This document shows, piece after piece, positions 1-64,000 of a DNA stretch of 64,000 nt. Positions within the stretch are counted from its first letter, which is position 1, and each line of letters opens with the position of its first letter. The DNA lies in the NCBI GenBank assembly GCA_017416685.1, contig JAFQBN010000012.1, positions 59,950 through 123,949 of the forward strand, in the 5' to 3' direction. The position numbers and the translations under genes were made by a program. Origin of the DNA: Oscillospiraceae bacterium (GTDB lineage Bacteria; Bacillota; Clostridia; Oscillospirales; Oscillospiraceae). The notes below the pieces were generated by a model, which searched no databases, was not told where the DNA came from, and saw nothing but the letters and a program-made list of their open reading frames with translations.

Positions 1-135
1 CAGTGCAATCTGGCCTTCATCAATGGCAGCCAGATGCGCGATGCTATTCAGGGTTACTACGAGATCCTGTTTGAAGCCGACCCCGCCTCCATCGGCGGCG
101 GTATCCCCGACGATGCGTTCTACTATATCCCCTAA
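1..135 (+). CDS. 3' end of an ABC transporter substrate-binding protein (NitT/TauT type), truncated by the window edge
   Basis: Frame 1 reads [44 protein letters not shown] and overlaps the permease start; the C-terminal 'IGG.IPDD.FYY' is typical of this family. Confidence 0.75.
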   Translation, partial: QCNLAFINGSQMRDAIQGYYEILFEADPASIGGGIPDDAFYYIP

Positions 136-877
136 GGGCTTTTTCCGGGCCGCAGCAGCCGTCCTCTTCTGGCTGCTGGTGTGGCAGGCTGCAGCCCTGC
201 TGGTCGGGTTTGAACTTCTCCTGCCCGCTCCGCTGACCGTGTTTGCCCGGCTGGGCGAATTGGCTGTGACCACCCAGTTCTGGCAGACCGCCCTGCTGAG
301 CCTGGGCCGTGTGGCCCTGGGCCTTGTGTGGGGCATCGTCCTGGGCGTGGTGCTGGCGGCACTCAGCTGCACCTTCCGCTGGGCAGACACCCTTGTGTCT
401 CCCGCCGTGGGTGTGGTTCGTGCCACCCCCGTGGCCTCCTTCATCCTGTTGGTGCTGCTGTGGACTCAGCGGGGACAGGTCCCCGTCATCATCGCTGCTC
501 TGATGGTGCTTCCCATCGTGTACGGCAACGTGACCCGGGGCATCCGGGAAACCGACCCCAAACTGCTGGAACTGGCCCGGGCCTATCGCTTCTCCCGGTG
601 GAAAACCGTCCGTTTGGTCATTCTGCCCGGCGTGCGGCCCTACTTCTTCAGTGCGGTGACCACCGCGCTGGGCCTTGCATGGAAGTCGGGTGTGGCGGCG
701 GAGGCCCTGTGCTGGCCCAAAGTGGCCATCGGCACCGAGATTTACTACACCAAGCTGAATTTCGAGACCGCCGACCTGTTCGCGTGGACGCTGGTGGTCA
801 TCCTGCTCAGCCTTGGCTTGGAGCGGCTTGTCTCCCTCGCCGTCCGCACCGCAGAAAGGAGGGGGCAGCATGATTGA
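113..877 (+). CDS. ABC transporter permease (NitT/TauT/SsuC type)
   Basis: Hydrophobic ORF with an EAA-like loop ([27 protein letters not shown]); ATG at 113 chosen over 23; overlaps the ATPase start. Confidence 0.85.
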
Positions 878-1454
878 GCTCAGGCACGTGCGTGCCGCTT
901 ACGGAGAGAAACCGGTGCTGGTCGATTTCTCCCTCACCCTGCCCGAGTCCGGCGTGACCGTGCTGTCCGGCCCCTCCGGCTGCGGAAAGACCACCCTGCT
1001 GCGCCTGCTGGCGGGTCTGGAGCTGCCGCAAAGCGGCACCATTTCCGGCATCGACCCCAAACGCACCACCGTGCTGTTTCAGGAAGACCGGCTCTTTCCC
1101 CACCGCACCGTGGCCCAGCATCTAACTGACGTACTGCCCCGAAATCGGCAGAACGAGCTTGATGATTGGCTTCGCTTTGCCGAACTGAGCGGGGAAGCCA
1201 ATCAACTGCCCTGCCAGCTGTCCGGCGGCATGTGCCGCCGACTGGCTCTGGCCCGCGCCCTGGCTCTGGGCGGCAACCTCTACCTGTTGGACGAGCCGTT
1301 CACCGGCATCGACCTGCCCCGTCGGCGCAGGCTGATGACAGCGCTGCGCGACCTGAAGGCTCCTGTGGTACTGGTCAGTCATGAGCCGGAGATCGCGGAG
1401 CTGGCCGACCATGTCATAGGACTGGACGGTCCTCCCTTACAAGTAAAATTGTGA
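870..1454 (+). CDS. ABC transporter ATP-binding protein
   Basis: Walker [10 protein letters not shown], signature LSGGM, Walker B LLDEPF, H-loop VSHE. Confidence 0.9.
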
Positions 1455-1456
1455 TG

Positions 1457-1493
1457 AAAAATCCGCAGCCGCCTGCCCGGCTGCGGATTTTTT
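1457..1493 (+). terminator. Rho-independent terminator
   Basis: AAAAATCCGCAGCCG-cctgcc-CGGCTGCGGATTTTT perfect stem with T tract. Confidence 0.85.
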
Positions 1494-1581
1494 GTCTTTT
1501 TCTTAATATAATGTATAAAAAGGCTTGCACCGGCTTATGTTTTATGGTATAGTACTGGTGTAATTTAAGGTAGTATTGGAC

Positions 1582-1610
1582 AGAGTGGGGTTTCGGCTCC
1601 GCTCTTTTTG
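1582..1610 (+). promoter_or_regulatory. rimP/nusA operon leader hairpin (attenuator-like)
   Basis: AGAGTGGGG-tttcgg-CTCCGCTCT-TTTT between a TTGCAC..TGgTATAGT promoter (1525-1552) and rimP. Confidence 0.6.
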
Positions 1611-1657
1611 ATTGAAAAAATCGGCTGCCAAGGCAGCCGGAACAGGAGGTCTTGCCC

Positions 1658-2116
1658 ATGGCAAAGGTCACCGACCTGACCGCACAGCTGGCTCAGCCGC
1701 TGGTGGAGCAGGCAGGCTGCACCCTCTGGGACGTGGAGTACGTCAAGGAGGCCGGCAGCTGGTTTTTGCGCATCTATATCGACAAAGAGGGCGGCGTATC
1801 CATTGAGGATTGCGAGGCGGTCTCCCGCCCCCTGTCCGACAAGCTGGACGAGGTCGACCCCATTGAGGGCAGCTACACGCTGGAGGTGTCCTCCGCCGGT
1901 GCTGACCGCGCCCTGAAAAAGCCGGAACAGTTCCGGCAGTTCATCGGCACCGAGGTGGAGGTCAGGCTCTACCGCCCCCGCGACGGCCGCAAGGAACATG
2001 TTGGCATCCTGACCGAGTACGGCGAGGACGGCTCCGTCACGCTGGACTGCGCCGGTGTCACCACCACATTCGAGAAAAAAGAGATGGCACAGGTTCGCCT
2101 GTACGTCTCCTTCTAA
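1658..2116 (+). CDS. rimP: Ribosome maturation factor RimP
   Basis: LWDVEYVKE..LRIYIDKEGGVSIEDCEAVSR..Y.LEVSSAG; first gene of the nusA-infB operon. Confidence 0.95.
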   Translation: MAKVTDLTAQLAQPLVEQAGCTLWDVEYVKEAGSWFLRIYIDKEGGVSIEDCEAVSRPLSDKLDEVDPIEGSYTLEVSSAGADRALKKPEQFRQFIGTEVEVRLYRPRDGRKEHVGILTEYGEDGSVTLDCAGVTTTFEKKEMAQVRLYVSF

Positions 2117-2129
2117 TGGAGGAATTACT

Positions 2130-3260
2130 ATGGCTAAGAGAACCACCAAGAAGGCCGCTAGCGCCGAGATGGACGGCAAGGAGTTTTTTGCCGCCATCGC
2201 ACAGATCGAAAAGGAAAAGGGCATCAAGCCCGGCTACATGATGGAAAAGATCACCCAGGCCATGCTGTCCGCCTATCGGCGCGACCATGAGGGCGTGGGC
2301 GACAACCTCACCATGGAGACCGATGAGGAAAAGGGCACCGTGCGCATGTTCCTGAAAAAGGACGTGGTGGAGACGGTGGATAACCCCGGTACTGAGATCA
2401 GCCTGGAAGAGGCGCAGCTGGCCCTGCCCCGCGCCCAGCTGGGCGACGTGATCCGCATGGAGATCAAGCCCAAAAACTTCGGCCGCATCGCCGCCCAGAC
2501 CGCCCGTCAGGTCATCATTCAGGGCATCCGCGAGGCCGAGCAGGGCATGATCTACGACGAGTTCACCTCCAAGGAACACGAGATCCTCACCGGCATCGTC
2601 ACCCGGGTGGATCCCCGCACCGGCGCCATCTCCCTGCGCATCACCAGCGGCGGCGAATACACCGACGCCTACCTGACCGCCAATGAGCAGGTCAAGGGCG
2701 AGAGCTACGGCGAGGGTTCCCGTCTGAAGGTCTACGTGGTGGAAGTGCGCAAGGCCACCCGCGGTCCTCAGGTACTCATCTCCCGCACCCATCCGGGCCT
2801 TGTCAAGCGCCTGTTCGAGCTGGAAGTGCCTGAGATCTACGACGGCACCGTGGAAGTCAAGTCCATCGCCCGTGAGGCCGGCAGCCGCACCAAGCTGGCT
2901 GTATGGTCCGCTGATCCCAACGTGGATCCCATCGGTGCCTGCGTGGGTCCCCGCGGCGCCCGTGTGAACAACATTGTGGCCGAGCTCAAGGGCGAGAAGG
3001 TGGACATCATCAAGTTCTCCGACGACCCCGCCGAGTATATTGCCGCCGCCCTGTCCCCCGCCGACGTCATCAGCGTCACCGTGCTGGAGGAGGGCAAGAG
3101 CTGCCGTGTCATCGTCCCCGACGACCAGCTGTCTCTGGCCATCGGTAAGGAGGGCCAAAACGCCCGTCTGGCCGCCAAGCTCACCGGCTGGAAAATCGAT
3201 ATCAAGCCCGAGTCCGCTCCCGAGGAGGAACTCTCCCCCGCCGAGGACGAGGCTGAATAA
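2130..3260 (+). CDS. nusA: Transcription termination/antitermination factor NusA
   Basis: [16 protein letters not shown]1 and KH motifs ([38 protein letters not shown]). Confidence 0.97.
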
Positions 3261-3295
3261 TCCCTTTTCACTTCAAATGCAGGGAGGTGTCCCAT

Positions 3296-3574
3296 ATGCC
3301 GAAGAAAATACCCATGCGTCAGTGCCTTGGCTGCCGTGAAATGCTGCCCAAAAAAGAGCTGATCCGCGTGGTGCGCTCTCCCGAGGGCGAGGTCAGCCTT
3401 GACTTCAGGGGCAAGCTGCCCGGCCGGGGCGCCTACGTGTGTCCCAGGCAGGAGTGCCTGGCGCGCGCCCGCAAATCCCGGGCGCTGGAGCGCGCATTTG
3501 AGCTGTCTCTGCCCGCAGAGGTCTACGACGCGCTGGAGGCACAGATGAAGGAGGTGCCCGCAGATGGCCAATGA
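3296..3574 (+). CDS. ylxR: YlxR (RnpM) family RNA-binding protein
   Basis: [29 protein letters not shown]; canonical position after nusA. Confidence 0.92.
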
Positions 3575-4172
3575 CCCCATCTTACATCTCATCGGCCTTG
3601 CCAAAAAGGCCGGCCGTCTTGAAGTGGGGGATGAGCCTGTGGGCGCCGTGTGCCGCGCCCGTCAGGCCAAGCTGATTCTGGTGGCCGGCGATGCTGCCTC
3701 CAATACCTTCCGCCGTGCCGCCCATTTTGGCGAGGCGGGCAACGTGCTGTGGCTGTCCCTGCCCCACACAAAAGAGGAACTGGGTTTCACTCTGGGCCGC
3801 AGCAGCGTGGCTATGCTGGCCCTGACCGATGTCGGCTTCGCCGCCTCCATCGTTAAGAAACTGGCCGCCGCTGACCCGGAGAAATACGCTGCAGCTGCCG
3901 CCGCGCTGGATACCAAGGCCACCAAGGCCCTCCAGCGGCAGAAAGAACAGCGCCAGCATGAAAAAAACCTGCGCCAGGGCAAACACAAGCCCTGGGCCCC
4001 GCCCCCTCCCCCGAAAAAGGAGAATCCAACCGTGGAGAAGAAACCCGCTCCCAAGTCCGCAGTCCCATCCCGCAAGCCGGGTCCGGTGGGTCGGCGCATG
4101 AGCGGCAAGATCGTCCGCTCCAACCCCGTAAACAAAGCACAGGAACCTAAGAATCGAGGTGGCTTTCAATGA
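3564..4172 (+). CDS. ylxQ: L7Ae/YlxQ family RNA-binding protein with ~95-aa C-terminal extension
   Basis: [37 protein letters not shown]; canonical position before infB. Confidence 0.85.
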
Positions 4173-6493
4173 TTAAATACCGCGTCCATGAAGTGGCAAA
4201 GGACTTCAAACTCAACTCCAAGGACATCGCCGAGATCATGACCAAGTATACCGAAACTCCCAAAAACCATATGCAGGTGCTGGGCGATTTCGAACTGGCC
4301 GTCATTTTCGAGGCCATCACCCAGCGCAACCAGATCGAGTCCATCGAGAGCATCTTTGCCGACGTGTACCACGAGCCCAAGGCGGCCGAACCCGCTCCCG
4401 CTGAGGAGAAGCCCGCCGAAAAGCAGGCCGATGCTCCCGCCAAGGCCGCGCAGTCCAAAGCTGAGGTCAAGGCCGAACCCAAGCAGGAGCAGAAACTTCA
4501 GCAGCCCACCACCCGCGTACCCGAAAAAAAGGTCGTCGACACCCGCAAGGGCGGCAACGTCAACCTCGACAAGTACGACGAGCGTCTGGAGAACTTCACC
4601 GACCAGCGTCATCAGGACCGGGGCGGTAAGCAGAAGATCCAGAAGGGCGGCAAGCAGGGCCGTCAGCCCCAGTTCGGCAACAAGCGCAAGCAGGAGGAGG
4701 CCGAAAAGCTCCGCCGTCTGCAGCTTGAGATCGCCAAAAAGACTCCCCTCACCGTCAAGATCCCCGACGAGATTGCCGTGGGCGAGCTGGCCAGCCGCAT
4801 GAAGAAGACCGGTGCCGAGGTGGTCAAGTGCCTGATGATGAACGGCGTTATGGCCTCCCTGAGCGAGATCATCGACTTCGACACCGCCGCCTTCGTAGCC
4901 GAGGAACTGGGCTGCAAGGTAGAGAAAGAAGTCATCGTCACCATCGAGGAGAAGCTCATCGACGTGTCCGAGGATAAGGACGAGGATCTGCAGGACCGCG
5001 CCCCCGTGGTAGTTGTCATGGGTCACGTGGACCACGGCAAGACCTCCCTGCTGGACTACATCCGCAACGCCAACGTCGTTTCCGGCGAGGCCGGCGGTAT
5101 CACCCAGCACATCGGCGCCTATCAGGTAGAGGTGAACGGCAAGCCCATCACCTTCCTGGACACCCCCGGTCACGAGGCCTTTACCGCCATGCGCGCCCGC
5201 GGTGCCATGATCACCGACGTAGCCATTCTGGTGGTGGCCGCCGACGACGGCATCATGCCCCAGACCGTGGAGTCTATCAACCACGCCAAGGCCGCCGAGA
5301 TCCCCCTGATCGTCGCCGTCAACAAGATGGATAAGCCCACCGCCAACCCCGACCGCATCATGCAGCAGCTGACCGAGTACGAGCTAGTGCCCGAGGAGTG
5401 GGGCGGCGACACCATTATCTGCCCCATCTCTGCCAAGACCGGCATGGGCATCGACAACCTGCTGGACATGGTCACCCTGACCGCCGAGATGCGCGAGCTG
5501 AAGGCCAACCCCAACCGCACCGCTCACGGTGCGGTCATCGAGGCCCGTCTGGACAAGGGCCGCGGCCCTGTGGCCACCCTGTTGGTGCAGAACGGCACCC
5601 TGAAACAGGGCGACGTCATCATCGCCGGCACGGCTGTGGGCCGCGTGCGCGCCATGACCGATGCCAAGGGCAACAAGCTGACCCAGGCCGGCCCCTCCGT
5701 CCCCGTGGAGATCATCGGCATGAGCGAAGTGCCCGGTGCCGGTGACGACTTCCACGCCGTTGCCGATGAGCGCATGGCCCGCGAACTGGTGGAGCAGCGC
5801 AAGCACGAGCAGAAGGCCAACGTGGGCAGCAATGTGGGCAAGGTCACGCTGGAGGACCTGTTCAGCCAGATCCAGGCCGGCGACATGAAGAACCTGAACA
5901 TCATCGTCAAGGCCGATGTGCAGGGTTCTGCCGAGGCGGTCAAGGCCTCTTTGGAGAAGCTGACCAACGAGGAAGTCCGCGTGCGTGTCATCCACAGCGG
6001 CGTGGGCGCCATCAACGAGTCCGACGTCACTCTGGCCGCCACCGCCGGCGCCATCATCGTTGGCTTCAACGTCCGTCCCGACTCCAACGCCAAGGAAACT
6101 TCCGTCCGTCTGGATGTGGATATGCGTATGTACCGCGTGATTTACGATGCCATCAACGAGATCGAGGCCGCTATGAAGGGCATGCTGGCTCCCAAGTTCC
6201 GCGAAGTGGAGCTGGGCCGCGCCGAGGTGCGCAACGTCTTCCGCATCACCAACGTCGGCATGGTCGCCGGCTGCTACGTGGTGGATGGCAAGATGCAGCG
6301 CAACGCCCAAATGCGTCTGCTGCGCGACAACGTGGTCATCTACGACGGAGCCATCGCCTCCCTGCAGCGCTTCAAGGACAGCGTGAAGGAAGTGGCCTCC
6401 GGCTACGAATGTGGTATCACTTTTGAGAAGTTCCAGGATATTAAGGAAGGCGACATTATTGAGGCCTTCATTATGGAGCAAATCGAGGTATAA
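4169..6493 (+). CDS. infB: Translation initiation factor IF-2
   Basis: [34 protein letters not shown] motifs. Confidence 0.98.
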
Positions 6494-6511
6494 TCCAATA
6501 ACAGCACCATC

Positions 6512-6846
6512 GTTGGGGCGGGCGTTTCGCCCGCCCCAGTTTGTTTTGAAGTAACCTTATTTCGCCCTGCGGGGCGGGATGAGCTTGTTCCGCCCCCGGG
6601 CGGGTGTCTTTTGTAACGCCACAAAAGACACGAAAAGGGCGCATAGAAACCAATGGTTTCTATGTACTTCCTTTGGGCAACCTCCGTGGGGTCGCACCCA
6701 CACGGTCGGCGGATACCTCTGACCCATCCAGCGCCGATTAGGCTGCCGCATTGCGTACCATCTGCAAGTCTTTCTGTCTAACGAACTCCGCCGACTTGTA
6801 AGCAAACTTTAGGTTTTGCGTAGGGGGCGGCGTCCTCGACGCCCCG
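6512..6846. repeat. Highly structured intergenic element (REP/MITE-like)
   Basis: GC-rich palindromes at both ends (GTTG-GGGCGGGCGTTTCGCCCGCCC 6512-6537; GTAG-GGGGCGGCGTCCTCGACGCCCC from 6820) plus perfect 11-bp (6604-6631) and 10-bp (6642-6664) stems. Confidence 0.6.
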
Positions 6847-6895
6847 CCATATCTCTTATCTCATATCTTATACCTCAATTAAGGAGATTTTTACT

Positions 6896-7279
6896 ATGGC
6901 AAGCAATCGTATCGGCCGCATCAATGAGGAGATCCAGCGCGAGCTGTCCGATCTCATCCGCGCCGTCAAAGACCCCCGGGTGACCGGTCTGATCTCCGTC
7001 ACCGCGGTGGACACCACTCCCGATTTAAAATTCTGCAAGGTCTATATCAGCGTGCTGGACAAGAGCGACGTCAATCAGGTCCTCAAGGGTCTGAAGTCCG
7101 CCGCCGGCTGGCTGCGCCGGGAGCTGGGCCGCACTCTGAATCTGCGGGCCACTCCTGAGCTGACCTTCGTCCGGGACGACTCCATTGACCAGGGCGCTCA
7201 CATTCTGGACCTGCTGCGGGACCCCAATGTGGTCAAACCCGCCAACCCCGCCAACGAACACATCGTACTGGAGGACTGA
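6896..7279 (+). CDS. rbfA: Ribosome-binding factor A
   Basis: RIGRINEEIQRELS..KDPRV..TPDL..LNLRATPELTFVRD. Confidence 0.95.
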   Translation: MASNRIGRINEEIQRELSDLIRAVKDPRVTGLISVTAVDTTPDLKFCKVYISVLDKSDVNQVLKGLKSAAGWLRRELGRTLNLRATPELTFVRDDSIDQGAHILDLLRDPNVVKPANPANEHIVLED

Positions 7280-7281
7280 TT

Positions 7282-8244
7282 ATGGCTCAGCTGACCTGCG
7301 CCCAGGCGGCAGACCTGCTGCTTGGCTGGGACAACCTGCTCATCCTGACCCACGTGCGCCCGGACGGTGACACCGTGGGCTGCGCCGCCGGCCTGTGCCG
7401 CGCCCTGCGCGAGCAGGGAAAGACCGCCCACATCCTGCCCGACCCGGGTACCAGCGGCATGTTCACCGACTATCTGGAGGGTCTGCTGGCCCCCGCCGGA
7501 TTCACCCCGGACAAGGTAGTTGCGGTAGACATCGCTGCCCGCTCCATGTTCCACGAGGCTGCCAAGGCCTATTTGGACCGGGTGGACCTGACCATCGACC
7601 ACCACGGCTCTCAGGAATTCTACGCTGCCGACACCTGTGTGGAGCCTCACCGGGCCGCCTGTGGTGAGCTGATTTACGAAATCGTCCGCTGCTGGGGACC
7701 CATCAGCGCCGAGGTGGCCTTACCCCTCTATGTGGCGGTATCCACCGACTGCGGCTGCTTTGTGTACAGCAACACCAGTCCTGCCTGCCACCGGGTGGCT
7801 GCCGACCTTTTGGAATGCGGCATTGACTTCATGAGCGTCAACCGCCGTCACTTCCGGGCCAAGTCCTTCAAGCGTATGAAGCTGGAAAGCATGTTGGTGG
7901 ACAGCATGCAGCTGTTTGACAACGGCACCATGGCCATGGTCACCCTGACGCTGGACATGATGGACCAGTTGCAGGCTACCGAGGAGGACGTAGACAACAT
8001 CTCCGCCTTCGTGGGACAGGTGGCCGGTGTGAAAACCGGTATCACCGTGCGCCAGATGGAACCCAACTGCTGCAAGATCTCCGTGCGTACCTACCCCGCT
8101 GACCTCAACGCCAGCGAGGTGTGCGCCAGGCTGGGCGGCGGCGGTCACGTTGCGGCCGCCGGTGTCACCCTGAACATGGGCGTGCAGGAGTCCTGCGATG
8201 CCATCATCGGCGCCGTCCGCGCGGTGCAGAACGCCAGGGGGTGA
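7282..8244 (+). CDS. nrnA: DHH/DHHA1 family phosphoesterase (NrnA-like)
   Basis: [26 protein letters not shown] motifs. Confidence 0.9.
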
Positions 8245-8248
8245 CCCC

Positions 8249-9118
8249 ATGCCAAACGGTATTATCATTATCGACAAACCCGCCGGTTGGACCAGCATGG
8301 ACGTATGTGCCAAGCTGCGCGGCATCCTGCGGGAAAAGCGGGTGGGCCACGCCGGCACCCTTGACCCTATGGCCACCGGCGTACTGCCGGTGTTCATCGG
8401 CCGGGCCACCCGGGCGGTGGAGTTCGCCGACAAGGGTGACAAGGAATACATTGCCGGATTAAAGCTGGGCCTCACCACCAACACACAGGACACCTCCGGC
8501 GAGGTGCTGGAACAGCATCCGGTTTCCGTAACGCCGGAGCAGCTGGAGGCCGTTCTCACTCAGTTCCGGGGGGATATTTTGCAGATCCCCCCCATGTACT
8601 CCGCCATCAAGATCAACGGCAAAAAGCTCTATGAGCTGGCCCGCAAGGGACGTCAGGTGGAGCGTCCCGCCCGCCCTGTCACCATCCATTCCCTGACGGT
8701 GGAGGGCCAGCCCGCCCCGGAGGAATTCATCCTGCGGGTGCGCTGCTCCAAGGGTACGTATGTGCGCACCCTCTGCCACGATATCGGTCAGGCACTGGGC
8801 TGCGGCGGCTGCATGAGCAGTCTGCGCCGCACCATGGCCGCCGGTTTCACCCTGGAGCAGGCCGTCACGCTGGAACAGGTTCAGGCCGCTGCCGACCCCG
8901 CTGCGCTGCTGCTTGGGACAGACAGTCTGTTTGCCCATCTGCCTGAACTGATCCTGTCCGAGGAACCTGAGCGCAAACTGCGCAACGGCATGACCCTTGT
9001 GATGCCCTGCGTTGCACCCGGTGAGTACCGGACTTACGGACAGGGCGGTGAGTTTCTGGCCCTGTGCCGCAGCGAAGGCGGCAAGCTGACCACGGTCAAA
9101 AGCTTTTTTAACGTCTGA
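8249..9118 (+). CDS. truB: tRNA pseudouridine(55) synthase TruB
   Basis: [41 protein letters not shown]. Confidence 0.97.
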
Positions 9119-9143
9119 TTTCGCCGAGAGGAGGGCGACACCG

Positions 9144-10052
9144 ATGAATACCACTCCCCGCCGCGTGATCGCCCTAGGCTTTTTCGACGGCGTACACAAC
9201 GGCCACGGCGCCCTGCTGCGCCGCGTGACCCAACAAGCCGCCGGGCTGAACGCCATCCCCGCAGCCTTCACCTTCGACGTTCATCCGGAAAGCCTCATTT
9301 TTGGCCGGACCACTCCCACTCTGACCGATCTGCCCCAGCGCCGGGAGCTGATGGAGCGGCTGTACGGGATCCACGACGTGATCGTGGCCCACTATGACCA
9401 CGAATTCATGCGCACCCCGTGGCAGAATTTCATCACCGACTATCTGGTAGCTCAGTGGGGGGCCGTTCACCTTGTGGTAGGCCACGACTTCCGTTTCGGC
9501 TACCGGGGCGAGGGCAATCCTCAGCGGCTTATGCGGCTGTGTCAGGAACTGGGCCTCGGCTGCGACATCATCCAGCCTGTGGTTCAGGACGGCATTACCG
9601 TATCCTCCACCTACATCCGCACATTGGTGGCTCAGGGTGAGATGGAACGCGCCAACAGCTTCCTCGGTCATCCTCACGGCCTGTCCGGTACGGTGGCCCA
9701 CGGAAAAAAACTGGGCCGTGATTTGGGTTTCCCCACGGTCAACCTGACCTTCCCCGAAGGAGTCCTTGTCCCCGCCCGCGGTGTGTACGCTACCCGAGCA
9801 ACGGTAGACGGCAGCACGTACGATGCCGTGACCAACGTCGGGGTGCGCCCTACAGTGGATACCGAAGGCAGTGTCACCGCCGAGAGCTTCCTGCTGGACT
9901 TTGACGGCGATCTGTACGGCAAGACCCTGCGCCTTGACTTTTATAAATTCCTGCGCTCCGAGCAGCAGTTTTCAGATTTCGATGCCCTGCGCCGGGCCAT
10001 CGGAGAAAATGTGCAGCAGGCCCGGACTTATTTCCGATTTTCGGACAACTAA
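9144..10052 (+). CDS. ribF: Bifunctional riboflavin kinase/FAD synthetase
   Basis: GFFDGVHNGH, VGHDFRFG, VSSTYIR, GFPTVN, NVGVRPT. Confidence 0.95.
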   Translation: MNTTPRRVIALGFFDGVHNGHGALLRRVTQQAAGLNAIPAAFTFDVHPESLIFGRTTPTLTDLPQRRELMERLYGIHDVIVAHYDHEFMRTPWQNFITDYLVAQWGAVHLVVGHDFRFGYRGEGNPQRLMRLCQELGLGCDIIQPVVQDGITVSSTYIRTLVAQGEMERANSFLGHPHGLSGTVAHGKKLGRDLGFPTVNLTFPEGVLVPARGVYATRATVDGSTYDAVTNVGVRPTVDTEGSVTAESFLLDFDGDLYGKTLRLDFYKFLRSEQQFSDFDALRRAIGENVQQARTYFRFSDN

Positions 10053-10070
10053 CCCTGTCAGGAGGTTACT

Positions 10071-11174
10071 ATGGAACGGAAGACTTTTCGAAATACCGCG
10101 ACCCTCATCTGCCTTGCCGCAGTCCTGATCCTGCTGATCCTGCGGCTGGACGGCGTGCTGGCCATTCTGGGTCATATCGGCCACACGCTCAAGCCGGTCT
10201 TTTTCGGCTTTGCGCTGGCCTTCATTCTTTCCCGACCCTGCAATTTTTTCGAGCGGAACTACCGCCGCCTGCTGCCCCGGGCCAAGTCCGGTCTGACCAC
10301 GGCGCTGGCGGTCCTGACCTCCTATGTGCTGCTGCTGGTGATCATTGCCCTGATTTTCACCATGATCCTGCCTCAGCTGTACGAGAGTATCCGCGGCCTT
10401 GCCACCCGCATCTATGCCAACCTGCCCTCCATGCAGACCGCCTTTAACGACCTGCTGGCCCGCTTCAATTTGGACAGCACCGAGCTGGTATCCAAACTGC
10501 CCTCTCTGTCCGAACTGGCAGAGCGTTTGCTGGATGCCCTGTCTTCCACCCTGCCCCACCTGCTGTCCTTCACCGGCAGTCTGTTCTCCAGCTCCGTCGC
10601 CCTGATCACCTCGCTGGTACTCAGCGTGTACATGCTGGCCGGGCGCAGACGTCTGGTGGATCAGGCCGGGCGCATTCTGCGGGCCTACACCTCACCCGCC
10701 ATCGCCCGCACTACCGGCCGTATTGCCCAGCTGACTGCAGATACCTTCACCAACTTCGTCTCCGGCCAGCTTCTGGAGGCTGCCATTCTGGGTGTACTGT
10801 GCTTTATCGGTATGGTCATCCTGCGCCTGGCCTACGCCCCCCTCATCAGTGTCATCATTGCCGTCACCGCCATCATCCCCATCGCCGGCCCCTACATCGG
10901 TGCCGTGGTGTCCGCCCTGCTGCTGTTGATGGTCGCGCCCCCGCAGGCGTTGATCTTCCTGATTTTTATCGTTGTGCTGCAGCAGGTGGAGGGCAACCTC
11001 ATCTACCCCCGTGTGGTAGGCAGTTCCATCGGTCTGCCCGGACTTTGGGTGCTGCTTGCCGTGCTGATCGGCGGCGGCCTGTTCGGCCTTTTGGGCATGC
11101 TGCTGAGCGTTCCCGCCGTCTCCGTGTGCTACACCCTGCTGCGGCAGGATGTGAACACCCGATTGAAAGAGTGA
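10071..11174 (+). CDS. AI-2E family transporter
   Basis: Multi-TM; IPIAGPYIG..QQVEGNLIYPRVVG.SIGLP..G.L.G motif. Confidence 0.88.
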   Translation: MERKTFRNTATLICLAAVLILLILRLDGVLAILGHIGHTLKPVFFGFALAFILSRPCNFFERNYRRLLPRAKSGLTTALAVLTSYVLLLVIIALIFTMILPQLYESIRGLATRIYANLPSMQTAFNDLLARFNLDSTELVSKLPSLSELAERLLDALSSTLPHLLSFTGSLFSSSVALITSLVLSVYMLAGRRRLVDQAGRILRAYTSPAIARTTGRIAQLTADTFTNFVSGQLLEAAILGVLCFIGMVILRLAYAPLISVIIAVTAIIPIAGPYIGAVVSALLLLMVAPPQALIFLIFIVVLQQVEGNLIYPRVVGSSIGLPGLWVLLAVLIGGGLFGLLGMLLSVPAVSVCYTLLRQDVNTRLKE

Positions 11175-11179
11175 GTGCG

Positions 11180-12109
11180 ATGAACCGTTCCGCCGCCCAA
11201 GTCTGCGGCCGCTTCGCCCCCAGCCCCAGCGGGCGGATGCATCTGGGCAACCTGTGGTCCTGTCTGCTGGCGTGGCTGTCCGCCCGGAGCGCGGGCGGGC
11301 GCATGGTGCTGCGGCTGGAGGATCTGGACCCCGACCGCTGCCGCCCGGAATTCTGTCAGCAGGTCATGCGCGATTTGGACTGGCTGGGTCTCGACTGGGA
11401 CAACGAGCCGGTCTGGCAGAGCCGGCGCAGCCACATTTATCAAGAATACTTCCACATGCTGGAACAGCAGGGTCTCATTTATCCCTGCTACTGCACCCGC
11501 AACCAGCTGCTGGCCGCTTCCGCTCCCCATCGCAGCGACGGCATCGCCGTCTACGACGGGCGCTGCCGCTCCCTGACCGCGGTACAGCGGCAGGAGCTTG
11601 CCGCCGGTCGCCGACCCGCATGGCGCATCGCCGTCCCGTCGGAGGAGGTCGGCTTTGACGACCTGTGCCGCGGACATTACAGCCATCGGCTGGACACCTG
11701 CTGCGGCGACTTTATCCTGCGCCGTTCCGACGGAGTCTACGCCTATCAGTTGGCGGTTGTTGTAGACGATGCCCTCATGGGAGTCACCCAAGTGGTGCGG
11801 GGCAGCGACCTGCTGGACTCCACCCCCCGTCAAATCTGGCTTGGGCAGCAGCTGGGCTTTGCCACCCCGGAGTACGCCCACGTCCCCCTGCTGCTGGCTG
11901 AGGACGGACGCAGGCTTGCCAAGCGTGACCGGGATCTGGAGCTGGGTCAGCTGCAGCAGCAGTATACTGCCCCCGAACTGGTAGGCATTCTGGCCCATCT
12001 GGCGGGCCTGATCCCGGAACCTGCCCCCATCTCCCCTGCCGACCTCGTCCCCCTGTTCCGCTGGGACAAGGTACCAAAGGACGATTTAACTTCACCTAAG
12101 TTAATATAA
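11180..12109 (+). CDS. gluQ: tRNA glutamyl-Q(34) synthetase GluQRS
   Basis: RFAPSPSGRMHLGN, LRLEDLD, YPCYCTR, YQLAVVVDD, RLAKR; ~310 aa, lacks the anticodon-binding domain. Confidence 0.88.
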   Translation: MNRSAAQVCGRFAPSPSGRMHLGNLWSCLLAWLSARSAGGRMVLRLEDLDPDRCRPEFCQQVMRDLDWLGLDWDNEPVWQSRRSHIYQEYFHMLEQQGLIYPCYCTRNQLLAASAPHRSDGIAVYDGRCRSLTAVQRQELAAGRRPAWRIAVPSEEVGFDDLCRGHYSHRLDTCCGDFILRRSDGVYAYQLAVVVDDALMGVTQVVRGSDLLDSTPRQIWLGQQLGFATPEYAHVPLLLAEDGRRLAKRDRDLELGQLQQQYTAPELVGILAHLAGLIPEPAPISPADLVPLFRWDKVPKDDLTSPKLI

Positions 12110-12143
12110 AAAACCGCGAACCCGAACGGGTTCGCGGTTTTTT
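12108..12143. terminator. Bidirectional terminator between convergent genes
   Basis: AAAAAACCGCGAACCCG-aa-CGGGTTCGCGGTTTTTT. Confidence 0.85.
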
Positions 12144-12146
12144 GTT

Positions 12147-12689
12147 TTACTGCTTTTTGCGGTCCAGACGGAACATAGCCGACAGGATGGAAATAATGGC
12201 AAAGGTTTCGCACACGGTGCCGCCGATGGAGCCGTTGCACACGTTGTATACCAGCCACAGGGGGGAGCTGAAGAACCACAACAGCCGCAGGCCCTTGGCC
12301 CCGTCGGCCCGGAAGGAGAAGGTGGACAGGGTCATGCCCACCACCGGCAGGATCTCCAGAATGAAGCGGTAGGCGGTGGGTTCCACACCCAGCCACAGGA
12401 AAGAGGCGGGATAGCAAGCTGCACTGACTGCAATGAAGAAGATCAGCCAGGCCGCATGGTCGGACTTGAATTTTTCCTTGTTGCTGTACACAAACGCCCG
12501 GAACACCGCCACCGCATTGAGCAGCGCGCCGGTCATGGCACCCACCAGATAGAAGTGAATGCAGAAGAACAGCGCGCCGAAAAACTGCATCACGATAATG
12601 CTGCGCTGCTTCTTGCACTGGAAGGACAGAATGTTGAACGCCATGGCAATAATGCCGATGCCTTGAACGATAATATCTTTGATTTCCAT
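12147..12689 (-). CDS. YgjV-family inner membrane protein
   Basis: QGIGIIA..SFQCK..LVGAMTGALLN..WLVYN..GSIGG; ATG at 12689 follows an AAAGGAG SD. Confidence 0.75.
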   Translation of the reverse strand: MEIKDIIVQGIGIIAMAFNILSFQCKKQRSIIVMQFFGALFFCIHFYLVGAMTGALLNAVAVFRAFVYSNKEKFKSDHAAWLIFFIAVSAACYPASFLWLGVEPTAYRFILEILPVVGMTLSTFSFRADGAKGLRLLWFFSSPLWLVYNVCNGSIGGTVCETFAIISILSAMFRLDRKKQ

Positions 12690-12789
12690 GCTGACATCTC
12701 CTTTTTCAATCATGTACACTTTACCCGCTTTGTCCTTTTTTGTCAATAGAAAAGCCGGGACTTTCAAGGGAAAGTCCCGGCTTTTTGTC

Positions 12790-13725
12790 TTATTCCAGCA
12801 CCCGGCGCAAATTGTTGAAAAACAGGTCTTCCAGTTCCGCCGTTCCATAGCCGTGGTCGGCCAGCGCCTGCCAAAGCTTTGGCACGCTCTGCACCCCGGT
12901 CATTCCTCCGGCCAGCCTGTCGCACCCATCCAAATCACCGCCCAGACACAGATGCTTGGCCCCTCCCAGATCCATAAAGTGGTCAATGTGGGCAATCAAA
13001 TCCTCCATGGCGGGTCGGTCTGTGTCCCCCACAAACCGAACCCAGAAGTTGATACCCACCACGCCGCCGGTCTGCACGATGGTACGGAACATATCGTCGG
13101 TCAGGTTGCGGGTATGGTCACACAACGCCCGGGCGTTGGAATGGGTCGCCACGATCGGCTTTTGCGTTATGTCAGCCAAATCCCAAAATCCCGGGTCGGA
13201 CAGGTGGGAAACGTCCAGCAGGATATTCCGTTTCTGGGCCTGACGGACAAATTCACGGCCCACATCGCTCAATCCCCGCTCCCGGTCCTCCACGTTGCTG
13301 CCGGACAGGGCGTTGGCGTGGTTCCATGTTGGATTGACACAGCGCACCCCCACCTCCTGCGCCCAGTCCAGCTTATCGGGGTCGCAGTCCAGCAGTTCGC
13401 CCCCCTCCACGCTCAGCACGGCGGCGATCCTGCCCGCCTCCAGCGCAGCGTCAATTTCCGCCCCGCTGCGGCACCCGGCCATCACACCGGCATGCCTTTG
13501 ACAGGACTCGTCAAACAGCTGCTGCTGCCGCCGACACATGGCGAACAGACCTCCCTCCACGGGTATGGCGCTGTCGTGGTAGATGGCAAAGATCTGCCCC
13601 GCCTTTTGAAAGGCAGACAGCCGCTTCAAATCCAGCTGACCGTCATTTTCCCACAGGCAGGTGTCACGCTCCAAACAGCGGGACAGTGTGTCGCAGTGGG
13701 CATCAAAATACGGTATGGTATTCAT
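12790..13725 (-). CDS. Membrane dipeptidase (peptidase M19 family)
   Basis: DAHCD, LSVEGG, TWNHAN, DVSHLS, ATHSNARAL..RNL, GGDLDG. Confidence 0.9.
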   Translation of the reverse strand: MNTIPYFDAHCDTLSRCLERDTCLWENDGQLDLKRLSAFQKAGQIFAIYHDSAIPVEGGLFAMCRRQQQLFDESCQRHAGVMAGCRSGAEIDAALEAGRIAAVLSVEGGELLDCDPDKLDWAQEVGVRCVNPTWNHANALSGSNVEDRERGLSDVGREFVRQAQKRNILLDVSHLSDPGFWDLADITQKPIVATHSNARALCDHTRNLTDDMFRTIVQTGGVVGINFWVRFVGDTDRPAMEDLIAHIDHFMDLGGAKHLCLGGDLDGCDRLAGGMTGVQSVPKLWQALADHGYGTAELEDLFFNNLRRVLE

Positions 13726-13797
13726 AGACATCCTCCGTTTTTGTTCCTGCAATATGATATGCCGCCCTCCGTTTTGATAGGACAGAGGGCGGCTTTT

Positions 13798-14553
13798 TCA
13801 CTTTACTTTATCTCCAAACAGCCGCAGGGCATTATCCCGCAGGATGTTTTGCTTATCCTGCTCACTGATAAGAGCATACTCCACCCGCCCACGCTGGAAG
13901 CCGGGGGAATAGGTATCCGTACCGAACAGGATGCGTTCCGACCCGATGCGTCCTACCGCATACTCCAGCAGCGCGTTTTTGGAACTGGCGATACCGGAGG
14001 TATCTGTCCACACGTTGCCGTGGCGGGCATTGGCCACCGCATCCACATAATGCTCGTCCCCCAGATGGGCGACAATAAATGTCACGTCGGGGTAACGGTC
14101 GGCAATGGGGAGGATATAGTCCGGCTGCTCCTCCGGGTGAATGAGTACCACCGCCCGCCGCCCGGCAGCAAAGGAGAACAGCTTGTCCGCATGCTCGGGC
14201 AGCGAATATTGGTGGTACAGGGGGTGGAGCTTGATGCCCACGCATTTTTCCCCGGCCAGCATCCGCTCCGCCTGCTCAAAGGTCTTCGGGATGCGGGGAT
14301 CCATGACTACCCACTGGTACAGGCGCTCTTCCCGCCTCACAAGGTCAAAGAGGTATTCGTTTTCTTCCACGATATACTCCGTGGTACGGACACTTGCAAA
14401 GGTGGAGCAGAGCATCTTCCCGATTCCCGCCCCATCGTTGACCCGATAGAGCCAGTCGGGCATAGCGGAGTAAACCGGGGTCTGCTCCGCCGAGGCATCC
14501 TCCGGATGTCCGTGGTTGATGTGGGTATGGCTGTCAATGGCGATCAAATCCAT
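13798..14553 (-). CDS. Amidohydrolase family (TIM-barrel) protein
   Basis: DSHTH, GIKLHP, IHP, AHLG, RILFGTD motifs. Confidence 0.85.
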   Translation of the reverse strand: MDLIAIDSHTHINHGHPEDASAEQTPVYSAMPDWLYRVNDGAGIGKMLCSTFASVRTTEYIVEENEYLFDLVRREERLYQWVVMDPRIPKTFEQAERMLAGEKCVGIKLHPLYHQYSLPEHADKLFSFAAGRRAVVLIHPEEQPDYILPIADRYPDVTFIVAHLGDEHYVDAVANARHGNVWTDTSGIASSKNALLEYAVGRIGSERILFGTDTYSPGFQRGRVEYALISEQDKQNILRDNALRLFGDKVK

Positions 14554-14569
14554 ACGCCCACCGCCTTTC

Positions 14570-14998
14570 TTAAAAATTCAATCGCGTGGACAGGTTGCCA
14601 TGGGTGTGCAGGCTGACCGCCTTCTCCATAAAGGGAACGGTCACATCAAAATGCTCCGCCAAACTATAAAGGTCGGTACAACCCCGGGCCACGGCGGCGT
14701 CCAGTTCCCGGGCGGGAACCAGCTGCTCGATGGCCCACTTGTCCGCTTTGTACTCGTGCTTGGCGACCAAATCGTAGGGGCTGCTCACCCGGTGGGTGGC
14801 CCCGGTAGCCACATGGCCGCCCTCATGGGCTACCACCACCCGCTCTTCCGCGCTGGTGTGGATATTGTCGAAGTCCATGAAAATGGCGTACCGGCCGTCC
14901 AATTCGATGGTTGCGGCCTGCCGGTCGTCCAAATCCCAGTGGTAAAACCTGACCCCCGCGCGGTTCAGTTTGTCATACAGGGCCAGCGTTTTATCCAT
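14570..14998 (-). CDS. ImmA/IrrE family metallo-endopeptidase (anti-repressor)
   Basis: HExxH motif (VVAHEGGH), E.KADKWA..L, LAEHFDVT..FM; directly downstream of an XRE repressor. Confidence 0.88.
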   Translation of the reverse strand: MDKTLALYDKLNRAGVRFYHWDLDDRQAATIELDGRYAIFMDFDNIHTSAEERVVVAHEGGHVATGATHRVSSPYDLVAKHEYKADKWAIEQLVPARELDAAVARGCTDLYSLAEHFDVTVPFMEKAVSLHTHGNLSTRLNF

Positions 14999-15000
14999 AG

Positions 15001-15339
15001 TCAACCTTCCTTTCCGTTCTGCAGCTCCTTGTTAAAGAAGCGCGCCATTTCCAGCAGCATCTGCTTCTTCTCCTCAGGCAGGTCGCGGGATTCATTGTAA
15101 AGCGCGTAGGTGAAATCGTCGAAGTCCAGTTGCTTTTTCGGTTCGTCCCGCATAAGAGAACTGATGTCGATGTGCAGGGCATCGCAGATCTTCACCATGG
15201 TTCCGGTCCCAATGCCGTCCACACCGCGGGTAAACATATTTCGGATGGTGGTGGCAGGCACACCGATCTGCTCGGCAAATTTGGAGATGTTTCCGTACTG
15301 CTTGGCAATTTGTTCCTTCAGATATTCCACCTGGGACAT
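15001..15339 (-). CDS. XRE-family HTH repressor (ImmR/CI-like)
   Basis: N-terminal HTH ISKFAEQIGVPATTIRNM..TMVKICDALHID; C-terminal 'DDFTYALYNESRDL.EEKKQMLLEMARF'. Confidence 0.88.
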   Translation of the reverse strand: MSQVEYLKEQIAKQYGNISKFAEQIGVPATTIRNMFTRGVDGIGTGTMVKICDALHIDISSLMRDEPKKQLDFDDFTYALYNESRDLPEEKKQMLLEMARFFNKELQNGKEG

Positions 15340-15388
15340 ATTGCTTCCTCCCATCTGTTACAGCGTTTTCCGCTGTTTCTCTGACCCC

Positions 15389-15417
15389 ATTGTAACGCAA
15401 TTGAGTTTTAATTGCAA
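15389..15417 (-). promoter_or_regulatory. Leftward sigmaA promoter for repressor/immA
   Basis: Minus strand TTGCAA-17bp-TACAAT; an operator lies in its spacer. Confidence 0.7.
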
Positions 15418-15543
15418 GCACATTTTTACTTAATTGAGTAATTTTTTTATTTTCCCTCTTGACATATTACTCAATCGAGTGTATATTGCACTTGTAGCTA
15501 CTCGATTGAGTATTTTCGCTCAGTGGTGAAACTCAATTGAATT
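15394..15543. promoter_or_regulatory. Five 14-bp palindromic operators, consensus WACTCAATTGAGTW
   Basis: AACGCAATTGAGTT 15394-407; TACTTAATTGAGTA 15427-440; TACTCAATCGAGTG 15468-481; TACTCGATTGAGTA 15499-512; AACTCAATTGAATT 15530-543. Confidence 0.85.
15459..15487 (+). promoter_or_regulatory. Rightward sigmaA promoter for the lytic-direction operon
   Basis: TTGACA-17bp-TATATT; operator 3 occupies the spacer. Confidence 0.8.
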
Positions 15544-15603
15544 GTTTGTGCCTACAGAATATCAAACCGACAGTACCATAATCCGGACAGAAAGGAGTGT
15601 GCC

Positions 15604-15639
15604 ATGAAGTTTATTGTGCAAGGAGGTGAGGACGAATGA
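15604..15639 (+). CDS. 11-aa leader ORF MKFIVQGGEDE
   Basis: AGAAAGGAG SD 6 nt upstream; its TGA overlaps the next ATG (ATGA). Confidence 0.45.
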   Translation: MKFIVQGGEDE

Positions 15640-15884
15640 CACCGGGAACTATGGGACTGCTGCCCCCTCTGCGGGACAGTCAGCAGTGTCCTCCGGCGGG
15701 GTTGTGTCCCCGCTGCTGCGGGGAGTTCTACCCCGGGGAGGCCCGTTTCGTATGGGATGGCGTGCCGGTCTGCACCGACTGTTTCCGCATGGCGGCAGGT
15801 CATTGGCTGGAGCGCTTTCCCATCGAGGCGGCACTGGCCCTGCAGGTGCAGGTGCTGCTACCGGAGAGGGGGTGGCTCACTTGA
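15636..15884 (+). CDS. Hypothetical 82-aa protein with two CxxC pairs (possible Zn ribbon)
   Basis: GGAGGTGAG SD; CPRC...CTDC; overlaps the next ORF start. Confidence 0.65.
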   Translation: MTPGTMGLLPPLRDSQQCPPAGLCPRCCGEFYPGEARFVWDGVPVCTDCFRMAAGHWLERFPIEAALALQVQVLLPERGWLT

Positions 15885-16123
15885 CCCTGAAGGAATTGGC
15901 GGTGGAATACCGTCAGGGCGCTCAGCTTTTGGCCGGGCGCATCCGGGAACTGGCCGCCCGGCGCAGCAGGACCCACGACAGGACGGAGCAGCTTGTGCTG
16001 GAGGGGCGGATGGCACCTTTGATCGAAATGCGCCGTCAGGCCCAGCAAACTGCCCGGGACTGCGAACGCTATTACAACACAGGAGGTGTCTGCCGTGGCA
16101 AAACCACGCTACCGCCGGGGTAA
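15881..16123 (+). CDS. Hypothetical 80-aa helical protein
   Basis: TTG start after GAGAGGGGG; MTLKELAVEYRQGAQLLAGRIREL... predicted helical hairpin; part of ORF-track 15614..16123. Confidence 0.65.
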   Translation: MTLKELAVEYRQGAQLLAGRIRELAARRSRTHDRTEQLVLEGRMAPLIEMRRQAQQTARDCERYYNTGGVCRGKTTLPPG

Positions 16124-16418
16124 CCCCTACAGCCGGGACATGGCCGCCTATATGCGCCAGCTGTCCGAGCAGAATACCAATACCAACAGCATGGAACAGC
16201 TCCGACACAATCTGGTCCGATGTCTGAACGAGGACATCACCCCACGCCAGCGGACTATGCTGACCATGTACTACGTTCAGCAGCTCAGTCAAAAGGAGAT
16301 CGCACGGCAGCTGAACGTGGACCGTTCCACCGTGTCCCGCACGATCCTGCGGGGGGAGCGGCAGCTGCAGCGCTGCCTGCGTTACGGCGCGGAGCGTTAT
16401 CTCAAACACATGAAATAA
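16095..16418 (+). CDS. Sigma70 region-4 type HTH protein (late-activator-like)
   Basis: GTG start after AGGAGG; ITPRQRTMLTMYYVQQLSQKEIARQLNVDRSTVSRTILRG is a region-4 HTH; no sigma region 2. Confidence 0.8.
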   Translation: MAKPRYRRGNPYSRDMAAYMRQLSEQNTNTNSMEQLRHNLVRCLNEDITPRQRTMLTMYYVQQLSQKEIARQLNVDRSTVSRTILRGERQLQRCLRYGAERYLKHMK

Positions 16419-16428
16419 GGAGGAACCT

Positions 16429-18573
16429 ATGATTCAATTCAACAACTGGCAGATCTGGGCCGACCCGCGGCTCACGCTGCAGCAGAATGACCATCTCAGC
16501 CGGGAGCTGACCGTTTCCGGTCCCCTGCCCGAGGGCTGGGACTGGACCATGCTGGTACAGGTGGACGGACAGATGGACATCTGGCCCCTGCAAAAGAATC
16601 CGGATGGCTGTGCATCCATCCTGCTCACTGCCCAGCAGCTCGGCCCCGGCGGCTTCTACCGCATGCAGCTGCGGGGAACGAAAGGAGATGTCACCCGCCA
16701 CACCAACGTCATCACCCTGTTTGTCCCCCGCTCTCTCTGCGGGGACAAGCAGTGGCCGGTGCTGCCCACCGAGTTCTCTGAGCTGGAACGGCGGGTGAAA
16801 GGCTATGCCTCCCACCCGCCTGTGGCGAACGACCACGGCTATTGGCAGCTTTGGGACGGCGAGAAGTACACGGACAGTAGCGTGCCGGTCACCGGCGGCA
16901 TCCGGAGCGTGTCCTACAATGCCGATACCTGGCGCTGGGAGGTCCTTTACATGGACGGCCGAATTGACAGCTTCCCCGGTCCCAGCCCCATCGAGGGCGA
17001 CAAGTTCACCATCCACCGCAACAGCTTTGAAAGCTACCCGGTGGGTGAGGACACCTTTTTCAGGGCCGACCCCCGGTATGAATACTTCGACGACCACCAC
17101 GGCGACGTCAACAGCGACAGCTACGCTACCTACGGCATCGCTGAGGTGGACGGCAGCAAGGTGCTGAAGCTGCGCTGTGTGAACAGTACCACCCACAAAT
17201 TCGACACTATGGAGCCTGTGGTGGGGGCATACACCGTCGGTCTGGACTTCAAGCTGGAGACCACCGTGGCCGGTTCCCGACCCGGCATCATGGTCAACCC
17301 GTTCAACGAGTATCGGTTCGACCACCAAAGCGGCACTATCACAGCAACCGTCCGGGCCGGAGATTATGCCCGCATTACTGACACAGGCACCACCGGCAGC
17401 CAAATGGTCTACTGGATGACGAACAAGGACGGCACACGGTTTATCCCAAAGGAAAATCTGTGGTACTCCATGCAGGTGCGAGTTGAGCTGGGGCGCATGG
17501 TACTGCGCCTTTGGGAGCGCGGGGACGAGGACACAGCTTTGGAGGTCGTGTGCGAGACTGCCGCCATCGGACAGCGAGCCATGGAGTTTGCGAAATATTG
17601 GGCCGTTTACACCTACGCGCCCGGCTCCGCATCTCAGCCTGTTCCAACCGGTGAGCATACCATTTGGCTGGATGAGCTGAAGGTGTGGCGCGACCTGACC
17701 GGCTCAGCCGGCAAAGACGGTGAGGACGGCAAGGCCGGAACAGGTCTTGCCGACTGGCGGTACAACGCCGACACGTGGCGCTGGGAGCAGGTCTATACCG
17801 ACGGCAGTATCAAGACTTTCCCCGGCGACAGTCCCATAGACAGCCGGTTCACCTTCTTCAGGGACGACTTCGAGGGGTACGCCGTCGGGGAGGATAACTT
17901 CCTTGCACAGACGGACCACTGGCAGGGTGCCGCCAGCAGTGCCATACATTACGACGTGGTGTCGGACGGCGTGCAGCGCTGTTTGCGGTTCCGGGTGAAT
18001 GACAGTTCGTCCCGCGCTGTGGCTACTTTGAACTATCCCATTTCCGGCAGGGCGACTGTCCAGTTCGACTACAAGCCAACCCCGGCGGACAACAGCGGAG
18101 GACTCACCGACCTGCTGGATATTCGGGTGTTGGGCAACACTGTGCGTGCCGGTGTGAACTTCTACAACCAATGCTACATCCACACCCCTGCGGGCGCCGG
18201 ACCCATTCGCGATGCGGCGGGCAATATCTACCGCATGGACGAAAGCATTTGGTATCGGGTGAAGCTGACCGCCGAGGTGGGCCGCGTGACCATGAAGGTA
18301 TGGAAGCGGGACACCGAGACAGAGCCGGACGGTACCAACGGCGGCGTGACCGTGCTGGAACACGCCATCGTTACCGAGGAACTGCTGCAGGCCGAGCGGC
18401 AGCTGCGGTTTGAGTTTGGCCCCATGAACTACACGAGCGCAGCCGGCGAGCATGTTGCCTATCTCGACAACGTGATGGTGTGGCGTGACCTGTGGACTGA
18501 GGCCGACAGGGACGAGATCGTCAGCCGGGTGCTGGCTGCACTGCCCGCCAACAGCAAGGAGGTAAATCAATGA
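16429..18573 (+). CDS. 714-aa phage tail-fibre/baseplate-like protein with two tandem beta-rich (lectin-like) domains
   Basis: BppU-like N-terminus, HPP...GYWQLWD spacer, two repeats starting YNADTWRWE and ending VWRDL, GKDGEDGKAG collagen-like linker, C-terminal TEADRDEIVSRVLAALP. Confidence 0.7.
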   Translation: MIQFNNWQIWADPRLTLQQNDHLSRELTVSGPLPEGWDWTMLVQVDGQMDIWPLQKNPDGCASILLTAQQLGPGGFYRMQLRGTKGDVTRHTNVITLFVPRSLCGDKQWPVLPTEFSELERRVKGYASHPPVANDHGYWQLWDGEKYTDSSVPVTGGIRSVSYNADTWRWEVLYMDGRIDSFPGPSPIEGDKFTIHRNSFESYPVGEDTFFRADPRYEYFDDHHGDVNSDSYATYGIAEVDGSKVLKLRCVNSTTHKFDTMEPVVGAYTVGLDFKLETTVAGSRPGIMVNPFNEYRFDHQSGTITATVRAGDYARITDTGTTGSQMVYWMTNKDGTRFIPKENLWYSMQVRVELGRMVLRLWERGDEDTALEVVCETAAIGQRAMEFAKYWAVYTYAPGSASQPVPTGEHTIWLDELKVWRDLTGSAGKDGEDGKAGTGLADWRYNADTWRWEQVYTDGSIKTFPGDSPIDSRFTFFRDDFEGYAVGEDNFLAQTDHWQGAASSAIHYDVVSDGVQRCLRFRVNDSSSRAVATLNYPISGRATVQFDYKPTPADNSGGLTDLLDIRVLGNTVRAGVNFYNQCYIHTPAGAGPIRDAAGNIYRMDESIWYRVKLTAEVGRVTMKVWKRDTETEPDGTNGGVTVLEHAIVTEELLQAERQLRFEFGPMNYTSAAGEHVAYLDNVMVWRDLWTEADRDEIVSRVLAALPANSKEVNQ

Positions 18574-18875
18574 TCGACCTGACACCTTTGTTCAACGCTG
18601 TCATTGCCGCAGCCGCCGTGGCCATCAGCGTATTCTTTATCCCGTGGCTGCGCAGTAAAACCTCCGCCCAGCAACGCTCCGACCTGCTGCGCTGGGCGGA
18701 CATCGCCGTGGCGGCGGCACAACAGCTGTACCATCAGTGCAGTGGGCAGACCCGGCTGGACTACGCCCTGTCCCTGCTGGCCGAGCAGGGGTTTGACGTG
18801 GACCTGCGGCAGGTGCGGGATGCGGTAGAGGCCGCGGTGCTGAAACTGCACGCCGCCGGGGAGGCTGCCCAATGA
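18570..18875 (+). CDS. Phage holin (LL-H-like)
   Basis: 101 aa, one N-terminal TM, 'IAVAAAQQLY..G..RLDYA..L...G........IEAAV'-type pattern; precedes the lysin. Confidence 0.85.
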   Translation: MIDLTPLFNAVIAAAAVAISVFFIPWLRSKTSAQQRSDLLRWADIAVAAAQQLYHQCSGQTRLDYALSLLAEQGFDVDLRQVRDAVEAAVLKLHAAGEAAQ

Positions 18876-19522
18876 CCGCCGAACGAATTTTGGCCGTTGC
18901 CCGGGATGAGTTGGGCGTAACGGAGCTGCCTGCCGGCTCCAACCGCGTGAAATACAACGCCGTCTACTATGGCCGGGAGGTATCCGGCAGTTCCTACCCA
19001 TGGTGCTGCGTGTTCCTGTGGTGGGTGTTCCGGCAGGCCGGGGCGGCGGACCTGTTTTTCGGCGGCAAGCAAACCGCCTACTGCCCTGCCCTGCTGGATT
19101 TCCACAGGAAGCAGCGGGTGACAGACTACCGGCCCGGGGACATCATTTTCTTCAACTTCAACGGCCGGGGCAGTGCCGCCCACGTGGGTCTGTGCGAAAG
19201 CTGGGACGGCAAGCGCATTACCACCATTGACGGAAACACCGGCGCCGGCAACGAAGCCAACGGCGGCGCAGTCATGCGCCGTACCCGGGACAGGAAATAC
19301 ATCGTGGGGGCCTATCGCCCCGCTTACAGAAAGGAGGATACTGTGACGCAGGAACAGTTTGACGCCATGCTCACCGCCTGGCTGGTTCGACAGGCCGCAC
19401 AGCCCGCCAGCAGCTGGAGCCGCATGGATGAAGCAAAAGCCGCCGGCATCACCGACGGCACCCGTCCGGGCAGTTTCGCCACCAGAGAGGAGGTCGCCAC
19501 CATGATCATGGCCGCCCGTTAA
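18872..19522 (+). CDS. CHAP-domain endolysin with C-terminal SLH-like anchor
   Basis: YPWCCVF (Cys), AHVGL (His), TIDGNT; tail EAKAAGITDGTRPGSFATREEVATMI. Confidence 0.88.
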   Translation: MTAERILAVARDELGVTELPAGSNRVKYNAVYYGREVSGSSYPWCCVFLWWVFRQAGAADLFFGGKQTAYCPALLDFHRKQRVTDYRPGDIIFFNFNGRGSAAHVGLCESWDGKRITTIDGNTGAGNEANGGAVMRRTRDRKYIVGAYRPAYRKEDTVTQEQFDAMLTAWLVRQAAQPASSWSRMDEAKAAGITDGTRPGSFATREEVATMIMAAR

Positions 19523-19526
19523 CGGG

Positions 19527-19565
19527 CAGGCGCGGGGCGTGCGAAGGGGGCGCGCCCCGCGCCTT
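19527..19565 (+). terminator. GC-rich hairpin closing the lysis operon
   Basis: AGGCGCGGGGCGTGC...GCGCGCCCCGCGCCTT. Confidence 0.6.
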
Positions 19566-19591
19566 ACCGGGGGATATTTTTTCAAAAAGGC

Positions 19592-19620
19592 TTTACAAAT
19601 ACGCCCGGGTGCTTTATAAT
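19592..19620 (+). promoter_or_regulatory. sigmaA promoter of the tRNA
   Basis: TTTACA-17bp-TATAAT. Confidence 0.75.
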
Positions 19621-19636
19621 ATGCTTTGTTCTGTTT

Positions 19637-19712
19637 GGGCCTATAGCTCAGCTGGGAGAGCGTACGGTTCGCATCCGTAAGGTCGTCGGTTCGATCCCGA
19701 TTAGGTCCACCA
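19637..19712 (+). tRNA. tRNA-Ala(CGC)
   Basis: 76 nt, GGGCCTA/TAGGTCC acceptor with G3:U70, anticodon arm TACGG-TTCGCAT-CCGTA, T-loop GGTTCGATCC, encoded CCA. Confidence 0.95.
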
Positions 19713-19746
19713 AAAGGCAGTCGCCCGTCCGGGCGGCTGCCTTTTC
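19713..19746 (+). terminator. tRNA terminator
   Basis: AAAGGCAGTCGCCCG-tc-CGGGCGGCTGCCTTTT. Confidence 0.8.
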
Positions 19747-19867
19747 TGTTTCTCAGCCCTCAAACACATCAAAATATACGCAAAAAGCGGCAAAACTTTC
19801 CCCATTTATCCATGAATTCCTCGTCATCTTCTGCTATACTATAAAAAACTCAAAAGGGAGTGACAGT

Positions 19868-20236
19868 ATGGGTAAAAAAGAATGGAGCATCGTGGACGGT
19901 TACCGTCCCCCCCTGCACAAGGGTGACTCCAAGGACTATCGCGGCCACGAGTGCGTGGTCATCCTAAACCGCAATGAGCAGGACGCCCACTGCCTGATCG
20001 ACATCTACTTCGAAGATCGTCCCCCGGTCAAGGGCATCCCCTTCACCGCCCCGGCGGAGCGGGTCAGCGCCTTCTACACCGACGACGAAAGCCTGTTCGG
20101 CGGTATCGGCCTTGACATCATGGTGCAGTACTCCATGTACATCCGCAGCGACGTGGATGTGGTGGTCCAGTACGGCCGCATGGACGTCAACCAGGACAAC
20201 CTGGCCTACATGGTCACCATGGGGTACGGAGAATAA
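19868..20236 (+). CDS. ASRT (Anabaena sensory rhodopsin transducer)-family protein
   Basis: MGKKEW.I.DGY.P..GHE.V.ILN...DA...IDIYFEDR.P..V.AER..QYS..I.SDV.VVVQYGR.D pattern. Confidence 0.8.
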   Translation: MGKKEWSIVDGYRPPLHKGDSKDYRGHECVVILNRNEQDAHCLIDIYFEDRPPVKGIPFTAPAERVSAFYTDDESLFGGIGLDIMVQYSMYIRSDVDVVVQYGRMDVNQDNLAYMVTMGYGE

Positions 20237-20273
20237 CAAAAACCCGGACGGAATGTTCCGTCCGGGTTTCCTT

Positions 20274-21110
20274 TTAATCAAAGGCAAGACCAAAGTAGGC
20301 CAAATCGCCCGACCATTGGGTCGGTTTGTCAATTAACCATCGGTACATGGCAAAGGGTTTCCCCACCTGTCCCCCTCGGCACGGGGTGCGCATCAGCCAC
20401 CGTTTGGCAGATATGGTTTTTACAAGGGCAGTCAGGATGGCGGCGTGTTCGCCTACGGGAGCAAGCAGTTCTTTGACCACTGCCGTATCCCCCGCCCGCT
20501 CCACGCAGGCACAGCCGCTGCCTACCCGGAACAGGCCGCCCCCGGACAGGCGGCACACCGCCAGCTGATAGGCAAGTGCCTGCGCCCCGCAGGCCACGTG
20601 AGCCGTACCGGACAGAAGCTTCTCCCGCAGGCTGCCGTATTCCTGCCACTCCACCGCCACGATAGGCAAAGGAGTTCCCGCTGTGTCGGGAACGACCTCC
20701 CGCTCCACAAGGGAAAACTGTTCCTCAAAGCCGTTGGCGGCAAAGAAGTTGTGCAAACTGTCGCTGGCCGGCACGGTGGTCAGGCAGGCAAATCCTCTGC
20801 TCTGCAGCCACTCCCCCGCCCATTTGAGCAGCATCCCGGCATATCCTTTCCCCCGGCAATCCGGATGGGTGGCCACGGCATAGAGATAAGCGCCCGGCCA
20901 CTGTCCGCCGTCTTCGGACACAAGGGGCATATCAAACCAGGCGGTCATGGCCTGCACACCGCCGGCATCCTCCAGCACCAGCACCTGCTCCGGGTCGGGG
21001 CAGGCGGTAAAAAAGCAGTCAATATACTCATCGCTGTCCCCAAAGGCCAGCTTCCAAAGCGCGCGCAGGCGGGGGCGGTCCTCCGCCGCAGATGTTCGCA
21101 TTTGTATCAT
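20274..21110 (-). CDS. GNAT family N-acetyltransferase
   Basis: LWKLAFGDS..YLYAVATHPDCRGKGYAGMLL acetyl-CoA motif; GGAGG SD. Confidence 0.85.
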   Translation of the reverse strand: MIQMRTSAAEDRPRLRALWKLAFGDSDEYIDCFFTACPDPEQVLVLEDAGGVQAMTAWFDMPLVSEDGGQWPGAYLYAVATHPDCRGKGYAGMLLKWAGEWLQSRGFACLTTVPASDSLHNFFAANGFEEQFSLVEREVVPDTAGTPLPIVAVEWQEYGSLREKLLSGTAHVACGAQALAYQLAVCRLSGGGLFRVGSGCACVERAGDTAVVKELLAPVGEHAAILTALVKTISAKRWLMRTPCRGGQVGKPFAMYRWLIDKPTQWSGDLAYFGLAFD

Positions 21111-21153
21111 ACGTCCTCCTATAAAAATACCCCCACTTTGTGGGGGCATTTCA

Positions 21154-21360
21154 TTATACCTCAGGGAAGATTTCGCTCTTTTTCGGCAAAATAGCGGCAC
21201 AAATAAGGTAGCCCCAAAACCCCACACTGGCACACAGGGTCAGAAACACCCAGCCCACACGGACCAAAGAGGGGTCAATACCAAAAAACTCCGCAATGCC
21301 GCCGCAAACGCCACACACCTTGGCGTCGGCATCTTCGGTTCGGTACAATCGTTTCTGCAT
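21154..21360 (-). CDS. PspC domain protein
   Basis: KRLYR..KVCGVCGGIAEFFGIDPSLVRV..YLICAAILP. Confidence 0.9.
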   Translation of the reverse strand: MQKRLYRTEDADAKVCGVCGGIAEFFGIDPSLVRVGWVFLTLCASVGFWGYLICAAILPKKSEIFPEV

Positions 21361-21390
21361 GGGAACACTTCCTTTCACACCATTGTATTC

Positions 21391-22569
21391 TTATTTCTGC
21401 TCCACCGGCACCAGCTGTCCGTCCGGGCCAAAGCAGACCCGCTGGATGTCGTTTCCGGTGTTCTTTCTGATGTCGTCCAGCCGGATACCCTCGGTAATGG
21501 TGGATACCAGAGAATATGCCACGCCGTGACGCTTGGCGCGGCCGGTGCGGCCCACACGGTGGATGTAATACTCATTCTCGTCGGGGATGTCGTAGTTAAA
21601 GACCACGTCCACATCGTCAATGTCAAGACCCCGGGCGGCCACGTCGGTAGCCACCAGCACCCGCATCTGTCTTTCGCGGAACTTCTGCAGAGTCTTTTCC
21701 CGGACCCGTTGCTGAATATCGCCGTGGATGGCTTCACAGCTGATGCCCCGCATACGCAGCAGACCCGCCAGCCGGTCTGTCATGTTCTTGGTGTTGCAGA
21801 AGGCGATACCCAGTGCGAAGTCGCCCAGTTCCAGCAGTCGGGCCACCACGTCCGCCTTTTCATTGCGTTCCACGTCCAGGCGGTACTGGGCAATGTCGGG
21901 CTTGTTCTGCTCGTCGGCACGGACAGTGATCTCCACCGGGTCCCGCTGATAGACCCAGGAGATGTCCATAACTTCCCGGGAGATGGTGGCGGAGAACATA
22001 CCCATGTTCCGGCGGTTCTTGATCTGGTCAAGGATCCGGGTCACGTCCCGGACGAAGCCCATGTCCAGCATACGGTCCGCCTCGTCCAGCACCACAGTCT
22101 GCACCTTATCAAGGCGCACGGTGCGCCGCTTCATGTGGTCCATGAGTCGGCCGGGGGTGGCCACTACGATCTGAGGCCGCTTTTTCAGCTGGGTGATCTG
22201 CTTGTCAATGGGCTGACCACCGTACAGGCATACGGTTCGCACGCCCTCTTTGAATGCACACAGATCCCGCAGTTCCTCCTGGATCTGGATGGCCAGTTCC
22301 CGGGTAGGGGCCAGCACAAGCCCCTGCACCTCATCACTCTCCGGGTCGATATGCTCTACCATGGGAATGCCAAAGGCAAAGGTCTTGCCGGTTCCCGTAG
22401 GGGCCTTGGCAATGACGTCCTTCCACTCCAAAAAGCAGGGGATGGCACCGGCCTGCACAGGGGTAGCCTGCACGTAACCCTTTTTGTCGATGGCACGCAT
22501 GATCTCGGCCGACAGGCCAAGCTGGTCGTAGCGCACCACGTCATTTACGATTTCGCCGTTGATTTCCAT
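21391..22569 (-). CDS. DEAD-box RNA helicase
   Basis: APTGTGKT, PTRELA, TPGRL, DEAD, SAT, ARGLD, HRVGRTGRA. Confidence 0.95.
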   Translation of the reverse strand: MEINGEIVNDVVRYDQLGLSAEIMRAIDKKGYVQATPVQAGAIPCFLEWKDVIAKAPTGTGKTFAFGIPMVEHIDPESDEVQGLVLAPTRELAIQIQEELRDLCAFKEGVRTVCLYGGQPIDKQITQLKKRPQIVVATPGRLMDHMKRRTVRLDKVQTVVLDEADRMLDMGFVRDVTRILDQIKNRRNMGMFSATISREVMDISWVYQRDPVEITVRADEQNKPDIAQYRLDVERNEKADVVARLLELGDFALGIAFCNTKNMTDRLAGLLRMRGISCEAIHGDIQQRVREKTLQKFRERQMRVLVATDVAARGLDIDDVDVVFNYDIPDENEYYIHRVGRTGRAKRHGVAYSLVSTITEGIRLDDIRKNTGNDIQRVCFGPDGQLVPVEQK

Positions 22570-22849
22570 AAATACAGTCGTTCCTTTCCGGTGTGTCGAT
22601 CCAAGGCCTTCCACTCACAGACACACGGTCCGAAACGCCTTTCCCCGGCGCGGCCTCAAATCACAGGGCAGTTTCCCACCCGTTTGCTGTATTCTACCAC
22701 AATCCGCTCCATTTTGCAATCGTAGTCATTGGATACAGTTTTTCAACACAAAATTTCCTGTTTTCCTGCAAATTTATGCTGTTATTCCTATGGATTTTGT
22801 GTTATACTGGTGCAACTGTGAGTTTATATTTGATGAAGGAGTACACACC

Positions 22850-24448
22850 ATGATCACGGTTACCGACCTGAGTTTGAATTACAGCGGCACCCCCCTGTTC
22901 TCCCACGTGGATCTGCAGTTCGCCCCCGGCAACTGCTATGGCATCATCGGCGCCAACGGCGCGGGCAAGTCCACCTTTCTGAAGATCCTGTCCGGCGAGC
23001 TGGAGTCCACCACCGGCGAGGTACACATCCTGCCCAACACCCGCATGTCTGTGCTGAAGCAGGATCAGAACGCCTATGACGCCTATAACGTCATGGACAC
23101 GGTCATCATGGGCAACCAGCGACTGTACGAAATCGGCAAGCAGAAAGAGGCCCTCTACGCCAAGGAGGAAATGACCGACGAGGACGGCATGCTGGCCTGC
23201 CAGTTGGAGGAGGAGTATGCTGAGTTGGGCGGTTGGGAGGCAGAATCCGACGCCAGCCGCATCCTGCAGGGTCTCGGCCTTGGCACCGAGCTGCATTACA
23301 ACGATATGGCTACTTTGGATGCCAGACTGAAGGTGAAGGTGCTGCTGGCACAGGCACTGTTCGGCAACCCCGATCTGCTGATGATGGACGAGCCTACCAA
23401 CAACCTGGACATTGATGCCGTCAACTGGCTGGAGGACTTCCTGCTGGACTTTGAGGGCACCGTCATCGTGGTTTCCCACGACCGTCACTTCCTGAACACC
23501 GTATGCACCCACATTGTGGACATCGACTATAATAAGATCAAGATGTATGTGGGCAACTACGACTTCTGGTACGAGTCCTCTCAGCTGGTGCAGCAGCTGG
23601 TGAAGAACCAGAACAAGCGCAACGAGGAAAAAATCAAGGAATTGCAGGACTTCATCTCCCGCTTCTCCGCCAACAAGTCCAAGTCCAAGCAGGCCACTGC
23701 CCGCCGCAAGCTGCTGGACAAGCTGACGGTGGAGGAGATGCCCGCTTCCTCCCGCCGCTACCCCTGGGTGGGCTTCACCCCCGACCGCGAGGTGGGCAAG
23801 GACATCCTCTTCGTCACTGACGTGTCCAAGACCATCGACGGCGTGAAGGTGCTGGACAAGGTCAGCTTCATTGTGGAGCATGGCGACAAGATCGCTTTCG
23901 TGGGCGACAACGAGAACGCCCACACCGCCCTGTTTAAGATTCTGTCCGGTGAGATGGAACCCGACGAGGGTACCGTCAAGTGGGGCCAGACCGCTACCTT
24001 CTCCTACTTCCCCAAGGACAACACCCCCTACTTCGACGGCTGCGACGATAACCTTGTCCAGTGGCTGCGCCAGTATTCCCCCGACCCCCAGGAGCAGTTC
24101 CTGCGCGGTTTCCTGGGCCGCATGCTGTTCTCCGGTGACGAGGTATACAAGCCGGTCAAGGTGCTGTCCGGCGGTGAGAAAGTGCGATGCATGCTGTCCC
24201 GGATGATGATGTCCGGCGCCAACGTGCTGATGCTGGACCAACCCACCAACCATCTGGATCTGGAGTCCATCGCCGCCCTGAACAAGGGTCTGGAGTCCGT
24301 CAAGTGCAACATTCTGGTGGCCTCCCACGACCACCAGCTGATCGAGACCGTGTGTAACCGCGTGTTCGACTTCACCGCCGAGGGCAAGCTCATCGACCGC
24401 AAGATGACCTACGACGAGTATCTGGAAAGTCAGAAACCGCAGGCGTAA
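22850..24448 (+). CDS. ABC-F family ATPase (YbiT/YkpA-like)
   Basis: Two NBDs with a linker and no TM segments; NBD1 GANGAGKST/DEPTNNLD; NBD2 degenerate. Confidence 0.9.
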   Translation: MITVTDLSLNYSGTPLFSHVDLQFAPGNCYGIIGANGAGKSTFLKILSGELESTTGEVHILPNTRMSVLKQDQNAYDAYNVMDTVIMGNQRLYEIGKQKEALYAKEEMTDEDGMLACQLEEEYAELGGWEAESDASRILQGLGLGTELHYNDMATLDARLKVKVLLAQALFGNPDLLMMDEPTNNLDIDAVNWLEDFLLDFEGTVIVVSHDRHFLNTVCTHIVDIDYNKIKMYVGNYDFWYESSQLVQQLVKNQNKRNEEKIKELQDFISRFSANKSKSKQATARRKLLDKLTVEEMPASSRRYPWVGFTPDREVGKDILFVTDVSKTIDGVKVLDKVSFIVEHGDKIAFVGDNENAHTALFKILSGEMEPDEGTVKWGQTATFSYFPKDNTPYFDGCDDNLVQWLRQYSPDPQEQFLRGFLGRMLFSGDEVYKPVKVLSGGEKVRCMLSRMMMSGANVLMLDQPTNHLDLESIAALNKGLESVKCNILVASHDHQLIETVCNRVFDFTAEGKLIDRKMTYDEYLESQKPQA

Positions 24449-24455
24449 CAAGCAC

Positions 24456-24489
24456 AAAAAATCCCCGGCCGTTGGGCCGGGGATTTTTT
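24456..24489. terminator. Bidirectional terminator
   Basis: AAAAAATCCCCGGCC-gttg-GGCCGGGGATTTTTT. Confidence 0.85.
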
Positions 24490-25180
24490 ATTTCTGTTTA
24501 CAAACCTCGATAAAGTTTTTGAAGAATTCCTGCTCGATGGGGTCACCCACGTGGAAGTTCTGCTCTGGGTGCCACTGGACGGCAAAAACCTTCTTTTCCC
24601 GGTTATCCACCGCCTCAATCACGCCGTCATCGGCGGCTGCCACCACCCGCAGACCGTCGCCAAGGCGGTCAATGCCCCAGCCGTGGTGGGAGTTGACCTG
24701 CGCCCTGCTCGTTCCAAACACGTCCCAAACAAAGCTGTCCGGCTCGATATTGATTTCGTGCATCCTCTTGTCAGCCATACCGGGCAGGCCGTGGGAGTAA
24801 TTCACATTCACCCGCTTGACCGAGCCGCCGAAGTAAATGTTCAGCACCTGAATTCCCTGACAGATACCAAAAATCGGCTTACCCGCCTCAACGAACAGAT
24901 CGATAATCGGCTTGTCATGGGCATACTCGTCAAACTTGATAATCTCATCTGTAGGGTCGCCGCCGTAATATTCCGGCAGGACGGTGTTGCTGCTGCCGGG
25001 GATGATCAATCCATCGCAGATATCGCACGCCCGACCGGCATCGGTTGGATTCATAATCGCGCATAGGGTAATGTTGTTTTTCTCCGCCATGTCCCAGTAA
25101 TCAAAGGGTATGGACGCCTTCTCCGCCCAGTGTCCGTCCTCCGGGCGGTTGCCGTATCGAAGCAAGATTCCCAAAATCAT
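24488..25180 (-). CDS. Peptidase C26 / gamma-glutamyl-gamma-aminobutyrate hydrolase family
   Basis: GLIIPG, GICQG nucleophile elbow, VNSHH, VQWHPE. Confidence 0.88.
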   Translation of the reverse strand: MILGILLRYGNRPEDGHWAEKASIPFDYWDMAEKNNITLCAIMNPTDAGRACDICDGLIIPGSSNTVLPEYYGGDPTDEIIKFDEYAHDKPIIDLFVEAGKPIFGICQGIQVLNIYFGGSVKRVNVNYSHGLPGMADKRMHEINIEPDSFVWDVFGTSRAQVNSHHGWGIDRLGDGLRVVAAADDGVIEAVDNREKKVFAVQWHPEQNFHVGDPIEQEFFKNFIEVCKQK

Positions 25181-25332
25181 CTTGTGTCCCTCCTGCATAG
25201 TTTTATCACAGCTTAGCATATCTATGGCTCTTTCTCAATCTATTCCGCCGCCGTTTTTTATGTCCCAAACCAAAAGTTTTTCTTTTCCGGGCATAAAAAA
25301 TTGCCGCTGTCAAGCGGCAATTTTTTATTGTT

Positions 25333-25983
25333 TTACAGGCAGCACCTTTTGAACGTCTCCATCCACTTGTCGGCAATGTACTGGTGGAAGGGGGCGCAGG
25401 GATGTACGCCATCGGCCAGCCAGTAGGTCTCCGGTGCCTTCTCACACAGCTCCAGCAGGTCGGCCTGCAGAGGGATCAGGGGCAAATCATACTTGGCGGC
25501 GATTTCCCGCACCGCCTGGGCGCGGATAGCGACCTCTTCCTCAAACCACGCGATACGCTCGGCGGTGGCGGGACCCTCCAGCACGAAGGGCTCCATCAGC
25601 ATAATCTTCAGGTCGGGTAGTTCTTCCTTCAGTTCCTCGATAAGCAGGTCATACACTTTCAAGTACTTGGGCCCGTCCACGCCGTGGGGATGCTCGGGGT
25701 CAAAGACCTCGTGCCACACATCATTGATGCCGATGAGGATACTCATATAGTCGGGCTTCAGGGCAATGATATCCCGCTTGGTGCGGGCGTAAACATCTAC
25801 AATCCGGTTGCCGCTGATGCCGCGGTTGATAAACTCATACTCGCCGGGATGCTCCAGACCCATGCGTCCGGCAATGAAGCTGGCGTAGCCGTTACCCAGG
25901 TTCAGCAGAGGGTCCTTTTCGGAGGGTCCTTTGCCACGGGTACAATCGGTGATGGAATCACCCATAAACAGAATCCTTTTCAT
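25333..25983 (-). CDS. SGNH/GDSL hydrolase
   Basis: GDSITD, NRGISGN, GIND, DGVHP. Confidence 0.9.
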   Translation of the reverse strand: MKRILFMGDSITDCTRGKGPSEKDPLLNLGNGYASFIAGRMGLEHPGEYEFINRGISGNRIVDVYARTKRDIIALKPDYMSILIGINDVWHEVFDPEHPHGVDGPKYLKVYDLLIEELKEELPDLKIMLMEPFVLEGPATAERIAWFEEEVAIRAQAVREIAAKYDLPLIPLQADLLELCEKAPETYWLADGVHPCAPFHQYIADKWMETFKRCCL

Positions 25984-26005
25984 TCTATGTTACCTTCTTT
26001 CTGAA

Positions 26006-27250
26006 TTATACCTGCCAGCCGGACAGGTAGGCTTTCTGTTCCTCGGTCAGCTCATCAATGGCAAGGCCCAGAGCCGCCAGCTTGGTGACACCAATCTGGT
26101 AGTCGATTTCCTCGGGGATATCGTACAGTTTCAGTTCCAGTTTCTCCTTGTGCTTGACCAGCCACTCGGCCGCCAGAGCCTGCACGGCGAAGGACATATC
26201 CATGATTTCCGCAGGATGGCCGTTGCCGGCGGCCAAATTCACCAGCCGACCATCGGCAATGACATTCAGATTGCGGCCGTCTGCCATGGTGTAGCCCACA
26301 ATGTTGGCCCGGCGCTCAGCGCGGCGAGTGCAGTTGGCCTCCAACCACGCCACATCCACCTCACAGTCAAAGTGGCCGGCGTTACACAGCAAGGCGTTGG
26401 TCTTCATAACCGCAAAATGCTCGGCAGTGATAACATCTTTGCAGCCGGTGGCAGTAATAAAGAGGTCACCCAAAGGCGCAGCCTCCGCCATAGGCATGAC
26501 TCGGAAGCCGTTCATGGTGGCATCCAGCGCCTTGAAGGGGTCAACCTCGGTCACAATGACATCGGCGCCCATTCCCTTGGCACGCAGGGCGATGCCGCTG
26601 CCGCACCAGCCGTAACCGGCCACCACCACCGTCTTGCCGGCCACGATGAGGTTAGTCGTGTGCATGATGCCGTCCATAACGGACTGGCCGGTGCCGTACT
26701 TGTTGTCGTAGTAATGCTTGGCCTTGGCATCGTTCACCGCCATCATGGGGCAGGGCAGCCGTCCCTCCCGCTCTCTCGCTTTCAGACGGTGGATACCGGT
26801 GGTGGTCTCCTCACAGCCGCCGATGAGGCAGTCGGCGTACTCGCGGCATCTGCCGTCCAGCAGCTGGATCAGGTCGCCGCCGTCGTCAATGACGATGTGA
26901 GGATGGCATTTCAGGGTCTCCACCAGCAAATCCTCGTACTGCTCGGGGGTAACGCCATGGATACCAAAGGTCTCCACTCCCATCTCCGCCACGGCGGCGG
27001 CCACATCGTCCTGGGTGGACAGGGGGTTGCAGCCGGTGAGGTAGACCTCCGCGCCGCCTTTTTTCAGTACCAGACCGAGATTGGCGGTCTTGGCCTCCAG
27101 ATGGACGGAGACGGCAATGCGCAGACCGGCGAAGGGTTGCTCTTTTTCAAACCGAGCCTCGATACCGGACAGGGCAGGCATGAAGTCCCGGACCCATTCA
27201 ATTTTCTGCCGCCCGGAGGGCGCCAGGGACATATCTTTCACAATGCTCAT
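26006..27250 (-). CDS. ahcY: S-adenosylhomocysteine hydrolase
   Basis: HLEAKT, CNPLSTQDD, DDGGD, EETTTG, DNKYGTGQS, GYGWCG, NAGHFD, GRLVNL..GHP.EIMD.SF. Confidence 0.96.
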   Translation of the reverse strand: MSIVKDMSLAPSGRQKIEWVRDFMPALSGIEARFEKEQPFAGLRIAVSVHLEAKTANLGLVLKKGGAEVYLTGCNPLSTQDDVAAAVAEMGVETFGIHGVTPEQYEDLLVETLKCHPHIVIDDGGDLIQLLDGRCREYADCLIGGCEETTTGIHRLKAREREGRLPCPMMAVNDAKAKHYYDNKYGTGQSVMDGIMHTTNLIVAGKTVVVAGYGWCGSGIALRAKGMGADVIVTEVDPFKALDATMNGFRVMPMAEAAPLGDLFITATGCKDVITAEHFAVMKTNALLCNAGHFDCEVDVAWLEANCTRRAERRANIVGYTMADGRNLNVIADGRLVNLAAGNGHPAEIMDMSFAVQALAAEWLVKHKEKLELKLYDIPEEIDYQIGVTKLAALGLAIDELTEEQKAYLSGWQV

Positions 27251-27371
27251 GTGGAAACATTCCTTTCCGCGATTTCGGGGTTATTGTATCACACTTGCCC
27301 GGACAAAGAAAGGATTTTATTTGCAAATACACAAGGAAAGTGTTACGATAGACAACATAGGAGGCGAGCCT

Positions 27372-28733
27372 ATGAAACTGACCAAAAAAGAACTCCGCCG
27401 TGCTTGGAACCGCACGGTAAATAATTGGAAGAAAAACGCGGCAAAAAAGCAGGTGTCTGCGCCAAAACGAAAATACAAACCACTGCCGCTGCCCCTTACG
27501 GCCTTGCGGAATTTTTCGCTGTTCGTGGTCATGTTTGGCCTTGTTCTCTCTTTTTTGCTGATCGGCGGCAACGACCTGACCGCATTTTACAACGAAAAGC
27601 ACTTTGCCAAATACGCTACCATCACAAGCGAGTTTGAAGAACGGGAGGGCAAATGGGTCGACTGGACCGAACACGTAATTACACTTGAAAAGGTATCAAA
27701 GCGCTACCAGTACGTAGGCGCTGTGGTGGATTTTTCCCAATACGAACCCGAGGACTGCTTCCGCAACGGCGGCGTAATACGGCTTGACTACAGGGCCGTT
27801 TCCAACCGCCAGCAGCTGAAGCATATTTTGATCTTAAATCCCACCCACCCCATCGAAAAGGAAGGCAGCGACCTGATCGTCTACACAGACAACGCTGCCC
27901 TGAACGAAGCCTACAACTACCATCCGGCAGAGGAGTTTTACGCATTGCAGGAGGAATACGAGCAGGCCCACGCCAACATCTTCGCCATCCTGCAAAACGA
28001 TTTTGACCACATCATGTACAATCTTGTGCAGGGAAGCGGCGCGCGCTGGGTGGTACCCTTTGTGCTGTTGGTAATTTGCGCCCTGTACGCCTTCTTCGTC
28101 CATAAAAAGCGCACCGAAATGACAGACGATGGTTTGAACACCATTACTATCCTTTGGGGCGTGAGCCTGCTGGCCACTTCCATCGGCATCATGGGCCTTG
28201 CGCTGGTGGGCGGCGATATGGCGGCCGAGGGTGGTATCGGCGGCGTGGTCGTAACGGTTATTTCCATCGTTACGGGACTGTGCGCCCTGCTATTCGTGTT
28301 TTCCATGCTCCTGCCCCTTTTGCTGGACATTGATTTCGTCTATGGTTTCTCCACCTTCTGGATTAAGGCCATTGTTTCCTGTGTGGTGGCCATGCTGGTG
28401 TTCGGTCTGGGTGTAATGCTGGAGGCGCTGATGGAAGCCTACACGATCTTCCACACCGTGCTTATGATCCTGCTGGTGGTGGCGGCTCTGATGTCGTTCT
28501 TCGCCTTTGCGGGTTTCCTGGCCGCCCGGTCGGTGATTTTCAGAACCTATATGGACATTTCTCTTTCCACGTGCGCAGCGGCAGGCGAACTGGTTGGCAC
28601 GTGGGCCGAAGGTGCTGTCGCATTTCGACTTGAACAGTTGGAGAGCCGAATCGATATGTGCCACCCCAGTGAGCGTGCCGGACTTATAGAGGAAAAGAAA
28701 AGACTGGAACGTATGCTCAATCGTGATTCGTAA
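27372..28733 (+). CDS. Hypothetical multi-pass membrane protein (453 aa)
   Basis: Own promoter TTGCAA-17-TACGAT (27321-27349), GGAGG SD; basic N-terminus, one TM, soluble domain, then ~6-7 TMs; no family recognised. Confidence 0.7.
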   Translation: MKLTKKELRRAWNRTVNNWKKNAAKKQVSAPKRKYKPLPLPLTALRNFSLFVVMFGLVLSFLLIGGNDLTAFYNEKHFAKYATITSEFEEREGKWVDWTEHVITLEKVSKRYQYVGAVVDFSQYEPEDCFRNGGVIRLDYRAVSNRQQLKHILILNPTHPIEKEGSDLIVYTDNAALNEAYNYHPAEEFYALQEEYEQAHANIFAILQNDFDHIMYNLVQGSGARWVVPFVLLVICALYAFFVHKKRTEMTDDGLNTITILWGVSLLATSIGIMGLALVGGDMAAEGGIGGVVVTVISIVTGLCALLFVFSMLLPLLLDIDFVYGFSTFWIKAIVSCVVAMLVFGLGVMLEALMEAYTIFHTVLMILLVVAALMSFFAFAGFLAARSVIFRTYMDISLSTCAAAGELVGTWAEGAVAFRLEQLESRIDMCHPSERAGLIEEKKRLERMLNRDS

Positions 28734-28775
28734 GTTTCGCCCCTGTGACAAAGCAGCTCCGTGCAAGTCAACATC

Positions 28776-28815
28776 AAAAAAGGACTGGACGGCCATCGGC
28801 CGTCCAGTCCTTTTC
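28776..28815. terminator. Bidirectional terminator
   Basis: AAAAGGACTGGACGGCC-atc-GGCCGTCCAGTCCTTTT. Confidence 0.85.
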
Positions 28816-28825
28816 ATTGGAACGT

Positions 28826-30421
<1,596 letters not shown>

Positions 30422-30464
30422 TTACAAATATGTGGTGCGGGGTCCTCCCCGCGGGATTACGGTT

Positions 30465-31979
30465 TTATTTCTGAATCAGTGTTTCGCCATCCATCTCGGC
30501 AGGTTTCTCCAACCCCATCAGATCCAGCATGGTGGGGGCGATGTCGGCCAGACGGCCGTCACGCAGGTTGACGTTGGCACCCACGATGTGCAGAGGGACC
30601 AGATTGGTGGTATGGGCAGTGAAGGGGCAGCCGGACTCGTCGCACATGCACTCGGAGTTGCCGTGATCGGCGGTGATCAGGCTGATGCCGCCCATCTTGG
30701 AGGTGGCCTCCACGACCTTGGCAACGCAGGCGTCCACGGTTTCCACAGCCTTGACGGCAGCTTCCATCACGCCGGTGTGGCCCACCATGTCGCAGTTGGC
30801 AAAGTTCAGAATGATAACATCGTAAGCACCGCTCTCGATGCGCTTGACCGCCTCGTCAGCCACCTCGAAGGCGGACATCTCGGGCTGCAGGTCATAGGTA
30901 GCAACCTTGGGGGAGGCGATCAGGCAGCGGTCCTCGCCGGGGAAGGTCTGCTCCACGCCGCCGTTGAAGAAGAAGGTCACGTGGGCGTACTTCTCGGTCT
31001 CGGCAATGCGCAGCTGGGTCAGACCCAGACGGCTGATATACTCACCGAAGATGTTGTCCAGCTTCTGCCGGGGGTAGGCCACAGTGACGTTGGGCATGGT
31101 AGCATCGTACTCGGTGGTGCAGACGTAGTGAACGGGAATGAAGCCGCTCTTGCGCTCCACGTCGGTGAAATCTTCGTCCACAAAGCAGCGGGTGATCTCA
31201 CGGGCGCGGTCGGGACGGTAGTTGAAGAAGATGATGGAATCCTTCTCCTGCACACACACATCCTCGGCGCACACCACAGGCTCCACAAACTCGTCGGTCA
31301 CGCCGGCATCGTAAGAAGCCTGCACCGCGGCGGCAGCATCGGGAGCGAAGGGGGCGCTGCCCAAAGCAATGGCATCATAGGCCCGCTGCACGCGGTCCCA
31401 GCGCTTGTCACGGTCCATGGCGTAGAAGCGGCCCATGACGGTGCCGATCTTGCCCACGCCGATTTCGTCCAGCTTGGCCTGCAGCTGCTCCACAAAGCCC
31501 TTGCCGGAGGAGGGAGGCACGTCGCGGCCGTCCAGGAAGCAGTGGACATAGACCTTCTCAAGGCCCTGCTCCTTTGCCATGCGCAGCAGGGCAAACAGAT
31601 GCTCGATATGGCTGTGGACACCGCCGTCGGACAGAAGGCCCATCAGGTGCAGGGCGGAACCCCACTCCCGGCAGTTGCTCATAGCATCCACAAAGGCGGG
31701 GTTGCGCATCAGATCACCGGTCTCCACATCACGGGTGATGCGGGGCAGATCCTGGAACACCACGCGGCCGGCACCGATGTTGGTGTGGCCCACCTCGCTG
31801 TTGCCCATCTGCCCCTTGGGCAGACCCACATCCAGACCGGAAGCGGACAGCTTACAGCCGGAGGAGGTGGCAAAGATCTCGTCCAGATTGGGGGTTTTGG
31901 CCACTTCGATGGCGTTGCCCTCGGAGCAGCAGGACAGGCCAAAGCCGTCCATGATGATAAGGGTGGTAGGTGTTTTCAT
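30465..31979 (-). CDS. gpmI: 2,3-bisphosphoglycerate-independent phosphoglycerate mutase
   Basis: MDGFG, GNSEVGH, MDRDKRW, ETEKYAHVTFF, DMVGHTG, ADHGN. Confidence 0.97.
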   Translation of the reverse strand: MKTPTTLIIMDGFGLSCCSEGNAIEVAKTPNLDEIFATSSGCKLSASGLDVGLPKGQMGNSEVGHTNIGAGRVVFQDLPRITRDVETGDLMRNPAFVDAMSNCREWGSALHLMGLLSDGGVHSHIEHLFALLRMAKEQGLEKVYVHCFLDGRDVPPSSGKGFVEQLQAKLDEIGVGKIGTVMGRFYAMDRDKRWDRVQRAYDAIALGSAPFAPDAAAAVQASYDAGVTDEFVEPVVCAEDVCVQEKDSIIFFNYRPDRAREITRCFVDEDFTDVERKSGFIPVHYVCTTEYDATMPNVTVAYPRQKLDNIFGEYISRLGLTQLRIAETEKYAHVTFFFNGGVEQTFPGEDRCLIASPKVATYDLQPEMSAFEVADEAVKRIESGAYDVIILNFANCDMVGHTGVMEAAVKAVETVDACVAKVVEATSKMGGISLITADHGNSECMCDESGCPFTAHTTNLVPLHIVGANVNLRDGRLADIAPTMLDLMGLEKPAEMDGETLIQK

Positions 31980-32058
31980 ACAAGTACCTTTCTTGAACAG
32001 ATATGAGATATGAGATGAGGGATATGAGATACCCTATCTCATACGCTCACACCCTTGA

Positions 32059-32832
32059 TTATTCCTGGTTGGCAGCAGCGATAATCTGCAGGAAGTCGGG
32101 AACCTTCAGGGCGGCGCCGCCGATCAGACCGCCGTCCACGTCGGGCTGAGCCAGCAGCTCGGCAGCGTTCTTGGCGTTCATGGAGCCGCCGTACTGAATG
32201 GTCACGGCGCGGGCCACGCGGGCGCCGAACTGGTGGCGGATGATACCGCGGATGATCTCGCAGACCTCGTTAGCCTGCTCGGCAGTGGCGGTCTTGCCGG
32301 TGCCGATCGCCCACAGGGGTTCGTAAGCGATGACCACCTTGCGCATCTGGGAGGCATCCAGGCCGGACAGGGCGCACTTGACCTGATAGTTGATCAGTTC
32401 GGCGGTAACACCCAGTTCGCGCTGCTCCAGGCTCTCGCCCACGCAGACGATGGGGTGCAGACCGGCGGCCAGAGCGGCCTTGATTTTCTTGTTGACGGTG
32501 AAGTCGGTCTCGCCGTAGTACTCGCGGCGCTCGGAGTGGCCGATGATGACGTACTTGACGCCGACTTCCTTCAGCATCTCGGCAGTGACCTCGCCGGTGA
32601 AAGCGCCGTGGTCCTCGAAATGCACGTTCTCGGCACCGATGGCCACGCGGGTGTCCTTAAACATACGCACAGCGGCGGGGATGTTCACAAAGGGAACGCA
32701 CAGCACTACTTCGCACCACTTATGCTTGCCCAGCTGGGGCTTGATCTCGTCGGCAAAGGCCTTGGTCTCGGTCAGGGTCTTGTTCATCTTCCAGTTGCCG
32801 GCGATGATGGTCTTACGGTATTTACGATTCAT
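32059..32832 (-). CDS. tpiA: Triosephosphate isomerase
   Basis: AGNWKMN, IGHSERR, AYEPLWAIGTG, YGGSM, GGAAL. Confidence 0.97.
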   Translation of the reverse strand: MNRKYRKTIIAGNWKMNKTLTETKAFADEIKPQLGKHKWCEVVLCVPFVNIPAAVRMFKDTRVAIGAENVHFEDHGAFTGEVTAEMLKEVGVKYVIIGHSERREYYGETDFTVNKKIKAALAAGLHPIVCVGESLEQRELGVTAELINYQVKCALSGLDASQMRKVVIAYEPLWAIGTGKTATAEQANEVCEIIRGIIRHQFGARVARAVTIQYGGSMNAKNAAELLAQPDVDGGLIGGAALKVPDFLQIIAAANQE

Positions 32833-32931
32833 GGGATAAAGACTTCCTTTCTACGGCCGCAGGGGCCTCTATATGGAACCGGTCATGGACCGGATTATGA
32901 TGTTGATGGTTACAGGTTATGGAGTTTTTGC

Positions 32932-34203
32932 TCAGGCATCCAGCAAGCAGGCCACGCCGGGCAGCTCCTTGCCTTCCATGAACTCCAGAGAGGCGCCGCC
33001 GCCGGTGGAGATATGGGTCATCTTGTCGGCATAGCCCAGCTGCTGCACGGCAGCCGCGCTGTCACCGCCGCCGATGATGGTGATGGCGTTGGTCTGGGAC
33101 AGGGCCTTGGCCACGGCCTCGGTGCCGGCAGCGAAGGCGGCAAACTCAAACACGCCCATGGGGCCGTTCCAGATAACGGTGCCGGCATCGGCCACAGCAT
33201 TGCAGTACAGCTCCACGGTCTTGGGGCCGATATCCAGACCCTCCCAGCCGTCGGGGATGTTGCCGGCGTCCACGGTCAGGGTGTTGGCATCGGGAGCAAA
33301 CTTGTCGCCGCACACGGTGTCGATGGGCAGCAGGAGCTTGACGCCCTTGTCGGCAGCCTTCTTGATCATCTCCAGAGCATACTCCTGCCAATCGGCCTCG
33401 AACAGGGAGTTGCCGATCTTGCCGCCCTGAGCGGCGGAGAAGGTGTAGGCCATGCCGCCGCCAATGATGATGGTGTCGGCGATCTCCAGCAGGTTGTTGA
33501 TGACACCGATCTTGGAGCTGACCTTGGAGCCGCCCAGAATAGCGACCAGGGGACGCTTGGGAGCGGCCAGGGCGCCGCCGATGAAGTCCAGCTCCTTCTG
33601 AATCAGGAAGCCGGAAACGGCGGGCAGGTACTCGGCCACGCCGGCGGTGGAGGCGTGAGCGCGGTGAACGGCGCCGAAGGCATCGGACACATAGATCTCA
33701 GCCATGTCGGCCATAGCCTTGGCCAGCTTGGGGTCGTTCTTGGTCTCACCCTTTTCAAAGCGGGTGTTCTCCAGCAGCATGATCTGGCCGGGCTGCAGAG
33801 CGGCGGCCTTGGCCTGGGCATCGGGGCCGGCCACGTCGGCGGCCAGAGCCACGTCCTGACCCAGCAGCTCGCTCAGGCGGGCGGCGACGGGGGCCAGGGT
33901 CAGCTCAGCCAGAGACTTCTGCCACTTAGCCTCGGTCAGAGTGGCGGGATCCTTACCCTTCTCGGTCTGCTTCTGCACCCACTTGTCAAAGCTGGGCTGG
34001 GGCTTGCCCATGTGAGAGCAGGCGATGACGGCAGCGCCCTCGGCCAGCAGGTACTGGATGGTGGGCAGGGCGGCACGGATGCGCTTGTCATCGGTGATGA
34101 CGCCGCTGCCATCCTTGGCCATAGGCACGTTGAAGTCGCAGCGCAGCAGGACCTTCTTGCCCTTGACGTCGATGTCTTTCACGGTCTTCTTGTTGTAATT
34201 CAT
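32932..34203 (-). CDS. pgk: Phosphoglycerate kinase
   Basis: [54 protein letters not shown]. Confidence 0.97.
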
Positions 34204-34243
34204 ATTGATTGCTCCTTTCGTCATATAAACGCAGGGTCGGGTT

Positions 34244-34735
34244 TTACAGATTTGACTGAGCCATCTCGCCCACGCCGGACAGCTGTGGGAAGTCCAGCTG
34301 GCGAAGCGCCTCGTAGGTAACGACCGCAACGGAATTTGCCAGATTCAGACTGCGGGCATCGGGTCGCATGGGGATACGGATGCAGCGTTCGTAGTATTTC
34401 AGGCGCAGCGCCTCGGGCAAACCGGCCGTTTCCTTGCCGAACATGAGATAGCATCCATCCCGGAACGTTGCCCCGGTATAGGTCCGTGGGGCCTTCGTGG
34501 TGGCAAGCCACAGGTCGGGATCGGGATTGACGGAGAAGAAGTGGTCCAGGTCGTCGTACACCTGCAGATCCACCATGGGCCAGTAGTCAAGGCCCGCCCG
34601 CTTGACCGCCTTTTCGCTGATGTCGAATCCAAGGGGTCGGATCAGGTGCAGACGGCTTCGGGTGGCGGCACAGGTGCGGGCGATATTGCCGCAGTTCTGG
34701 GGGATTTCCGGCTCGACCAGAACGATATTCAGCAT
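34244..34735 (-). CDS. trmL: tRNA (cytidine(34)-2'-O)-methyltransferase TrmL
   Basis: [47 protein letters not shown] motifs. Confidence 0.93.
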
Positions 34736-34753
34736 GCCCATCACACCTTTCCG

Positions 34754-34793
34754 TACAATACAGTATTGTATGACAAAATCAGGAAAATTTCAA
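34754..34793 (-). promoter_or_regulatory. sigmaA promoter overlapped by an 8-1-8 palindrome
   Basis: Minus strand TTGAAA-17-TACAAT; TACAATAC-A-GTATTGTA at 34754-34770. Confidence 0.6.
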
Positions 34794-34983
34794 CTGTAAA
34801 AAAGTCAAAAAATGCAGATATTCGCAAAGAAAGTTGATGTTTTATACAGAAAACACAAGATTTTACATCACCCTGTGAAAGTGCGGCGCAAAATCGCTCC
34901 CCCACAGAGTATGCCCCGCCCCCGCAGGCTGAAACCAAAATGAGCGCAAAAAGCGGCCCACAGATGATCTGCGGGCCGCTTTT

Positions 34984-35460
34984 TTACTTCTTTTTGTAGG
35001 TTACGTAACGGAATTTAACCCCGTCCTCCTCCAGCACGTCCCCCTCCTCAGCTACCTGCCAATCGGGCAGTTTGTCCAGATCGGGGAAATAGCGGTCGGC
35101 GGGGTAGGATGCCAGAATTTTGGTCACGTAGGCGGTGTCGCACCGATCCAGCAGGGCGCGGTACACACTCTCGCCGCCGATGACAAAGGCATCGTCCGGA
35201 GCATTTTCCATCAGGCTGTCCACGTCGGCATAGACCTCCGCCCCCTCCACCTGGTAACCCGGCGTGGCCGACAGGATGAGGTTGCGGCGATTCTTCAGGG
35301 GCCGCCCGCCGGGAAAGGTAGCCAGCGTCTTGCGGCCCAGAATCACAGGATGACCGGTGGTCAGAGCGCGAAAACGCTTCAGGTCGGCGCTGATATAGAC
35401 CAGCTGGTCACCGCCCTTGCCAATGGCCCAGTTTTCATCCACTGCAACAATCAGGTTCAT
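34984..35460 (-). CDS. folA: Dihydrofolate reductase
   Basis: LIVAVDENWAIG..DLKRFR.LT..VILGRKT..PL.NRRNLILS..IGG..VY..DRYFP. Confidence 0.93.
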   Translation of the reverse strand: MNLIVAVDENWAIGKGGDQLVYISADLKRFRALTTGHPVILGRKTLATFPGGRPLKNRRNLILSATPGYQVEGAEVYADVDSLMENAPDDAFVIGGESVYRALLDRCDTAYVTKILASYPADRYFPDLDKLPDWQVAEEGDVLEEDGVKFRYVTYKKK

Positions 35461-35471
35461 AGTTCCCTCCG

Positions 35472-36302
35472 TCAGACCGCCACAGGAATCTTCGCATCCA
35501 GGGCATGAGCCTGATAACCCTCCAGTTTCACGCTGGCGGGAGTAAAATCGTAGAAATCGGTCACAGAAGTGTCCAGACTGAATTTTGGTGCATCAAAGGG
35601 AGCGCGGGCGATGAGTTCCTCCACCACGGGGATGTGGCGGTCGTAGATGTGGGCATCGGCGATGACGTGAACGAACTCGCCGGCCTCCAGGCCGGACACC
35701 TGCGCCAGCATGTGGGTCAGGGCGGCGTACTGCATCACGTTCCAGCCGTTGGCGGTGAGCATATCCTGAGAGCGCTGATTCAAAATGGCGTTCAGGGTGT
35801 TGCCGCTGACGTTGAAGGTCATGGAGTAGGCGCAGGGGTACAGAGCCATCTCGCTCAGATCGTGATGGTTGTAGAGGTTGGTCATGATGCGCCGGGAGGT
35901 GGGGTTGTTCTTCAGGTCGAACAGCACCCGGTCCACCTGATCCATCTCGCCCTCGGGGTAGCGGTGCTTGACACCCAGCTGATAGCCGTAGGCCTTGCCG
36001 ATGGTGCCATTCTCGTCGGCCCATGCATCCCACACGTGGCTGTTGAGTTCGTGGATATCGTTGGACTTCTTCTGCCAGATCCACAAAAGCTCGTCCACCG
36101 CGGACTTGAGAAACTGCTTGCGCACGGTGATGATGGGAAACTCCTCTTTCAGGTTATAGCGGTTGACCACACCGAACAGCTTGACGGTGTGGGCGGGGGT
36201 GCCGTCCTCCCACTTGGGGCGCACGGGACGGTCCGTGTCCCAGACGCCCTTGGACAGGATATCCCTGCAGTTTTGAATAAAGACCTGATCGGCGTAGCTC
36301 AT
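35472..36302 (-). CDS. thyA: Thymidylate synthase ThyA
   Basis: VWDAWAD, IGKAYGYQ, ALYPCAY, NQRSQDM, DAHIYDRH. Confidence 0.95.
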   Translation of the reverse strand: MSYADQVFIQNCRDILSKGVWDTDRPVRPKWEDGTPAHTVKLFGVVNRYNLKEEFPIITVRKQFLKSAVDELLWIWQKKSNDIHELNSHVWDAWADENGTIGKAYGYQLGVKHRYPEGEMDQVDRVLFDLKNNPTSRRIMTNLYNHHDLSEMALYPCAYSMTFNVSGNTLNAILNQRSQDMLTANGWNVMQYAALTHMLAQVSGLEAGEFVHVIADAHIYDRHIPVVEELIARAPFDAPKFSLDTSVTDFYDFTPASVKLEGYQAHALDAKIPVAV

Positions 36303-36392
36303 ACCCAACCGCTCCTTTGTGTCATGTATTGTGTTAATCATACACTTAAACAGCCGGAAACGCAACAGAAAAGTTGCGCTTCCGGCTGTGGC

Positions 36393-36641
36393 TTATTCCC
36401 CTTTGTACTTTTTCCGGGTGGCAAGACCCCCTCGGATGTGCCGCTGGGCCTTGTTTTCGTCCAGCACCTGCTTGACCTGCAGGTACAGCGGACGGTTAAA
36501 GGTGGGCAGACGGTCCTGAATATCCTTGTGAACGGTGGATTTGCTGATGCCGAACTTCCGGGCCGCACCACGGACCGTGGTGTTATTCTCTATGATGTAC
36601 TGGGCCAGACCGCAGGCCCGTTCCTCGATATTCCCCTTCAC
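36393..36641 (-). CDS. spoIIID: Sporulation transcriptional regulator SpoIIID
   Basis: IEER....A.YIIENNTTVR.AA.KFGISKSTVHKD..RL....NKAQRHIRGGLAT..KY; GTG start. Confidence 0.95.
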   Translation of the reverse strand: MKGNIEERACGLAQYIIENNTTVRGAARKFGISKSTVHKDIQDRLPTFNRPLYLQVKQVLDENKAQRHIRGGLATRKKYKGE

Positions 36642-36746
36642 TTGGCAACACGCTCCATTTCTGCGTTACTGCCACAGTTATATGAGAAAATCGCGAACAA
36701 TAGAACGCAAAAAGGGGACGGCGAGAGCCGTCCCCTTTCGGTTTAC

Positions 36747-36881
36747 TTACTCCTGCACGGAAAACTGGTCCTTACCGACGCCGCACAGTTCGCAGGTGAA
36801 GTCCTCGGGCAGATCCTCCCACTTCACGCCGGTCTCGGCCTCGTCATAGACCCAGCCGCACACATCACAAACATATTTCAT
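36747..36881 (-). CDS. Rubredoxin (44 aa; below the ORF-track length cutoff)
   Basis: MKYVCDVCGWVYDEAETGVKWEDLPEDFTCELCGVGKDQFSVQE; two CxxCG motifs; AAAAGGAGG SD. Confidence 0.93.
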   Translation of the reverse strand: MKYVCDVCGWVYDEAETGVKWEDLPEDFTCELCGVGKDQFSVQE

Positions 36882-36935
36882 AACAAATTCCTCCTTTTGT
36901 GTTGTAAACAGTTTATCCTGTTTGGTTGTATTTAA

Positions 36936-37736
36936 TCAGGGGCGCATGCCCAAGCCACCCTCCAGGGTGATGGTCTCGCCGGTCATATACTTAAAATCAG
37001 GGTGCGCCAGCTGGACACAGACCCGACCGATATGCTCCTCGGGGTCACCGAAAAAGCCCATGGGCGGGGTGTGGACATTCTTCTCAAAGGCATCGGGATA
37101 GGCCTTCTGGAAGTTCTCCAGCTGAGCCGTCCAGGCCAGGGGGCAGACCACATTGACATTGATACCGTCCTTGCTCCACTCGGTGGCGGCCACACGGGTC
37201 AAACCGCGGATACCTTCCTTAGCGGCGGCGTAGGCGCACTGACCGTAGTTGCCGAACAGACCGGCACCGGAGGCAAAGTTGATGACACTGCCTTTGGCCT
37301 TGGCCAGGTAGGGGTAGCAGGCCTGCATATAGTAGAAGGCCGCATACAGACCGGAATACACCGCCAAGTCAAACTGCTCGGTGGTGTGGTCGGCCAGGGT
37401 CACTCCGGAGGCGGAGGCCTGGGCGTTGTTGATCAGCACGTCAATCCCGCCAAACTCGGCTACCGCTTGCTCCACCACAGCCTTGGCGGTGGCGGCGTTG
37501 TCGTTACCCGCGGCAATATCGCCCTGAACGGGCAGAACCTTCACACCGTACAGACGCTCCAGTTCTTCCTTGGCGTCCTGCAATTTCTGCACATTGCGGC
37601 CGGTGATGACGATGTTGGCGCCCTCCTTGGCGTAGGCGGTGGCAATGCCGTAGCCGATGGAGCCGGCACGGCCGTCAGACAGAACCGCCCGACCGCCGCC
37701 GGTGATGAGAACGGTTTTTCCGGTAAAATAACCCAT
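36936..37736 (-). CDS. SDR oxidoreductase, probable NADP-dependent 12alpha-hydroxysteroid dehydrogenase
   Basis: TGGG..SIGYGIATAYAKEG..GRN..KEELERLYG, NNAQASASG, YSGLYAAFYYM, YAAAK, GETITLEGG.G.RP match my recollection of characterised gut 12alpha-HSDHs. Confidence 0.78.
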   Translation of the reverse strand: MGYFTGKTVLITGGGRAVLSDGRAGSIGYGIATAYAKEGANIVITGRNVQKLQDAKEELERLYGVKVLPVQGDIAAGNDNAATAKAVVEQAVAEFGGIDVLINNAQASASGVTLADHTTEQFDLAVYSGLYAAFYYMQACYPYLAKAKGSVINFASGAGLFGNYGQCAYAAAKEGIRGLTRVAATEWSKDGINVNVVCPLAWTAQLENFQKAYPDAFEKNVHTPPMGFFGDPEEHIGRVCVQLAHPDFKYMTGETITLEGGLGMRP

Positions 37737-37853
37737 TAAAATCCCTCCAAACAGAACCTTTGTATTATATTTTCCTCCACAGCGCTATATATGAGGGCCC
37801 TGGATAAATCCCCCGATAGCGGAGGTCCGCTGTCGGGGGATGTTTGATTTCCC

Positions 37854-38438
37854 TTAGAAGTAACGCTTCAGCAGACCTTCCAGACCCTTGCCGTGGCGAG
37901 CCTCGTCGCGGGCCATCTCGTGGACGGTGTCGTGGATGGCGTCCAGACCGTTTTTCTTGGCGCAGGCGGCCAGGTCGAACTTGCCCTGGGTGGCGCCGTA
38001 CTCGCAGTCCACACGCCACTTCAGGTTATCCTTGGTGGTAGCCTTCATCATAGGCTCCAGATCCTCGCCCAGCAGCTCGGCGAACTTGGCGGCATGCTCG
38101 GCCTCCTCATAAGCGGCCTTCTCCCAGTACAGACCCACCTCGGGATAGCCCTCACGGTGGGCGATGCGGGCCATACACAGGTACATACCGACCTCGGAAC
38201 ACTCGCCGTTGAAGTTGGCCATGAGCTGCTCAAAGATGTACTTCTTGTCCGCCTCGGAGATGTCGGGGTTGTTCTTCACGGTCTTGCCGTACACGCCGTA
38301 CTCATGCTCGGCAGCCAGCTTCATCTCACCTTCCACTTCCTTGAACTTCTCGGCAGGGACCTTGCAAACGGGGCACTGCTCGGGAGCGCTGTCGCCCTCG
38401 TGAACATAACCACAAACAGAACAAACGTACTTTTTCAT
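37854..38438 (-). CDS. Reverse rubrerythrin (N-terminal rubredoxin-like + ferritin-like diiron domain)
   Basis: CSVCGY..CPVC; ECSEVGMY, EEAEHA, EYGA, DEARHG. Confidence 0.92.
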   Translation of the reverse strand: MKKYVCSVCGYVHEGDSAPEQCPVCKVPAEKFKEVEGEMKLAAEHEYGVYGKTVKNNPDISEADKKYIFEQLMANFNGECSEVGMYLCMARIAHREGYPEVGLYWEKAAYEEAEHAAKFAELLGEDLEPMMKATTKDNLKWRVDCEYGATQGKFDLAACAKKNGLDAIHDTVHEMARDEARHGKGLEGLLKRYF

Positions 38439-38473
38439 GATTTTTTCCTCCAATTAAATAATTTATTTTGAAT

Positions 38474-38878
38474 TTATTGTTTGACTTCTTTTTTTATGCA
38501 TTGGTCGCAGGTGCCGAACACCGTCAAATCGTGGTGGTCGGTGCGGAAGCCGTACTGCCTGCACACCTGCTGCTCTACCTGCTCCCCGGCAGCGATATCG
38601 GGAATGTCGATCACGGAATGACAGCAGGTACAGACGAAGTGCGTGTGGTTTTCCGTGTTGGCATCAAACCGTTCGTGTCCGTCCACCACACCCACACTGC
38701 GGATCACACCCTGTTGACGAAAAAGGGTCAGATTGCGATACACCGTACCCAAACTCAGGTCCGGATGCTCCGGCTTGAGCTGCTGGTACAGCCACTCTGC
38801 CGTAGGGTGGCTCTTCGTCATCCGCATGGCTTCAAGAATAGCCTCGCGCTTTTTGCTGTATCGGGTCGTTCGCTCCAT
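38474..38878 (-). CDS. perR: Fur-family repressor, PerR-like
   Basis: SKKREAIL..HPTAE..LSLGTVYRNL..RFD....HTHFVCTCC..GTCDQC; co-oriented with rubrerythrin. Confidence 0.82.
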   Translation of the reverse strand: MERTTRYSKKREAILEAMRMTKSHPTAEWLYQQLKPEHPDLSLGTVYRNLTLFRQQGVIRSVGVVDGHERFDANTENHTHFVCTCCHSVIDIPDIAAGEQVEQQVCRQYGFRTDHHDLTVFGTCDQCIKKEVKQ

Positions 38879-38915
38879 CTCAACCTCCTTTTCCGCAGGG
38901 TTTATTCTCTCGCTT

Positions 38916-38972
38916 AACAGTAATCATTACTGTTTGCAAGATGATAATAGCATACACCTCCGGGTTTGTAAA
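38916..38972 (-). promoter_or_regulatory. perR promoter with perfect 9-1-9 operator
   Basis: TTTACA-17-TATTAT (38972-38944) followed by AACAGTAAT-C-ATTACTGTT (38916-38934). Confidence 0.75.
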
Positions 38973-39044
38973 GAGGTTTTTTCAAAAAAACAAAAAATTT
39001 TTTGAAAACGAAAAAGGACGCCCGCGGGCGTCCTTTTGGTGCGT

Positions 39045-39659
39045 TTATCTGAGTAGATTCATCAGCATCTGGGCGGTCTGCGCGCGGGTGGCAGGATCGG
39101 TCACCCGGTCAAAGGGCATATTGTCCATCAGCCCCACCGCCTGCGCCCAGCCGATGGCGTTGCCCGCCCACTCCGAGTGGGGACCAACCGCGTCGGCATC
39201 GCCGGTCAGAGGCGGGTTGCCCTCGTAGTTCCACAGGATGACAAACACCTGCTCCAGCGTCACGGGGGCATCGGGTTTGAAGATACCGCCGCCGTAGCCG
39301 CTGACGATGTCCCTGCTGCTGGCCCAGGTGACCGCTTTGGTATACCACTGGTCATCAGGCACATCGGAAAAGCCGCTGCTCTGTCCGGCGAGAGCAGGCT
39401 TGCCCTCCTTATTGTAAAGTACCTGTACCACCTGAGCCCGGGTCAGGGTCTCGTCCGGGCCAAAGGAAGTGGCACTAAAGCCGCTCATCAACCCGTGGAC
39501 GATCACCCAATCTACCGCGCCGTGATACCATGCGTTGGCGGGTACGTCTGTCATGGTGGCCGCAGGGCAGTTGTGACTAACAGCAAAGACCGGCAGCACA
39601 AGCATCTGGATCGCTATCAAACCGACCGCAATACAGCGGCGGAGTTGTTTTGTATTCAT
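39045..39659 (-). CDS. Secreted protein made of three SLH domains
   Basis: Signal-like N-terminus; TDVPANAWY..G....FGPDETLTRAQ; FSDVPDDQWY..FKPDAPVTLEQ; SEWA..PATRAQTA. Confidence 0.85.
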   Translation of the reverse strand: MNTKQLRRCIAVGLIAIQMLVLPVFAVSHNCPAATMTDVPANAWYHGAVDWVIVHGLMSGFSATSFGPDETLTRAQVVQVLYNKEGKPALAGQSSGFSDVPDDQWYTKAVTWASSRDIVSGYGGGIFKPDAPVTLEQVFVILWNYEGNPPLTGDADAVGPHSEWAGNAIGWAQAVGLMDNMPFDRVTDPATRAQTAQMLMNLLR

Positions 39660-39784
39660 CTCAGGTATCCTCCCTTTCATAACCGGACTTCGTCTCATTC
39701 TACCATGACACGCAGCCACACGCAAGATAACATATAAAGATATGAAAACGGATGCCCTCTGAAGTGAGGGCATCCGTTGATGCG

Positions 39785-40060
39785 TTATACGTTTTGCAGG
39801 CAGGTATACATGACCACCGCCATCTGGCCCAGCAGCAGGCCGGGCATGCCGTAGCGGAAGGTATTGTGCCGGGTCTTGTGGTGGAATGCTTTCATACCCA
39901 GCAAAATGCCAAGGGTACCTCCCAGCACGGCAAAAAGGAACAGAGTCCGCTCCGGAATACGGAGCCGGCGGTGTCTCGCCCGGCGCTTGTCAATGCCCAT
40001 GGCTGCAAAACCCACCACAGTCATCAGGATGATCCAGACAAAAATCAGTTCAAGTATCAT
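39785..40060 (-). CDS. DUF1294 family small membrane protein
   Basis: MGIDKRRA....RIPERTLF..A.LGG.LG..LGM..FHHKTRH..F. Confidence 0.88.
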   Translation of the reverse strand: MILELIFVWIILMTVVGFAAMGIDKRRARHRRLRIPERTLFLFAVLGGTLGILLGMKAFHHKTRHNTFRYGMPGLLLGQMAVVMYTCLQNV

Positions 40061-42137
40061 CTCTGAGTTCCTCGGTTTCGGGCGTAGTCGGTTCCGCAGG
40101 CGCCTCGTCATCCTGCTGCTCCGCAGGGGCTTCCACCGGTTCGCTGACCATGTGGATATTGCGGGCGGGAGGCTCGATACCATCGGTCATGCCGCCGGCG
40201 CTGTTGGTGGAGGCGTAGGGGTTCTCCACCAGAGAGGGGTCGCGGCCCTCGATGATGGCAACCATCTCGCCGCCGGTGATGGTCTCCTTATCCAGCAGGT
40301 ACTCCACCACCTTGTGCATATCCTCCAGATTATCCCGGATGACCTGCTCGGCATCGGCATAGCAGGCGTCCAGAATGGCCTTGACCTGCTTATCCATGGC
40401 CGCGGCGGTGTCCTGAGCGCAGTCCAGCCCGTAACCGCCGTCCAGATACTGGGTGCGGACGGAGGCAAGCGCCATCATACCGAACTCCTCGCTCATGCCG
40501 AACATGGCCACCATCTTGCGGGCCACGTCGGTGGCCTCCTGAATATCCTGAGAGGCGCCGTTGGTCATGGTGTTCAGCACCACCTGCTCGGCGGCGCGGC
40601 CGCCCATGGACACGGCGATCTTGGCCATCAACTCTTCCTTGGTGCGCAGATTGGTCTTATCCTCCTCAGGCATCAGCAGGGTATAGCCCAAACTGCCTTC
40701 GGTATGGGGGACAATGGTGATCTTCTGCACCGGCTCGGCGTTTTTCTGCTTGTAGGCCACCATAGCGTGACCCACCTCGTGGTAAGCCACCAGCTTGCGC
40801 TCGAAGGGAGTGAGAACGGAATTCTTCTTTTCGCTGCCGGCGATGACGAACTCGAAGGAGGCCAGCAGATCCTCCTGCTTGACAAAGCGTCTGCCGTGGC
40901 GGACGGCGCGCAGGGCCGCCTCGTTTGCCAAATTGGCAAGGTCCGCACCCACGCAGCCTGCGGTGGCAAGGGCGATCTTTTTCAAATCCACGTCTTCCGC
41001 AAGGCGGATCTTGCGGGTATGCACCTGCAGGGTGGCCAGACGTCCTGCCAGATTGGGCCGGTCGATGGTAATGCGCCGGTCAAAGCGGCCGGGACGCAGC
41101 AGGGCGCTGTCCAGCACCTCGGGCCGGTTGGTGGCGGCCAGCACGATGACGCCCTTGGTGGGGTCAAAGCCGTCCAGCTCCGCCAGCAGCTGGTTCAGGG
41201 TCTGCTCCCGCTCGTCATTGCCGCCCATGCGGTTGTCCCGGGACTTGCCGATGGTATCGATCTCGTCGATAAAGATGATGCAGGGGGCCAGCTTGGCCGC
41301 CTCCTTAAACAGGTCGCGCACACGGCTGGCGCCCACACCCACAAACATCTCCACAAAATCAGAGCCGCTGATGGAGAAGAAGGGCACGCCGGCCTCGCCG
41401 GCCACAGCCTTGGCCAGCAGGGTCTTGCCGGTACCCGGAGGGCCTACCAGCAGGGCGCCCTTGGGCAGCTTTGCACCGATCTCGGTGTACTTGCCGGGGT
41501 TGTGGAGGATGTCGATGATCTCCTGCAGGGACTCCTTGGCCTCATCCTGACCGGCCACGTCGGCAAAAGTAACACCGGTGGATTTTTCCACATAGACCTT
41601 GGCGTTGGCCTTGCCCACGCCGCCCATACCGCCCATGCCGCCGCGGCTGCCAATGCCGCGGAACATCAGGGTGAACAGGCCCACCATCAGCAGCATGAGC
41701 AGCAGATAGCTGACCAGCAGGCTCATGATGAAGGAGGGCGCTTCCACCATGTCTGCGCCATGCTCCACGCCGTAGTAGTCCAGCATGTTGTAAATAGTCA
41801 GGTCGGCTGTGGGAGGCGGTGCGGTAACGTAGCTGATGGTCATCCCCTGCTTGCCGAGGATGTCGGTCAGCAGATTTTCCTCCGGGTCTTCCAGTTCTAC
41901 CTCCACCCCCTCTTTCAGGGTGATGGTGTACTTGTTGTCCGCCATGAGTACGTGGGCGACCTTGCCCTCCGTCACCCACTGCTTGAAGGTGGAGTAGTCC
42001 ACTTCCACCGTGCTGGCGTTCTTGATGCCGGACTGACAGCTGTTGAACAGCACCGTCAGCACCAGCGCCCACAGCACGATGCTGACCAGTCCTACCACCC
42101 GTCCGGGCTTGTTCTGATTTCCCTTTTTCTTGTTCAT
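40050..42137 (-). CDS. ftsH: ATP-dependent zinc metalloprotease FtsH
   Basis: Two TMs, [17 protein letters not shown] ([12 protein letters not shown]), HEVGH. Confidence 0.95.
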
Positions 42138-42374
42138 AGGAAGCAGTTCCTCCTGTATATCCGTCCCGTAGCGGGAAACGATTTCCTAAACTATGTCATG
42201 ATATCACACTTACCCTATAAAAACAAGGCGCTTGGCTGTAAACTTTCTGTGTCCGCCGCTTTGATAAACTTTCTCCGCTATACCGTAATTTTATGCTTTC
42301 ACCGGAGGAAAGCTTGTGTTATAATGATATGGTTAAGAATTTTGCCTTTGTCTGCAAACAGAACGGAGGTCCCC

Positions 42375-43157
42375 ATGAAAGAACGTACCCCCCTGCGCCG
42401 CTCCGCCCCCATCGAGGCGGAAAACGACGGCGTTATCGAAGGCCGCAACGCCGTGGTCGAGGCCCTGCGGGCCGGCGTGACCATCGACAAAATTTTCATC
42501 ATGAAGGGCGAGACCGATGCCACCCTGGGTCACATCGCCTCCTCCGCCCGGGAAAAGGGCATTGTGGTGGTGGATGCCGACCGGCGCAAACTGGACGGCA
42601 TGAGCCGCACCCACTCCCATCAGGGTGTCATCGCCCTGGCCGCCTGCCGGGAATACTCCACTGTGGAGGACATTCTTCAGTCCGCCCGCGACAAGGGGGA
42701 GGCGCCCCTCATCGTGGTGTGCGACGAGCTGTCCGACCCCCACAATCTGGGCGCGGTCATCCGTACTGCCGAGTGCGCCGGCGCCCACGGTGTCATTATC
42801 CCAAAGCGCCGCTCCGCCGGTCTGACCGCCATCGTGGCCAAGACCTCCGCCGGCGCGGTGGCCCACATGCCCGTGGCTCGCGTCCCCAACATCCCCTCCC
42901 TGCTCAAGCAGTTAAAGCAGGAGGGTGTCTGGGTCTTCGGCACCGCCGCCGATGCCAACACCACGCTTTATAACGCCGACCTGAAAGGTCCCGCCGCCAT
43001 CGTCATCGGCAGCGAGGGGGACGGCATGGGCCGTCTGGTGGCCGAAAACTGCGACTTCAAGGTCAGTATTCCCATGAAGGGGCATATCAACTCCCTGAAC
43101 GCCTCCGCTGCCGCCGCCATTTTCCTTTACGAGGCTGTGCGCCAGCGTTTGAACTGA
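42375..43157 (+). CDS. rlmB: 23S rRNA (G2251-2'-O)-methyltransferase RlmB
   Basis: EGRNAVVEAL, HQGVIA, DPHNLGAVIRTA, GSEGDG, IPM.G.INSLNAS; true start 42375 inside ORF-track 39864..43157. Confidence 0.93.
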   Translation: MKERTPLRRSAPIEAENDGVIEGRNAVVEALRAGVTIDKIFIMKGETDATLGHIASSAREKGIVVVDADRRKLDGMSRTHSHQGVIALAACREYSTVEDILQSARDKGEAPLIVVCDELSDPHNLGAVIRTAECAGAHGVIIPKRRSAGLTAIVAKTSAGAVAHMPVARVPNIPSLLKQLKQEGVWVFGTAADANTTLYNADLKGPAAIVIGSEGDGMGRLVAENCDFKVSIPMKGHINSLNASAAAAIFLYEAVRQRLN

Positions 43158-43176
43158 TTTTACGAAAGGAGTCCCC

Positions 43177-45432
43177 ATGAGCGAACACGACGACAAACAA
43201 CTGAATAGTCAGGACGCGGAGCTTCAGCAGCTGCGCTCCCTCGTCGGCGATGCTCAGGGCGACGACCTCTCTCTGGACGATATTCTGGCAGAATACTCCG
43301 AGCGCAGCCGACCCAAGAGCGTAGTGACCCTGTCCGATGAGGACGAGGAGGAAAATCTGCTGGTCTTCCCCACCTCCAATCGCCCCCCCGACCCGGAACT
43401 GTTCGGTGAAGTGCCGGAGGAAGAAGATGAGGATGAGGATGAGCCGGAGGACTCCGTCCCGGAAGACGAGTCCGACCTGCCTGCGGACGAGTCCGTCGAG
43501 GATGAAGAAGCTGTCGAGGATGTCGATGTGCAGGATGCCAATCCCCAGCCGCCTGACAACGTGCTGGAATTCCCCGGTCTGCGCAGTCCCCTGTCCAATC
43601 TTCTGCACAAGCTGTCCCGCAAGGCGGACCGCTATGCCGAGCAGATGTTCACCGATGAGGACATGCCGACCAGTGACGAGGTGCGCCGCGTGGAAGCGCT
43701 GGTCCCGGGCGTGGACCGGGAGGATGCCCCCCGCTCCGCCCCCCGCCGCCGCCACGCCCCGGTCTCCGGTCCGGACACGCCCCCGCAGGAACTGGCCCGG
43801 GAATACGGCAAGGGCCTGAAAAGCCTGCGCACCCGCAGCCTGTGCGTGCTGTCTCTGCTTCTGCCCGCCCTGTATCTTATGCTGTGCGACCTGCTGCCTA
43901 TCCCCGCCATCCCCAATCCGTGGGTCGCCGGTCAGCCGCTGCTGACTGCGGACGTGCGCTGCTGGGCAGGCAGCATCCTGCTGGCCGCCGCCATGGCCCT
44001 GAGCTTCGATGTTCTGGTCATCGGCTTTAACCAGCTGCGGCAGCTGCGCATCAACATGGATGCCATCCTGCTGCTGGCCTGTGCATTTTCCCTTGCCGAC
44101 GGCATTACCGCGCCCTTCCTGCTGCCCCGGGAGCAAACCGGCTTTTTCGTTTTGAATATCCTTGCCCTGTTCTTCGCCCTGCAGGGCGAGCATCACCGCC
44201 GCCGGGGGCTGCGCCTTGCCTGCCGAACCGCTGCAGCCTCTGCCGAGCCCTATCTTATCACATTGGATGAGGGCAAATGGAACGGCCGGGACACCTATGC
44301 CAAGCACGTGGGCGCACCGGAAGGCTTTGGCCGCCAGATCCAGTCCCCCGATGGGGCGCGAAAGCTGTTCGGCATCATTTCCCCTGTACTGCTGTGCGCC
44401 TGCTTCGTGCTGCCCGTGCTATCCTGCGTAGTCGGCGGACGATACCGGGAACTGTTGTGGGCATTGGCCGCAGTCTATACCGCCGCCTACAGTCTGTCCG
44501 CCCCCCTGCTGTTCAGCCGCCCGTTCCACAAGCTGTCCCGCCGGCTGACCCAGTGCGGCGCCGCCGTAGCCGGCTGGCCCGGCGTGGTGGAGCAACGCCG
44601 CGGTGACGGTATCCTTCTGGGCGATCAGGACCTGTTCCCTCCGGGTTCCGTCGCACTCAACGGCATGAAGGTCTTTGGTGACTGGTCCGGTGAACGGGTC
44701 ACCGGCTACACCGCCACCCTGATCCGCGCTTCCGGCAGCGGACTGGACAAGCTGTTCAGCGACCTGATGCGCACCCAGGGCATCCTCTACCGTCAGGCGG
44801 ACCGCCTGTGCTGTTACGAGGGCGGCGGCCTGTCCGCCAATATCCGCGGTGACCAGGTACTGGTTGGTTCCGCCTCCTTTATGAAGCTGATGGAAGTAGA
44901 CCTGCCCCAGGGCCTGAACGTGAAAAATGCCGTTTTCTGCGCCATTGACGGCCAGCTCGCCGGAATCTTTGCTCTGAACTACACTCTGCCCGACGTGGCT
45001 TTCCCCGCCATCGACGCCCTGCTGCAGGAGCGACTGGCTCCCGTCCTCGCCACCCGGGACTTTAACATCATCCCCGCCATGCTGCAGCAGCGATTCCGTC
45101 TGGCTGTGGCAAAGATGGACTTTCCTCCCGTCCAGCGGCGGCGCGAACTGTCCGACCCGGAGCAGACCCATAATGCCACCCTCACCGCGGTCCTGTGCCG
45201 TGAAGGCATCTTCCCTCTGTCCGAAGCTGTGGTGGGTGCCCGCCGTCTGCGGCGGGCGGTGCGGCTGAACGCCGTGCTGGGCTGTATCGGCTCGGTGCTG
45301 GGCACAGCGCTGGCGTGCTACCTCACATCGGTGTCCGCCTTCGCCTCCATTAGTCCCCTGAACCTGCTGCTGTTTCTGCTTTTGTGGCTGATCCCCTCCT
45401 GGTTCATCACCGGGTGGGTGGACCAATACTAA
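43177..45432 (+). CDS. Membrane protein with acidic N-terminus and a degenerate P1B-type ATPase-like C-terminal half
   Basis: GLSANIRGDQVLVGS, AVFCAIDGQLAGIFAL, VLATRDFN and terminal TM pair align with P1B ATPases; DKTGT, CPC, TGE, HP and GDGxND motifs absent. Confidence 0.7.
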   Translation: MSEHDDKQLNSQDAELQQLRSLVGDAQGDDLSLDDILAEYSERSRPKSVVTLSDEDEEENLLVFPTSNRPPDPELFGEVPEEEDEDEDEPEDSVPEDESDLPADESVEDEEAVEDVDVQDANPQPPDNVLEFPGLRSPLSNLLHKLSRKADRYAEQMFTDEDMPTSDEVRRVEALVPGVDREDAPRSAPRRRHAPVSGPDTPPQELAREYGKGLKSLRTRSLCVLSLLLPALYLMLCDLLPIPAIPNPWVAGQPLLTADVRCWAGSILLAAAMALSFDVLVIGFNQLRQLRINMDAILLLACAFSLADGITAPFLLPREQTGFFVLNILALFFALQGEHHRRRGLRLACRTAAASAEPYLITLDEGKWNGRDTYAKHVGAPEGFGRQIQSPDGARKLFGIISPVLLCACFVLPVLSCVVGGRYRELLWALAAVYTAAYSLSAPLLFSRPFHKLSRRLTQCGAAVAGWPGVVEQRRGDGILLGDQDLFPPGSVALNGMKVFGDWSGERVTGYTATLIRASGSGLDKLFSDLMRTQGILYRQADRLCCYEGGGLSANIRGDQVLVGSASFMKLMEVDLPQGLNVKNAVFCAIDGQLAGIFALNYTLPDVAFPAIDALLQERLAPVLATRDFNIIPAMLQQRFRLAVAKMDFPPVQRRRELSDPEQTHNATLTAVLCREGIFPLSEAVVGARRLRRAVRLNAVLGCIGSVLGTALACYLTSVSAFASISPLNLLLFLLLWLIPSWFITGWVDQY

Positions 45433-45436
45433 ACGA

Positions 45437-45478
45437 AAAAAGCCGCCCCGTCCGAACTTCGGACGGGGCGGTTTTTTA
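45437..45478. terminator. Bidirectional terminator
   Basis: AAAAAGCCGCCCCGTCCGAA-c-TTCGGACGGGGCGGTTTTTT. Confidence 0.8.
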
Positions 45479-45485
45479 TATTTTA

Positions 45486-46067
45486 TCAAGTCTCGGCAGG
45501 GGCATTTTGCTCCCGCTCCGCCTTCTCCTTCTTCAGGGCATTGACGTTGTCTCTGCCGTACAGGAAGAAGGAAATGGCGATCATCACCATGGTAGCACCG
45601 ATGAACAGGGCCGACTGCGCCTCGGAGATATCCTCCCAGAAAATGTGCAGGACCATGGTGGCGTACAGCAGCACCGTGGCCGCCTTGCCGTGCCAGTCTG
45701 CACTGATGACCACGCCGGTGCGACGGATGACAAGCAGACCGGTCACGCTCATAAACGTCTCCTTCAGCACCATCATGGCAAGGGGCAGCGCCATCAGCGG
45801 AAAACGCATGAGCAGACACACCAGCATGGTGGCCTGGGTCAGCTTGTCTGCGATGGGGTCCAGCACTTTTCCAAGGTCGCTGATCATGTGAAAATGCCGG
45901 GCGATGAACCCGTCCGCCACATCGGTCACTCCGGAAAAAATCAGCAGGCCACCTGCCCAGCTGTAATCCTTTTCCACCACATACAGCCACACGATAACGG
46001 GGATCATGGCAATACGGATCATGGACAAAACGTTTGGAAGGGTCAGTATCTTTTTCTTTGTATCCAT
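45486..46067 (-). CDS. CDP-alcohol phosphatidyltransferase (PgsA-like)
   Basis: TLPNVLSMIR, TDVADGFIAR..SDLGKVLDPIADK motif. Confidence 0.9.
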   Translation of the reverse strand: MDTKKKILTLPNVLSMIRIAMIPVIVWLYVVEKDYSWAGGLLIFSGVTDVADGFIARHFHMISDLGKVLDPIADKLTQATMLVCLLMRFPLMALPLAMMVLKETFMSVTGLLVIRRTGVVISADWHGKAATVLLYATMVLHIFWEDISEAQSALFIGATMVMIAISFFLYGRDNVNALKKEKAEREQNAPAET

Positions 46068-46105
46068 CTCGTTCATTCCTTCAACCCACAAGTTTATCTT
46101 TCTGC

Positions 46106-47443
46106 TCAACGGTTGGTGCGGCGCCAGATGCCCATCTTCTCCGCATCGGCGATGAGCTGCTCACGAAAGTCGGGGTGGGCGATGCCGATGAGCTGCTCAG
46201 CCCGCTCCCACACCGACAGGCCCTTGAGGTTGACCATGCCGTACTCGGTAACGATGTAATGTACGCAGGTGCGGGGGTCAGTGGCGATGGTGCCGGGGGT
46301 CAGGGTGGGGACGATGCGGCTTTTCAGCGTGCCGTCCTTGCCTTTGACGGTGGAGGACATACAGATAAAGCTCTTGCCGCCCTCGGACAGGTAGGCGCCC
46401 AGCACGAAGTCCAGCTGACCGCCGGTGCCGGAAATGTGCTTGATGCCGGCGGACTCGGCGTTGACCTGACCGAACAGGTCCATGTCGATGGCGTTGTTGA
46501 TGGAGATGAAGTTGTCGATCTGGCTGATAACGCGCACGTCGTTGGTGTAGTCCACGGGGGCAGCCATGACCTCGGGGTTGCGGTCCATGTAGTCGTACAT
46601 CTGCTGGCTGCCCGCGGCAAAGGCATAGACCTGACGTCCCCTGTCAAGATTTTTGTGCTTGCCGGTGATCTTGCCCGCCTTGGCAATGTCAGCAAAGCCG
46701 TCCACATACATCTCGGTATGGACGGACAGATCCTTCAGGTCGGACTGGGCGATCATGGAGCCGATGGTATTGGGCATGCCGCCGATACCCAGCTGCAGGC
46801 AGGCACCGTTGGGGATGTGGGGCACCACCAGATTGGCTACAGCGCGGTCCACGTCGGTGGGTTCGCCGCCGGCGGGCAGGGTGGCAATGGGAGGATTATC
46901 ACCCTCCACCACCATGTCCACGTCCCGAATATTGATCTCGCTGCCCGTCAGGCCGTAGACCCAGGGCATATTCCTGTTGACTTCCAGAATGATGATCTTG
47001 GCTTTGGCCATCATATCCGCGATCGCGGAGCAGCCAAGGGCAAAGCTGAAATTGCCGTGGCTGTCCATGGGGGTGACCTGGACCATGGCCACGTCCACCG
47101 TCACGTTCTCGCGGTAGAACCGGGGCAGCTCGGAGTAGCGCATGGGGCTGAAGTAACCCATGCCGGAGGCGATGATTTTGCGGTCCACGCCGGTGCAGTG
47201 CCAGCTGTTCCAGGTAAAATGCTCCCCGGCATCCTCGCCCTTGCACACCTCGGGCATCCACATGGTCACACCGCCGCGCAGCTTGACGTCAAACAGTTCA
47301 TTGCGGCGGTCGGACAGGGCCTTGTCCAGCGCCACAGGGTGGTTGGTACACCAGCCGTAGTCCACCCAGTCACCGGATTTGACCACCTTGACCGCCTGGG
47401 CGGCGGTGGTGAGCTTTTGCTTGTAAAGTGCCTGATAGTCCAT
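46106..47443 (-). CDS. but: Butyryl-CoA:acetate CoA-transferase (acetyl-CoA hydrolase/transferase family)
   Basis: [74 protein letters not shown]. Confidence 0.85.
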
Positions 47444-47460
47444 GTTCAGTTCCTCCCGGT

Positions 47461-49341
47461 TCAATCGTCCTGATTGAGATAATAGGGTTTCATCAAGCTG
47501 GCCTGCTGGGTAGAGTCCTTGGTGCGGCTGCGGCCGCTCACGTCGGGGCCGCGGCGGTCGCTGCGGCGGCGGTCCCGCTCCTGCTTCGGAGTCTGCTTGA
47601 CGGGTTTGTCCTGTTTGGGCTGCTGCTTGGGGGCAGCCGTCTTTTTGTCCGCCCTGGGTGGGGTCTGCTTCTGCTCCGGCTTGGGTGCAGGTGGGGTCTG
47701 CCCCGGCTTTTTCCCCCTGCGGCGGCGGTTGTTCCCAGTCTGCTTCGGCTGCTCCTCCCGCCCGGATCGGGGCGCGGGAGCCGGGTTCACCTTTCGCGGG
47801 GCCAGCAGGCGGGCGGTGGCATCCATGATGCGGTCCCCGGCCAGGGGATCGGGCCGTTCAAATTCCACCACCGGCATCTGATCTCCGGTCTCCATGCGGG
47901 TCCCGGGCCGGGTCAGCTTGGGGCGGCTGTCCCGCTCCGCCGGGGCGGGTTTCGGCTTGTTCTCAACCGTCTTGTACTCCAGCGGCTGCAGAGTCACCTG
48001 CGCAGGCTGGGCATTTTTCTTCTTTTTGCGGCGTTTTTTCTTGGCCGGAGTCTCAGCGGTCTGGGGGGCGGGCTGCTGCGCAGCCACCTTCTCCTGTGCC
48101 GCTTTGGCAGCTTCGCGCCGCTCACGGCTGCGCTGGCGGGCCGCCTGACGGGCCTCTGCATCCTCGGCATTGACGATCTTGCCGTGCTTATCCCGGACCG
48201 GCTCGGAGAAGTCGGTCATGGGGAATGGATGGTCGTCCACAACGGGGACAGCCTTTCCGATAAGCTTTTCAATGTCCTTGAGCAGCGGTTTCTCACTGAA
48301 ATCGCACAGGGCGATGGCCACGCCGTCCCGCCCGGCACGGCCGGTCCGGCCGATGCGGTGGACGTAAGTCTCCGGCACATCGGGCAGGTTGTAGTTGAAC
48401 ACATGGCTCAGCCGGTCGATATCCAGACCGCGGGCGGCGATATCGGTGGCCACCAGCGCGCGGATCCGCCCTGCCTTAAAGTCGGAAAGAGCCTGCTGCC
48501 GGGCGGTCTGGGACTTGTTGCCGTGGATGGCTGCGGCGGTCACACCCGCCTTTTCCAGATCCCGGGCCACCTTGTTGGCCCCGTGTTTGGTGCGGGTAAA
48601 GACAAGGGCGTTTTTGGCGTTCTGCGCCTGCATCAGGTGGGCGATGAGGCGGGTCTTGTTGCCCCGGTCCACAAAGTACACGCTCTGCTCAATGACCTCC
48701 ACCGGGGAGGACACCGGGTCCACCGCCACCCGGACGGGGTCGCGGAGCAGGGAGTTGACCAGCTGCGTAATTTCCGGGGGCATGGTAGCGGAGAAAAAGA
48801 GGGTCTGCTTTTTCTGAGGCAGCCATTTCAAAATCTTTTTCACATCGTGGATGAAGCCCATATCCAGCATGCGGTCGGCCTCGTCCAGCACGAAAATTTC
48901 CAGTTTGGATACGTCCACAAATCCCTGCTGGTACAGGTCCTCCAGCCGCCCGGGGGTAGCCACCAGCACGTCCACGCCCCGCTGCAGGGCCTGGACCTGC
49001 GGATTCTGCCCCACGCCGCCGAAAATGACCGCAGTGCGCAGGGGCAGGAATTTGCCGTAAGCGTCAAAGCTTTCGCCAATTTGGATGGCCAGCTCCCGGG
49101 TGGGGGTCAAAATCAGGGCGCGGATAGGATGCCCGACGGTTTTACGTCCGTCCAGCAACTGCAAAATAGGTGTGGCAAAGGCGCAGGTCTTGCCCGTACC
49201 CGTTTGGGCGCAGCCCAACACGTCCCGCCCCGCCAACGCGGGGGGGATGGCCTTGGACTGGATGGGCGAGGGAGTCTTATACCCCAGCTGCTCCAGCGCT
49301 TTCAAAATAGGGGCGCTGAGCCCCAGTTCAGCAAATGTCAT
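47461..49341 (-). CDS. DEAD-box RNA helicase (RhlE-like) with long basic C-terminal tail
   Basis: [31 protein letters not shown]; ~230-aa K/P/Q/R-rich tail. Confidence 0.93.
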
Positions 49342-49492
49342 GGGTGTCTTCCTTATCCGTCTCGCAGCGAAGCTGCGTAATCATAAAAATACATAGTATA
49401 GTGTACCATATTTTTCAAAAAAAGCAACGCATTTATGTCCGCCCACAAACAAAAAAGGTGCGCAGACCGGCGGTCTGCGCACCTTTTGAGCT

Positions 49493-50629
49493 TTACAGCA
49501 TGGCTCTGCCGCGGCAGTAGGTCCGGGCCACGGAATAATCGTCCTCCAAAACCACAATATCCGCGTCCTTGCCCGCCGCAAGGCTGCCCTTGCGCTTTGC
49601 AAGGCCAAGGCAGACGGCGGGGTTGATGGTACAGGAGGCCAGCGCCTTGTGGAAGGGCACACCCGCCTGCACCATGCGCTGCAGGCCCCGGTTCATGGGC
49701 AGGGTGCTGCCGGCGATGGTGTCCGTACCCTTCAGGCGGGCAAGGCCGTCCTCCCCCACCTCAATATCGTGACCGCCCAGCTGATAATTTCCGCCGGGGG
49801 GACAGTATTTCACCCGCAGGCTGTCGGTGACCATGATGGCCTTATCCGCGTCCTTACAGCGGTAGAACAGCCGCGCCGCCGCCGGATGGCTGTGGCAGCC
49901 GTCGGCGATGATCTCACCGTACAGGTTGCTTTGGGTCAGGGCCAGCCCCACCAATCCCGGCTTGCGGTGATGCAGGGGTGTCATACCATTATAAACGTGG
50001 GTCATGCTTTTTGCACCCTCGGTCACAGCCTGCAGCCCCTGCTCGTAGCTGGCCGCCGAGTGACCGATGCTGACCACCACGCCGTTGTCCCGGCACCAGT
50101 GGGTCAGGGCAAAGTCCGTGTCATGCTCCGGAGCAAGGGTGATATAGCGAATGAGTCCCTTCGCCGCGGTCTGATACTGCTTGAACTGCTCCACATTAGG
50201 GGCGGCGATGGCCTCCGGCGGCTGTGCGCCTTTGTAGTCCATGTCGAGATAAGGACCCTCAAAGTGAACGCCCAAAATCTCTGCGCCCTCATATCCCTCG
50301 TCCACGACTTTCGCCACGTTTTCAAGGGCGGCGGTCAGCACGTCGGGCATCTGAGTCACGGTGGTGGGCAGGATGCCGGTCACGCCCTCCTGCGGGATGC
50401 GGCGCACCCAGTCTCGCAGGCCGTCCGCTTCGGCATCGTTGGTGTCGAAGCCGTAGGCGCCGTGGGTATGCACATCGATAAAACCGGGAACAATGCGCCG
50501 CTCTCCCCAGTCTTCGTCCACCTTATGCACATCGGGGGGACACAGCTGACGGATGACCCCATCCTCCAAAACCAGCTGGGCGGGGACAAACTGCCCGTCG
50601 ATCCATACCCGGTTACTCTGTATTACCAT
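49493..50629 (-). CDS. nagA: N-acetylglucosamine-6-phosphate deacetylase
   Basis: PGFIDVHTHG, HFEGPYL, TLAPE, GHSAA, THVYNGM, IADGCHSHP, VTDS, IAGS. Confidence 0.93.
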   Translation of the reverse strand: MVIQSNRVWIDGQFVPAQLVLEDGVIRQLCPPDVHKVDEDWGERRIVPGFIDVHTHGAYGFDTNDAEADGLRDWVRRIPQEGVTGILPTTVTQMPDVLTAALENVAKVVDEGYEGAEILGVHFEGPYLDMDYKGAQPPEAIAAPNVEQFKQYQTAAKGLIRYITLAPEHDTDFALTHWCRDNGVVVSIGHSAASYEQGLQAVTEGAKSMTHVYNGMTPLHHRKPGLVGLALTQSNLYGEIIADGCHSHPAAARLFYRCKDADKAIMVTDSLRVKYCPPGGNYQLGGHDIEVGEDGLARLKGTDTIAGSTLPMNRGLQRMVQAGVPFHKALASCTINPAVCLGLAKRKGSLAAGKDADIVVLEDDYSVARTYCRGRAML

Positions 50630-50871
50630 AAAAAGCACCGCCTTTCCTCATTGTAATTCTACCACCCACCACGCCAATTGTAAATCCCGTTCTTAGCGCC
50701 ATCCCCTCTCTTTTGTCCGCGGCATCTTCATCCCGCTGTCCCATTTCACCTCTGTCTTGACAAAATTGTCCCGCCTTGTCTTTCCCGCCACGCCAAAGAG
50801 CAACAGCAATCAAAAAGAGTGTAAAAATTTATTTTTATTGCTAAAATTCGTTTTTCCATGCTTTTTATGCA

Positions 50872-50900
50872 TTGACATCCCCGCTACACCATATTATACT
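50872..50900 (+). promoter_or_regulatory. sigmaA promoter of SBP copy 1
   Basis: TTGACA-17-TATACT. Confidence 0.7.
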
Positions 50901-51084
50901 TTTCCTGTGAGGTGCAGCATTCTGTCCACACGCTGGAACAAAAAGCTTTCCCTTTGGAACAGGTTTCTGCTCCATTTTGTTCCAACGTGTAGAATTGACA
51001 TATGAGCTGCACCGCCCTATACTGTTCTTAGCGAAACTTGGAAATCGGCGGATGCCGAAACAAACAAAACGGAGGTACAACCAA

Positions 51085-52746
51085 ATGAAACTGCATTTGA
51101 AGAAGATCGTTTGTCTGGCCATGGCCGTGCTGATGATCGCCGGTCTCGCCGCCTGTGGCGAGAAGGATCCCGTCTCCACCGACCACACCGGCAAGGTGCT
51201 GAAAGTCGGTATCCAGCCCCGCATGCAGGTGGATGATTACGACAACAACGACCTGACCCTGTGGTATGAGGAGCAGCTGGGCATCGACATCCAGTTTGTT
51301 CCCTTCGCTCTGGGTGCTTCCGACTGGCGCGCTCAGGTCAACGCCATGATCGCCGCCGGCGAGCGTCTGCCCGACATCATGTGGGGCTTTGGCTGGAACG
51401 AGAACGAGCGCTATGACTACGGCCGCGACGGCTACATCATTGATCTGACCGACCTGATGCTGGGCGACACCGCCGCTACTGTCGAATGGCGCGAGCGTAT
51501 GGAAGAGCTGTTCGGCGAGGGTCGTCTGGAGACCATCATGCGCAACATCGCCTCCCCCGACGGCAAGATCTACGGCTTCCCCACCCAGGCCTACAGCGAC
51601 GAGTACAACACCAACACCCAGGTCTTCATCAACAAGGTTTGGCTGGACAGACTGGGTCTGGAAATCCCCACCAGCTATGACGAGCTGGTCGAAGTCCTGC
51701 GCGCGTTCAAGACTCAGGACCCCAACCAGAACGGCAAGGCCGACGAGATCCCCGCTGTGGGCTGGATCTCTCCCTCCACCACCACCACCGGCGGCGCCTA
51801 CAGCGACATCCCCGCTTGGCTGCTGAACAACTGGGAGTTCGTCTGTGACGTGCGCAACTGGAACGTTGAGAACGGCCAGCTGTACTCCCCCTACACCACC
51901 GACGCCTACCGTGAGGGCCTGAAGGCCATCAACGCTCTGGTTGACGAGGGTCTGCTGTCCGACTCCACCTGGACCATCTCCTCCTCCAACGAGCTGTGCG
52001 CCCTGTGGACTCCCGCCGACGATACCGCCATCGTGGGTATGAGCGCCGGTCACTTCCCCGCCCGCGTCACTCAGGACAGCCCCGTGGCTCTGGAGTACGT
52101 TCCTCTGATGCCCTTCAACTACGCTCCCATGCTCACCTCTTTCAACGTGCCCAACTGCAACTTCTTCATCACCGAGGATTGCGACGATGTGCAGCTGGCC
52201 TTTGACTTCCTGCTGCTGGTCGCCTCTGACGAGGCCTCTTACCGCGCCACCGTCGGTGTCGAGGGCGTGAACTGGGAGTGGGTGGAGGACGACTCCCCCG
52301 CCGGCCGCGGCTACATGCCCACCAACTACCCCACCGCTCCTCACCACGTGACCTGGCACACCAACGGCGGCACCATGTCCATGACCACCATGGAGACCGA
52401 GCATCACGTCGTGCGTGATCCCGAGGATGTGTGGACCAACCAGGTCGGCGATATTTTCCGCGCCCATGAGCTGGAATACACCAAGCTGGCCGAGGAGCGC
52501 AACCCCGACGAGATCCTGGATAAGATCATCTTCTCCCCCGAGGAGTCCGAGGAGCTGGGCGCCCGTCCTGCCGAGCTGCTGATCTACATCAAGGAGGCCC
52601 GTTCCAAGTTCTGCGTCGGCCAGACCGGTTTCGATCCCAACAACGACGCTGATTGGGAGAACTACCTGAAGACCCTGGATCAGATGGGTATGCAGGAGTG
52701 GCTCCGCCTGTCTCAGCAGGCCTACACCCGCATGACCAACGGCTAA
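51085..52746 (+). CDS. Extracellular solute-binding lipoprotein (family 1, carbohydrate type), copy 1
   Basis: Lipobox LAAC; SPDGKIYGFP; FINKVWLD.LGL..PT..DEL..VLRAFK..DPNQNGKADE; 553 aa. Confidence 0.88.
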   Translation: MKLHLKKIVCLAMAVLMIAGLAACGEKDPVSTDHTGKVLKVGIQPRMQVDDYDNNDLTLWYEEQLGIDIQFVPFALGASDWRAQVNAMIAAGERLPDIMWGFGWNENERYDYGRDGYIIDLTDLMLGDTAATVEWRERMEELFGEGRLETIMRNIASPDGKIYGFPTQAYSDEYNTNTQVFINKVWLDRLGLEIPTSYDELVEVLRAFKTQDPNQNGKADEIPAVGWISPSTTTTGGAYSDIPAWLLNNWEFVCDVRNWNVENGQLYSPYTTDAYREGLKAINALVDEGLLSDSTWTISSSNELCALWTPADDTAIVGMSAGHFPARVTQDSPVALEYVPLMPFNYAPMLTSFNVPNCNFFITEDCDDVQLAFDFLLLVASDEASYRATVGVEGVNWEWVEDDSPAGRGYMPTNYPTAPHHVTWHTNGGTMSMTTMETEHHVVRDPEDVWTNQVGDIFRAHELEYTKLAEERNPDEILDKIIFSPEESEELGARPAELLIYIKEARSKFCVGQTGFDPNNDADWENYLKTLDQMGMQEWLRLSQQAYTRMTNG

Positions 52747-52762
52747 TTCCATACTTAACAAC

Positions 52763-52798
52763 AAAGCAGGAGCAGTCATCTGACTGCTCCTGCTTTTT
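52763..52798 (+). terminator. Terminator after SBP copy 1
   Basis: AAAGCAGGAGCAGTC-atct-GACTGCTCCTGCTTTTT. Confidence 0.85.
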
Positions 52799-52837
52799 CG
52801 CTTGTTTTAATTTCTCCCTTCGGGTGGCGGTGTTTGC

Positions 52838-52863
52838 GGGCGGGCACAGAGGCCCGCCCCTGC
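52838..52863 (-). repeat. REP-like palindrome
   Basis: Minus strand GCAG-GGGCGGGCCTCTGTGCCCGCCC, same architecture as the palindromes at 6512 and 6820. Confidence 0.5.
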
Positions 52864-52969
52864 CGAAGTCCGTCTTTCGGCTTGCCGAGGTCGTCTGACC
52901 CTGGGGCGTGCGCGGACTTTGCGCTTTCGGCAGCCGCGCATAATGTTTCTTTTTTGTTGCATCATATGA

Positions 52970-52998
52970 TTGACTTTCAAAGTTTCATATATTATACT
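52970..52998 (+). promoter_or_regulatory. sigmaA promoter of SBP copy 2
   Basis: TTGACT-17-TATACT. Confidence 0.65.
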
Positions 52999-53072
52999 AC
53001 GTTTACGCAAAGTCACTTGTTGAATCTGTCCAACAAATCGGCTCTGCCGAAAAAGAAAACGGAGGTACATCT

Positions 53073-54734
53073 ATGAAACTGCATCTGAAGAAGATCGTCA
53101 GCCTGGCTCTGGCTGTGCTGATGATCGTCCCTCTGGTCGCTTGCGGCGAGAAGGATCCCGTCTCCACCGACCACACCGGCAAGGTCCTGACCATCGGCAT
53201 CCAGCCCCGTCAGCAGGTGGATGATTACGACAACAACGACCTGACCCTGTGGTATGAGGAGCAGCTGGGCATTGACATCCAGTTTGTTCCCTTCGCCCTT
53301 GGCGCCGCCGACTGGCGCGCCCAGGTCAACGCCATGATCGCCGCCGGCGAGCCTCTGCCCGACATCCTGTGGGGCATGGGCTGGGGCGAGATGGAGCGCT
53401 ATGACTACGGCCGCGACGGCTACCTGATCGACCTGACCGACCTGATGCTCAATGACAGCGCCGCCACCGTGGCCTGGCGCGAGCGTATGGAAGAGCTGTT
53501 CGGCGAGGGCCGTCTGGAGACCGTCATGCGCAACATCGCCTCTCCCGACGGCAAGATCTACGCCTTCCCCACTCAGGCTTACAGCGACGACTACAACACC
53601 AACACCCACACCTTCATCAACAAGGTCTGGCTTGACAACCTGGGTCTGGAAGTGCCCACCAACTGGGACGAGCTGGTCGAGGTCCTGCGCGCCTTCAAGA
53701 CTCAGGACCCCAACCAGAACGGCAAGGCTGACGAAATTCCCGCCATCGGCATGGTCGGCCCCGCCAGCACCACCTCCGGCGGTGCCACCAACGACCTGCC
53801 CGCCTGGCTGCTGAACAACTTCGAGTTCGTCTGCGACTACCGCCAGTGGAACGCCGTGGACGGCCAGCTGTACTCTCCCTACACCACCGATGCCTACCGT
53901 GAGGGTCTGAAGGCCATCAACGCTCTGGTGGACGAGGGCCTGCTGTCCGCCTCCACCTGGACCATGACCTCCGGCACCGAGCTGGGCGCCATCTGGACCC
54001 CCGCCAGCGGCACCGCCATCGCTGGTGTCATCTCCGGTGCCATTGCCGCCCGCGCCACCATCGACAGCGAGGTGGGCTATGAGTACGTGGCCCTGCCCCC
54101 CTTCAACTACGCCCCCATGGTGGCCTCCTTCAACGTGCCCCCCGCCTACATCTTCATCACCGAGGAGTGCCAGGATCCTCAGTTGGCCTTTGACTTCCTG
54201 CTGCTGGCCACCACCGAGGAAGGTGCTCTGCGCGCCACCGTCGGTGTCGAGGGTCAGAACTGGGAGTGGGTCGAGGATGACTCCCCCGCCGGCAGAGGCT
54301 ATATGAGCACCAACTACCCCACCGCTCCCCACCACGCTACCTGGCACACCAACACCGGTACTATGTCCATGAACAGCATGGACACCCACTATCACTCCGT
54401 CCGCGACCCCAAGAACGTGTGGTCCAACAAGATGGGCGACATCTTCAGCGATCATGAGAGAAAGTACACCGCCATCGCCGAGGAGAACAACCCCGAGGAG
54501 ATCGTGGATAAGATCATCTACTCCCCCGAGGAGTCCGAGCAGCTGGGTGCCCGTCCCGCTGAGCTGCTGATCTACATCAAGGAGGCCCGCTCCAAGTTCG
54601 CCGTGGGCCAGCAGGGCTTTGACCCCAACAACGATGCTGATTGGCAGAACTACCTGAACACTCTGGACAACATGGGTATGCAGGAGTGGAAGGAAGTTTC
54701 CCAGACCGCCTACACCCGCATGCTGAGCAAGTAA
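53073..54734 (+). CDS. Extracellular solute-binding lipoprotein, copy 2
   Basis: Lipobox LVAC; clear paralogue of copy 1; 553 aa. Confidence 0.88.
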   Translation: MKLHLKKIVSLALAVLMIVPLVACGEKDPVSTDHTGKVLTIGIQPRQQVDDYDNNDLTLWYEEQLGIDIQFVPFALGAADWRAQVNAMIAAGEPLPDILWGMGWGEMERYDYGRDGYLIDLTDLMLNDSAATVAWRERMEELFGEGRLETVMRNIASPDGKIYAFPTQAYSDDYNTNTHTFINKVWLDNLGLEVPTNWDELVEVLRAFKTQDPNQNGKADEIPAIGMVGPASTTSGGATNDLPAWLLNNFEFVCDYRQWNAVDGQLYSPYTTDAYREGLKAINALVDEGLLSASTWTMTSGTELGAIWTPASGTAIAGVISGAIAARATIDSEVGYEYVALPPFNYAPMVASFNVPPAYIFITEECQDPQLAFDFLLLATTEEGALRATVGVEGQNWEWVEDDSPAGRGYMSTNYPTAPHHATWHTNTGTMSMNSMDTHYHSVRDPKNVWSNKMGDIFSDHERKYTAIAEENNPEEIVDKIIYSPEESEQLGARPAELLIYIKEARSKFAVGQQGFDPNNDADWQNYLNTLDNMGMQEWKEVSQTAYTRMLSK

Positions 54735-54748
54735 TTCCCATACTTATG

Positions 54749-54783
54749 AAACAGGAGCAGTCGAAAGACTGCTCCTGTTTTTT
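54749..54783 (+). terminator. Terminator after SBP copy 2
   Basis: AAACAGGAGCAGTC-gaaa-GACTGCTCCTGTTTTTT; same stem core as after copy 1. Confidence 0.85.
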
Positions 54784-54839
54784 GCCTGCCGCAGGGGAGC
54801 CGTTGGAATACCCCTCTTTTTGTTGCATTTTCTTTCTGA

Positions 54840-54868
54840 TTGACAAACATTTTAGCCGGTATTATAGT
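54840..54868 (+). promoter_or_regulatory. sigmaA promoter of SBP copy 3
   Basis: TTGACA-17-TATAGT. Confidence 0.7.
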
Positions 54869-54919
54869 TGAATTGTACAAAAACCGGCTCCGCCGGCAAA
54901 CGAAAACGGAGGTACATCT

Positions 54920-56581
54920 ATGAAACTGCATCTGAAGAAGATCGTCAGCCTGGCTCTGGCTGTGCTGATGGTCGCCGGCCTCGCCGCCTGCGGCAAGGAG
55001 CCTGCCCCCACCGATCACACCGGCAAGGTTCTGACCGTCGGCATCCAGCAGCGTGCTGCCGTGGATGACATGGACAACAATCTGCTGACCCTGTATCTGG
55101 AAGAGAAGCTGGGCATTGACATCCAGTTCGTGCCCTTCGCCCTGGGTGCTTCCGACTGGCGCGCTCAGGTCAACGCCATGATCGCCGCCGGCGAGCCTCT
55201 GCCCGACGTCATGTGGGGCTTCGGTTGGAATGAGAACGAGCGCTATGACTACGGCAGTCAGGGCTACATCATCGACCTGACCGACCTGATGCGCAGCGAA
55301 AGCGCCACCGCCGCCGCCTACCGTGAGCGTATGGCCGAGGTGTTTGGCGAGGATATGTTCGAGACCGTCATGCGCAACATCGCCTCCCCCGATGGTGCCG
55401 TCTACGGCTTCCCCACCATCGTCCAGGGTGACACCACCTACTCCAGCATGAACGTGTTCATCAACCAGAAGTGGCTGGACAATCTGGGTCTGGAAGTGCC
55501 CACCAACATGGACGAGCTGATGACCGTCCTGCGCGCGTTCAAGACTCAGGACCCCAACCAGAACGGCAAGGCCGACGAGTTCCCCGCCGTGGGTCAGGTC
55601 GGCCCCACCAACACCACCACCGGCACCCAGAACGGTGACCTGCCCGCCTGGATCATCAACAACTATCAGTACACCTGTGACAAGCGCCAGTGGAACTCCG
55701 TGGACGGCAAGCTCTACTCCCCCTACATCACCGACGAGTACCGCGAGGGTTTGAAGACCCTGAACACCATGGTGAGCGAGGGTCTGGTGGACGCCTTCAC
55801 CTGGACCTCTACCTACGGTTCCAGCGAGATGACCGCCATGTGGACCCCCGCCAACGACACCGCCATCGCCGGCGTGGTCGCCGGTGCCATCGCCGCCCGC
55901 GTAGCTCAGGACAGCCCCGTGGCTCTGGAATACGTCCCCCTGCCGCCCTTCAACTACGCCCCCATCGACATCAACAATGTCATTCCTCCCTGCAACATCT
56001 TCATCACCGAGTCCTGCCAGGATACCGAGCTGGCCTTTGACATGCTGCTGGCTATGACCGATTTCGAGGGTACCATGCGCGCCCGCCGCGGCGTCGAGGG
56101 CGAGCATTGGGTGCTGGAAGAGGACGACTCCCCCTACGGTCAGGGCATCCGTCAGCTGGTTCAGATTACCGCCCCCCACCACGTGCACTGGGGTGCCTAC
56201 GTTGGCCACCTGGTCCGCGGCAGTCAGGACACCTATGAGCACGACATCCGTGATCCCGAGCAGGTGTGGAGCAATTCTGTCAACGACATTATGCTGGACC
56301 ACGAGGCCGCCTATGTAGCCAAGGCCGATGCCAACAACCCCAAGGAGACCGTGGATAAGATCATCTACTCTCCCGAGGAGACCGAGGAGCTGGGCACCCG
56401 TCCCGCCGAGCTGTTGATGTTCATTAAGGAGTCCCGCGCCAAGTTCGCCACCGGTGCCGCCGGCTTCGATCCCAACAGTGATGCCGATTGGGCCAACTAT
56501 CTGCAAACCCTGGACAACATGGGCCTGCAGGATTGGCTGCGCATCTCTCAGGGCGCTTATGACCGCATGAACGGTAAGTAA
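54920..56581 (+). CDS. Extracellular solute-binding lipoprotein, copy 3
   Basis: Lipobox LAAC; more diverged paralogue; 553 aa. Confidence 0.88.
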   Translation: MKLHLKKIVSLALAVLMVAGLAACGKEPAPTDHTGKVLTVGIQQRAAVDDMDNNLLTLYLEEKLGIDIQFVPFALGASDWRAQVNAMIAAGEPLPDVMWGFGWNENERYDYGSQGYIIDLTDLMRSESATAAAYRERMAEVFGEDMFETVMRNIASPDGAVYGFPTIVQGDTTYSSMNVFINQKWLDNLGLEVPTNMDELMTVLRAFKTQDPNQNGKADEFPAVGQVGPTNTTTGTQNGDLPAWIINNYQYTCDKRQWNSVDGKLYSPYITDEYREGLKTLNTMVSEGLVDAFTWTSTYGSSEMTAMWTPANDTAIAGVVAGAIAARVAQDSPVALEYVPLPPFNYAPIDINNVIPPCNIFITESCQDTELAFDMLLAMTDFEGTMRARRGVEGEHWVLEEDDSPYGQGIRQLVQITAPHHVHWGAYVGHLVRGSQDTYEHDIRDPEQVWSNSVNDIMLDHEAAYVAKADANNPKETVDKIIYSPEETEELGTRPAELLMFIKESRAKFATGAAGFDPNSDADWANYLQTLDNMGLQDWLRISQGAYDRMNGK

Positions 56582-56593
56582 TCCATATACAAC

Positions 56594-56628
56594 AAAATCC
56601 CCCCTGCCATGTGGCAGGGGGGATTTTT
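56594..56628. terminator. Bidirectional terminator (SBP3/secA)
   Basis: AAAATCCCCCCTGCCA-tg-TGGCAGGGGGGATTTT. Confidence 0.85.
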
Positions 56629-56635
56629 AATTCCG

Positions 56636-59389
56636 TTAACCTTCTTTGTGATAAGCCTCGCAAGTACATTTCTTCCACTTCAGGCCGCTGCCGCAGGGGC
56701 AGGGATCGTTGCGGCCGATCTTGACCACCTTGCGGGTGGGCTGGCGCTGAACCGTGCCGTCCCCGCCGGCAGACTCACCGGTAATCTTGGCCACGCGCTC
56801 GCGCTTGACCTGCTCATTCTGGCGCAGGCGCACCTGGAACAGGCGGCGCAGAGTCTCCTCCTGAATGGCGGCGATCATCTGCTCAAACATCTCAAAGCCC
56901 TCGCGCTTGTATTCCACCACAGGGTCGTTCTGACCGTAGGCACGCAGGCCGATGCCCTGTTTCAGCTCGTTCATGGCGTCGATCTGGTCCATCCAGAATT
57001 CGTCCACCACACGCAGCATAATGACCCGCTCCAGCTCGCGCATGAGGGTCTCGCCAAACTGCTCCTCCCGGGCGGCATAGACCGCGCGGGCCTTGTCACT
57101 GACCAGCTCCACCAGCTCATCCACGGTGTAACCGGGCAGTTCCTCATCGGTCAGCTCCAGTTCGCCGGGGGCCAGGAACATGGTGCGGAAGGGCTCCATA
57201 GCAGCGCGGAAGCTGTCGGCATCCATGTGGGACTGCTCGCCCATGTGGCCGCGGATGGCGCTCTCCACCGTGTTGCGCAGCATATTGGCAATGCTCTCCT
57301 GCAGGTCCTGACCGTCCAGCACCTGGGCGCGCTGTTCGTAGATGATCTTGCGCTGGGTGTTCATGACGTTGTCGTATTCCAGCACGCTCTTACGGGTCTG
57401 GAAGTGCGTGGACTCCACGTGCCGCTGAGCATTCTCGATGGCACCGGACAGGATCTTGGCATCGATGGGGGTGTTTTCATCCACGCCCAGCCGCTCCATC
57501 ATGTTCATCACCCGGTCGGAACCGAACAGGCGCATGATGTCGTCTTCCAGAGACAGGTAGAACCGGGTCTGGCCTGGGTCGCCCTGACGGCCGGCACGAC
57601 CGCGCAGCTGGTTGTCGATACGACGGGACTCGTGCCGCTCGGTACCCAGAATGAACAGGCCGCCCGCTTCACGCACACGGTCCGCCTCATCGCGGATGGC
57701 GGCCTTGTATTTGGCCTCCGCCTCGGTAAACATCCTGCGGGCATTGAGGATCTCCTCGTTGTCGGTCTCGGCAAAGCCGGTGGCTTCAGCAATCAACTCG
57801 TCGGACAGGCCCGCCTTTCGCAGGTCGGCCTTGGCCAAAAATTCTGCGTTGCCGCCCAGCATGATATCGGTACCACGGCCGGCCATGTTGGTGGCCACGG
57901 TGACGGCCCCGAACTTACCCGCCTGGGCCACGATTTCAGCTTCCTTCTCGTGGTTCTTGGCGTTCAGAACGTTGTGCTTGATGCCCCGGCGGCGAAGCAT
58001 GTCGCTGAGCAGTTCGGACTTCTCGATGGAGATGGTACCCACCAGCACCGGCTGGCCCTGCTTGTGACAGGCTTCGATCTGGTCGATGATGGCCTTGTAC
58101 TTGCCCCGCTCGTTTTTGTACACCACGTCGGGGTTGTCCTGCCGGGCCAGAGGACGGTTGGTGGGGATCTCCACAATGTCCAGCTCGTAGATGGTGCCGA
58201 ATTCTTCCTCCTCAGTCATGGCGGTACCGGTCATACCGGACAGCTTATCGTACAGACGGAAATAGTTCTGGAAGGTGATGGTGGCAAGAGTCTTGGACTC
58301 GTTGGCCACTTCTACGTGTTCCTTGGCCTCGATAGCCTGATGCAGACCCTCGTTATAGCGCCGTCCGAACATCAGTCGGCCGGTGAACTCGTCCACGATG
58401 ATGACCTGGCCGTCTTTGACCACGTAGTCGATGTCACGCTTCATCACGCCGTGGGCCTTCAGGGCCTGATTGATGTGGTGGGACAGGGTGGAGTTTTCCG
58501 GGTCGCCCAGATTTTCCACGTTGAAGGCCTGCTCGGCCTTGGCGATGCCACGGGCGGTAAGGGTGGCGGTGCGGGCCTTCTCATCCACCACGTAGTCGGC
58601 ATCCAGGGTGGGGTCTTCTTCCTGTTTGTTGTCCACTCTGGCAATGCGCACGCACTTGAGCCGACGGGCAAACTGGTCCACGATGGAGTACAGCTGGGTG
58701 GACTTCTCGCCCTGACCGGAGATGATCAGAGGGGTGCGGGCCTCGTCAATCAGGATGGAGTCCACCTCGTCCACGATGGCAAAGGCGTGTTGGCGCTGGA
58801 CCAGTTCCTCGGAATAGAGGGCCATGTTGTCACGCAGGTAGTCAAATCCAAACTCGTTGTTGGTACCGTAGGTAATGTCGGCGGCGTAGGCATCCTTTTT
58901 ATCCTTGCCCTGCACGCCGTGGATAATAAGGCCCACGGTCAGCCCCATGAAGCGGAACACTTTGCCCATCCACTCCGAGTCGCGCTTGGCAAGGTAGTCG
59001 TTGACGGTGACGATATGCACACCGCGGCCGGACAGGGCGTTCAGATAGGCGGGCAGGGTAGCCACAAGGGTCTTGCCCTCGCCGGTCTTCATCTCGGCGA
59101 TGCGGCCCTGATGCAGCACGATGCCGCCGATGAGCTGCACCCGGTAGGGGCGCATGCCCAGCACGCGCCAGGCCGCCTCACGGCAGGCGGCAAATGCCTC
59201 GGGCAGGATGTCGTCCAGCGTCTCGCCGGCGGCCAGGCGGCCCTTCAGCTCCGGGGTCTTGGCCTGCAGCTGCTCGTCGGTGAGTGCCTTGTACTCCTCC
59301 TCCAGCGCCTCGATCTTGCAGACGATGGGTTCAATGGTTTTCAGCTCCCGCTGGGAGCGGGTGCCGAACAGTTTGGTAATCAGACTCAT
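56636..59389 (-). CDS. secA: Preprotein translocase ATPase SecA
   Basis: [56 protein letters not shown]-terminal [11 protein letters not shown]. Confidence 0.98.
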
Positions 59390-59574
59390 ATCAAAAAACA
59401 CCTCACGGATATGGGTATCCACAATAAATCAATTTAGTATACCACACTTGCGCTCCCGGGAAAAGCATAAATTTGTAAATATATATAAAAGTGCTTTTCC
59501 GCACCTTCTTTTCTGCCGTTTTGGGTGTTGACAAACTTCGCGCGTTATGTTACTGTAAAGCGGTAAATTGAACA

Positions 59575-59698
59575 GGACAGACGAAACGCGCAGGACGAAA
59601 GAACTGTGCGCGGATGTAACTCTGGAGAAGCTCGCTGTGCGGGGGCCGAAGGGGCAAAGCGGTGCAAACCGCTAATCTCTCAGGCAAAAGGACAGAGG
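59575..59698 (+). ncRNA. Glycine riboswitch (single aptamer with short 5' hairpin)
   Basis: CTCTGGAGA...CCGAAGGGGCAA...AATCTCTCAGGCAAAAGGACAGAG consensus; promoter TTGACA-17-TACTGT at 59528-59556; upstream of an Ala/Gly symporter. Confidence 0.9.
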
Positions 59699-59737
59699 TC
59701 AGCAAACCGGCTCAGGCCGCACTTTGCTGCTTTTGTG

Positions 59738-59768
59738 CCGTGGAGCGTGGGTTCCGCGGTTCTTTTTT
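59738..59768 (+). terminator. Riboswitch expression-platform terminator
   Basis: CCGTGGAGC-gtgg-GTTCCGCGG-TTCTTTTTT before the symporter start. Confidence 0.7.
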
Positions 59769-59798
59769 GTCCTGTTTAGAAGAGAAAGGAAGTAAAAC

Positions 59799-61205
59799 AT
59801 GGAAAAATTTCTGGAAATTGTTAAGCTTGTAAACGGCAAGCTTAACGACTTCGCCTGGGGCCCCATCATGCTGTTCCTGCTGATCGGCACCGGCGTGTAT
59901 CTGACCATCCGCACCCGCTGCATCCAGGTCAGCAAGTTCGGCTACATCATGAAGAACACCATCGGTTCCCTGTTCACCAAGAAGGACAAGGGCGACGGTA
60001 AGAACCTGACCGCCTTCCAGGCTGTCAGCACCGCCATGGCCGGCACCGTGGGTACCGGCAACATCGCCGGCGTCACCGGCGCTCTGTTCGTGGGCGGCCC
60101 CGGCGCCGTGTTCTGGATGTGGGTGTCCGCCTTCTTCGGTATGTGTACCAAGTACTCCGAGATCGCCCTGTCCATGAAGTTCCGTGAAAAGAAGAACGGC
60201 GTGTTTTTCGGCGGCCCCATGTACGCCATTGAAAAGGGTCTGGGCAAGAACTGGAAGTGGCTGGCCGTCATCTTCGCTATCCTGGGCGGTCTGACCTCCT
60301 TCGGTATCGGCAACATCGCCCAGTCCAGCGAGATCGCCGGCGCTGTCAGCAGTCTGTCCGGCGGCAAGATCTCCCTGCTGTGGGCCGGCATCATTCTGGC
60401 CATTGTGGTTGCCATCGTCGTCCTGGGCGGTGTCAAGCGCGTGGGTCAGGTCACCTCTTACATGGTCCCCTTCATGTCCATTTTCTACATTCTGGCCGGT
60501 ATCGCCGTCATCGTCCTGCGCATCACTGACGTCCCCGCCGCCTTCGCCACCATCTTCAAGAGCGCCTTCAGCTTCAAGGCTGTCGGCGGCGGTGTGATGG
60601 GCTACGCCATCATGGTCGCCATGCGTCAGGGCTTTGCCCGCGGCGTCTTCTCCAACGAGGCCGGTATGGGTTCCGCTCCCATCGCCCACTCCGCCAGCGA
60701 GACCGAGGAGCCTGCCCAGCAGGCCATGTGGGGCGTATTCGAGGTGTTCTTCGACACCATCATCATCTGCTCCATCACCGCCCTGACCGTTCTTTTGTCC
60801 GGCATGGAGCTGTCTCAGACCGCGCTGGAAGGCTTTGCTTCCAAGGGCGCTGCCGCTGTTGCCGCCTTCAACTCCATCCTGCCCGGCACTTTGGGCGGCA
60901 CCATCATTCAAATCAGCCTGATCTTCTTCGCCCTGTCCACCATCCTCAGCTGGAGCTACTACGGCGAGCGCTGCTGGGGCTACCTGACCAACAACAACAA
61001 GGTCTTCGACCTGTGCTACAAGATCGTGTTCGTTCTGATCTGCGTCGTGGGCGCCACCGGTTCCGGCACCCTGATGTGGGACATTGCCGACACCCTGAAC
61101 GGTCTGATGGCTCTGCCCAACCTGGTGGCTCTGCTGCTGCTGTCCGGCGTTGTGGCCAAGATCACCAAGGACTACTTCTTCTCCGGCAACAAGCTGAAAA
61201 AGTAA
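59799..61205 (+). CDS. Alanine/glycine:cation symporter (AGCS family)
   Basis: GTVGTGNIAGV, GGPGAVFWMW, GGPMYAI, RGVFSNEAGMGSAP, NGLMALPNL. Confidence 0.95.
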   Translation: MEKFLEIVKLVNGKLNDFAWGPIMLFLLIGTGVYLTIRTRCIQVSKFGYIMKNTIGSLFTKKDKGDGKNLTAFQAVSTAMAGTVGTGNIAGVTGALFVGGPGAVFWMWVSAFFGMCTKYSEIALSMKFREKKNGVFFGGPMYAIEKGLGKNWKWLAVIFAILGGLTSFGIGNIAQSSEIAGAVSSLSGGKISLLWAGIILAIVVAIVVLGGVKRVGQVTSYMVPFMSIFYILAGIAVIVLRITDVPAAFATIFKSAFSFKAVGGGVMGYAIMVAMRQGFARGVFSNEAGMGSAPIAHSASETEEPAQQAMWGVFEVFFDTIIICSITALTVLLSGMELSQTALEGFASKGAAAVAAFNSILPGTLGGTIIQISLIFFALSTILSWSYYGERCWGYLTNNNKVFDLCYKIVFVLICVVGATGSGTLMWDIADTLNGLMALPNLVALLLLSGVVAKITKDYFFSGNKLKK

Positions 61206-61295
61206 ATCTCCCCCTTCGTTTCCGCCCGGATGCTTGCCATCCGGGCGGATTTATGTTTTAATAACAGTAATCATCGAAAAAGGAGGGCAAGCGCC

Positions 61296-62660
61296 ATGCC
61301 TGCGTGGAAAAAGAATGATACCTGCACCCTGGACATCACCGGCTACACCAACGACGGCATGGGCGTGGCCCGGCTGGACGGTCTTGTGGTCTTTGTTCCC
61401 CGCACCATCCGGGGGGAACAATGGAAGGTCCAGCTGCTGAAAGTGAACAAGAACGTAGCCTGGGGCCGGGGCGTGGAGCTGATTACCCCCTCTCCCGCCC
61501 GCATCGAACCCGATTGTCCCCACTTCGGTCCCTGCGGCGGCTGTCAATTCCGCCACATGGACTACGCCGAGGAGCTGAACGCCAAGCGTCAGCAGGTGGA
61601 GGACGCCCTGCACCGCATCGGCGGAGCAGATATTTCTGTTGACATAATTCACGGCGCCCAGAGCACCTGCCGCTACCGCAACAAGGTGCAGTTCCCTGTG
61701 GCAGGCGGTGAGGACGGGGTGCGCCTTGGCCTGTTCCGCAGCCGCAGCCATCAGGTGCTGGATGTGGCCGACTGCCTGCTGCAGAGCGAGGGGGCAAACC
61801 GCCTTGGCCGGGCGTTGAAAGTGTGGATGGAGCAAAATTCTGTTGCACCCTATGACGAGCAGACCGGCGGCGGTCTGGTGCGCCACCTGTTCGTGCGTTC
61901 CAACCGGGCGGGTCAGCATCTGGCCTGCGTGGTAGTCAACGGCAAAAAGTTGCCCGACGAGGGTGGTCTGGTGTCCGCTCTGCGTGCTGCTGAGCCGGGC
62001 CTTGCGGGCGTGGTAATGAACATTAACCGCGAAGACACCAACGTGGTGCTGGGCGACCGCTATCGCACCCTTTGGGGCGAGGACCGGCTGGAGCAGACCC
62101 TGTGCGGCAAACACTTCCGCCTGTCCGTCCCCTCTTTCTTTCAGATCAATCCCCACCAGACTGAGGTTCTGTACTCCCGGGCGGTGGATTTTGCCGGACT
62201 GACCGGCAGCGAGACCGTGCTGGACCTCTACTGCGGCATCGGCACCATCAGTTTGGCCCTGGCTGACCACGCCGGAAAGGTCATCGGTGCGGAGATCGTA
62301 CCCGAGGCCATCGAGGATGCTAGAGAAAACGCCCGCCGCAATGGCGTGACCAACGCGGAGTTCTTCTGCGGCGATGCAGGTAAGATCGCCCAAAAGCTGG
62401 CTTCCGAGGGCGTGCATCCCGACGTTATCTGCGTGGACCCGCCCCGCAAGGGCCTTGCCCCCGGGGTGACGGACATTCTGGCAGACATGGCACCGGAGCG
62501 CATGGTGTACGTCTCCTGCGACCCGGCCACCCTTGCCCGGGACGTGAAGCTGCTGGCCGCTCGCGGCTATCGGCTTGTGAAAGCTGAGGCGGTGGATCTG
62601 TTCCCGAGAACGCACCACGTGGAAAGCGTGGCTCTGCTGTGCCGCAACGACCTGACATAA
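61296..62660 (+). CDS. rlmD: 23S rRNA (uracil(1939)-C5)-methyltransferase RlmD
   Basis: TRAM domain, CPHFGPCGGCQ, YRNK, SFFQIN, DLYCGIG, VDPPRKG, YVSCDPATLARD, DLFPRTHHVE. Confidence 0.93.
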   Translation: MPAWKKNDTCTLDITGYTNDGMGVARLDGLVVFVPRTIRGEQWKVQLLKVNKNVAWGRGVELITPSPARIEPDCPHFGPCGGCQFRHMDYAEELNAKRQQVEDALHRIGGADISVDIIHGAQSTCRYRNKVQFPVAGGEDGVRLGLFRSRSHQVLDVADCLLQSEGANRLGRALKVWMEQNSVAPYDEQTGGGLVRHLFVRSNRAGQHLACVVVNGKKLPDEGGLVSALRAAEPGLAGVVMNINREDTNVVLGDRYRTLWGEDRLEQTLCGKHFRLSVPSFFQINPHQTEVLYSRAVDFAGLTGSETVLDLYCGIGTISLALADHAGKVIGAEIVPEAIEDARENARRNGVTNAEFFCGDAGKIAQKLASEGVHPDVICVDPPRKGLAPGVTDILADMAPERMVYVSCDPATLARDVKLLAARGYRLVKAEAVDLFPRTHHVESVALLCRNDLT

Positions 62661-62690
62661 TCCATTGGGCATCATTAAGGAGGATTCTTT

Positions 62691-63728
62691 ATGATAAACG
62701 GAAAAATCGACCTGAGAAGCGACACCGTGACCGTACCCACCGACGAAATGCGTCAGGCTATGTTCCGGGCGGTTGTAGGTGACGACGTTTACGGCGACGA
62801 CGCCACCGTCAACGAGCTGGAGCGGCTGGCCGCCCAGCGTTTCGGCAAGGAGGCCGCCCTGTTTATGCCTACCGGCACCATGAGCAATCAGACCGCGGTC
62901 TTCACCTGGGTAAAAAACCGGGGTGACGAGGTCATTCTGCCCGATAACTGCCATGTGGTGGTACACGAAGCAGGTGCGGCGGCCATTCTTGCCGGCGCGC
63001 AGCTGCGGACGGTGCAGAATGTGGCCGGGGAAATGCCGCTGAATATTGTGGAACATTACATCCGCAAAGATCCCACGGACATCCATCAGCCCTCCACCGC
63101 CCTCATTACATACGAAAATGCCGACTCCGACGGACAGGTGCGCAGCGTGGAGTACATGAAGTCCGTGTGGGAACTGGCAAAGAAGTACAATCTGCCCGTC
63201 CACATTGACGGCGCCCGCATCTTCAATGCGGCCGCATTCCTGGGCGTGGATGTAATGCAGATGGCTCAGTACGCCGATTCCATTTCCGTGTGTCTTTCCA
63301 AGGGTCTGTGCGCCCCTGTTGGCTCCGTGCTGGTCGGCCCCAAGGCCTTTATCGACCTTGCCCGAAGAAAGCGCAAGATCCTCGGCGGCGGTATGCGTCA
63401 GGCCGGCATTCTGGCCGCGGCCGGCATCATCGCCCTGAACAACATGACCGACCGTTTGCAGCAGGACCACGACAACGCGGCCTATATGGCCCGGCGGCTG
63501 GGCGAGGTCAAGGGGCTGGAAGTGTACCGGGAGCGCCAGCAGATCAACATGGTCTTTTTCAAGCTGAAAGACTATCCTCTGGATTCCGCAGCTCTGGTCA
63601 AATACATGGCGGAGCATAATGTCATCATCAACGGCGAAGACAACGGCATGATGCGCTTTGTCTCCCACGCCTATGTGTCCAGAGAAGAAATCGACACGGT
63701 CATCGACCTGATGAAACAGGCGCAGTAA
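62691..63728 (+). CDS. ltaE: Low-specificity L-threonine aldolase
   Basis: DLRSDTVT, GDDVYGDD, PTGTMSNQ, HIDGARIFNA, CLSKGL.APVGS, KILGGGMRQAG. Confidence 0.93.
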   Translation: MINGKIDLRSDTVTVPTDEMRQAMFRAVVGDDVYGDDATVNELERLAAQRFGKEAALFMPTGTMSNQTAVFTWVKNRGDEVILPDNCHVVVHEAGAAAILAGAQLRTVQNVAGEMPLNIVEHYIRKDPTDIHQPSTALITYENADSDGQVRSVEYMKSVWELAKKYNLPVHIDGARIFNAAAFLGVDVMQMAQYADSISVCLSKGLCAPVGSVLVGPKAFIDLARRKRKILGGGMRQAGILAAAGIIALNNMTDRLQQDHDNAAYMARRLGEVKGLEVYRERQQINMVFFKLKDYPLDSAALVKYMAEHNVIINGEDNGMMRFVSHAYVSREEIDTVIDLMKQAQ

Positions 63729-63761
63729 ACCCCTAAGGCGGGACAGAAAGGCGGTTTTTTT

Positions 63762-64000
63762 ATGACGCAATGGCAGGGTAAAAAGTGGTATTGCTACGGC
63801 ACATCCATGACCGACAACACCACATTGCTCAATGGCCGGCACTGCGGCCACTATTCCAAGCATCTGGCCCAATTGGCCGGTTTGGAGGAACATAATTTCG
63901 GCAAGGCCGGCAGCGGCATTATTCCCAAATGTCACGATGCGGACAACGTCAAGTCACGCTGTATGCGCCTGTCCGACGGCAAGGCAGAGGCCGACCTCAT
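63762..64000 (+). CDS. 5' part of an SGNH/GDSL-type hydrolase (runs off the window)
   Basis: MTQWQGKKWYCYGTSMTD..NFGKAGSGI: block I and II-like motifs. Confidence 0.6.
   Translation, partial: MTQWQGKKWYCYGTSMTDNTTLLNGRHCGHYSKHLAQLAGLEEHNFGKAGSGIIPKCHDADNVKSRCMRLSDGKAEADL

Follow-up and report, generated by a model that had tools for sequence, protein, structure and literature searches.

Repressor-protease pairs of the ImmA/ImmR type control non-phage operons after DNA damage, CapP/CapH being an example, and in the SOS-induced phage PBSX a sigma-like factor, Xpf, contributes to lysis (PMC4243946). A regulator, a large cargo lacking a signal peptide, a holin and a peptidoglycan hydrolase make up the layout of the TcdR-toxin-TcdE-TcdL locus (PaLoc) and of the Yersinia/Serratia T10SS loci (PMC12485765, PMC10847048, PMC9527704). 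The trend among defective prophages in general is opposite to the keeping of lysis genes (PMC7744054). The locus described here mirrors that layout, has a sigma-region-4 protein that can be likened to Xpf, and retains its lysis genes against the general trend, which may be read either as a sign of function or as a warning.

It occupies positions 14570-19522 (~5 kb) of the analysed window, i.e., 64 kb of contig JAFQBN010000012.1 (GCA_017416685.1) of an Oscillospiraceae bacterium, and, as far as comparative sequence analysis can tell, is a chromosomally fixed and selectively maintained temperate-phage derivative consisting of a switch, an early/late-activator block, a fibre and a lysis cassette. 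A slight preference is given to reading it as an SOS-inducible fibre-plus-lysis locus that acts together with helper phages, to which the fibre would be supplied in trans.

Gene content and organization

Sequence reading and Pfam/PHROG matches recovered every gene listed in the preliminary description, undamaged and on the strand given there (Table 1): the ImmA/XRE pair, a divergent switch, a leader ORF, two further small ORFs, a sigma-region-4 (sigma-r4) protein, a fibre-like protein (the payload), an LLH holin and a CHAP lysin. The "three small ORFs" of that description correspond to the 11-codon leader, the Cys-rich 82-aa ORF and the 80-aa helical ORF. The ORFs are all intact, intergenic debris was not found, in agreement with the claimed lack of pseudogene remains, and the packing is as tight as had been stated, since the rightward genes either overlap (orf82/orf80; 29 nt for orf80/sigma-r4; 4 nt each for payload/holin and holin/CHAP) or, at the sigma-r4/payload junction, are 10 nt apart, the sigma stop TAA (16416-16418) continuing into GGAGG ahead of the payload ATG at 16429. 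The statement that the locus has no virion genes stands only in part, as there is no other virion gene in the module, but the payload is one, being closely related to the last tail gene of locus L005.

Table 1. Features of the locus and of its right boundary, with positions in the window
Feature	Position	Strand	Evidence and remarks
ImmA-type M78 metalloprotease, anti-repressor, 142 aa	14570..14998	-	PF06114 E 1.4e-6; phrog_87 metallo-protease E 1e-19; HEGGH motif
XRE/Cro-CI type HTH repressor, 112 aa	15001..15339	-	HTH_26 E 1.6e-6; phrog_8/phrog_4 transcriptional repressor
Divergent switch	15355..15603	.	leftward promoter 15417-15389; rightward promoter 15459-15487 (both predicted); five putative operators
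Leader ORF, 11 codons, MKFIVQGGEDE	15604..15639	+	sequence reading; stop overlaps orf82 start (ATGA)
orf82, Cys-rich (CxxC...CxxC) small early protein, 82 aa	15636..15884	+	weak phrog_4331 match
orf80, conserved helical-hairpin protein, 80 aa	15881..16123	+	alignment A4; usual sigma-r4 partner
Sigma-70 region-4-only protein, 107 aa	16095..16418	+	Sigma70_r4_2 PF08281 E 1.6e-12; TIGR02937 E 5e-15
Payload, tail-fibre/receptor-binding protein, 714 aa	16429..18573	+	77% identical to the last tail gene of phage-like locus L005
Holin, LLH family, 101 aa, one N-terminal TM segment	18570..18875	+	PF09682 (Holin_LLH) E 8.6e-9; phrog_6918 E 1e-22
Endolysin, CHAP amidase/peptidase with conserved C-terminal domain (aa ~155-216)	18872..19522	+	PF05257 E 1e-10; phrog_21357 E 8e-32
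Right boundary (outside the module): tRNA-Ala(CGC) 19637-19712	19637..19745	+	own promoter 19592-19620; strong bidirectional terminator 19712-19745

Switch and presumed late activator

The divergent switch put forward earlier proved to be real, with two opposed promoters and five operators that are conserved in three relatives (L003, L066 and L067); across these four lineages, the window included, the operators and the promoter hexamers are invariant. The putative operators, ACTCAATTGAGT, lie at 15395, 15428, 15469, 15500 and 15531 with one mismatch each, and such single-mismatch copies are confined to the switch, the whole 64 kb holding 6 matches against 1.2 expected by chance (the sixth with two mismatches). 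One operator falls between the -35 and -10 elements of the predicted rightward promoter (TTGACA-17-TATATT) and another just downstream of it. XRE (omega 0.06-0.08) is predicted to be co-transcribed with ImmA, the two genes overlapping by 4 nt if a TTG start at 15004 is used and being separated by 2 nt if the called start (14998) is kept; ImmA itself is 96-99% identical in the three relatives, with an omega of 0.01-0.03.

In the resting state, XRE would thus sit on operators overlapping the rightward promoter, until DNA damage or an equivalent signal led ImmA to cleave it; a single polycistronic transcript from ~15.49 kb would then provide the activator pair, the fibre, the holin and the lysin, and cell lysis would release the fibre, for which no signal peptide was found.

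The leader keeps its start, length and stop in L003, L066 and L067, its interior being variable. Homologues of orf82 (omega 0.10) occur among the early genes of the ImmA-bearing prophages L036, L038 and L044. For orf80, relatives were sought in Pfam and PDB and none were found; its pairing with sigma-r4 recurs in type-1 mini-modules, in stand-alone pairs and in intact myophages, and it is missing only from type-2 modules, which lack orf82 as well. The sigma-r4 protein, which matches NF005385 "positive control sigma-like factor" at E 4e-7 (below the NF005385 cut-off), is presumed, by sequence and by analogy with Xpf, to be a late-gene activator, although the 10 nt in front of the payload leave no space for a late promoter, which gives the activator no evident role within the module and counts against the preferred reading.

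A switch of this kind could also serve a defence of the abortive-infection type, in which ImmA/XRE would sense phage-induced DNA damage or ssDNA and bring about premature holin-lysin lysis, sigma-r4 would mistime the late genes of the invader and the fibre would poison its baseplates. ImmA does match CapP weakly (E 6.7e-5), many immune operons are under CapP/CapH control after DNA damage, the lysis genes are kept under selection, and cross-talk is plausible, given that the activator shares 62% identity with its counterpart in intact myophages. This proposal is nevertheless regarded as improbable, as PADLOC linked none of the module proteins to a known defence effector and baseplate poisoning would not select for intact, repeatedly swapped receptor-binding cassettes.

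Origin from intact phages

The activator pair is found, with 62% identity, immediately ahead of terS, TerL, portal, capsid and sheath genes in the myophage loci L105/L106, and the right end of the siphophage locus L107 consists of fibre, XkdX-like, XhlA-like, holin and CHAP genes (64-81% identity), L007 also having a ConA-type fibre, together with a holin (68%) and a CHAP lysin (73%). With the pair beside the terminase in the former and the fibre-to-CHAP string at the right end in the latter, sequence comparison shows the module to be the two ends of a temperate phage of these hosts with a PBSX-like layout; everything that lay between the late activator and the last tail gene (packaging, head and tail-body genes) has been lost, a derivation that the preliminary description had not noted. 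Intact prophages of like kind normally carry an integrase and replication genes, whereas the module has neither.

Chromosomal site and selection

The module is flanked by housekeeping genes (Amidohydro_2, Peptidase_M19, ASRT, an acetyltransferase and a DEAD helicase), and the reported absence of integrase, replication, terminase, capsid, tube, sheath and tape-measure genes holds for at least 8 kb on either side; att-like repeats flanking the module were sought and none were found. The same module occupies the same chromosomal site in the three diverged relatives, window positions 12753-19712 (left flank and module) being collinear with L003/L004 at 87% nucleotide identity, and the right flank aligning separately at 81%. 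Against L067, dS amounts to 0.50-0.81 for the module and 0.52-0.71 for the flanks, and omega is 0.01-0.24 for each module gene in the comparisons with L003, L066 and L067.

At least nine GTDB species representatives have variants of the module, complete or contig-truncated modules having been found at ten loci in nine of them (Oscillospiraceae and Lawsonibacter MAGs); the flanks of these loci contain neither an integrase nor a virion-body gene. The gene string immA-XRE-small ORFs-sigma r4-X-holin-lysin recurs in other Oscillospiraceae much as had been anticipated, with conserved flanks and a variable slot X. Partial forms exist too (switch and sigma only in L068; orf80 and sigma only in L044, L093, L095, L096 and L103), which implies that the payload-lysis half is dispensable in some hosts.

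That the locus might be a neutral remnant of a recent deletion, intact merely for want of time, would fit its entirely phage-derived content, the adjoining tRNA gene and the truncated versions in other genomes (L068, L044, L076 and L078), yet this is very improbable and already contradicted by the data: one architecture with all ORFs intact has persisted at one locus through a dS of about 0.5-0.8 at low omega, the same pattern is seen in three further lineage pairs (L070/L075, L069/L077 and L074/L077; omega 0.03-0.31 at dS 0.16-2.0), and a full prophage is present at the site in none (0/4) of the lineages sharing it. With dN/dS far below 1 for all genes in six lineage pairs, the earlier rejection of random prophage decay is upheld together with that of a recent deletion, and these sequence comparisons show long-term vertical retention under purifying selection. 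Since the intact module has been kept by selection across many Oscillospiraceae species, it very probably still has some function.

The payload and its possible roles

The 714-aa payload gave no match in Pfam and PHROG searches. It starts with an Ig-like anchor (aa 1-~110), a helix (aa 115-126) and a small beta unit, and its C-terminal part is predicted to hold two tandem ConA-like/LamG lectin domains (about aa 190-420 and 470-687), the AlphaFold model (pLDDT 72) retrieving lectins, the BoNT Hc domain and phage ConA-like tail proteins in Foldseek, so that the glycan-binding type of payload envisaged before finds a counterpart in the modelled fold. An internal repeat is present (16915-16994/17761-17840). 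Sequence and model alike identify the protein as a receptor-binding one. Omega is 0.10-0.25 by segment.

The payload is chimeric in relation to L005, residues 1-110 being 50% identical and residues 111-714 73-90%, with 82% nucleotide identity between its C-terminal cassette and that of the L005 phage fibre. This cassette is swapped among strains and phages: in P0003 the same C-terminal part is joined to a different N-domain clade, and the replacement of the cassette seen in metagenomes X4 and X5 extends from about 16775-16793 to about 18606. The clades of the N-terminal anchor follow the module lineages.

Such exchange would be expected if the locus were a recombination reservoir of no gain to the host, its genes looking constrained through being repeatedly overwritten by homologous recombination with functional phages, in which selection would act. 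The fibre cassette is clearly exchanged with phages, an XkdX-like gene is nearly identical in module and prophage of one MAG (see below), and incomplete prophages are generally enriched in tail-fibre genes. Little probability is assigned to this reading, however, because ImmA, XRE, sigma-r4, holin and CHAP vary in step with host lineage and site (81-99% identity within the site-A clade, 38-77% to other clades), have a dS equal to that of the flanks, and have their closest phage copies much farther away among those found (CHAP 73%, ImmA 64%, sigma 62%), which confines gene flow to the fibre slot.

The preliminary description had listed several payload roles without choosing between them, and the evidence, short of proof, favours the last of them, in which a phage encoded elsewhere receives the fibre, over a decoy or an adhesin. 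The latter belong to a reading in which a soluble lectin is released, without any helper particle, by lysis or leakiness of a subpopulation, and acts as a receptor blocker or decoy against phages with which it shares the binding domain, or else as an adhesin or matrix protein. The PaLoc/T10SS-like layout, the lectin-like appearance of the two modelled ConA-like domains and the lack of particle genes at the locus speak for it, and, given the cassette it shares with the L005 phage fibre, the released protein could compete for the receptor of that phage. A free blocker, though, needs no N-terminal anchor, yet the anchor is conserved (omega 0.12), its clades track the module lineages, it matches resident prophage fibres, and its domain family is strictly N-terminal (residues 1-120) on 525 clusters of modular, fibre-like proteins of 127-1199 aa; XkdX-like fibre-accessory genes, moreover, travel with the anchor in other modules. 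Soluble release is therefore considered unlikely.

The exchange of the C-terminal cassette with phage fibres and the match of the anchor to resident phage fibres make a trans-acting accessory the most likely role, i.e., the fibre would be donated, as an alternative one, to the baseplates of co-resident or infecting phages, and the module would probably also cross-activate late genes and add lysis capacity. If so, the donated fibre would alter which cells the released particles bind. We infer that the module is induced and read as a single transcript, that lysis and release follow, and that the fibre docks on a helper phage. The N-domain fold resembles baseplate proteins (TP901-1 BppU, 80alpha and NF5) weakly, at E 0.01-0.04, which is no better than generic FN3 matches. 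The link to a helper phage comes from another genome, MAG GCA_017502285.1, which has a mini-module with payload P0011 as well as a complete myoprophage with fibre P0010, whereas for the present genome the analysis covered the 64 kb of the window. The two proteins share 78% identity in the N-terminal 221 aa and 65% in the C-terminal 238 aa, and the XkdX-like proteins adjacent to both fibres are 98% identical; the 78% and 98% identities could reflect gene conversion instead of functional docking.

Lysis cassette and right boundary

Omega is 0.05-0.18 for the holin and 0.06-0.12 for the endolysin, for which no signal peptide was found. The C-terminal domain of the latter is presumed to be wall-binding and is also seen on lysins with other catalytic domains. 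The tRNA-Ala(CGC) gene, which had escaped the preliminary description, directly follows the lysin, as it does in L003, L066 and L067.

Gene content and predicted control of the module

The genes that a preliminary description had read from the sequence, and had taken for a minimal inducible "switch-payload-lysis" module, domesticated rather than decaying, were all recovered as listed, at window positions 14570-19522, by sequence reading together with Pfam and PHROG searches (see the table). Adjacent genes of the module are closely packed, with overlaps or with gaps of no more than 10 nt; the rightward ones follow one another without a terminator or room for a promoter between them, and the TAA stop of the gene for the sigma-70 region-4-only protein (sigma-r4) does run into the GGAGG serving the payload ATG. 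The absence of integrase, replication, packaging, head and tail-body genes, and of their debris, from the module and its flanks was likewise borne out, and neither the module nor at least 8 kb of flank contains a sheath, tube, baseplate or head gene in the window and 10 related loci.

Features of the module and its immediate surroundings, in window coordinates
Feature	Coordinates	Strand	Remarks
Left flank: Peptidase_M19, Amidohydro_2			housekeeping
M78/ImmA protease	14570-14998	minus	HEGGH motif; PF06114 E 1.4e-6, above cut-off; phrog_87 E 1e-19
XRE repressor	15001-15339	minus	HTH_26 E 1.6e-6
Rightward promoter	15459-15487		near-consensus, TTGACA-17-TATATT
Leader ORF, 11 codons	15604-15639	plus
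82-aa Cys-rich ORF (orf82)	15636-15884	plus
80-aa helical ORF (orf80)	15881-16123	plus
107-aa sigma-70 region-4-only protein (sigma-r4)	16095-16418	plus	PF08281 E 1.6e-12
714-aa payload ORF	16429-18573	plus	Pfam and PHROG: no match
Payload N-domain, aa 1-120	16429-16788
LLH holin	18570-18875	plus	PF09682; phrog_6918
CHAP endolysin	18872-19522	plus	PF05257 CHAP; phrog_21357
tRNA-Ala(CGC)	19637-19712		directly after the lysin
Promoter and terminator of tRNA-Ala(CGC)	19592-19745		own near-consensus promoter TTTACA-17-TATAAT; strong bidirectional terminator, 15-bp stem
Right flank: ASRT, acetyltransferase, PspC, DEAD helicase			housekeeping

The 250-nt divergent control region, which also holds one leftward promoter, contains five copies of the palindrome ACTCAATTGAGT, with one mismatch each, that are predicted to be operators. 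No other match with a single mismatch occurs in the 64 kb, where 6 matches in total compare with 1.2 expected by chance; one of the five lies between the -35 and -10 hexamers of the rightward promoter and another just downstream of it, and the operators, the promoter hexamers and the leader ORF frame are kept in three diverged relatives. The sequence hallmarks of an ImmA/ImmR-type switch are all present (a HEXXH-type M78/IrrE protease, a co-oriented adjacent XRE gene and divergent promoters with repeated operators), as are those of a lysis cassette (a holin directly upstream of a signal-less hydrolase with a 4-nt overlap, the lysin having no N-terminal hydrophobic leader).

Retention and selection at the site

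Window positions 12753-19712, which span the left flank and the module, are collinear with L003/L004, a relative carrying the module at the same site, at 87% nucleotide identity, and the right flank aligns separately, at 81%. The module is also found at this site, between Amidohydro_2 and tRNA-Ala, in L066 (a goat caecum MAG) and L067, both GTDB representatives, and all of its ORFs are intact in 4 of the 4 lineages (window, L003, L066 and L067). The preliminary description had set its claim of domestication against recent deletion from a full prophage still present in sister strains, and against dN/dS near 1; what the relatives carry at the site is the module itself, and omega was 0.01-0.31 across the lineage comparisons (0.03-0.17 across eight module genes against L003 (NG86), 0.01-0.24 against L066 and L067, and 0.03-0.31, at dS 0.16-2.0, in three further lineage pairs of related modules). 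In the comparison with L067, module dS (0.50-0.81) equals flank dS (0.52-0.71), so the module's divergence has kept pace with that of the chromosome. A scan of metagenomes with the Amidohydro_2 flank, which sought an empty site or a full prophage, returned three loci only, all distant. Neutral decay is contradicted by the intact ORFs, by these omega values and by the agreement of module and flank dS, and recent deletion is contradicted as well.

Phage origin and the presumed late activator

Both halves of the module have counterparts in intact phages. In the myophage loci L105 and L106, orf80 (43-55% identity) and sigma-r4 (62%) stand directly upstream of terS, TerL, portal, protease, capsid, sheath and tube genes, and the position directly upstream of the terminase is the classical site of a late-gene activator. 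The right end of a siphophage (L107) reads fibre, XkdX-like (81% identical to that of L075, a related module), XhlA-like (74%), holin, LLH-type holin and CHAP (64-66%), and in another phage-like locus (L007) a ConA-type fibre is accompanied by a holin (68%) and a CHAP lysin (73%). Relatives of the ImmA/XRE pair, 47-66% identical, occur in full-size viral contigs, and on L044 such a pair lies beside a tyrosine integrase at tRNA-Tyr, together with an orf82-like early gene. As each half is found in intact phages, the module is the leftover of a temperate phage that has lost the whole stretch from behind the late activator up to the last tail gene, along with the integrase and replication genes usual in such prophages.

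A scan of viral contigs with sigma-r4 alone gave no match, and its homologues surfaced in the protein search. Against the Xpf model NF005385 ("positive control sigma-like factor") sigma-r4 scores 29.7 bits, the cut-off being 136, so Xpf is regarded here as an analogue only, without assigning sigma-r4 to its family; the location ahead of the terminase in intact relatives would suit an Xpf-type activator. The thought that orf80 might supply the missing sigma region 2 of a split sigma factor was abandoned: its alignment shows a helical hairpin without sigma-2 motifs, no PDB or Pfam relative was found, and some of the related modules (type 2, see below) do without orf80.

The payload as a fibre with an exchangeable C-terminus

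Close homologues of the payload number just 16 among 5.8 billion proteins. One of them, P0004 (77% identity, phage-like locus L005), closes a full tail module (a 1290-aa tape measure, a DUF6711 protein and a 515-aa tail protein (phrog_13879/phrog_6616), followed by the fibre) and stands ahead of the lysis cassette; homologues likewise end the tail genes, next to the lysis genes, in a myoprophage (L089/L090) and in the siphophage L107. The AlphaFold model of the payload (pLDDT 72) has an N-terminal Ig-like sandwich (aa 1-100), a helix and two tandem jelly rolls, the latter matching legume lectins, galectin-8, laminin LG domains and the botulinum toxin Hc domain, as well as phage "ConA-like lectin/glucanase" and minor tail proteins. 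Taken alone, the N-domain (pLDDT 81) gives weak matches, with baseplate proteins of TP901-1 (BppU), 80alpha and NF5, at E 0.01-0.04, being on a par with generic FN3 folds.

An exhaustive search for the N-domain family gave 525 clusters at 50% identity, of which 409 reach E <= 1e-10; the family has no model in Pfam or PHROGs. The domain occupies residues 1-120 in every cluster, on carrier proteins of 127-1199 aa, and being always N-terminal on proteins of such varied length it bears the signature of a conserved fibre anchor with interchangeable binding domains. Payload residues 1-110 are 92% identical to L003 and only 50% to phage L005, whereas residues 111-714 are 73-90% identical to L005, so that the window's payload is a chimera. 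P0003 has the payload's C-terminal part on another N-domain clade; the slot of L066, L067 and L073 is filled by a 200-aa anchor protein and a separate 230-280-aa protein; and two metagenomes (X4 and X5) share the module with the segment from ~16775-16793 (payload aa ~116-122) to ~18606 (holin start) replaced. Both anchor and lectin domains are under purifying selection (omega 0.10-0.25). By its gene position, and by its conserved anchor and exchangeable C-terminus, the payload is a predicted phage tail fibre or receptor-binding protein.

Exchange of this kind could also mean that the whole pattern is an artefact of gene flow from phages, and the fibre slot does fit such an explanation. The ImmA, sigma, holin and CHAP genes, however, do not: their divergence follows that of the host and the flanks, and even the closest copies of them in phages reach only 62-73% identity.

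Related modules and reduced forms elsewhere

Related modules were found in other Oscillospiraceae and Lawsonibacter MAGs, their ORFs being called by a codon-usage-scored caller trained on the gene calls of L001 (long spurious ORFs arise in 60% GC DNA). Type 1 modules (L070, L071, L073 and L075) combine orf82/orf80 with additional small genes (XkdX-like and XhlA-like), an LLH holin and CHAP, and type 2 modules (L069, L072, L074 and L077) are without orf82/orf80 and have a lysin with a different catalytic domain and the same C-terminal domain. The XkdX-like and XhlA-like labels are assigned by size, position and sequence character, with no family match behind them; PHROG and Pfam left most tail and slot proteins of the related loci without a name. 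Type 1 and 2 modules are flanked by host genes (e.g., SpoIIE, MBL hydrolase and transporters), and most of them adjoin, in inverted orientation, a DEAD-PspC-acetyltransferase or AdoHcyase-GDSL block that is also present a few kb away from the module of the window. One MAG (JAZNMM01) has near-identical type 2 modules on two contigs (L069 and L072), with 100% identical N-domains and payloads of 869 and 876 aa, which may reflect strain heterogeneity of the bin or a true duplication.

The C-terminal ~60 aa of the window's CHAP lysin (aa ~155-216; phrog_18208, function unknown) are shared, at 58-72% identity, with lysins that have unrelated catalytic domains, in phages as well as in type 2 modules, and are probably a host-specific wall-binding domain.

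Reduced forms are also seen. L068 is a decayed one, with the switch and activator block only; just past the truncated module (reverse complement, ~13500-17000), this 60%-GC genome has a 35%-GC island with ORFs of 385, 443 and 181 aa, one of which resembles a restriction-system specificity subunit. L076 and L078 (ImmA 67-68% identical) have ImmA-XRE opposite four small ORFs (74, 81, 174-201 and 83 aa, the third being DUF6291), followed by host genes, the fibre and lysis genes being absent. The orf80 and sigma-r4 genes, moreover, occur in host chromosomes as a pair without switch, payload or lysis genes (L093, 7787-8324; L096, 7787-8321; L103, 8742-9282; L095, 7742-8273; L044, original coordinates 8939-9452), often beside tRNA-Thr/tRNA-Tyr. 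The L095 pair faces a LexA-like HTH_3 + Peptidase_S24 repressor and the L044 pair is directly upstream of rpoN, which suggests that the stand-alone pair is a domesticated trans-acting regulator.

A possible link to resident phages and the proposed mechanism

The strongest pointer to the function of the module is a pairing within one MAG, GCA_017502285.1, where a mini-module (L075/L091, payload P0011) coexists with a complete myoprophage on another contig (Rep, HNH, terS, TerL, portal, capsid, sheath, tube, tape measure, baseplate J, fibre P0010, holin and amidase). P0010 and P0011 are 78% identical over the first 221 residues and 65% over the last 238, each is about 50% identical to the window's anchor, the XkdX-like genes following them are 98% identical, and the N-domain tree nests the prophage fibre among the mini-modules of its host clade. 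Sigma-r4 is absent within 2 kb upstream of terS in this prophage. The module's fibre falls into one compatibility group with those of the phages that share its cell, which could stem from baseplate docking, ongoing gene conversion, or both.

As proposed here, XRE would repress the rightward promoter via the five operators, binding being predicted from their layout; DNA damage would activate ImmA to cleave XRE, by analogy with ImmA/ImmR and CapP/CapH; a single transcript would then yield the leader, orf82, orf80, sigma-r4, fibre, holin and lysin; and the holin and CHAP lysin would lyse the cell, releasing the fibre. Given that there is no obvious target promoter inside the module, and that the stand-alone pair exists elsewhere, it is plausible that sigma-r4/orf80 acts in trans on other loci, e.g., prophage late operons.

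The balance tips slightly towards the module being a functional inducible fibre-plus-lysis locus. Within that statement, the reading in which it donates its fibre to phage particles is possible, if rather doubtful. Unlikely, but worth spelling out, is a hitherto undescribed class of host-fixed, non-mobile "fibre donors", in which a minimal phage relic would fire on the damage signal of the cell's prophages, activate their late operons in trans through sigma-r4/orf80, load a hot-swappable fibre on their baseplates and add lysis capacity, the bacterium setting the target range of the particles; such a locus would, in effect, weaponise or retarget the host's own prophages.

Comparison with known systems

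PBSX, tailocins, GTAs, T10SS/PaLoc and the ImmA/ImmR switches are each partial analogues. The module is collinear with the ends of B. subtilis PBSX, the order of which is xkdA-xre ... xpf ... xkdV-xkdX-xhlA-xhlB-xlyA. It has in common with PBSX and other defective Firmicutes prophages an SOS-type switch with a repressor, a presumed sigma-like late activator (standing ahead of the terminase in the intact relatives) and a right end composed of fibre, XkdX-like, XhlA-like, holin and lysin genes, and it shares vertical inheritance and purifying selection with defective prophages generally, as described in reviews. Xpf is the sigma-like factor of PBSX, which is SOS-induced (PMC4243946). PBSX (~28 kb), however, still forms particles and has terminase, head, sheath, tube and baseplate genes, all of which are missing from the ~5-kb module; and, while lytic functions are usually the first to be lost from incomplete prophages (PMC7744054), the module keeps them.

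Holin/endolysin release of cargo is known from the C. difficile PaLoc (TcdR, TcdE and TcdL) and from the T10SS of Yersinia entomophaga, Serratia and Salmonella (PMC12485765, PMC10847048, PMC9527704), which, like the module, combine a dedicated regulator (sigma-type or other), a large signal-less cargo and a phage-derived holin and peptidoglycan hydrolase in one locus. Those systems release by lysis of a subpopulation, and release from the module is proposed by analogy. Its gene order and sequence do show their layout (signal-less cargo with holin and hydrolase under a dedicated regulator), but the module is not filed as a member because the resemblance is one of function only. The cargo is a phage tail fibre instead of a toxin or enzyme, the regulator is a 107-aa region-4-only protein where TcdR-type regulators are full group-5 sigma factors, an ImmA/XRE phage immunity switch is in control, and the holin is of the LLH family. 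Release of the payload as a free lectin, in the manner of PaLoc/T10SS, would account for this layout, while leaving the conserved, lineage-matched anchor and the fibre accessory genes unexplained.

The ImmA/ImmR (ICEBs1, phi105) and CapP/CapH pairs also have an M78 protease beside XRE and a divergent promoter with repeated operators, and de-repress the adjacent operon after DNA damage; unlike their targets, the module's operon holds neither mobile-element transfer genes nor a recognised immune effector. The CapP-like regulator (module ImmA matches CapP at only E 6.7e-5) would fit abortive infection; no effector was recognised, however, PADLOC giving weak regulator-type matches only on the module, and intact swapped binding cassettes would be unnecessary for such a role.

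With tailocins and GTAs the module shares, as far as its genes go, domesticated phage parts under host control, a dedicated lysis cassette for release and fibre cassettes swapped for target range, and in GTAs the fibre, lysis and regulator genes occupy loci apart from the structural cluster. In contrast to these, no structural cluster is known as its partner in the window's genome, and the sole candidate partner (in GCA_017502285.1) has terminase and capsid and is a complete prophage rather than a tailocin or GTA. Phage satellites (P4-like, PICI) are similarly small and may resemble the module in relying on helper structural proteins and cross-activating late genes, as P4 Delta and P2 Ogr do; chimeric satellite/helper particles have also been described (10.1101/2025.02.11.637232). 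The module, however, lacks genes for integrase, replication, packaging or capsid remodelling, as well as att sites, and is inherited with the chromosome instead of being mobile.

Domestication of defective prophages, and the enrichment of tail-fibre genes in incomplete ones, are already known in general, and defective prophages are usually viewed either as decaying debris or as whole-particle domestications (tailocins, GTAs and PBSX). The literature searched contained no description of a chromosome-fixed, particle-free 5-kb unit of only switch, late activator, fibre and lysis, combined with selection across species and genera and a hot-swapped receptor-binding slot shared with resident phages. 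Far smaller than the whole-particle domestications, the unit has been kept whole in abundant gut anaerobes, across both species and genera, with its receptor-binding cassette being exchanged with live phages all the while, and it makes testable, in one small locus, why bacteria keep the lysis genes of dead phages. If it works as proposed, part of the host range of gut phages would be encoded outside their own genomes, Clostridia work would gain a release cassette that is natural, compact and inducible by damage, and a large unannotated family of N-terminal fibre anchors (the 525 clusters) would gain a role.

Immediate surroundings of the module

No att-like flanking direct repeats were found around the module. 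The tRNA-Ala(CGC) gene, which the preliminary description had missed, was considered as an attB and found to be unsupported as such, as it lies downstream of the lysin with its 5' end toward the module and its 3' end is not repeated. Metagenome depth over this tRNA reaches 701x, against about 10-100x nearby, because its sequence is common to many genomes. Between tRNA-Ala and ASRT, L003 (8544-15629) and L004 have an insertion, absent from the window, of a 2005-aa SLH/BNR-repeat surface protein and an AraC regulator. Window positions 19868-20236 hold an Anabaena sensory rhodopsin transducer-like gene (PF07100, E 9e-31), here in a gut anaerobe, that is 95-97.5% conserved among the relatives.

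Follow-up and report, generated by a model that had tools for sequence, protein, structure and literature searches.

Modular receptor-binding proteins set the host range of phages. The antireceptor of Streptococcus thermophilus phages (ORF18 of DT1/MD4; Duplessis and Moineau 2001), as outlined in PMC5601072, has domains separated by collagen-like repeats and variable regions that set host range and are exchanged. The protein we describe here resembles that outline in being a receptor-binding protein of Gram-positive phages whose domains are separated by collagen-like repeats, but we detected no sequence relationship between the two. Moreover, what varies in our protein is an entire lectin-fold domain, with a conserved connector of ~28 aa at the head of each, and its breakpoints map to the anchor and the connector, none having been placed in the GXY repeats.

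The gene neighbourhood has other precedents. In PBSX, a defective prophage of Bacillus subtilis, the genes run xre, xpf, ... xkdV fibre ... xhlAB, xlyA, and the operon we describe follows a matching order, from repressor and sigma-like positive factor to fibre and lysis module; relatives of its fibre sit in PBSX-like contractile-tail clusters, and its sigma-like protein weakly matches the PBSX positive-control family. Unlike PBSX and the tailocins, however, the locus has no head, sheath, tube or baseplate genes, and the match to Xpf is far below cutoff (PRK06930, "positive control sigma-like factor", 29.7 against 136 bits). In the gene transfer agent of Rhodobacter capsulatus, fibre/spike and lysis genes lie apart from the structural cluster and are co-regulated, which provides a precedent for a domesticated phage-derived system with fibre and lysis genes unlinked from head and tail genes, although it belongs to another phylum, shares no homology with our locus and, unlike our cassette, has a known structural cluster. 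Bcn5 is UV-inducible, and the ImmA/XRE switch of our operon is in that respect a likeness. In the loci of Bcn5 and of the clostridial large toxins, the gene for a signal-less cargo is found together with those for a sigma factor, a holin and an endolysin, as a review describes (PMC9527704). Our operon, in which a signal-less cargo lies beside a holin, a peptidoglycan hydrolase and a sigma-type regulator, brings together the same elements as PaLoc, UviA/UviB/Bcn5 and holin/endolysin-dependent ("type 10") secretion, but differs from PaLoc and UviAB in that the cargo belongs to the tail fibres and includes a domain for tail attachment, and in that its regulator is a 107-aa protein comprising region 4 only.

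The operon spans 5 kb of the window, by which we mean the whole 64-kb stretch of DNA analysed, and runs from an ImmA/XRE switch through operators and promoter, orf82, orf83, the sigma-like gene, the fibre gene, a holin and a CHAP lysin to a terminator (Table 1). We find that the 714-aa product of the fibre gene is a member of an Oscillospiraceae phage tail-fibre (receptor-binding protein) family. Taken as a whole, the locus probably encodes a tail-fibre-family protein with exchangeable lectin-fold modules, within a domesticated operon, whose induction, release and binding would proceed as proposed below. A preliminary description of this DNA had labelled the protein a payload, which is fair for its local gene setting but misses its identity as a tail fibre with a conserved anchor.

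Table 1. Positions in the window of the features of the operon and of the parts of the fibre gene
Feature	Position	Strand	Evidence
ImmA/IrrE-type metallopeptidase, anti-repressor protease of the switch	14570..15004	-	Pfam Peptidase_M78 1.4e-6; PHROG 87 metallo-protease 1e-19
XRE/Cro-C1-type HTH repressor	15001..15354	-	Pfam HTH_26 1.6e-6; PHROG regulator/repressor families; dN/dS 0.06-0.08
Divergent control region	15395..15543	.	At least 5 operator-like palindromes ACTCAAT(T/C)GAGT around the promoter
orf82, small Cys-rich protein (CPRCCG...CTDC)	15636..15884	+	Gene called in L001; in all close cassettes; dN/dS 0.04-0.20
orf83, small protein	15872..16123	+	Gene called in L001; conserved, dN/dS 0.08-0.18
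107-aa sigma-70 region-4-only protein	16095..16418	+	Pfam Sigma70_r4_2 1.6e-12; NCBIfam sigma70-ECF superfamily 4.9e-15; dN/dS 0.09-0.20
Fibre N-terminal anchor domain (aa 1-150)	16429..16878	+	Homologue comparison; dN/dS 0.11-0.18 within cassette lineages
Border/connector 1 (aa 163-190, YNADTWRWEVLYMDGRIDSFPGPSPIEG)	16915..16998	+	64% identical to border 2; recombination breakpoint at 3' end
Lectin-fold core 1 (aa 191-424, type A)	16999..17700	+	AF2 pLDDT 95.4, Foldseek; dN/dS 0.09-0.15
Collagen-like spacer, 5 GXY triplets (aa 425-439)	17701..17745	+	Sequence; regex across homologues; metagenome length variants
Border/connector 2 (aa 445-471)	17761..17841	+	BLASTP, DNA repeats, border identity to connector 1
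Lectin-fold core 2 (aa 472-690, type B)	17842..18498	+	Homologous to core 1; dN/dS 0.12-0.23; own history
C-terminal helix (TEADRDEIVSRVLAALP...) and stop codon	18499..18573	+	Helix 691-704 in whole-protein model
Holin (LLH / superfamily 6)	18570..18875	+	Pfam Phage_holin_6_1 8.6e-9; PHROG 6918 holin 1e-22
CHAP-domain endolysin	18872..19522	+	Pfam CHAP 1e-10; PHROG endolysin 8e-32; dN/dS 0.06-0.16
Terminator-like hairpin closing the operon	19555..19572	+	Sequence scan

Within the control region a promoter scan placed a TTGACA-17-TATATT promoter at 15459-15487 on the forward strand (11 of 12 matches), and the inverted and direct repeats there include a perfect 13-nt pair at 15468-15480 and 15500-15512. 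The 107-aa region-4 protein is likely a late-gene activator. No family match was found for orf83 in PADLOC or NCBIfam. Among the defence models of PADLOC there was none for orf82, orf83, the lysin, the holin or the fibre, and the sigma-like, XRE and ImmA regulators gave only weak, sub-threshold matches to HTH or protease domains. Four related phage loci supplied 40 proteins, mostly tail or head structural, with which the 64-kb window was searched; none of them had a match there. The neighbours of the operon in the window are housekeeping genes; the ImmA gene is separated by 16 nt from a host amidohydrolase gene, a tRNA-Ala gene lies 115 nt downstream of the operon, and neither an integrase nor att repeats were found at the locus.

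The fibre ORF (16429..18573, forward strand) starts with an ATG that lies 5 nt after an AGGAGG ribosome-binding site, and its junction with the sigma-like gene is a 10-nt spacer. A check for RNA runs that contain the gene found none. From N to C terminus the protein consists of an anchor of ~150 aa, a connector and core 1, a GXY spacer, a connector and core 2, and a helix (EADRDEIVSRVLAALP). The helix and the ~150-aa N-terminal domain were both absent from the preliminary description, which had seen no signal peptide; our own inspection agrees, since a hydrophobic core is lacking at the N-terminus (MIQFNNWQIWADPRLTLQQNDH). Searches of Pfam, PHROG, NCBIfam and PADLOC gave no family match for the fibre and no toxic or enzymatic domain in it, and PDB sequences gave chance matches only (TrkA, E=0.016). 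There is also a faint match to DUF6061 at aa 158-178 (E=0.013, below cutoff).

Two tandem units of 265-280 aa with conserved borders and diverged interiors had been proposed. The repeat itself is borne out, aa 163-430 and aa 444-695 aligning by BLASTP at 29% identity (E=2e-30), but the lengths need correction, to about 262 aa for unit 1 (aa 163-424) and about 246 aa for unit 2 (aa 445-690). The borders of the two units are 54-64% identical and their interiors 19%: the N-border (YNADTWRWE..FPG..SPI..F..R..FE.Y.VGED.F) agrees at 30 of 47 positions (64%) and the C-border (LD...VWRDL) at 7 of 13 (54%), with 31% identity in the WY...E.GR....W.R motif. At the level of DNA the repeats lie exactly where they had been placed, as an 80-nt direct repeat at 16915/17761 (71% identity) and a 20-nt repeat at 17678/18473 (90%). 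We also considered intragenic recombination between the gene's own two units, which is unlikely because the longer repeat is no more than 71% identical across its 80 nt and contains only short stretches of exact identity. The collagen-like linker previously noted, GSAGKDGEDGKAGTG, consists of five GXY triplets (aa 425-439), as against the six to eight that a regex finds across homologues, and spacer length variants are present on metagenome contigs. The Pfam Collagen model matches one homologue (P0016) but not the query, and a triple helix from only five GXY triplets would be marginal.

An AlphaFold2 model of unit 1, built from a 41-sequence alignment, reached a pLDDT of 95.4 and a pTM of 0.91, and Foldseek matched it to 227 PDB structures at E<1e-3. 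The best 50 of these 227 are all legume (L-type, ConA-like) lectins, matched with probability 1.0, E about 1e-7 and TM scores of 0.34-0.53, at sequence identities of 6-12%. The ConA/LamG-like fold suggested earlier is supported by these two programs, and unit 1 is modelled with high confidence as a concanavalin-A/legume-lectin-type beta-sandwich, a two-sheet jelly roll. The likeness to lectins is nevertheless at the level of the fold only, because the TM scores are only 0.34-0.53, and the query has no match to a lectin family in Pfam, PHROG, NCBIfam or PDB sequences. The whole-protein model also matches sialidase lectin domains, laminin LG, galectin-8 and clostridial neurotoxin Hc, and in it core 2 is beta-rich, with a pLDDT of 58-88 per 10-residue block (mostly 70-88). 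One of the 41 aligned relatives matches 3keto-disac_hyd, a ConA-like family (3-keto-disaccharide hydrolase), at 4e-4; the best PDB profile match, the CBM40 of NanA, is not significant (E=0.087). Sugar binding by two modules of differing specificity is putative.

Membership of a fibre family is supported by the anchor and by the position of the homologues. The anchor domain is common to 15 of the 16 homologues from our first search, P0006 having a different N-terminus, and it recurs, joined to diverse C-termini, at 80 loci in viral contigs and at 35 in Oscillospiraceae genomes. The proteins that bear it carry collagen-like runs of 12-160 aa and many differing tips, so combining, as tail fibres do, a conserved N-terminal attachment domain with variable, mosaic C-terminal parts. 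Full-length homologues close tail modules of both siphovirus-like and contractile type: in an IMG/VR viral contig of 52 kb, P0004 comes last among the tail genes, which include a 1290-aa tape measure before it, and P0008 and P0010 follow Baseplate_J/gp48 and precede a holin and a lysin in contractile-tail modules. From the place of the homologues as last tail gene, we infer that the fibre binds a receptor. The connector, a motif of ~28 aa (YNxDTWRWE..Y.DG....FPG.SP), was seen in fibre-type proteins only and not in cellular relatives of the cores. Two other identities were considered and set aside. For a target of a diversity-generating retroelement there was one BFVD label ("Mtd N-terminal domain") and no reverse transcriptase nearby, and for a XepA-like protein of the PBSX lysis cassette there was no match in PDB sequence or structure searches.

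Exchange of the units at their conserved borders, also proposed earlier, is supported by mosaics, though breakpoints fall elsewhere as well. Anchor types and cassette pairs are found in all combinations (a 2x2 mosaic). Two loci from one metagenome, at similar coverage, are especially informative: the DNA of L003 (a cassette) and of L007 (a contractile-tail module), compared by sliding window and base by base, is ~97% identical from about aa 142 to aa 190 (~150 nt) and diverges abruptly past FPGPSPLEG. One breakpoint is thus the exact end of the first conserved border (about aa 190), and further breakpoints lie between the two units and, within the anchor, at a conserved motif near aa 95-100. 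Informative sites in a quartet are divided 57:1:0 for the anchor, 12:9:4 for core 1 (first half only) and 35:0:3 for unit 2. Each of the three favours a different topology, and by these counts each has a history of its own. Judged by the mosaics, the modules are exchangeable, the fibres of functional phages and of the chromosomal element alike being assembled from them. The two lectin units behave as an insert, because the fibre gene of three relatives (L012-L014) passes from the anchor to the C-terminal helix, directly or via a short spacer, with the lectin units absent.

In L003 and in L012-L014, the last three being other species, the operon occupies the same chromosomal site, with the Amidohydro_2 and ASRT genes on either side. 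The window and these four syntenic relatives each have all eight ORFs intact, as are six of the six recoverable cassette genes on a short contig (L009). More distant versions of the cassette occur at seven further loci, and one distant version adjoins the same acetyltransferase-PspC-helicase block. All eight operon genes have dN/dS of 0.01-0.23 at dS of 0.2-1.6 (flanks, dS 0.5-1.1); the ImmA gene has dN/dS of 0.01-0.05 against four relatives, and the holin 0.05-0.18 against cassette relatives and 0.36 against phage L008. To judge from these comparisons, the operon looks like a domesticated module and not a decaying remnant.

ImmA-type/XRE switches respond to DNA damage or phage signals. In the mechanism we propose, inactivation of the XRE repressor would allow the operon to be transcribed, and the signal-less fibre would trimerise, a prediction made because GXY triplets imply a triple helix. 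The holin and lysin would open the envelope, letting the fibre leave the cell, and the released fibre could then bind surface carbohydrate of related bacteria through its two different lectin-fold modules. The role we favour, if somewhat short of probable, is that the fibre serves as a trans-supplied alternative for tail particles encoded elsewhere in the genome, for example by a PBSX-like contractile element, because purifying selection maintains the anchor at a locus that has no baseplate gene. In its favour, one genome (GCA_017502285.1) contains both a mini-cassette fibre (P0011) and the fibre of a contractile-tail cluster (P0010); these share 78% identity in their first 221 aa and 65% in the tip, and each is followed by a small ORF, the two ORFs being 98% identical. 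The tract common to L003 and L007 also speaks for it. Against it, the window has no tail genes, and a pattern-limited scan of nine mini-cassette genomes, which are MAGs, found no second fibre with the same anchor in seven. In one co-occurring fibre pair the anchors are only about 52% identical, which makes a common docking site less likely. More tentatively still, we suggest that the operon is an undescribed domesticated module of gut Oscillospiraceae, namely a vertically inherited, ImmA/XRE-switched suicide-lysis system in which a modular lectin-type fibre is the only structural product, the host refreshing the modules by recombination with phages and the fibre acting in trans or as a soluble lectin. 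It might accordingly retarget tail particles from another locus or, in soluble form, kill, mark or shield neighbours.

Analogy with the clostridial loci raises the alternative that the fibre-derived lectin, once set free by lysis or by the holin, acts alone on neighbouring cells in the manner of a bacteriocin or an adhesin. The gene set is that of a clostridial toxin or bacteriocin locus, the window has no tail genes, and in our pattern scan most cassette genomes have no second fibre bearing this anchor. We think this rather unlikely: the anchor, which is the tail-attachment end in phages, is still selected in the cassettes (dN/dS 0.11-0.18), our database searches found no toxic or enzymatic domain, and a sigma-like protein with region 4 only, of 107 aa, is unlike the TcdR/UviA factors, which are full-length. 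It might also be that phage attack or DNA damage triggers altruistic lysis, with the soluble receptor-binding protein serving as a decoy that keeps phages with the same lectin modules from adsorbing to kin. Such a role would suit an operon conserved on the host chromosome whose modules are shared and recently exchanged with co-occurring phages, and ImmA/XRE switches can sense phage or damage signals. We regard it as improbable, however; it is entirely speculative, it leaves the conservation of the anchor unexplained, and the two small ORFs, the fibre and the lysis proteins match none of the defence models, the regulators staying below threshold.

That the operon might be an inert prophage remnant, kept by chance beside tRNA-Ala with a fibre that is now functionless, is suggested by a gene order equal to that of a prophage minus its replication, head and tail genes, by the tRNA-Ala gene 115 nt downstream and by the absence of integrase and att repeats. 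This reading is largely refuted because of the selection data, with ORFs intact in the window and in syntenic relatives; distant cassettes at seven further loci, an intact promoter, operators, ribosome-binding site and terminator in the window, and the tidy 10-nt spacer with its AGGAGG before the fibre also stand against it, and we consider it highly improbable. We find it scarcely credible that the protein is a cellular glycan-binding surface adhesin whose lectin cores are host carbohydrate-binding modules and no part of a phage, despite the identity of the nearest non-fibre relatives of the cores. These are giant proteins of 1500-2700 aa with DUF4886, BNR_2 sialidase, Big_2 and SLH domains, found among public (meta)genome proteins by an exhaustive representative search with the unit alignment (E down to 5e-85), and they carry one to five copies of the lectin core, often in tandem, as N-terminal modules. 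They are secreted, wall-anchored enzymes without the connector, fibre anchor or GXY spacer, whereas our protein has no signal peptide, SLH or other surface anchor, its connector and N-terminal anchor are confined to fibre-type proteins, and its homologues are located in tail modules, an architecture and context that contradict a surface adhesin. We note that a 2005-aa SLH/BNR_2 protein encoded beside the cassette in L003/L004 lacks the lectin core at E<1e-3.

Lastly, the tail-fibre family to which we assign the protein bears on phages of the Oscillospiraceae, an abundant gut family whose phages are, to our knowledge, hardly characterised. When Oscillospiraceae fibres are annotated, the motifs of the connector and of the anchor can be used as landmarks. 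The setting is also unusual, being an operon of regulator, fibre and lysis genes without particle genes, at one site and under purifying selection across species. That such an operon is held at one site under selection suggests that bacteria can domesticate a fibre and lysis switch alone, which would place a further kind of system alongside tailocins, gene transfer agents and the toxin loci that depend on holins. The family is an unusually clean natural example of lectin-fold domains shuffled among siphovirus-like phages, contractile-tail elements and a chromosomal operon.

The fibre gene encodes 714 aa from an ATG start, with an AGGAGG site 5 nt before the ATG and the stop of the upstream gene 10 nt before it. 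As the preliminary description had it, the protein contains two tandem units with conserved borders and diverged interiors. When the first 440 residues are compared with the rest by BLASTP, residues 163-430 align with residues 444-695 at 29% identity (E=2e-30), and identity between the units is 64% over the N-terminal border (YNADTWRWE..Y.DG.I..FPG.SPI...FT..R..FE.Y.VGED.F), 19% over two interior stretches, 31% over the WY...E.GR....W.R motif and 54% over the closing LD...VWRDL. The DNA repeats lie exactly where they had been placed: a direct repeat of 80 nt (16915/17761, 71%) and a second of 20 nt (17678/18473, 90%). The linker is collagen-like as proposed, since the spacer, GSAGKDGEDGKAGTG, consists of five GXY triplets; it has six to eight triplets in homologues and further length variants in metagenome contigs. 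By inspection only, the N-terminus has no hydrophobic stretch, and the protein therefore has no signal peptide, again as described. Two elements had been overlooked: a C-terminal helix and, at the N-terminus, a distinct domain some 150 aa long, here called the anchor.

The fibre sequence has no match in Pfam, PHROGs, NCBIfam, PADLOC or PDB. An AlphaFold2 model of the whole fibre (nine homologues) has mediocre overall confidence (pLDDT 66) but is rich in beta structure; in both cores, most 10-residue blocks score pLDDT 70-93. It yields 194 significant PDB matches, nearly all to ConA-like domains, including sialidase lectin domains, GH43 C-terminal domains, laminin LG, galectin-8, legume lectins and the clostridial neurotoxin Hc. 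Ten units were aligned, and an exhaustive profile search with this alignment found 63 relatives; a word-indexed search with it returned none though its own members are in the database, so that an empty indexed result does not mean absence. Modelled from 41 unit sequences, unit 1 reaches pLDDT 95.4 and pTM 0.91, and its 50 best PDB matches are all legume lectins (probability 1.0, E about 1e-7, TM 0.34-0.53), which bears out the earlier suggestion of a lectin-like fold. Among its best matches in predicted viral structures, some are phage proteins labelled ConA-like, LamG-like, tip attachment protein J or tail repeat, and many are unnamed. Weak sequence echoes are in line with a ConA-like fold: one unit relative matches the 3-keto-disaccharide hydrolase family, which is ConA-like, and the best PDB profile match is the NanA CBM40 lectin domain, at a non-significant E=0.087. 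The predicted ConA/legume-lectin-like fold is a sound assignment at the superfamily level; the units resemble legume lectins in predicted fold, and the fibre belongs to no curated lectin family.

Only 16 relatives of the fibre occur in a set of 5.8 billion proteins, and 15 of them share the anchor. Behind it some carry two units, one a single unit, and others long collagen-like runs and unrelated tips. The genomic contexts of these homologues settle the class as tail fibre or receptor-binding protein. On a 52-kb IMG/VR viral contig, a siphovirus-like tail module ends with P0004, behind a 1290-aa tape measure. In contractile-tail modules, P0008 and P0010 lie downstream of Baseplate_J and gp48 at a distance of two or three small ORFs, with holin and lysin next. 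The exception, P0006 (L011 2327-6025, 1232 aa), is a phage fibre with a different N-terminus, two lectin units and a further C-terminal extension of about 490 aa, encoded just upstream of adjoining HNH-terminase-portal genes. The anchor is found in 35 loci of species-representative genomes, 34 of them from Oscillospiraceae or close taxa (Lawsonibacter, Flavonifractor, Pseudoflavonifractor, Intestinimonas, Dysosmobacter) and one a Bacteroidales-labelled MAG contig, and in 80 viral contigs. Many different kinds of C-terminus follow it; lectin units occur in only one of the 80 viral loci, and fibres with two of them are rare. Tail fibres and receptor-binding proteins classically pair a conserved end for attachment with a variable working end, and the fibre has this design. 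It is a family-less protein new within a well-known kind, the modular phage receptor-binding proteins; as a protein it would work like those of Gram-positive phages. Among described systems, the Streptococcus thermophilus antireceptor is the closest parallel, having collagen-like repeats between its domains and a variable region that sets host range (PMC5601072); no sequence relationship between the two was detected.

Each unit divides into a connector, its first 28 or so residues (YNxDTWRWE..FPG.SP), and a lectin-fold core. The connector is a fibre-specific adaptor, present only in fibre-type proteins, directly behind the anchor or a GXY run. Without it, the core occurs in one to five copies in giant proteins of 1500-2700 aa (P0017, P0019, P0020, P0026 and P0029 among them), usually just after a signal peptide. 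Four of these were scanned (P0017, P0019, P0020, P0029) and contain DUF4886, BNR_2 (sialidase-like) and Big_2 domains, with SLH in two of the four; the core is therefore a module common to cellular glycan-active surface enzymes. This sharing would fit a carbohydrate-binding role, and the core constitutes an unannotated carbohydrate-binding-module-like family common to phage fibres and enzymes of the cell surface. Core types number at least four: A and B in the window fibre, C and an A-like type (A') in P0007 and P0008, and D in P0009.

That these modules are exchanged by recombination, as had been proposed, is upheld by anchor and core combinations, DNA mosaics, a breakpoint at the connector/core junction and three quartet histories. 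There are three anchor types (85-93% identity within a type, about 50-67% between types), and they pair freely with core pairs: alpha with A.B (the window fibre, P0002, P0005) or C.A' (P0007), beta with A.B (P0004) or C.A' (P0008), and gamma with A.B (P0003) or with collagen and other tips (P0010, P0011, P0013). Between the window and locus L005, DNA identity is 48-67% in the first 95 codons and 87-100% from codon 100 onwards; between L005 and L007 it is 88-98% in the anchor, 78-93% up to codon 183 and then 42-60%. L003 and L007 come from one metagenome, at similar coverage; their identity is 53-77% in the anchor and about 97% between about codon 142 and codon 190, and it breaks off abruptly past FPGPSPLEG, at the very point where connector meets core. 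For the A.B group, the quartet window/L005/L008/L003 was scored at parsimony-informative sites, which favour (window,L003) by 57:1:0 in the anchor, (window,L005) by 12:9:4 in the first half of core 1 and, over the first half of unit 2, (window,L008) by 35:0:3; as these are three different topologies, the two units assort independently. Units 1 and 2 of the window gene are unlikely to recombine with each other because their DNA is too diverged, and exchange takes place between genes. The fibre is a clear natural record of whole-domain shuffling. In three other species (L012-L014), at the same chromosomal site as the window cassette by tblastn, the fibre gene consists only of anchor, sometimes a few GXY triplets, and C-terminal helix (190-210 aa); the pair of lectin units thus behaves like an insertion separating anchor from helix. 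Behind the short anchor protein of these loci lies an ORF of 225-227 aa (MSFHIEVSGGKTVKLPTAGKYCDRDI...; L012 10570-11247, L013 10579-11259, L014 10630-11313), 52-56% identical among the three and found in no other locus, which may be a separate binding subunit.

Features of the fibre operon and its surroundings in the window
Feature	Position	Strand	Remark
ImmA-type metallopeptidase	14570-15004	-	
XRE repressor	15001-15354	-	
Control region	15395-15543		at least five ACTCAAT(T/C)GAGT operator-like palindromes around divergent promoters
Promoter	15459-15487		near-consensus, amid the palindromes
orf82, then orf83			between control region and sigma-like gene
Sigma-like protein	16095-16418		107 aa, sigma-70 region 4
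Fibre	16429-18573	+	
LLH holin	18570-18875		
CHAP endolysin	18872-19522		
Hairpin	19555-19572		terminator-like
Promoter-like site	19592-19620		near-consensus, tRNA-Ala's own
tRNA-Ala(CGC)	19637-19712	+	115 nt past the lysin gene
Hairpin	19712-19745		strong terminator of tRNA-Ala

The fibre gene lies outside any prophage, in a 5-kb operon (the cassette) with housekeeping genes on both flanks (upstream infB, rbfA, truB, ribF). No integrase, head or tail genes are present in the locus, and 40 proteins of four related phage loci, mostly tail and head structural, have no match anywhere in the 64-kb window. The operator array between the XRE gene and the operon has a layout like that of a phage immunity region. 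Since tRNA genes are common prophage integration sites, tRNA-Ala may mark the ancestral phage's entry point; no att repeat or integrase is left beside it. The locus is similar to a PBSX-type element without any of its particle genes, and also to clostridial sigma-holin-endolysin cargo loci; its sigma-like protein matches the PBSX positive-control-factor family far below threshold. Since sheath, tube and baseplate genes are all missing, the locus does not qualify as a tailocin or defective prophage, and it matches none of the PADLOC defence models.

This conserved regulator-fibre-lysis operon is a more unusual element than the fibre itself. The eight-gene arrangement recurs at the same site in L003/L004 and in the GTDB species representatives L012, L013 and L014, between M19 peptidase/Amidohydro_2 genes (81-91% identical) and an ASRT gene (95-98%). 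P0005 and P0007, on short contigs, are also cassette-encoded. More distant versions (L016, L018, L022, L027, L028, L030, L031) retain ImmA at 73-76%, sigma at 52-65% and CHAP at 69-72% identity, with the holin (65-68%) in L016, L018 and L022 only, and encode fibres of 412-876 aa with other tips. One of them adjoins an acetyltransferase-PspC-DEAD-helicase block. The same block follows ASRT a short way downstream of the cassette on contig L001, whose sequence over the fibre locus does not differ from that of the window. Every cassette gene has a dN/dS of 0.01-0.23 at dS 0.2-1.6, similar to flanking host genes (dS 0.5-1.1); within the fibre it is 0.11-0.18 for the anchor, 0.09-0.15 for core 1 and 0.12-0.23 for unit 2. 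The cassette regulators and holin were found in none of the 80 viral anchor loci, and, P0009 left aside, the alpha anchor was seen in cassettes only. Given the site shared across species, the low dN/dS and the absence of regulators and holin from viral loci, the operon is a long-standing resident of the chromosome that selection has kept, and its fibre trades putative binding modules with circulating phages.

ImmA/XRE pairs are switches of prophage and ICE type: upon DNA damage or some other signal, the protease eliminates the repressor. With the repressor gone, the promoter at 15459 would become active, and the small ORFs, sigma-like activator, fibre, holin and lysin would be transcribed. Having no export signal, the fibre could leave only via the lesion made by holin and lysin. 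The GXY triplets point to a trimer; it would display each of the two different lectin-fold domains threefold. We tentatively favour the possibility, somewhat short of an even chance, that tail particles encoded elsewhere take up the released protein as an alternative fibre, because its tail-attachment end is still under purifying selection and because GCA_017502285.1 holds both a cassette fibre (P0011) and the fibre of a PBSX-like contractile-tail cluster (P0010). These two are 78% identical over the first 221 aa, with related tips (65%), and the small ORFs downstream of them are 98% identical. Against this, a pattern-limited scan found no second fibre with this anchor in most cassette-bearing MAGs, and the L003 and L007 anchors are only about 52% identical.

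It is also conceivable, if rather doubtful, that the released fibre acts on its own as free cargo. Clostridial toxin and Bcn5 bacteriocin loci, whose gene set the cassette parallels, bring together a sigma factor, holin, endolysin and signal-less cargo (PMC9527704); free cargo would leave the conserved anchor unexplained. A receptor-masking decoy let out by altruistic lysis seems improbable. We consider it very improbable that the gene is an inert remnant, which the selection data contradict, and we give least credence of all to a cellular adhesin, which architecture and context contradict.

We note that in L003, the closest relative, from another strain or species, and likewise in L004, a 2005-aa SLH/BNR_2 surface protein (L003 8544-14561, - strand), in which the fibre's lectin core was not found, and an AraC regulator (14718-15629, + strand) are inserted between the lysin and ASRT genes. 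One Lawsonibacter MAG carries two distant mini-cassettes (L030 and L031; JAZNMM010000033.1 and JAZNMM010000138.1) with ImmA, XRE, sigma and a fibre of 869 or 876 aa, which reflect either a true duplication or the binning of two strains into one MAG. Lastly, a bovine gut metagenome run (X4) contains a divergent XRE/control-region variant (window 14933-15701; 53 differences in 770 nt) at an assembler depth of 87, the rest of the cassette being at about 6 and the holin bin (18648-18824) at up to 138; the regulators and holin may also be resident in a much more abundant relative or element of that sample.

Follow-up and report, generated by a model that had tools for sequence, protein, structure and literature searches.

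In a 64,000-nucleotide stretch of the genome of an Oscillospiraceae gut bacterium (the window), a gene for a probable NADP(H)-dependent bile-acid 12alpha-hydroxysteroid dehydrogenase (12alpha-HSDH) of the SDR family was found between the genes for a reverse rubrerythrin and a rubredoxin. We favor, at a probability of roughly 0.6, the reading that this dehydrogenase (hereafter SDR) is an accessory member of the 12alpha-HSDH family which, together with the sole rubredoxin of the genome, occupies a slot downstream of a resident perR-rubrerythrin (perR-rbr) pair, and that no dedicated PerR-controlled pathway is encoded here. By this reading, the SDR is predicted to interconvert the 12alpha-hydroxyl of cholate or deoxycholate and the 12-oxo form with NADP(H). 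Its gene would have spread horizontally and would form with the rubredoxin gene a two-gene unit that fills a variable slot directly downstream of the resident, presumably autoregulated perR-reverse rubrerythrin operon. Based on established knowledge of clostridial reverse rubrerythrin (revRbr) systems, the rubredoxin would be expected to deliver electrons to the reverse rubrerythrin for the reduction of H2O2 or O2, and the dehydrogenase would be linked to peroxide defense, if at all, only via the NADP(H) pool and a reductase whose gene lies elsewhere. The proposal of an earlier, sequence-only reading, that bile-acid oxidation might supply NADPH to peroxide defense, is treated here as a hypothesis.

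The genes were found to share one orientation on the minus strand, in the order perR, reverse rubrerythrin, hairpin, SDR, rubredoxin and terminator; all five co-oriented elements named in the sequence-only reading were recovered in place by profile search, folding and ORF reading. The perR-like gene (38474..38878) encodes a 134-aa Fur-family regulator (Pfam FUR, E 1.4e-29), for which the top NCBIfam model was PerR at 102.8 bits, under the 180-bit cut-off of that model. The rubrerythrin gene (37854..38441, minus strand) was read from an ATG at 38441, with a TTG at 38453 also open. The domain order of its product is reverse by Pfam, as the rubredoxin-like Fe(Cys)4 domain (RUBY_RBDX, residues 9-38) is N-terminal to the diiron four-helix domain (Rubrerythrin, residues 75-131). 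The 44-aa rubredoxin (36747..36881, minus strand) scored 47.4 bits against a PF00301 cut-off of 23 and carries two CxxC pairs (C5/C8 and C30/C33), although it falls about 8 residues short of the profile length. It is the single PF00301 match of the genome, which has in its 1.86 Mb three rubrerythrin matches and one rubredoxin match spread over three sites. Rubredoxin matches in the comparisons below were scored by tblastn and Pfam.

A promoter scan of positions 36300-39200 detected a single promoter-like site, the sigma-70-type promoter of perR (38944..38972, minus strand; TTTACA-17-TATTAT with a TG before the -10). Between its -10 hexamer and the perR start lies a palindrome, CAGTAAT-N-ATTACTG (38918..38932), of which one perfect copy, that at perR, was found in the window and in the whole 1.86 Mb genome. 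The same palindrome, with 0-2 mismatches, was found upstream of perR in loci L105, L106, L107, L009, L011, L018 and L166, and its position and conservation mark it as a putative PerR operator. Ahead of the SDR, a search allowing up to 3 mismatches detected no PerR box, neither in the window nor in L105-L107. Two kinds of box-like site were set aside as non-operators. One (C24:17390, 2 mismatches) lies not over a promoter but over the 3' end of an ORF, glucosamine-6-phosphate-deaminase-like as named by eye from its translation; the others fall on conserved KTVLITGG codons, 22 nt into the coding region of the SDR (L005, L006, L009, L011 and L067).

The rubrerythrin gene is followed by a G+C-rich hairpin (37808..37841, minus strand) of 15 pairs, 10 of them G-C, whose tail on the strand of the genes (UUUAUCC) has no U-run, and which is possibly a leaky terminator; the rubrerythrin-SDR spacer as a whole folded at -45.2 kcal/mol (z -3.49). 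A TATAAT hexamer (37764..37769, minus strand), read from the sequence 27 nt ahead of where the SDR starts and not called by the promoter scan of 36300-39200, is possibly a weak promoter of the SDR itself with a poor -35. With no U-run after the hairpin and a poor -35, transcription from the PerR-controlled promoter may read through into the SDR in the window, which would bring co-regulation. In the three closest relatives (G008, G063 and G068), a different, canonical terminator with a T-run and a CTTGCG-17-TATAAT promoter were found between the rubrerythrin gene and the SDR, and an own promoter-like site, read by eye, precedes the SDR in 12 of the 14 other clade loci. Thus, of the claim that these genes form one peroxide-defense cluster, the neighborhood and the common orientation are real, but the SDR lacks a PerR box, a hairpin follows the rubrerythrin gene, and the closest relatives have a terminator and a separate SDR promoter. 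The SDR cannot be counted with confidence as a member of the PerR unit.

By contrast to the rubrerythrin-SDR spacer, the 54-bp gap from the SDR stop codon to the ATG of the rubredoxin gene (36882-36935) folded no better than shuffled sequences (-7.2 kcal/mol, z -0.81), which bears out the earlier claim that these two genes lie 54 bp apart with no terminator between them. Their adjacency is kept in G008, G063, G068 and G070, and the two genes are almost certainly co-transcribed, as judged, like the other transcription units proposed here, from the sequence. A strong intrinsic terminator with a 12-pair stem (36711..36738, minus strand; -29.4 kcal/mol, z -5.74) appears to close the unit; the scan lists the stem on the plus strand, and on the minus strand it is followed, in the direction 36738-36711, by UUUUUGCGUU. 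Gut metatranscriptome contigs matched just 0.05-0.08 of the stretch; at 88% likeness, the short contigs that covered it numbered in the thousands and came from many organisms, and among these no listed piece from an RNA run spanned the rubrerythrin-SDR or SDR-rubredoxin junction. One piece (37546-37909), from a run of unknown kind, bridges rubrerythrin and SDR.

The SDR (36936..37736, minus strand) encodes 266 aa with the classical SDR fold, matching adh_short_C2 (E 4.9e-45) and adh_short (E 7.2e-38) of Pfam. In SDRs of the NADP(H) type, a basic residue replaces the Asp after the second strand. Such a residue had been claimed as part of a GRN motif and is present as Arg47 of the translation (ITGRN); the longer motif VITGRN is identical in CDD59475.1, the Eggerthella sp. 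CAG:298 protein used as the 12alpha-HSDH reference, with the clostridial EDS06338.1, EEG75500.1, EEA85268.1 and ERJ00208.1 lying outside the comparison. The reference shares with the SDR a length of 266 aa, a Gly-rich segment with a 9-residue insert and the catalytic Ser156, Tyr169 and Lys173 (SDR numbering). The two proteins align without gaps over all 266/266 residues and are identical at 208 (78%), a level that extends through the C-terminal substrate region, while 22% of residues differ. CDD59475.1 is placed among bile-acid 12alpha-HSDHs in PMC8096331, its characterization is credited to Mythen et al. 2018 by PMC8096331 and PMC7996314, and PMC7996314 groups the study of the enzyme with NADP(H)-specific 12alpha-HSDHs. 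These results uphold the earlier assignment: the SDR is very probably a bile-acid 12alpha-HSDH, with substrate and cofactor predicted from sequence relationship, and a gene that databases name merely 'SDR family oxidoreductase' can be annotated with confidence. The neighborhoods of the two proteins differ. The Eggerthella 12alpha-HSDH gene is clustered with genes for 3alpha- and 3beta-HSDHs, as indicated by the title of the study cited in PMC7996314, and a search within 6 kb of it in the Eggerthella locus (L043) gave no gene for a rubrerythrin, a PerR or a rubredoxin.

Within the genus, the SDR is an accessory gene, with matches in at least 5 of 61 genomes. Its slot is variable. Congeners without the SDR have the order perR-rbr-rubredoxin (G020, G056 and G071) or perR-rbr-Hrb-rubredoxin (G067), the order in G070 is perR-rbr-PepSY-ZnADH-MBL-SDR-rubredoxin, and DUF6044 occupies the corresponding slot in a second lineage (G118). 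The slot gene of G067 encodes by Pfam a flavin reductase domain with rubredoxin-like domains, which we take to be an Hrb-type 'high-molecular-weight rubredoxin', that is, an NAD(P)H flavin reductase-rubredoxin.

We also examined the genomic context of the SDR beyond the genus. The sequence-only reading would lose ground if the SDR were unlinked from these genes in relatives. In most of the family it is indeed unlinked: among the best 80 of more than 580 genome loci, a rubrerythrin gene was near the SDR in 6 and absent from the vicinity of 74, and a class-wide sample gave linkage in 0/31 loci. Inside one SDR clade (SH-aLRT 99), by contrast, linkage recurs (10/16 rows linked, 6/16 unlinked), and all rubrerythrin-linked loci fall within that clade. 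Four linked arrangements were detected (rbr-SDR-rubredoxin, rbr-rubredoxin-SDR, rbr-SDR-ArAE and rbr-TA-SDR) in hosts of 39-60% G+C. At least two of the linked lineages have perR-rbr as resident genes, as the rubrerythrins are 93-96% identical (the window protein and those of four SDR-less congeners) and 98% identical in congeners without the SDR. In the literature searched, no report of a 12alpha-HSDH beside rubrerythrin or rubredoxin genes was found.

A possible alternative is that the SDR is a pure passenger, which landed by chance in a recombination-prone intergenic slot behind a strongly terminated operon and recurs, irrespective of function, by the spread of one ancestral arrangement among related genomes. 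Such an account is consistent with the rubrerythrin-SDR spacer, which varies from 117 to 591 bp and holds PepSY remnants, and with the different accessory genes that fill the slot in congeners; in L047, the SDR is preceded, at a distance of about 360 bp, by a TnpB-like (Cas12f1-like TNB) fragment. The confinement of linked loci to one clade may likewise reflect a single origin followed by losses. The tree, however, requires at least five changes of the linked state, the lineages differ in gene order, and the flanking perR-rbr genes track the host rather than the SDR; in addition, the chance of adjacency is about 1% per insertion by a rough estimate from three sites in 1.86 Mb. Recurrence in four host contexts with differing gene order, and with resident rubrerythrin operons in at least two, exceeds what would be expected of a random slot and, as a point against the favored reading too, speaks for some selected link. 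Should the neighborhood prove not to be functional, the locus would keep its value as a well-resolved case in which an accessory HSDH gene came to occupy a variable site downstream of a conserved stress operon.

Dedicated coupling was also considered, in which the 12alpha-HSDH of this clade was recruited to rubrerythrin and rubredoxin, such that the electrons of NADPH formed by oxidation of abundant 12alpha-hydroxy bile acids pass through a flavoprotein to rubredoxin, reverse rubrerythrin and finally H2O2 or O2. Seen in reverse, O2 or H2O2 would be the electron sink that pulls deoxycholate to the 12-oxo form, 12-oxo bile acids being described as less toxic in PMC7996314. We regard this reading as doubtful. 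The clade-confined linkage in four arrangements and hosts of widely differing G+C, the resident perR-rbr genes of at least two lineages and the placement of the only rubredoxin of the genome in one unit with the SDR argue for it, as does PMC7996314, where bile-acid oxidation is proposed as a source of reductant in Eggerthella lenta. Further points in its favor are the other occupants of the slot, a Zn-ADH in G070 and the Hrb-like protein in G067; in another phylum (Coriobacteriia, L065), an Hrb-like flavin reductase-rubredoxin gene lies 139 bp directly upstream of the SDR. Hrb takes the slot of the SDR in G067, but it is a flavoprotein able to move NAD(P)H electrons to an Fe(Cys)4 site. SDR enzymes have neither flavin nor metal site and cannot themselves reduce an Fe(Cys)4 site.

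The known system closest to such a chain is that of PerR, revRbr, rubredoxin and NADH:rubredoxin oxidoreductase (NROR) in Clostridium acetobutylicum and Clostridioides difficile, which serves oxygen and peroxide detoxification and in which rubredoxin and NROR act with revRbr, as described in PMC7482061. As in that system, genes for a PerR-like protein of the Fur family, a reverse rubrerythrin and a rubredoxin are co-oriented in the window, and the promoter of the perR-like gene bears a palindromic box. Unlike in that system, a dehydrogenase without a known role there lies between rubrerythrin and rubredoxin, and no NAD(P)H:rubredoxin reductase was found within the cluster, nor the Rubredoxin_C marker (PF18267) in the 98.9%-complete genome. 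The flavin-reductase domains of the genome sit outside the cluster. The genome has 13 Pyr_redox_2 matches, of which seven were named by NCBIfam best match, several below cut-off, as dihydrolipoyl dehydrogenase, thioredoxin reductase, glutamate synthase and similar; one CoA-disulfide-reductase/NADH-oxidase-like gene is interrupted by a contig end.

Coupling is further weakened by the SDR having no PerR box and, at most loci, a promoter of its own plus a terminator, and by the unlinked majority (6/16 clade rows, 31/31 loci of the class sample and 74 of the best 80 loci). The slots also hold unrelated PepSY, MBL, DUF6044 and toxin-antitoxin genes. Finally, the recurrences may not be independent. 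The SDRs of three congeners are 99-100% identical to that of the window in amino acids and about 90% in nucleotides, and the 81 nucleotide differences from the G063 copy cause 0 amino-acid changes, which indicates strong purifying selection; since the SDR evolves so slowly, 90% identity is no proof of separate transfers. We consider it unlikely that the NADP-dependent 12alpha-HSDHs of this clade beside resident PerR-revRbr-rubredoxin operons, together with the Hrb pairing in Coriobacteriia, make up a bile-acid:H2O2/O2 oxidoreductase chain. If true, host bile acids would be an oxygen-insensitive electron donor for oxidative-stress defense in gut Clostridia, and oxygen exposure would drive deoxycholate to 12-oxolithocholate. 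Why gut anaerobes oxidize bile acids is still debated; a functional neighborhood would tie this oxidation to oxygen and peroxide tolerance and would offer a testable reason for redox-dependent shifts of the bile-acid pool.

It is very unlikely that the family name misleads and that the SDR of this host acts not on bile acids but on a different steroid or some small alcohol or ketone: the specificity of SDRs is hard to predict from homology (PMC7996314), no NCBIfam model reached its cut-off for the SDR (FabG and butanediol-dehydrogenase models were on top) and many close relatives are ruminant-gut MAGs by their record titles, but against this stand the gap-free identity to a characterized enzyme described above, the tight cluster of full-length matches in the phmmer representative list (72-73% identity, then a fall to 52% or less) and reports of activity among family members with as little as about 41% identity, one being an Acinetobacter enzyme, cloned as a 12alpha-HSDH, that shares just 41% of its residues with the Clostridium one (PMC9540589). 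The AlphaFold model of the SDR was poor (pLDDT 66.6, from an alignment of 5 rows), and a structure search with it gave generic SDR matches only (Z about 22). By sequence, the best solved-structure relative was PDB 7wbc (E 7.8e-55, residues 15-261 aligned), titled 'Hydroxysteroid dehydrogenase ... complexed with NAD+'. The T-G-R-N that follows the second strand in the SDR of the window is replaced by V-D-V-D in 7wbc, a difference that fits NADP(H) as the cofactor here and NAD+ in 7wbc.

The short-chain dehydrogenase (SDR) gene of the window (37736-36936, minus strand; 266 aa) was assigned by sequence comparison as a bile-acid 12alpha-HSDH, at a probability of about 0.85 to 0.9. By scanning species-representative genomes, a locus of Eggerthella sp. 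CAG:298 (L043) was found whose product is exactly CDD59475.1, a protein entered as an Eggerthella bile-acid 12alpha-HSDH in PMC8096331; PMC7996314 places a paper on the Eggerthella enzyme among NADP(H)-specific 12alpha-HSDHs. The SDR aligned gap-free with CDD59475.1 (208 of 266 residues identical), and the two proteins have in common Ser156, Tyr169, Lys173 and a 'TGRN' motif with Arg47. The 12alpha-HSDH call of the sequence-only reading was supported by this identity and the shared catalytic residues, and the basic GRN residue it had pointed to is present. By contrast, Asp residues occupy the TGRN region of 7wbc, the top PDB sequence match (E 7.8e-55; entry title 'Hydroxysteroid dehydrogenase ... 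complexed with NAD+'). No NCBIfam model reached cut-off for the SDR, and its relatives are named 'SDR family oxidoreductase' in public records. The family is tight, with full-length matches at 72-73% identity and the next at 52% or less (phmmer, 1.84 billion cluster representatives); PMC9540589 describes the cloning, as a 12alpha-HSDH, of an Acinetobacter enzyme with only 41% identity to that of Clostridium. The gene can be annotated confidently, from its sequence, as a further member of an already known enzyme family.

The pairing of this SDR with the sole rubredoxin of its genome is real, as is its clade-restricted recurrence beside perR-rubrerythrin operons; neither was found described in the literature searched. 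The layout of the co-oriented minus-strand genes had been read correctly in every detail from the start: a perR-like Fur-family gene (38878-38474; Pfam FUR E 1.4e-29; top NCBIfam match a PerR model, at a score under that model's cut-off) is followed after 32 nt by the reverse rubrerythrin gene rbr (38441-37854, rubredoxin-like domain first), a G+C-rich hairpin of 15 pairs (37841-37808), the SDR gene, the rubredoxin gene rd (36881-36747; 44 aa) and a strong terminator (36738-36711), beyond which lie spoIIID, thyA and folA in turn. The sole promoter-like site in a scan of 36300-39200 was a sigma-70-type promoter of perR (38972-38944, minus strand). The palindrome CAGTAAT-N-ATTACTG (38918-38932) occurs in perfect form nowhere else in the 1.86 Mb genome, but perR is preceded by it in relatives and also in unrelated hosts (loci L105, L106, L107, L009, L011, L018 and L166); very probably perR-rbr is an autoregulated operon and this palindrome its PerR operator. 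An SLH-domain protein gene (39045-39773, minus strand) sits between DUF1294 and perR; it is absent from the corresponding place in the three closest SDR-bearing congeners (G008, G063 and G068), where DUF1294 directly adjoins perR, similar sequences are present on other contigs, and it looks like a local insertion.

A single cluster had been proposed. Its SDR-rubredoxin pairing stood, since the two genes are separated by 54 bp that were unstructured on folding (z -0.81) and remain adjacent in G008, G063, G068 and the further SDR-bearing congener G070; they almost certainly form one transcription unit. Inclusion of the SDR in the PerR-controlled unit was not supported, as no site resembling the palindrome was detected ahead of the SDR by motif search. 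The rbr-SDR spacer of the three closest congeners (204-591 bp) holds a canonical hairpin then a T-run, plus PepSY gene remnants, and a clear promoter (CTTGCG-17-TATAAT) lies about 35 nt ahead of the SDR ribosome-binding site; of 14 further clade loci inspected by eye, 12 have a similar promoter. The window's own spacer is down to 117 bp, UUUAUCC and not a U-run trails the hairpin, and the SDR promoter is reduced to TATAAT with a poor -35, making read-through from the perR promoter into the SDR possible. Inverted repeats just 3' of the SDR promoter's -10 hexamer in two other loci, AGAATGTAAGC/GCTTACATTCT (L006, ~1565-1590) and AAAAAGTAA-N10-TTACTTTTT (L005, ~5935-5965), may be operators of some SDR regulator.

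Within the genus, the SDR was matched by DNA search in at least 5 of 61 genomes (the window's own, G008, G063, G068 and G070, among the matches listed; a floor, 122 more matches lying beyond that listing), and by protein search in 1 of 24 other congeners. Rubrerythrins 93-96% identical to the window's are encoded by four congeners that lack the SDR, in which perR-rbr is followed by another rubredoxin (G020, G056 and G071) or by an Hrb-like protein with a rubredoxin after it that shares 84% identity with the window's (G067); in G070, PepSY, Zn-ADH, MBL, SDR and rd follow. This identity and the differing gene orders argue that perR-rbr is resident and that the SDR occupies a variable slot behind it. 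The Hrb-like protein of G067 (L099:5314-6048, plus strand; 244 aa), with Flavin_Reduct and two rubredoxin-like domains between rbr and rd, is predicted to be an NAD(P)H-to-iron-centre electron-input module in the slot held by the SDR in the window. In G070 (L103:4799-5863, plus strand), an alcohol dehydrogenase of the Zn-dependent type and a metallo-beta-lactamase-fold protein of 550 aa lie between rbr and SDR, so that the slot would hold a second NAD(P)-linked dehydrogenase.

The SDR-rubrerythrin linkage for which a synteny survey had been proposed held in part of one clade and nowhere else among the loci surveyed. On a tree of 85 SDR rows, every rubrerythrin-linked row fell inside one 16-row clade (SH-aLRT 99; 10 of 16 linked), and the linked state requires at least five changes. 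Among the best 80 of more than 580 SDR loci (74-91% identity), rubrerythrin was within the fetched flank at six: its end, or that of a rubredoxin after it, lies 104-214 bp ahead of the SDR in L006, L009, L011 and L018, and the distance is 1.65 kb in L010 and 4.9 kb in L005. Beside these, an Hrb-like gene precedes the SDR by 139 bp in one more locus (L065, from a Coriobacteriia MAG), and in L062 and L063 a Fur-family gene follows some 1.8 kb downstream of the SDR, without rubrerythrin. In a class-wide draw the SDR family was present in 31 of 398 other genomes; neither rubrerythrin nor PerR lay within about 4 kb at any of the 31 loci, six of which are truncated where the contig ends. At one locus the opposite strand carries a rubredoxin at a distance of 2.6 kb.

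Clade hosts have 39-44% and 53-60% G+C, the codon usage of the SDR is in each case fitted to its host, and four arrangements occur: ftsH-DUF1294-perR-rbr-SDR-rd-spoIIID; perR-rbr-rd-SDR between pfk and tkt; perR-rbr-SDR-ArAE beside HK-RR; and perR-rbr-antitoxin...SDR. In the second lineage, 10 of 41 genomes of the genus gave an SDR match; in G118, which lacks the gene, pfk-perR-rbr-rd-tkt is retained, a DUF6044 gene replaces the SDR, and the rubrerythrin is 98% identical to that of SDR-bearing L009. A widely transferred SDR thus neighbours rubrerythrin operons that are resident, in no fewer than two bacterial families. In L047 (8-277, plus strand; Lachnospiraceae MAG), the SDR is preceded at a distance of about 360 bp by a Cas12f1-like TNB (TnpB-type) domain fragment, a hint of IS-mediated mobility of the gene. 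A 347-aa open frame near the contig start of L006 (59-1102, plus strand) combines a partial Flavin_Reduct domain with two rubredoxin-like domains and one rubrerythrin domain; Hrb and reverse rubrerythrin may be naturally fused here, or ORF calling may have joined two genes.

The SDR differs from those of the three closest congeners at ~10% of nucleotides but 0-1% of residues (G063: 717 of 798 nucleotides, protein 100% identical), which indicates very strong purifying selection, unusually so for an accessory gene. In the genomes of L105, L106 and L107, protein identity to the window is 88-92% for PerR, 90-97% for ThyA and 99-100% for the SDR. Among congeners the rate of change of the SDR is only about one eighth that of rubrerythrin, so an old shared SDR-rbr arrangement followed by losses may also account for the pattern.

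According to PMC7482061, reverse rubrerythrins draw electrons from NAD(P)H, via rubredoxin and NAD(P)H:rubredoxin oxidoreductase (NROR), to reduce H2O2 and O2. The window's genome has one rubredoxin, the gene behind the SDR, and three rubrerythrin-domain genes; a search of it for Rubredoxin_C, which marks canonical NROR, gave no match, and none of the seven Pyr_redox_2 proteins examined was named NROR. SDRs are not known to contain a flavin or metal centre and cannot reduce rubredoxin directly, so any bile-acid-to-rubrerythrin coupling would have to pass via the NADPH pool and a reductase. NADP+-driven alcohol oxidation is uphill at neutral pH, and since the oxidation of bile acids would be drawn forward by a strong sink such as the reduction of O2 or H2O2, the proposed supply of NADPH to peroxide defence would be chemically sensible. 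A selected functional link between the SDR and the peroxide-defence genes is nonetheless judged unlikely, and the evidence does not separate it from the SDR having settled in a permissive slot. The genome also encodes a 596-aa flavodiiron-type protein (L112; C37:1155-2945) with ODP/metallo-beta-lactamase, flavodoxin, Flavin_Reduct and C-terminal rubredoxin-like domains, which would need no partner protein to reduce O2 with NAD(P)H.
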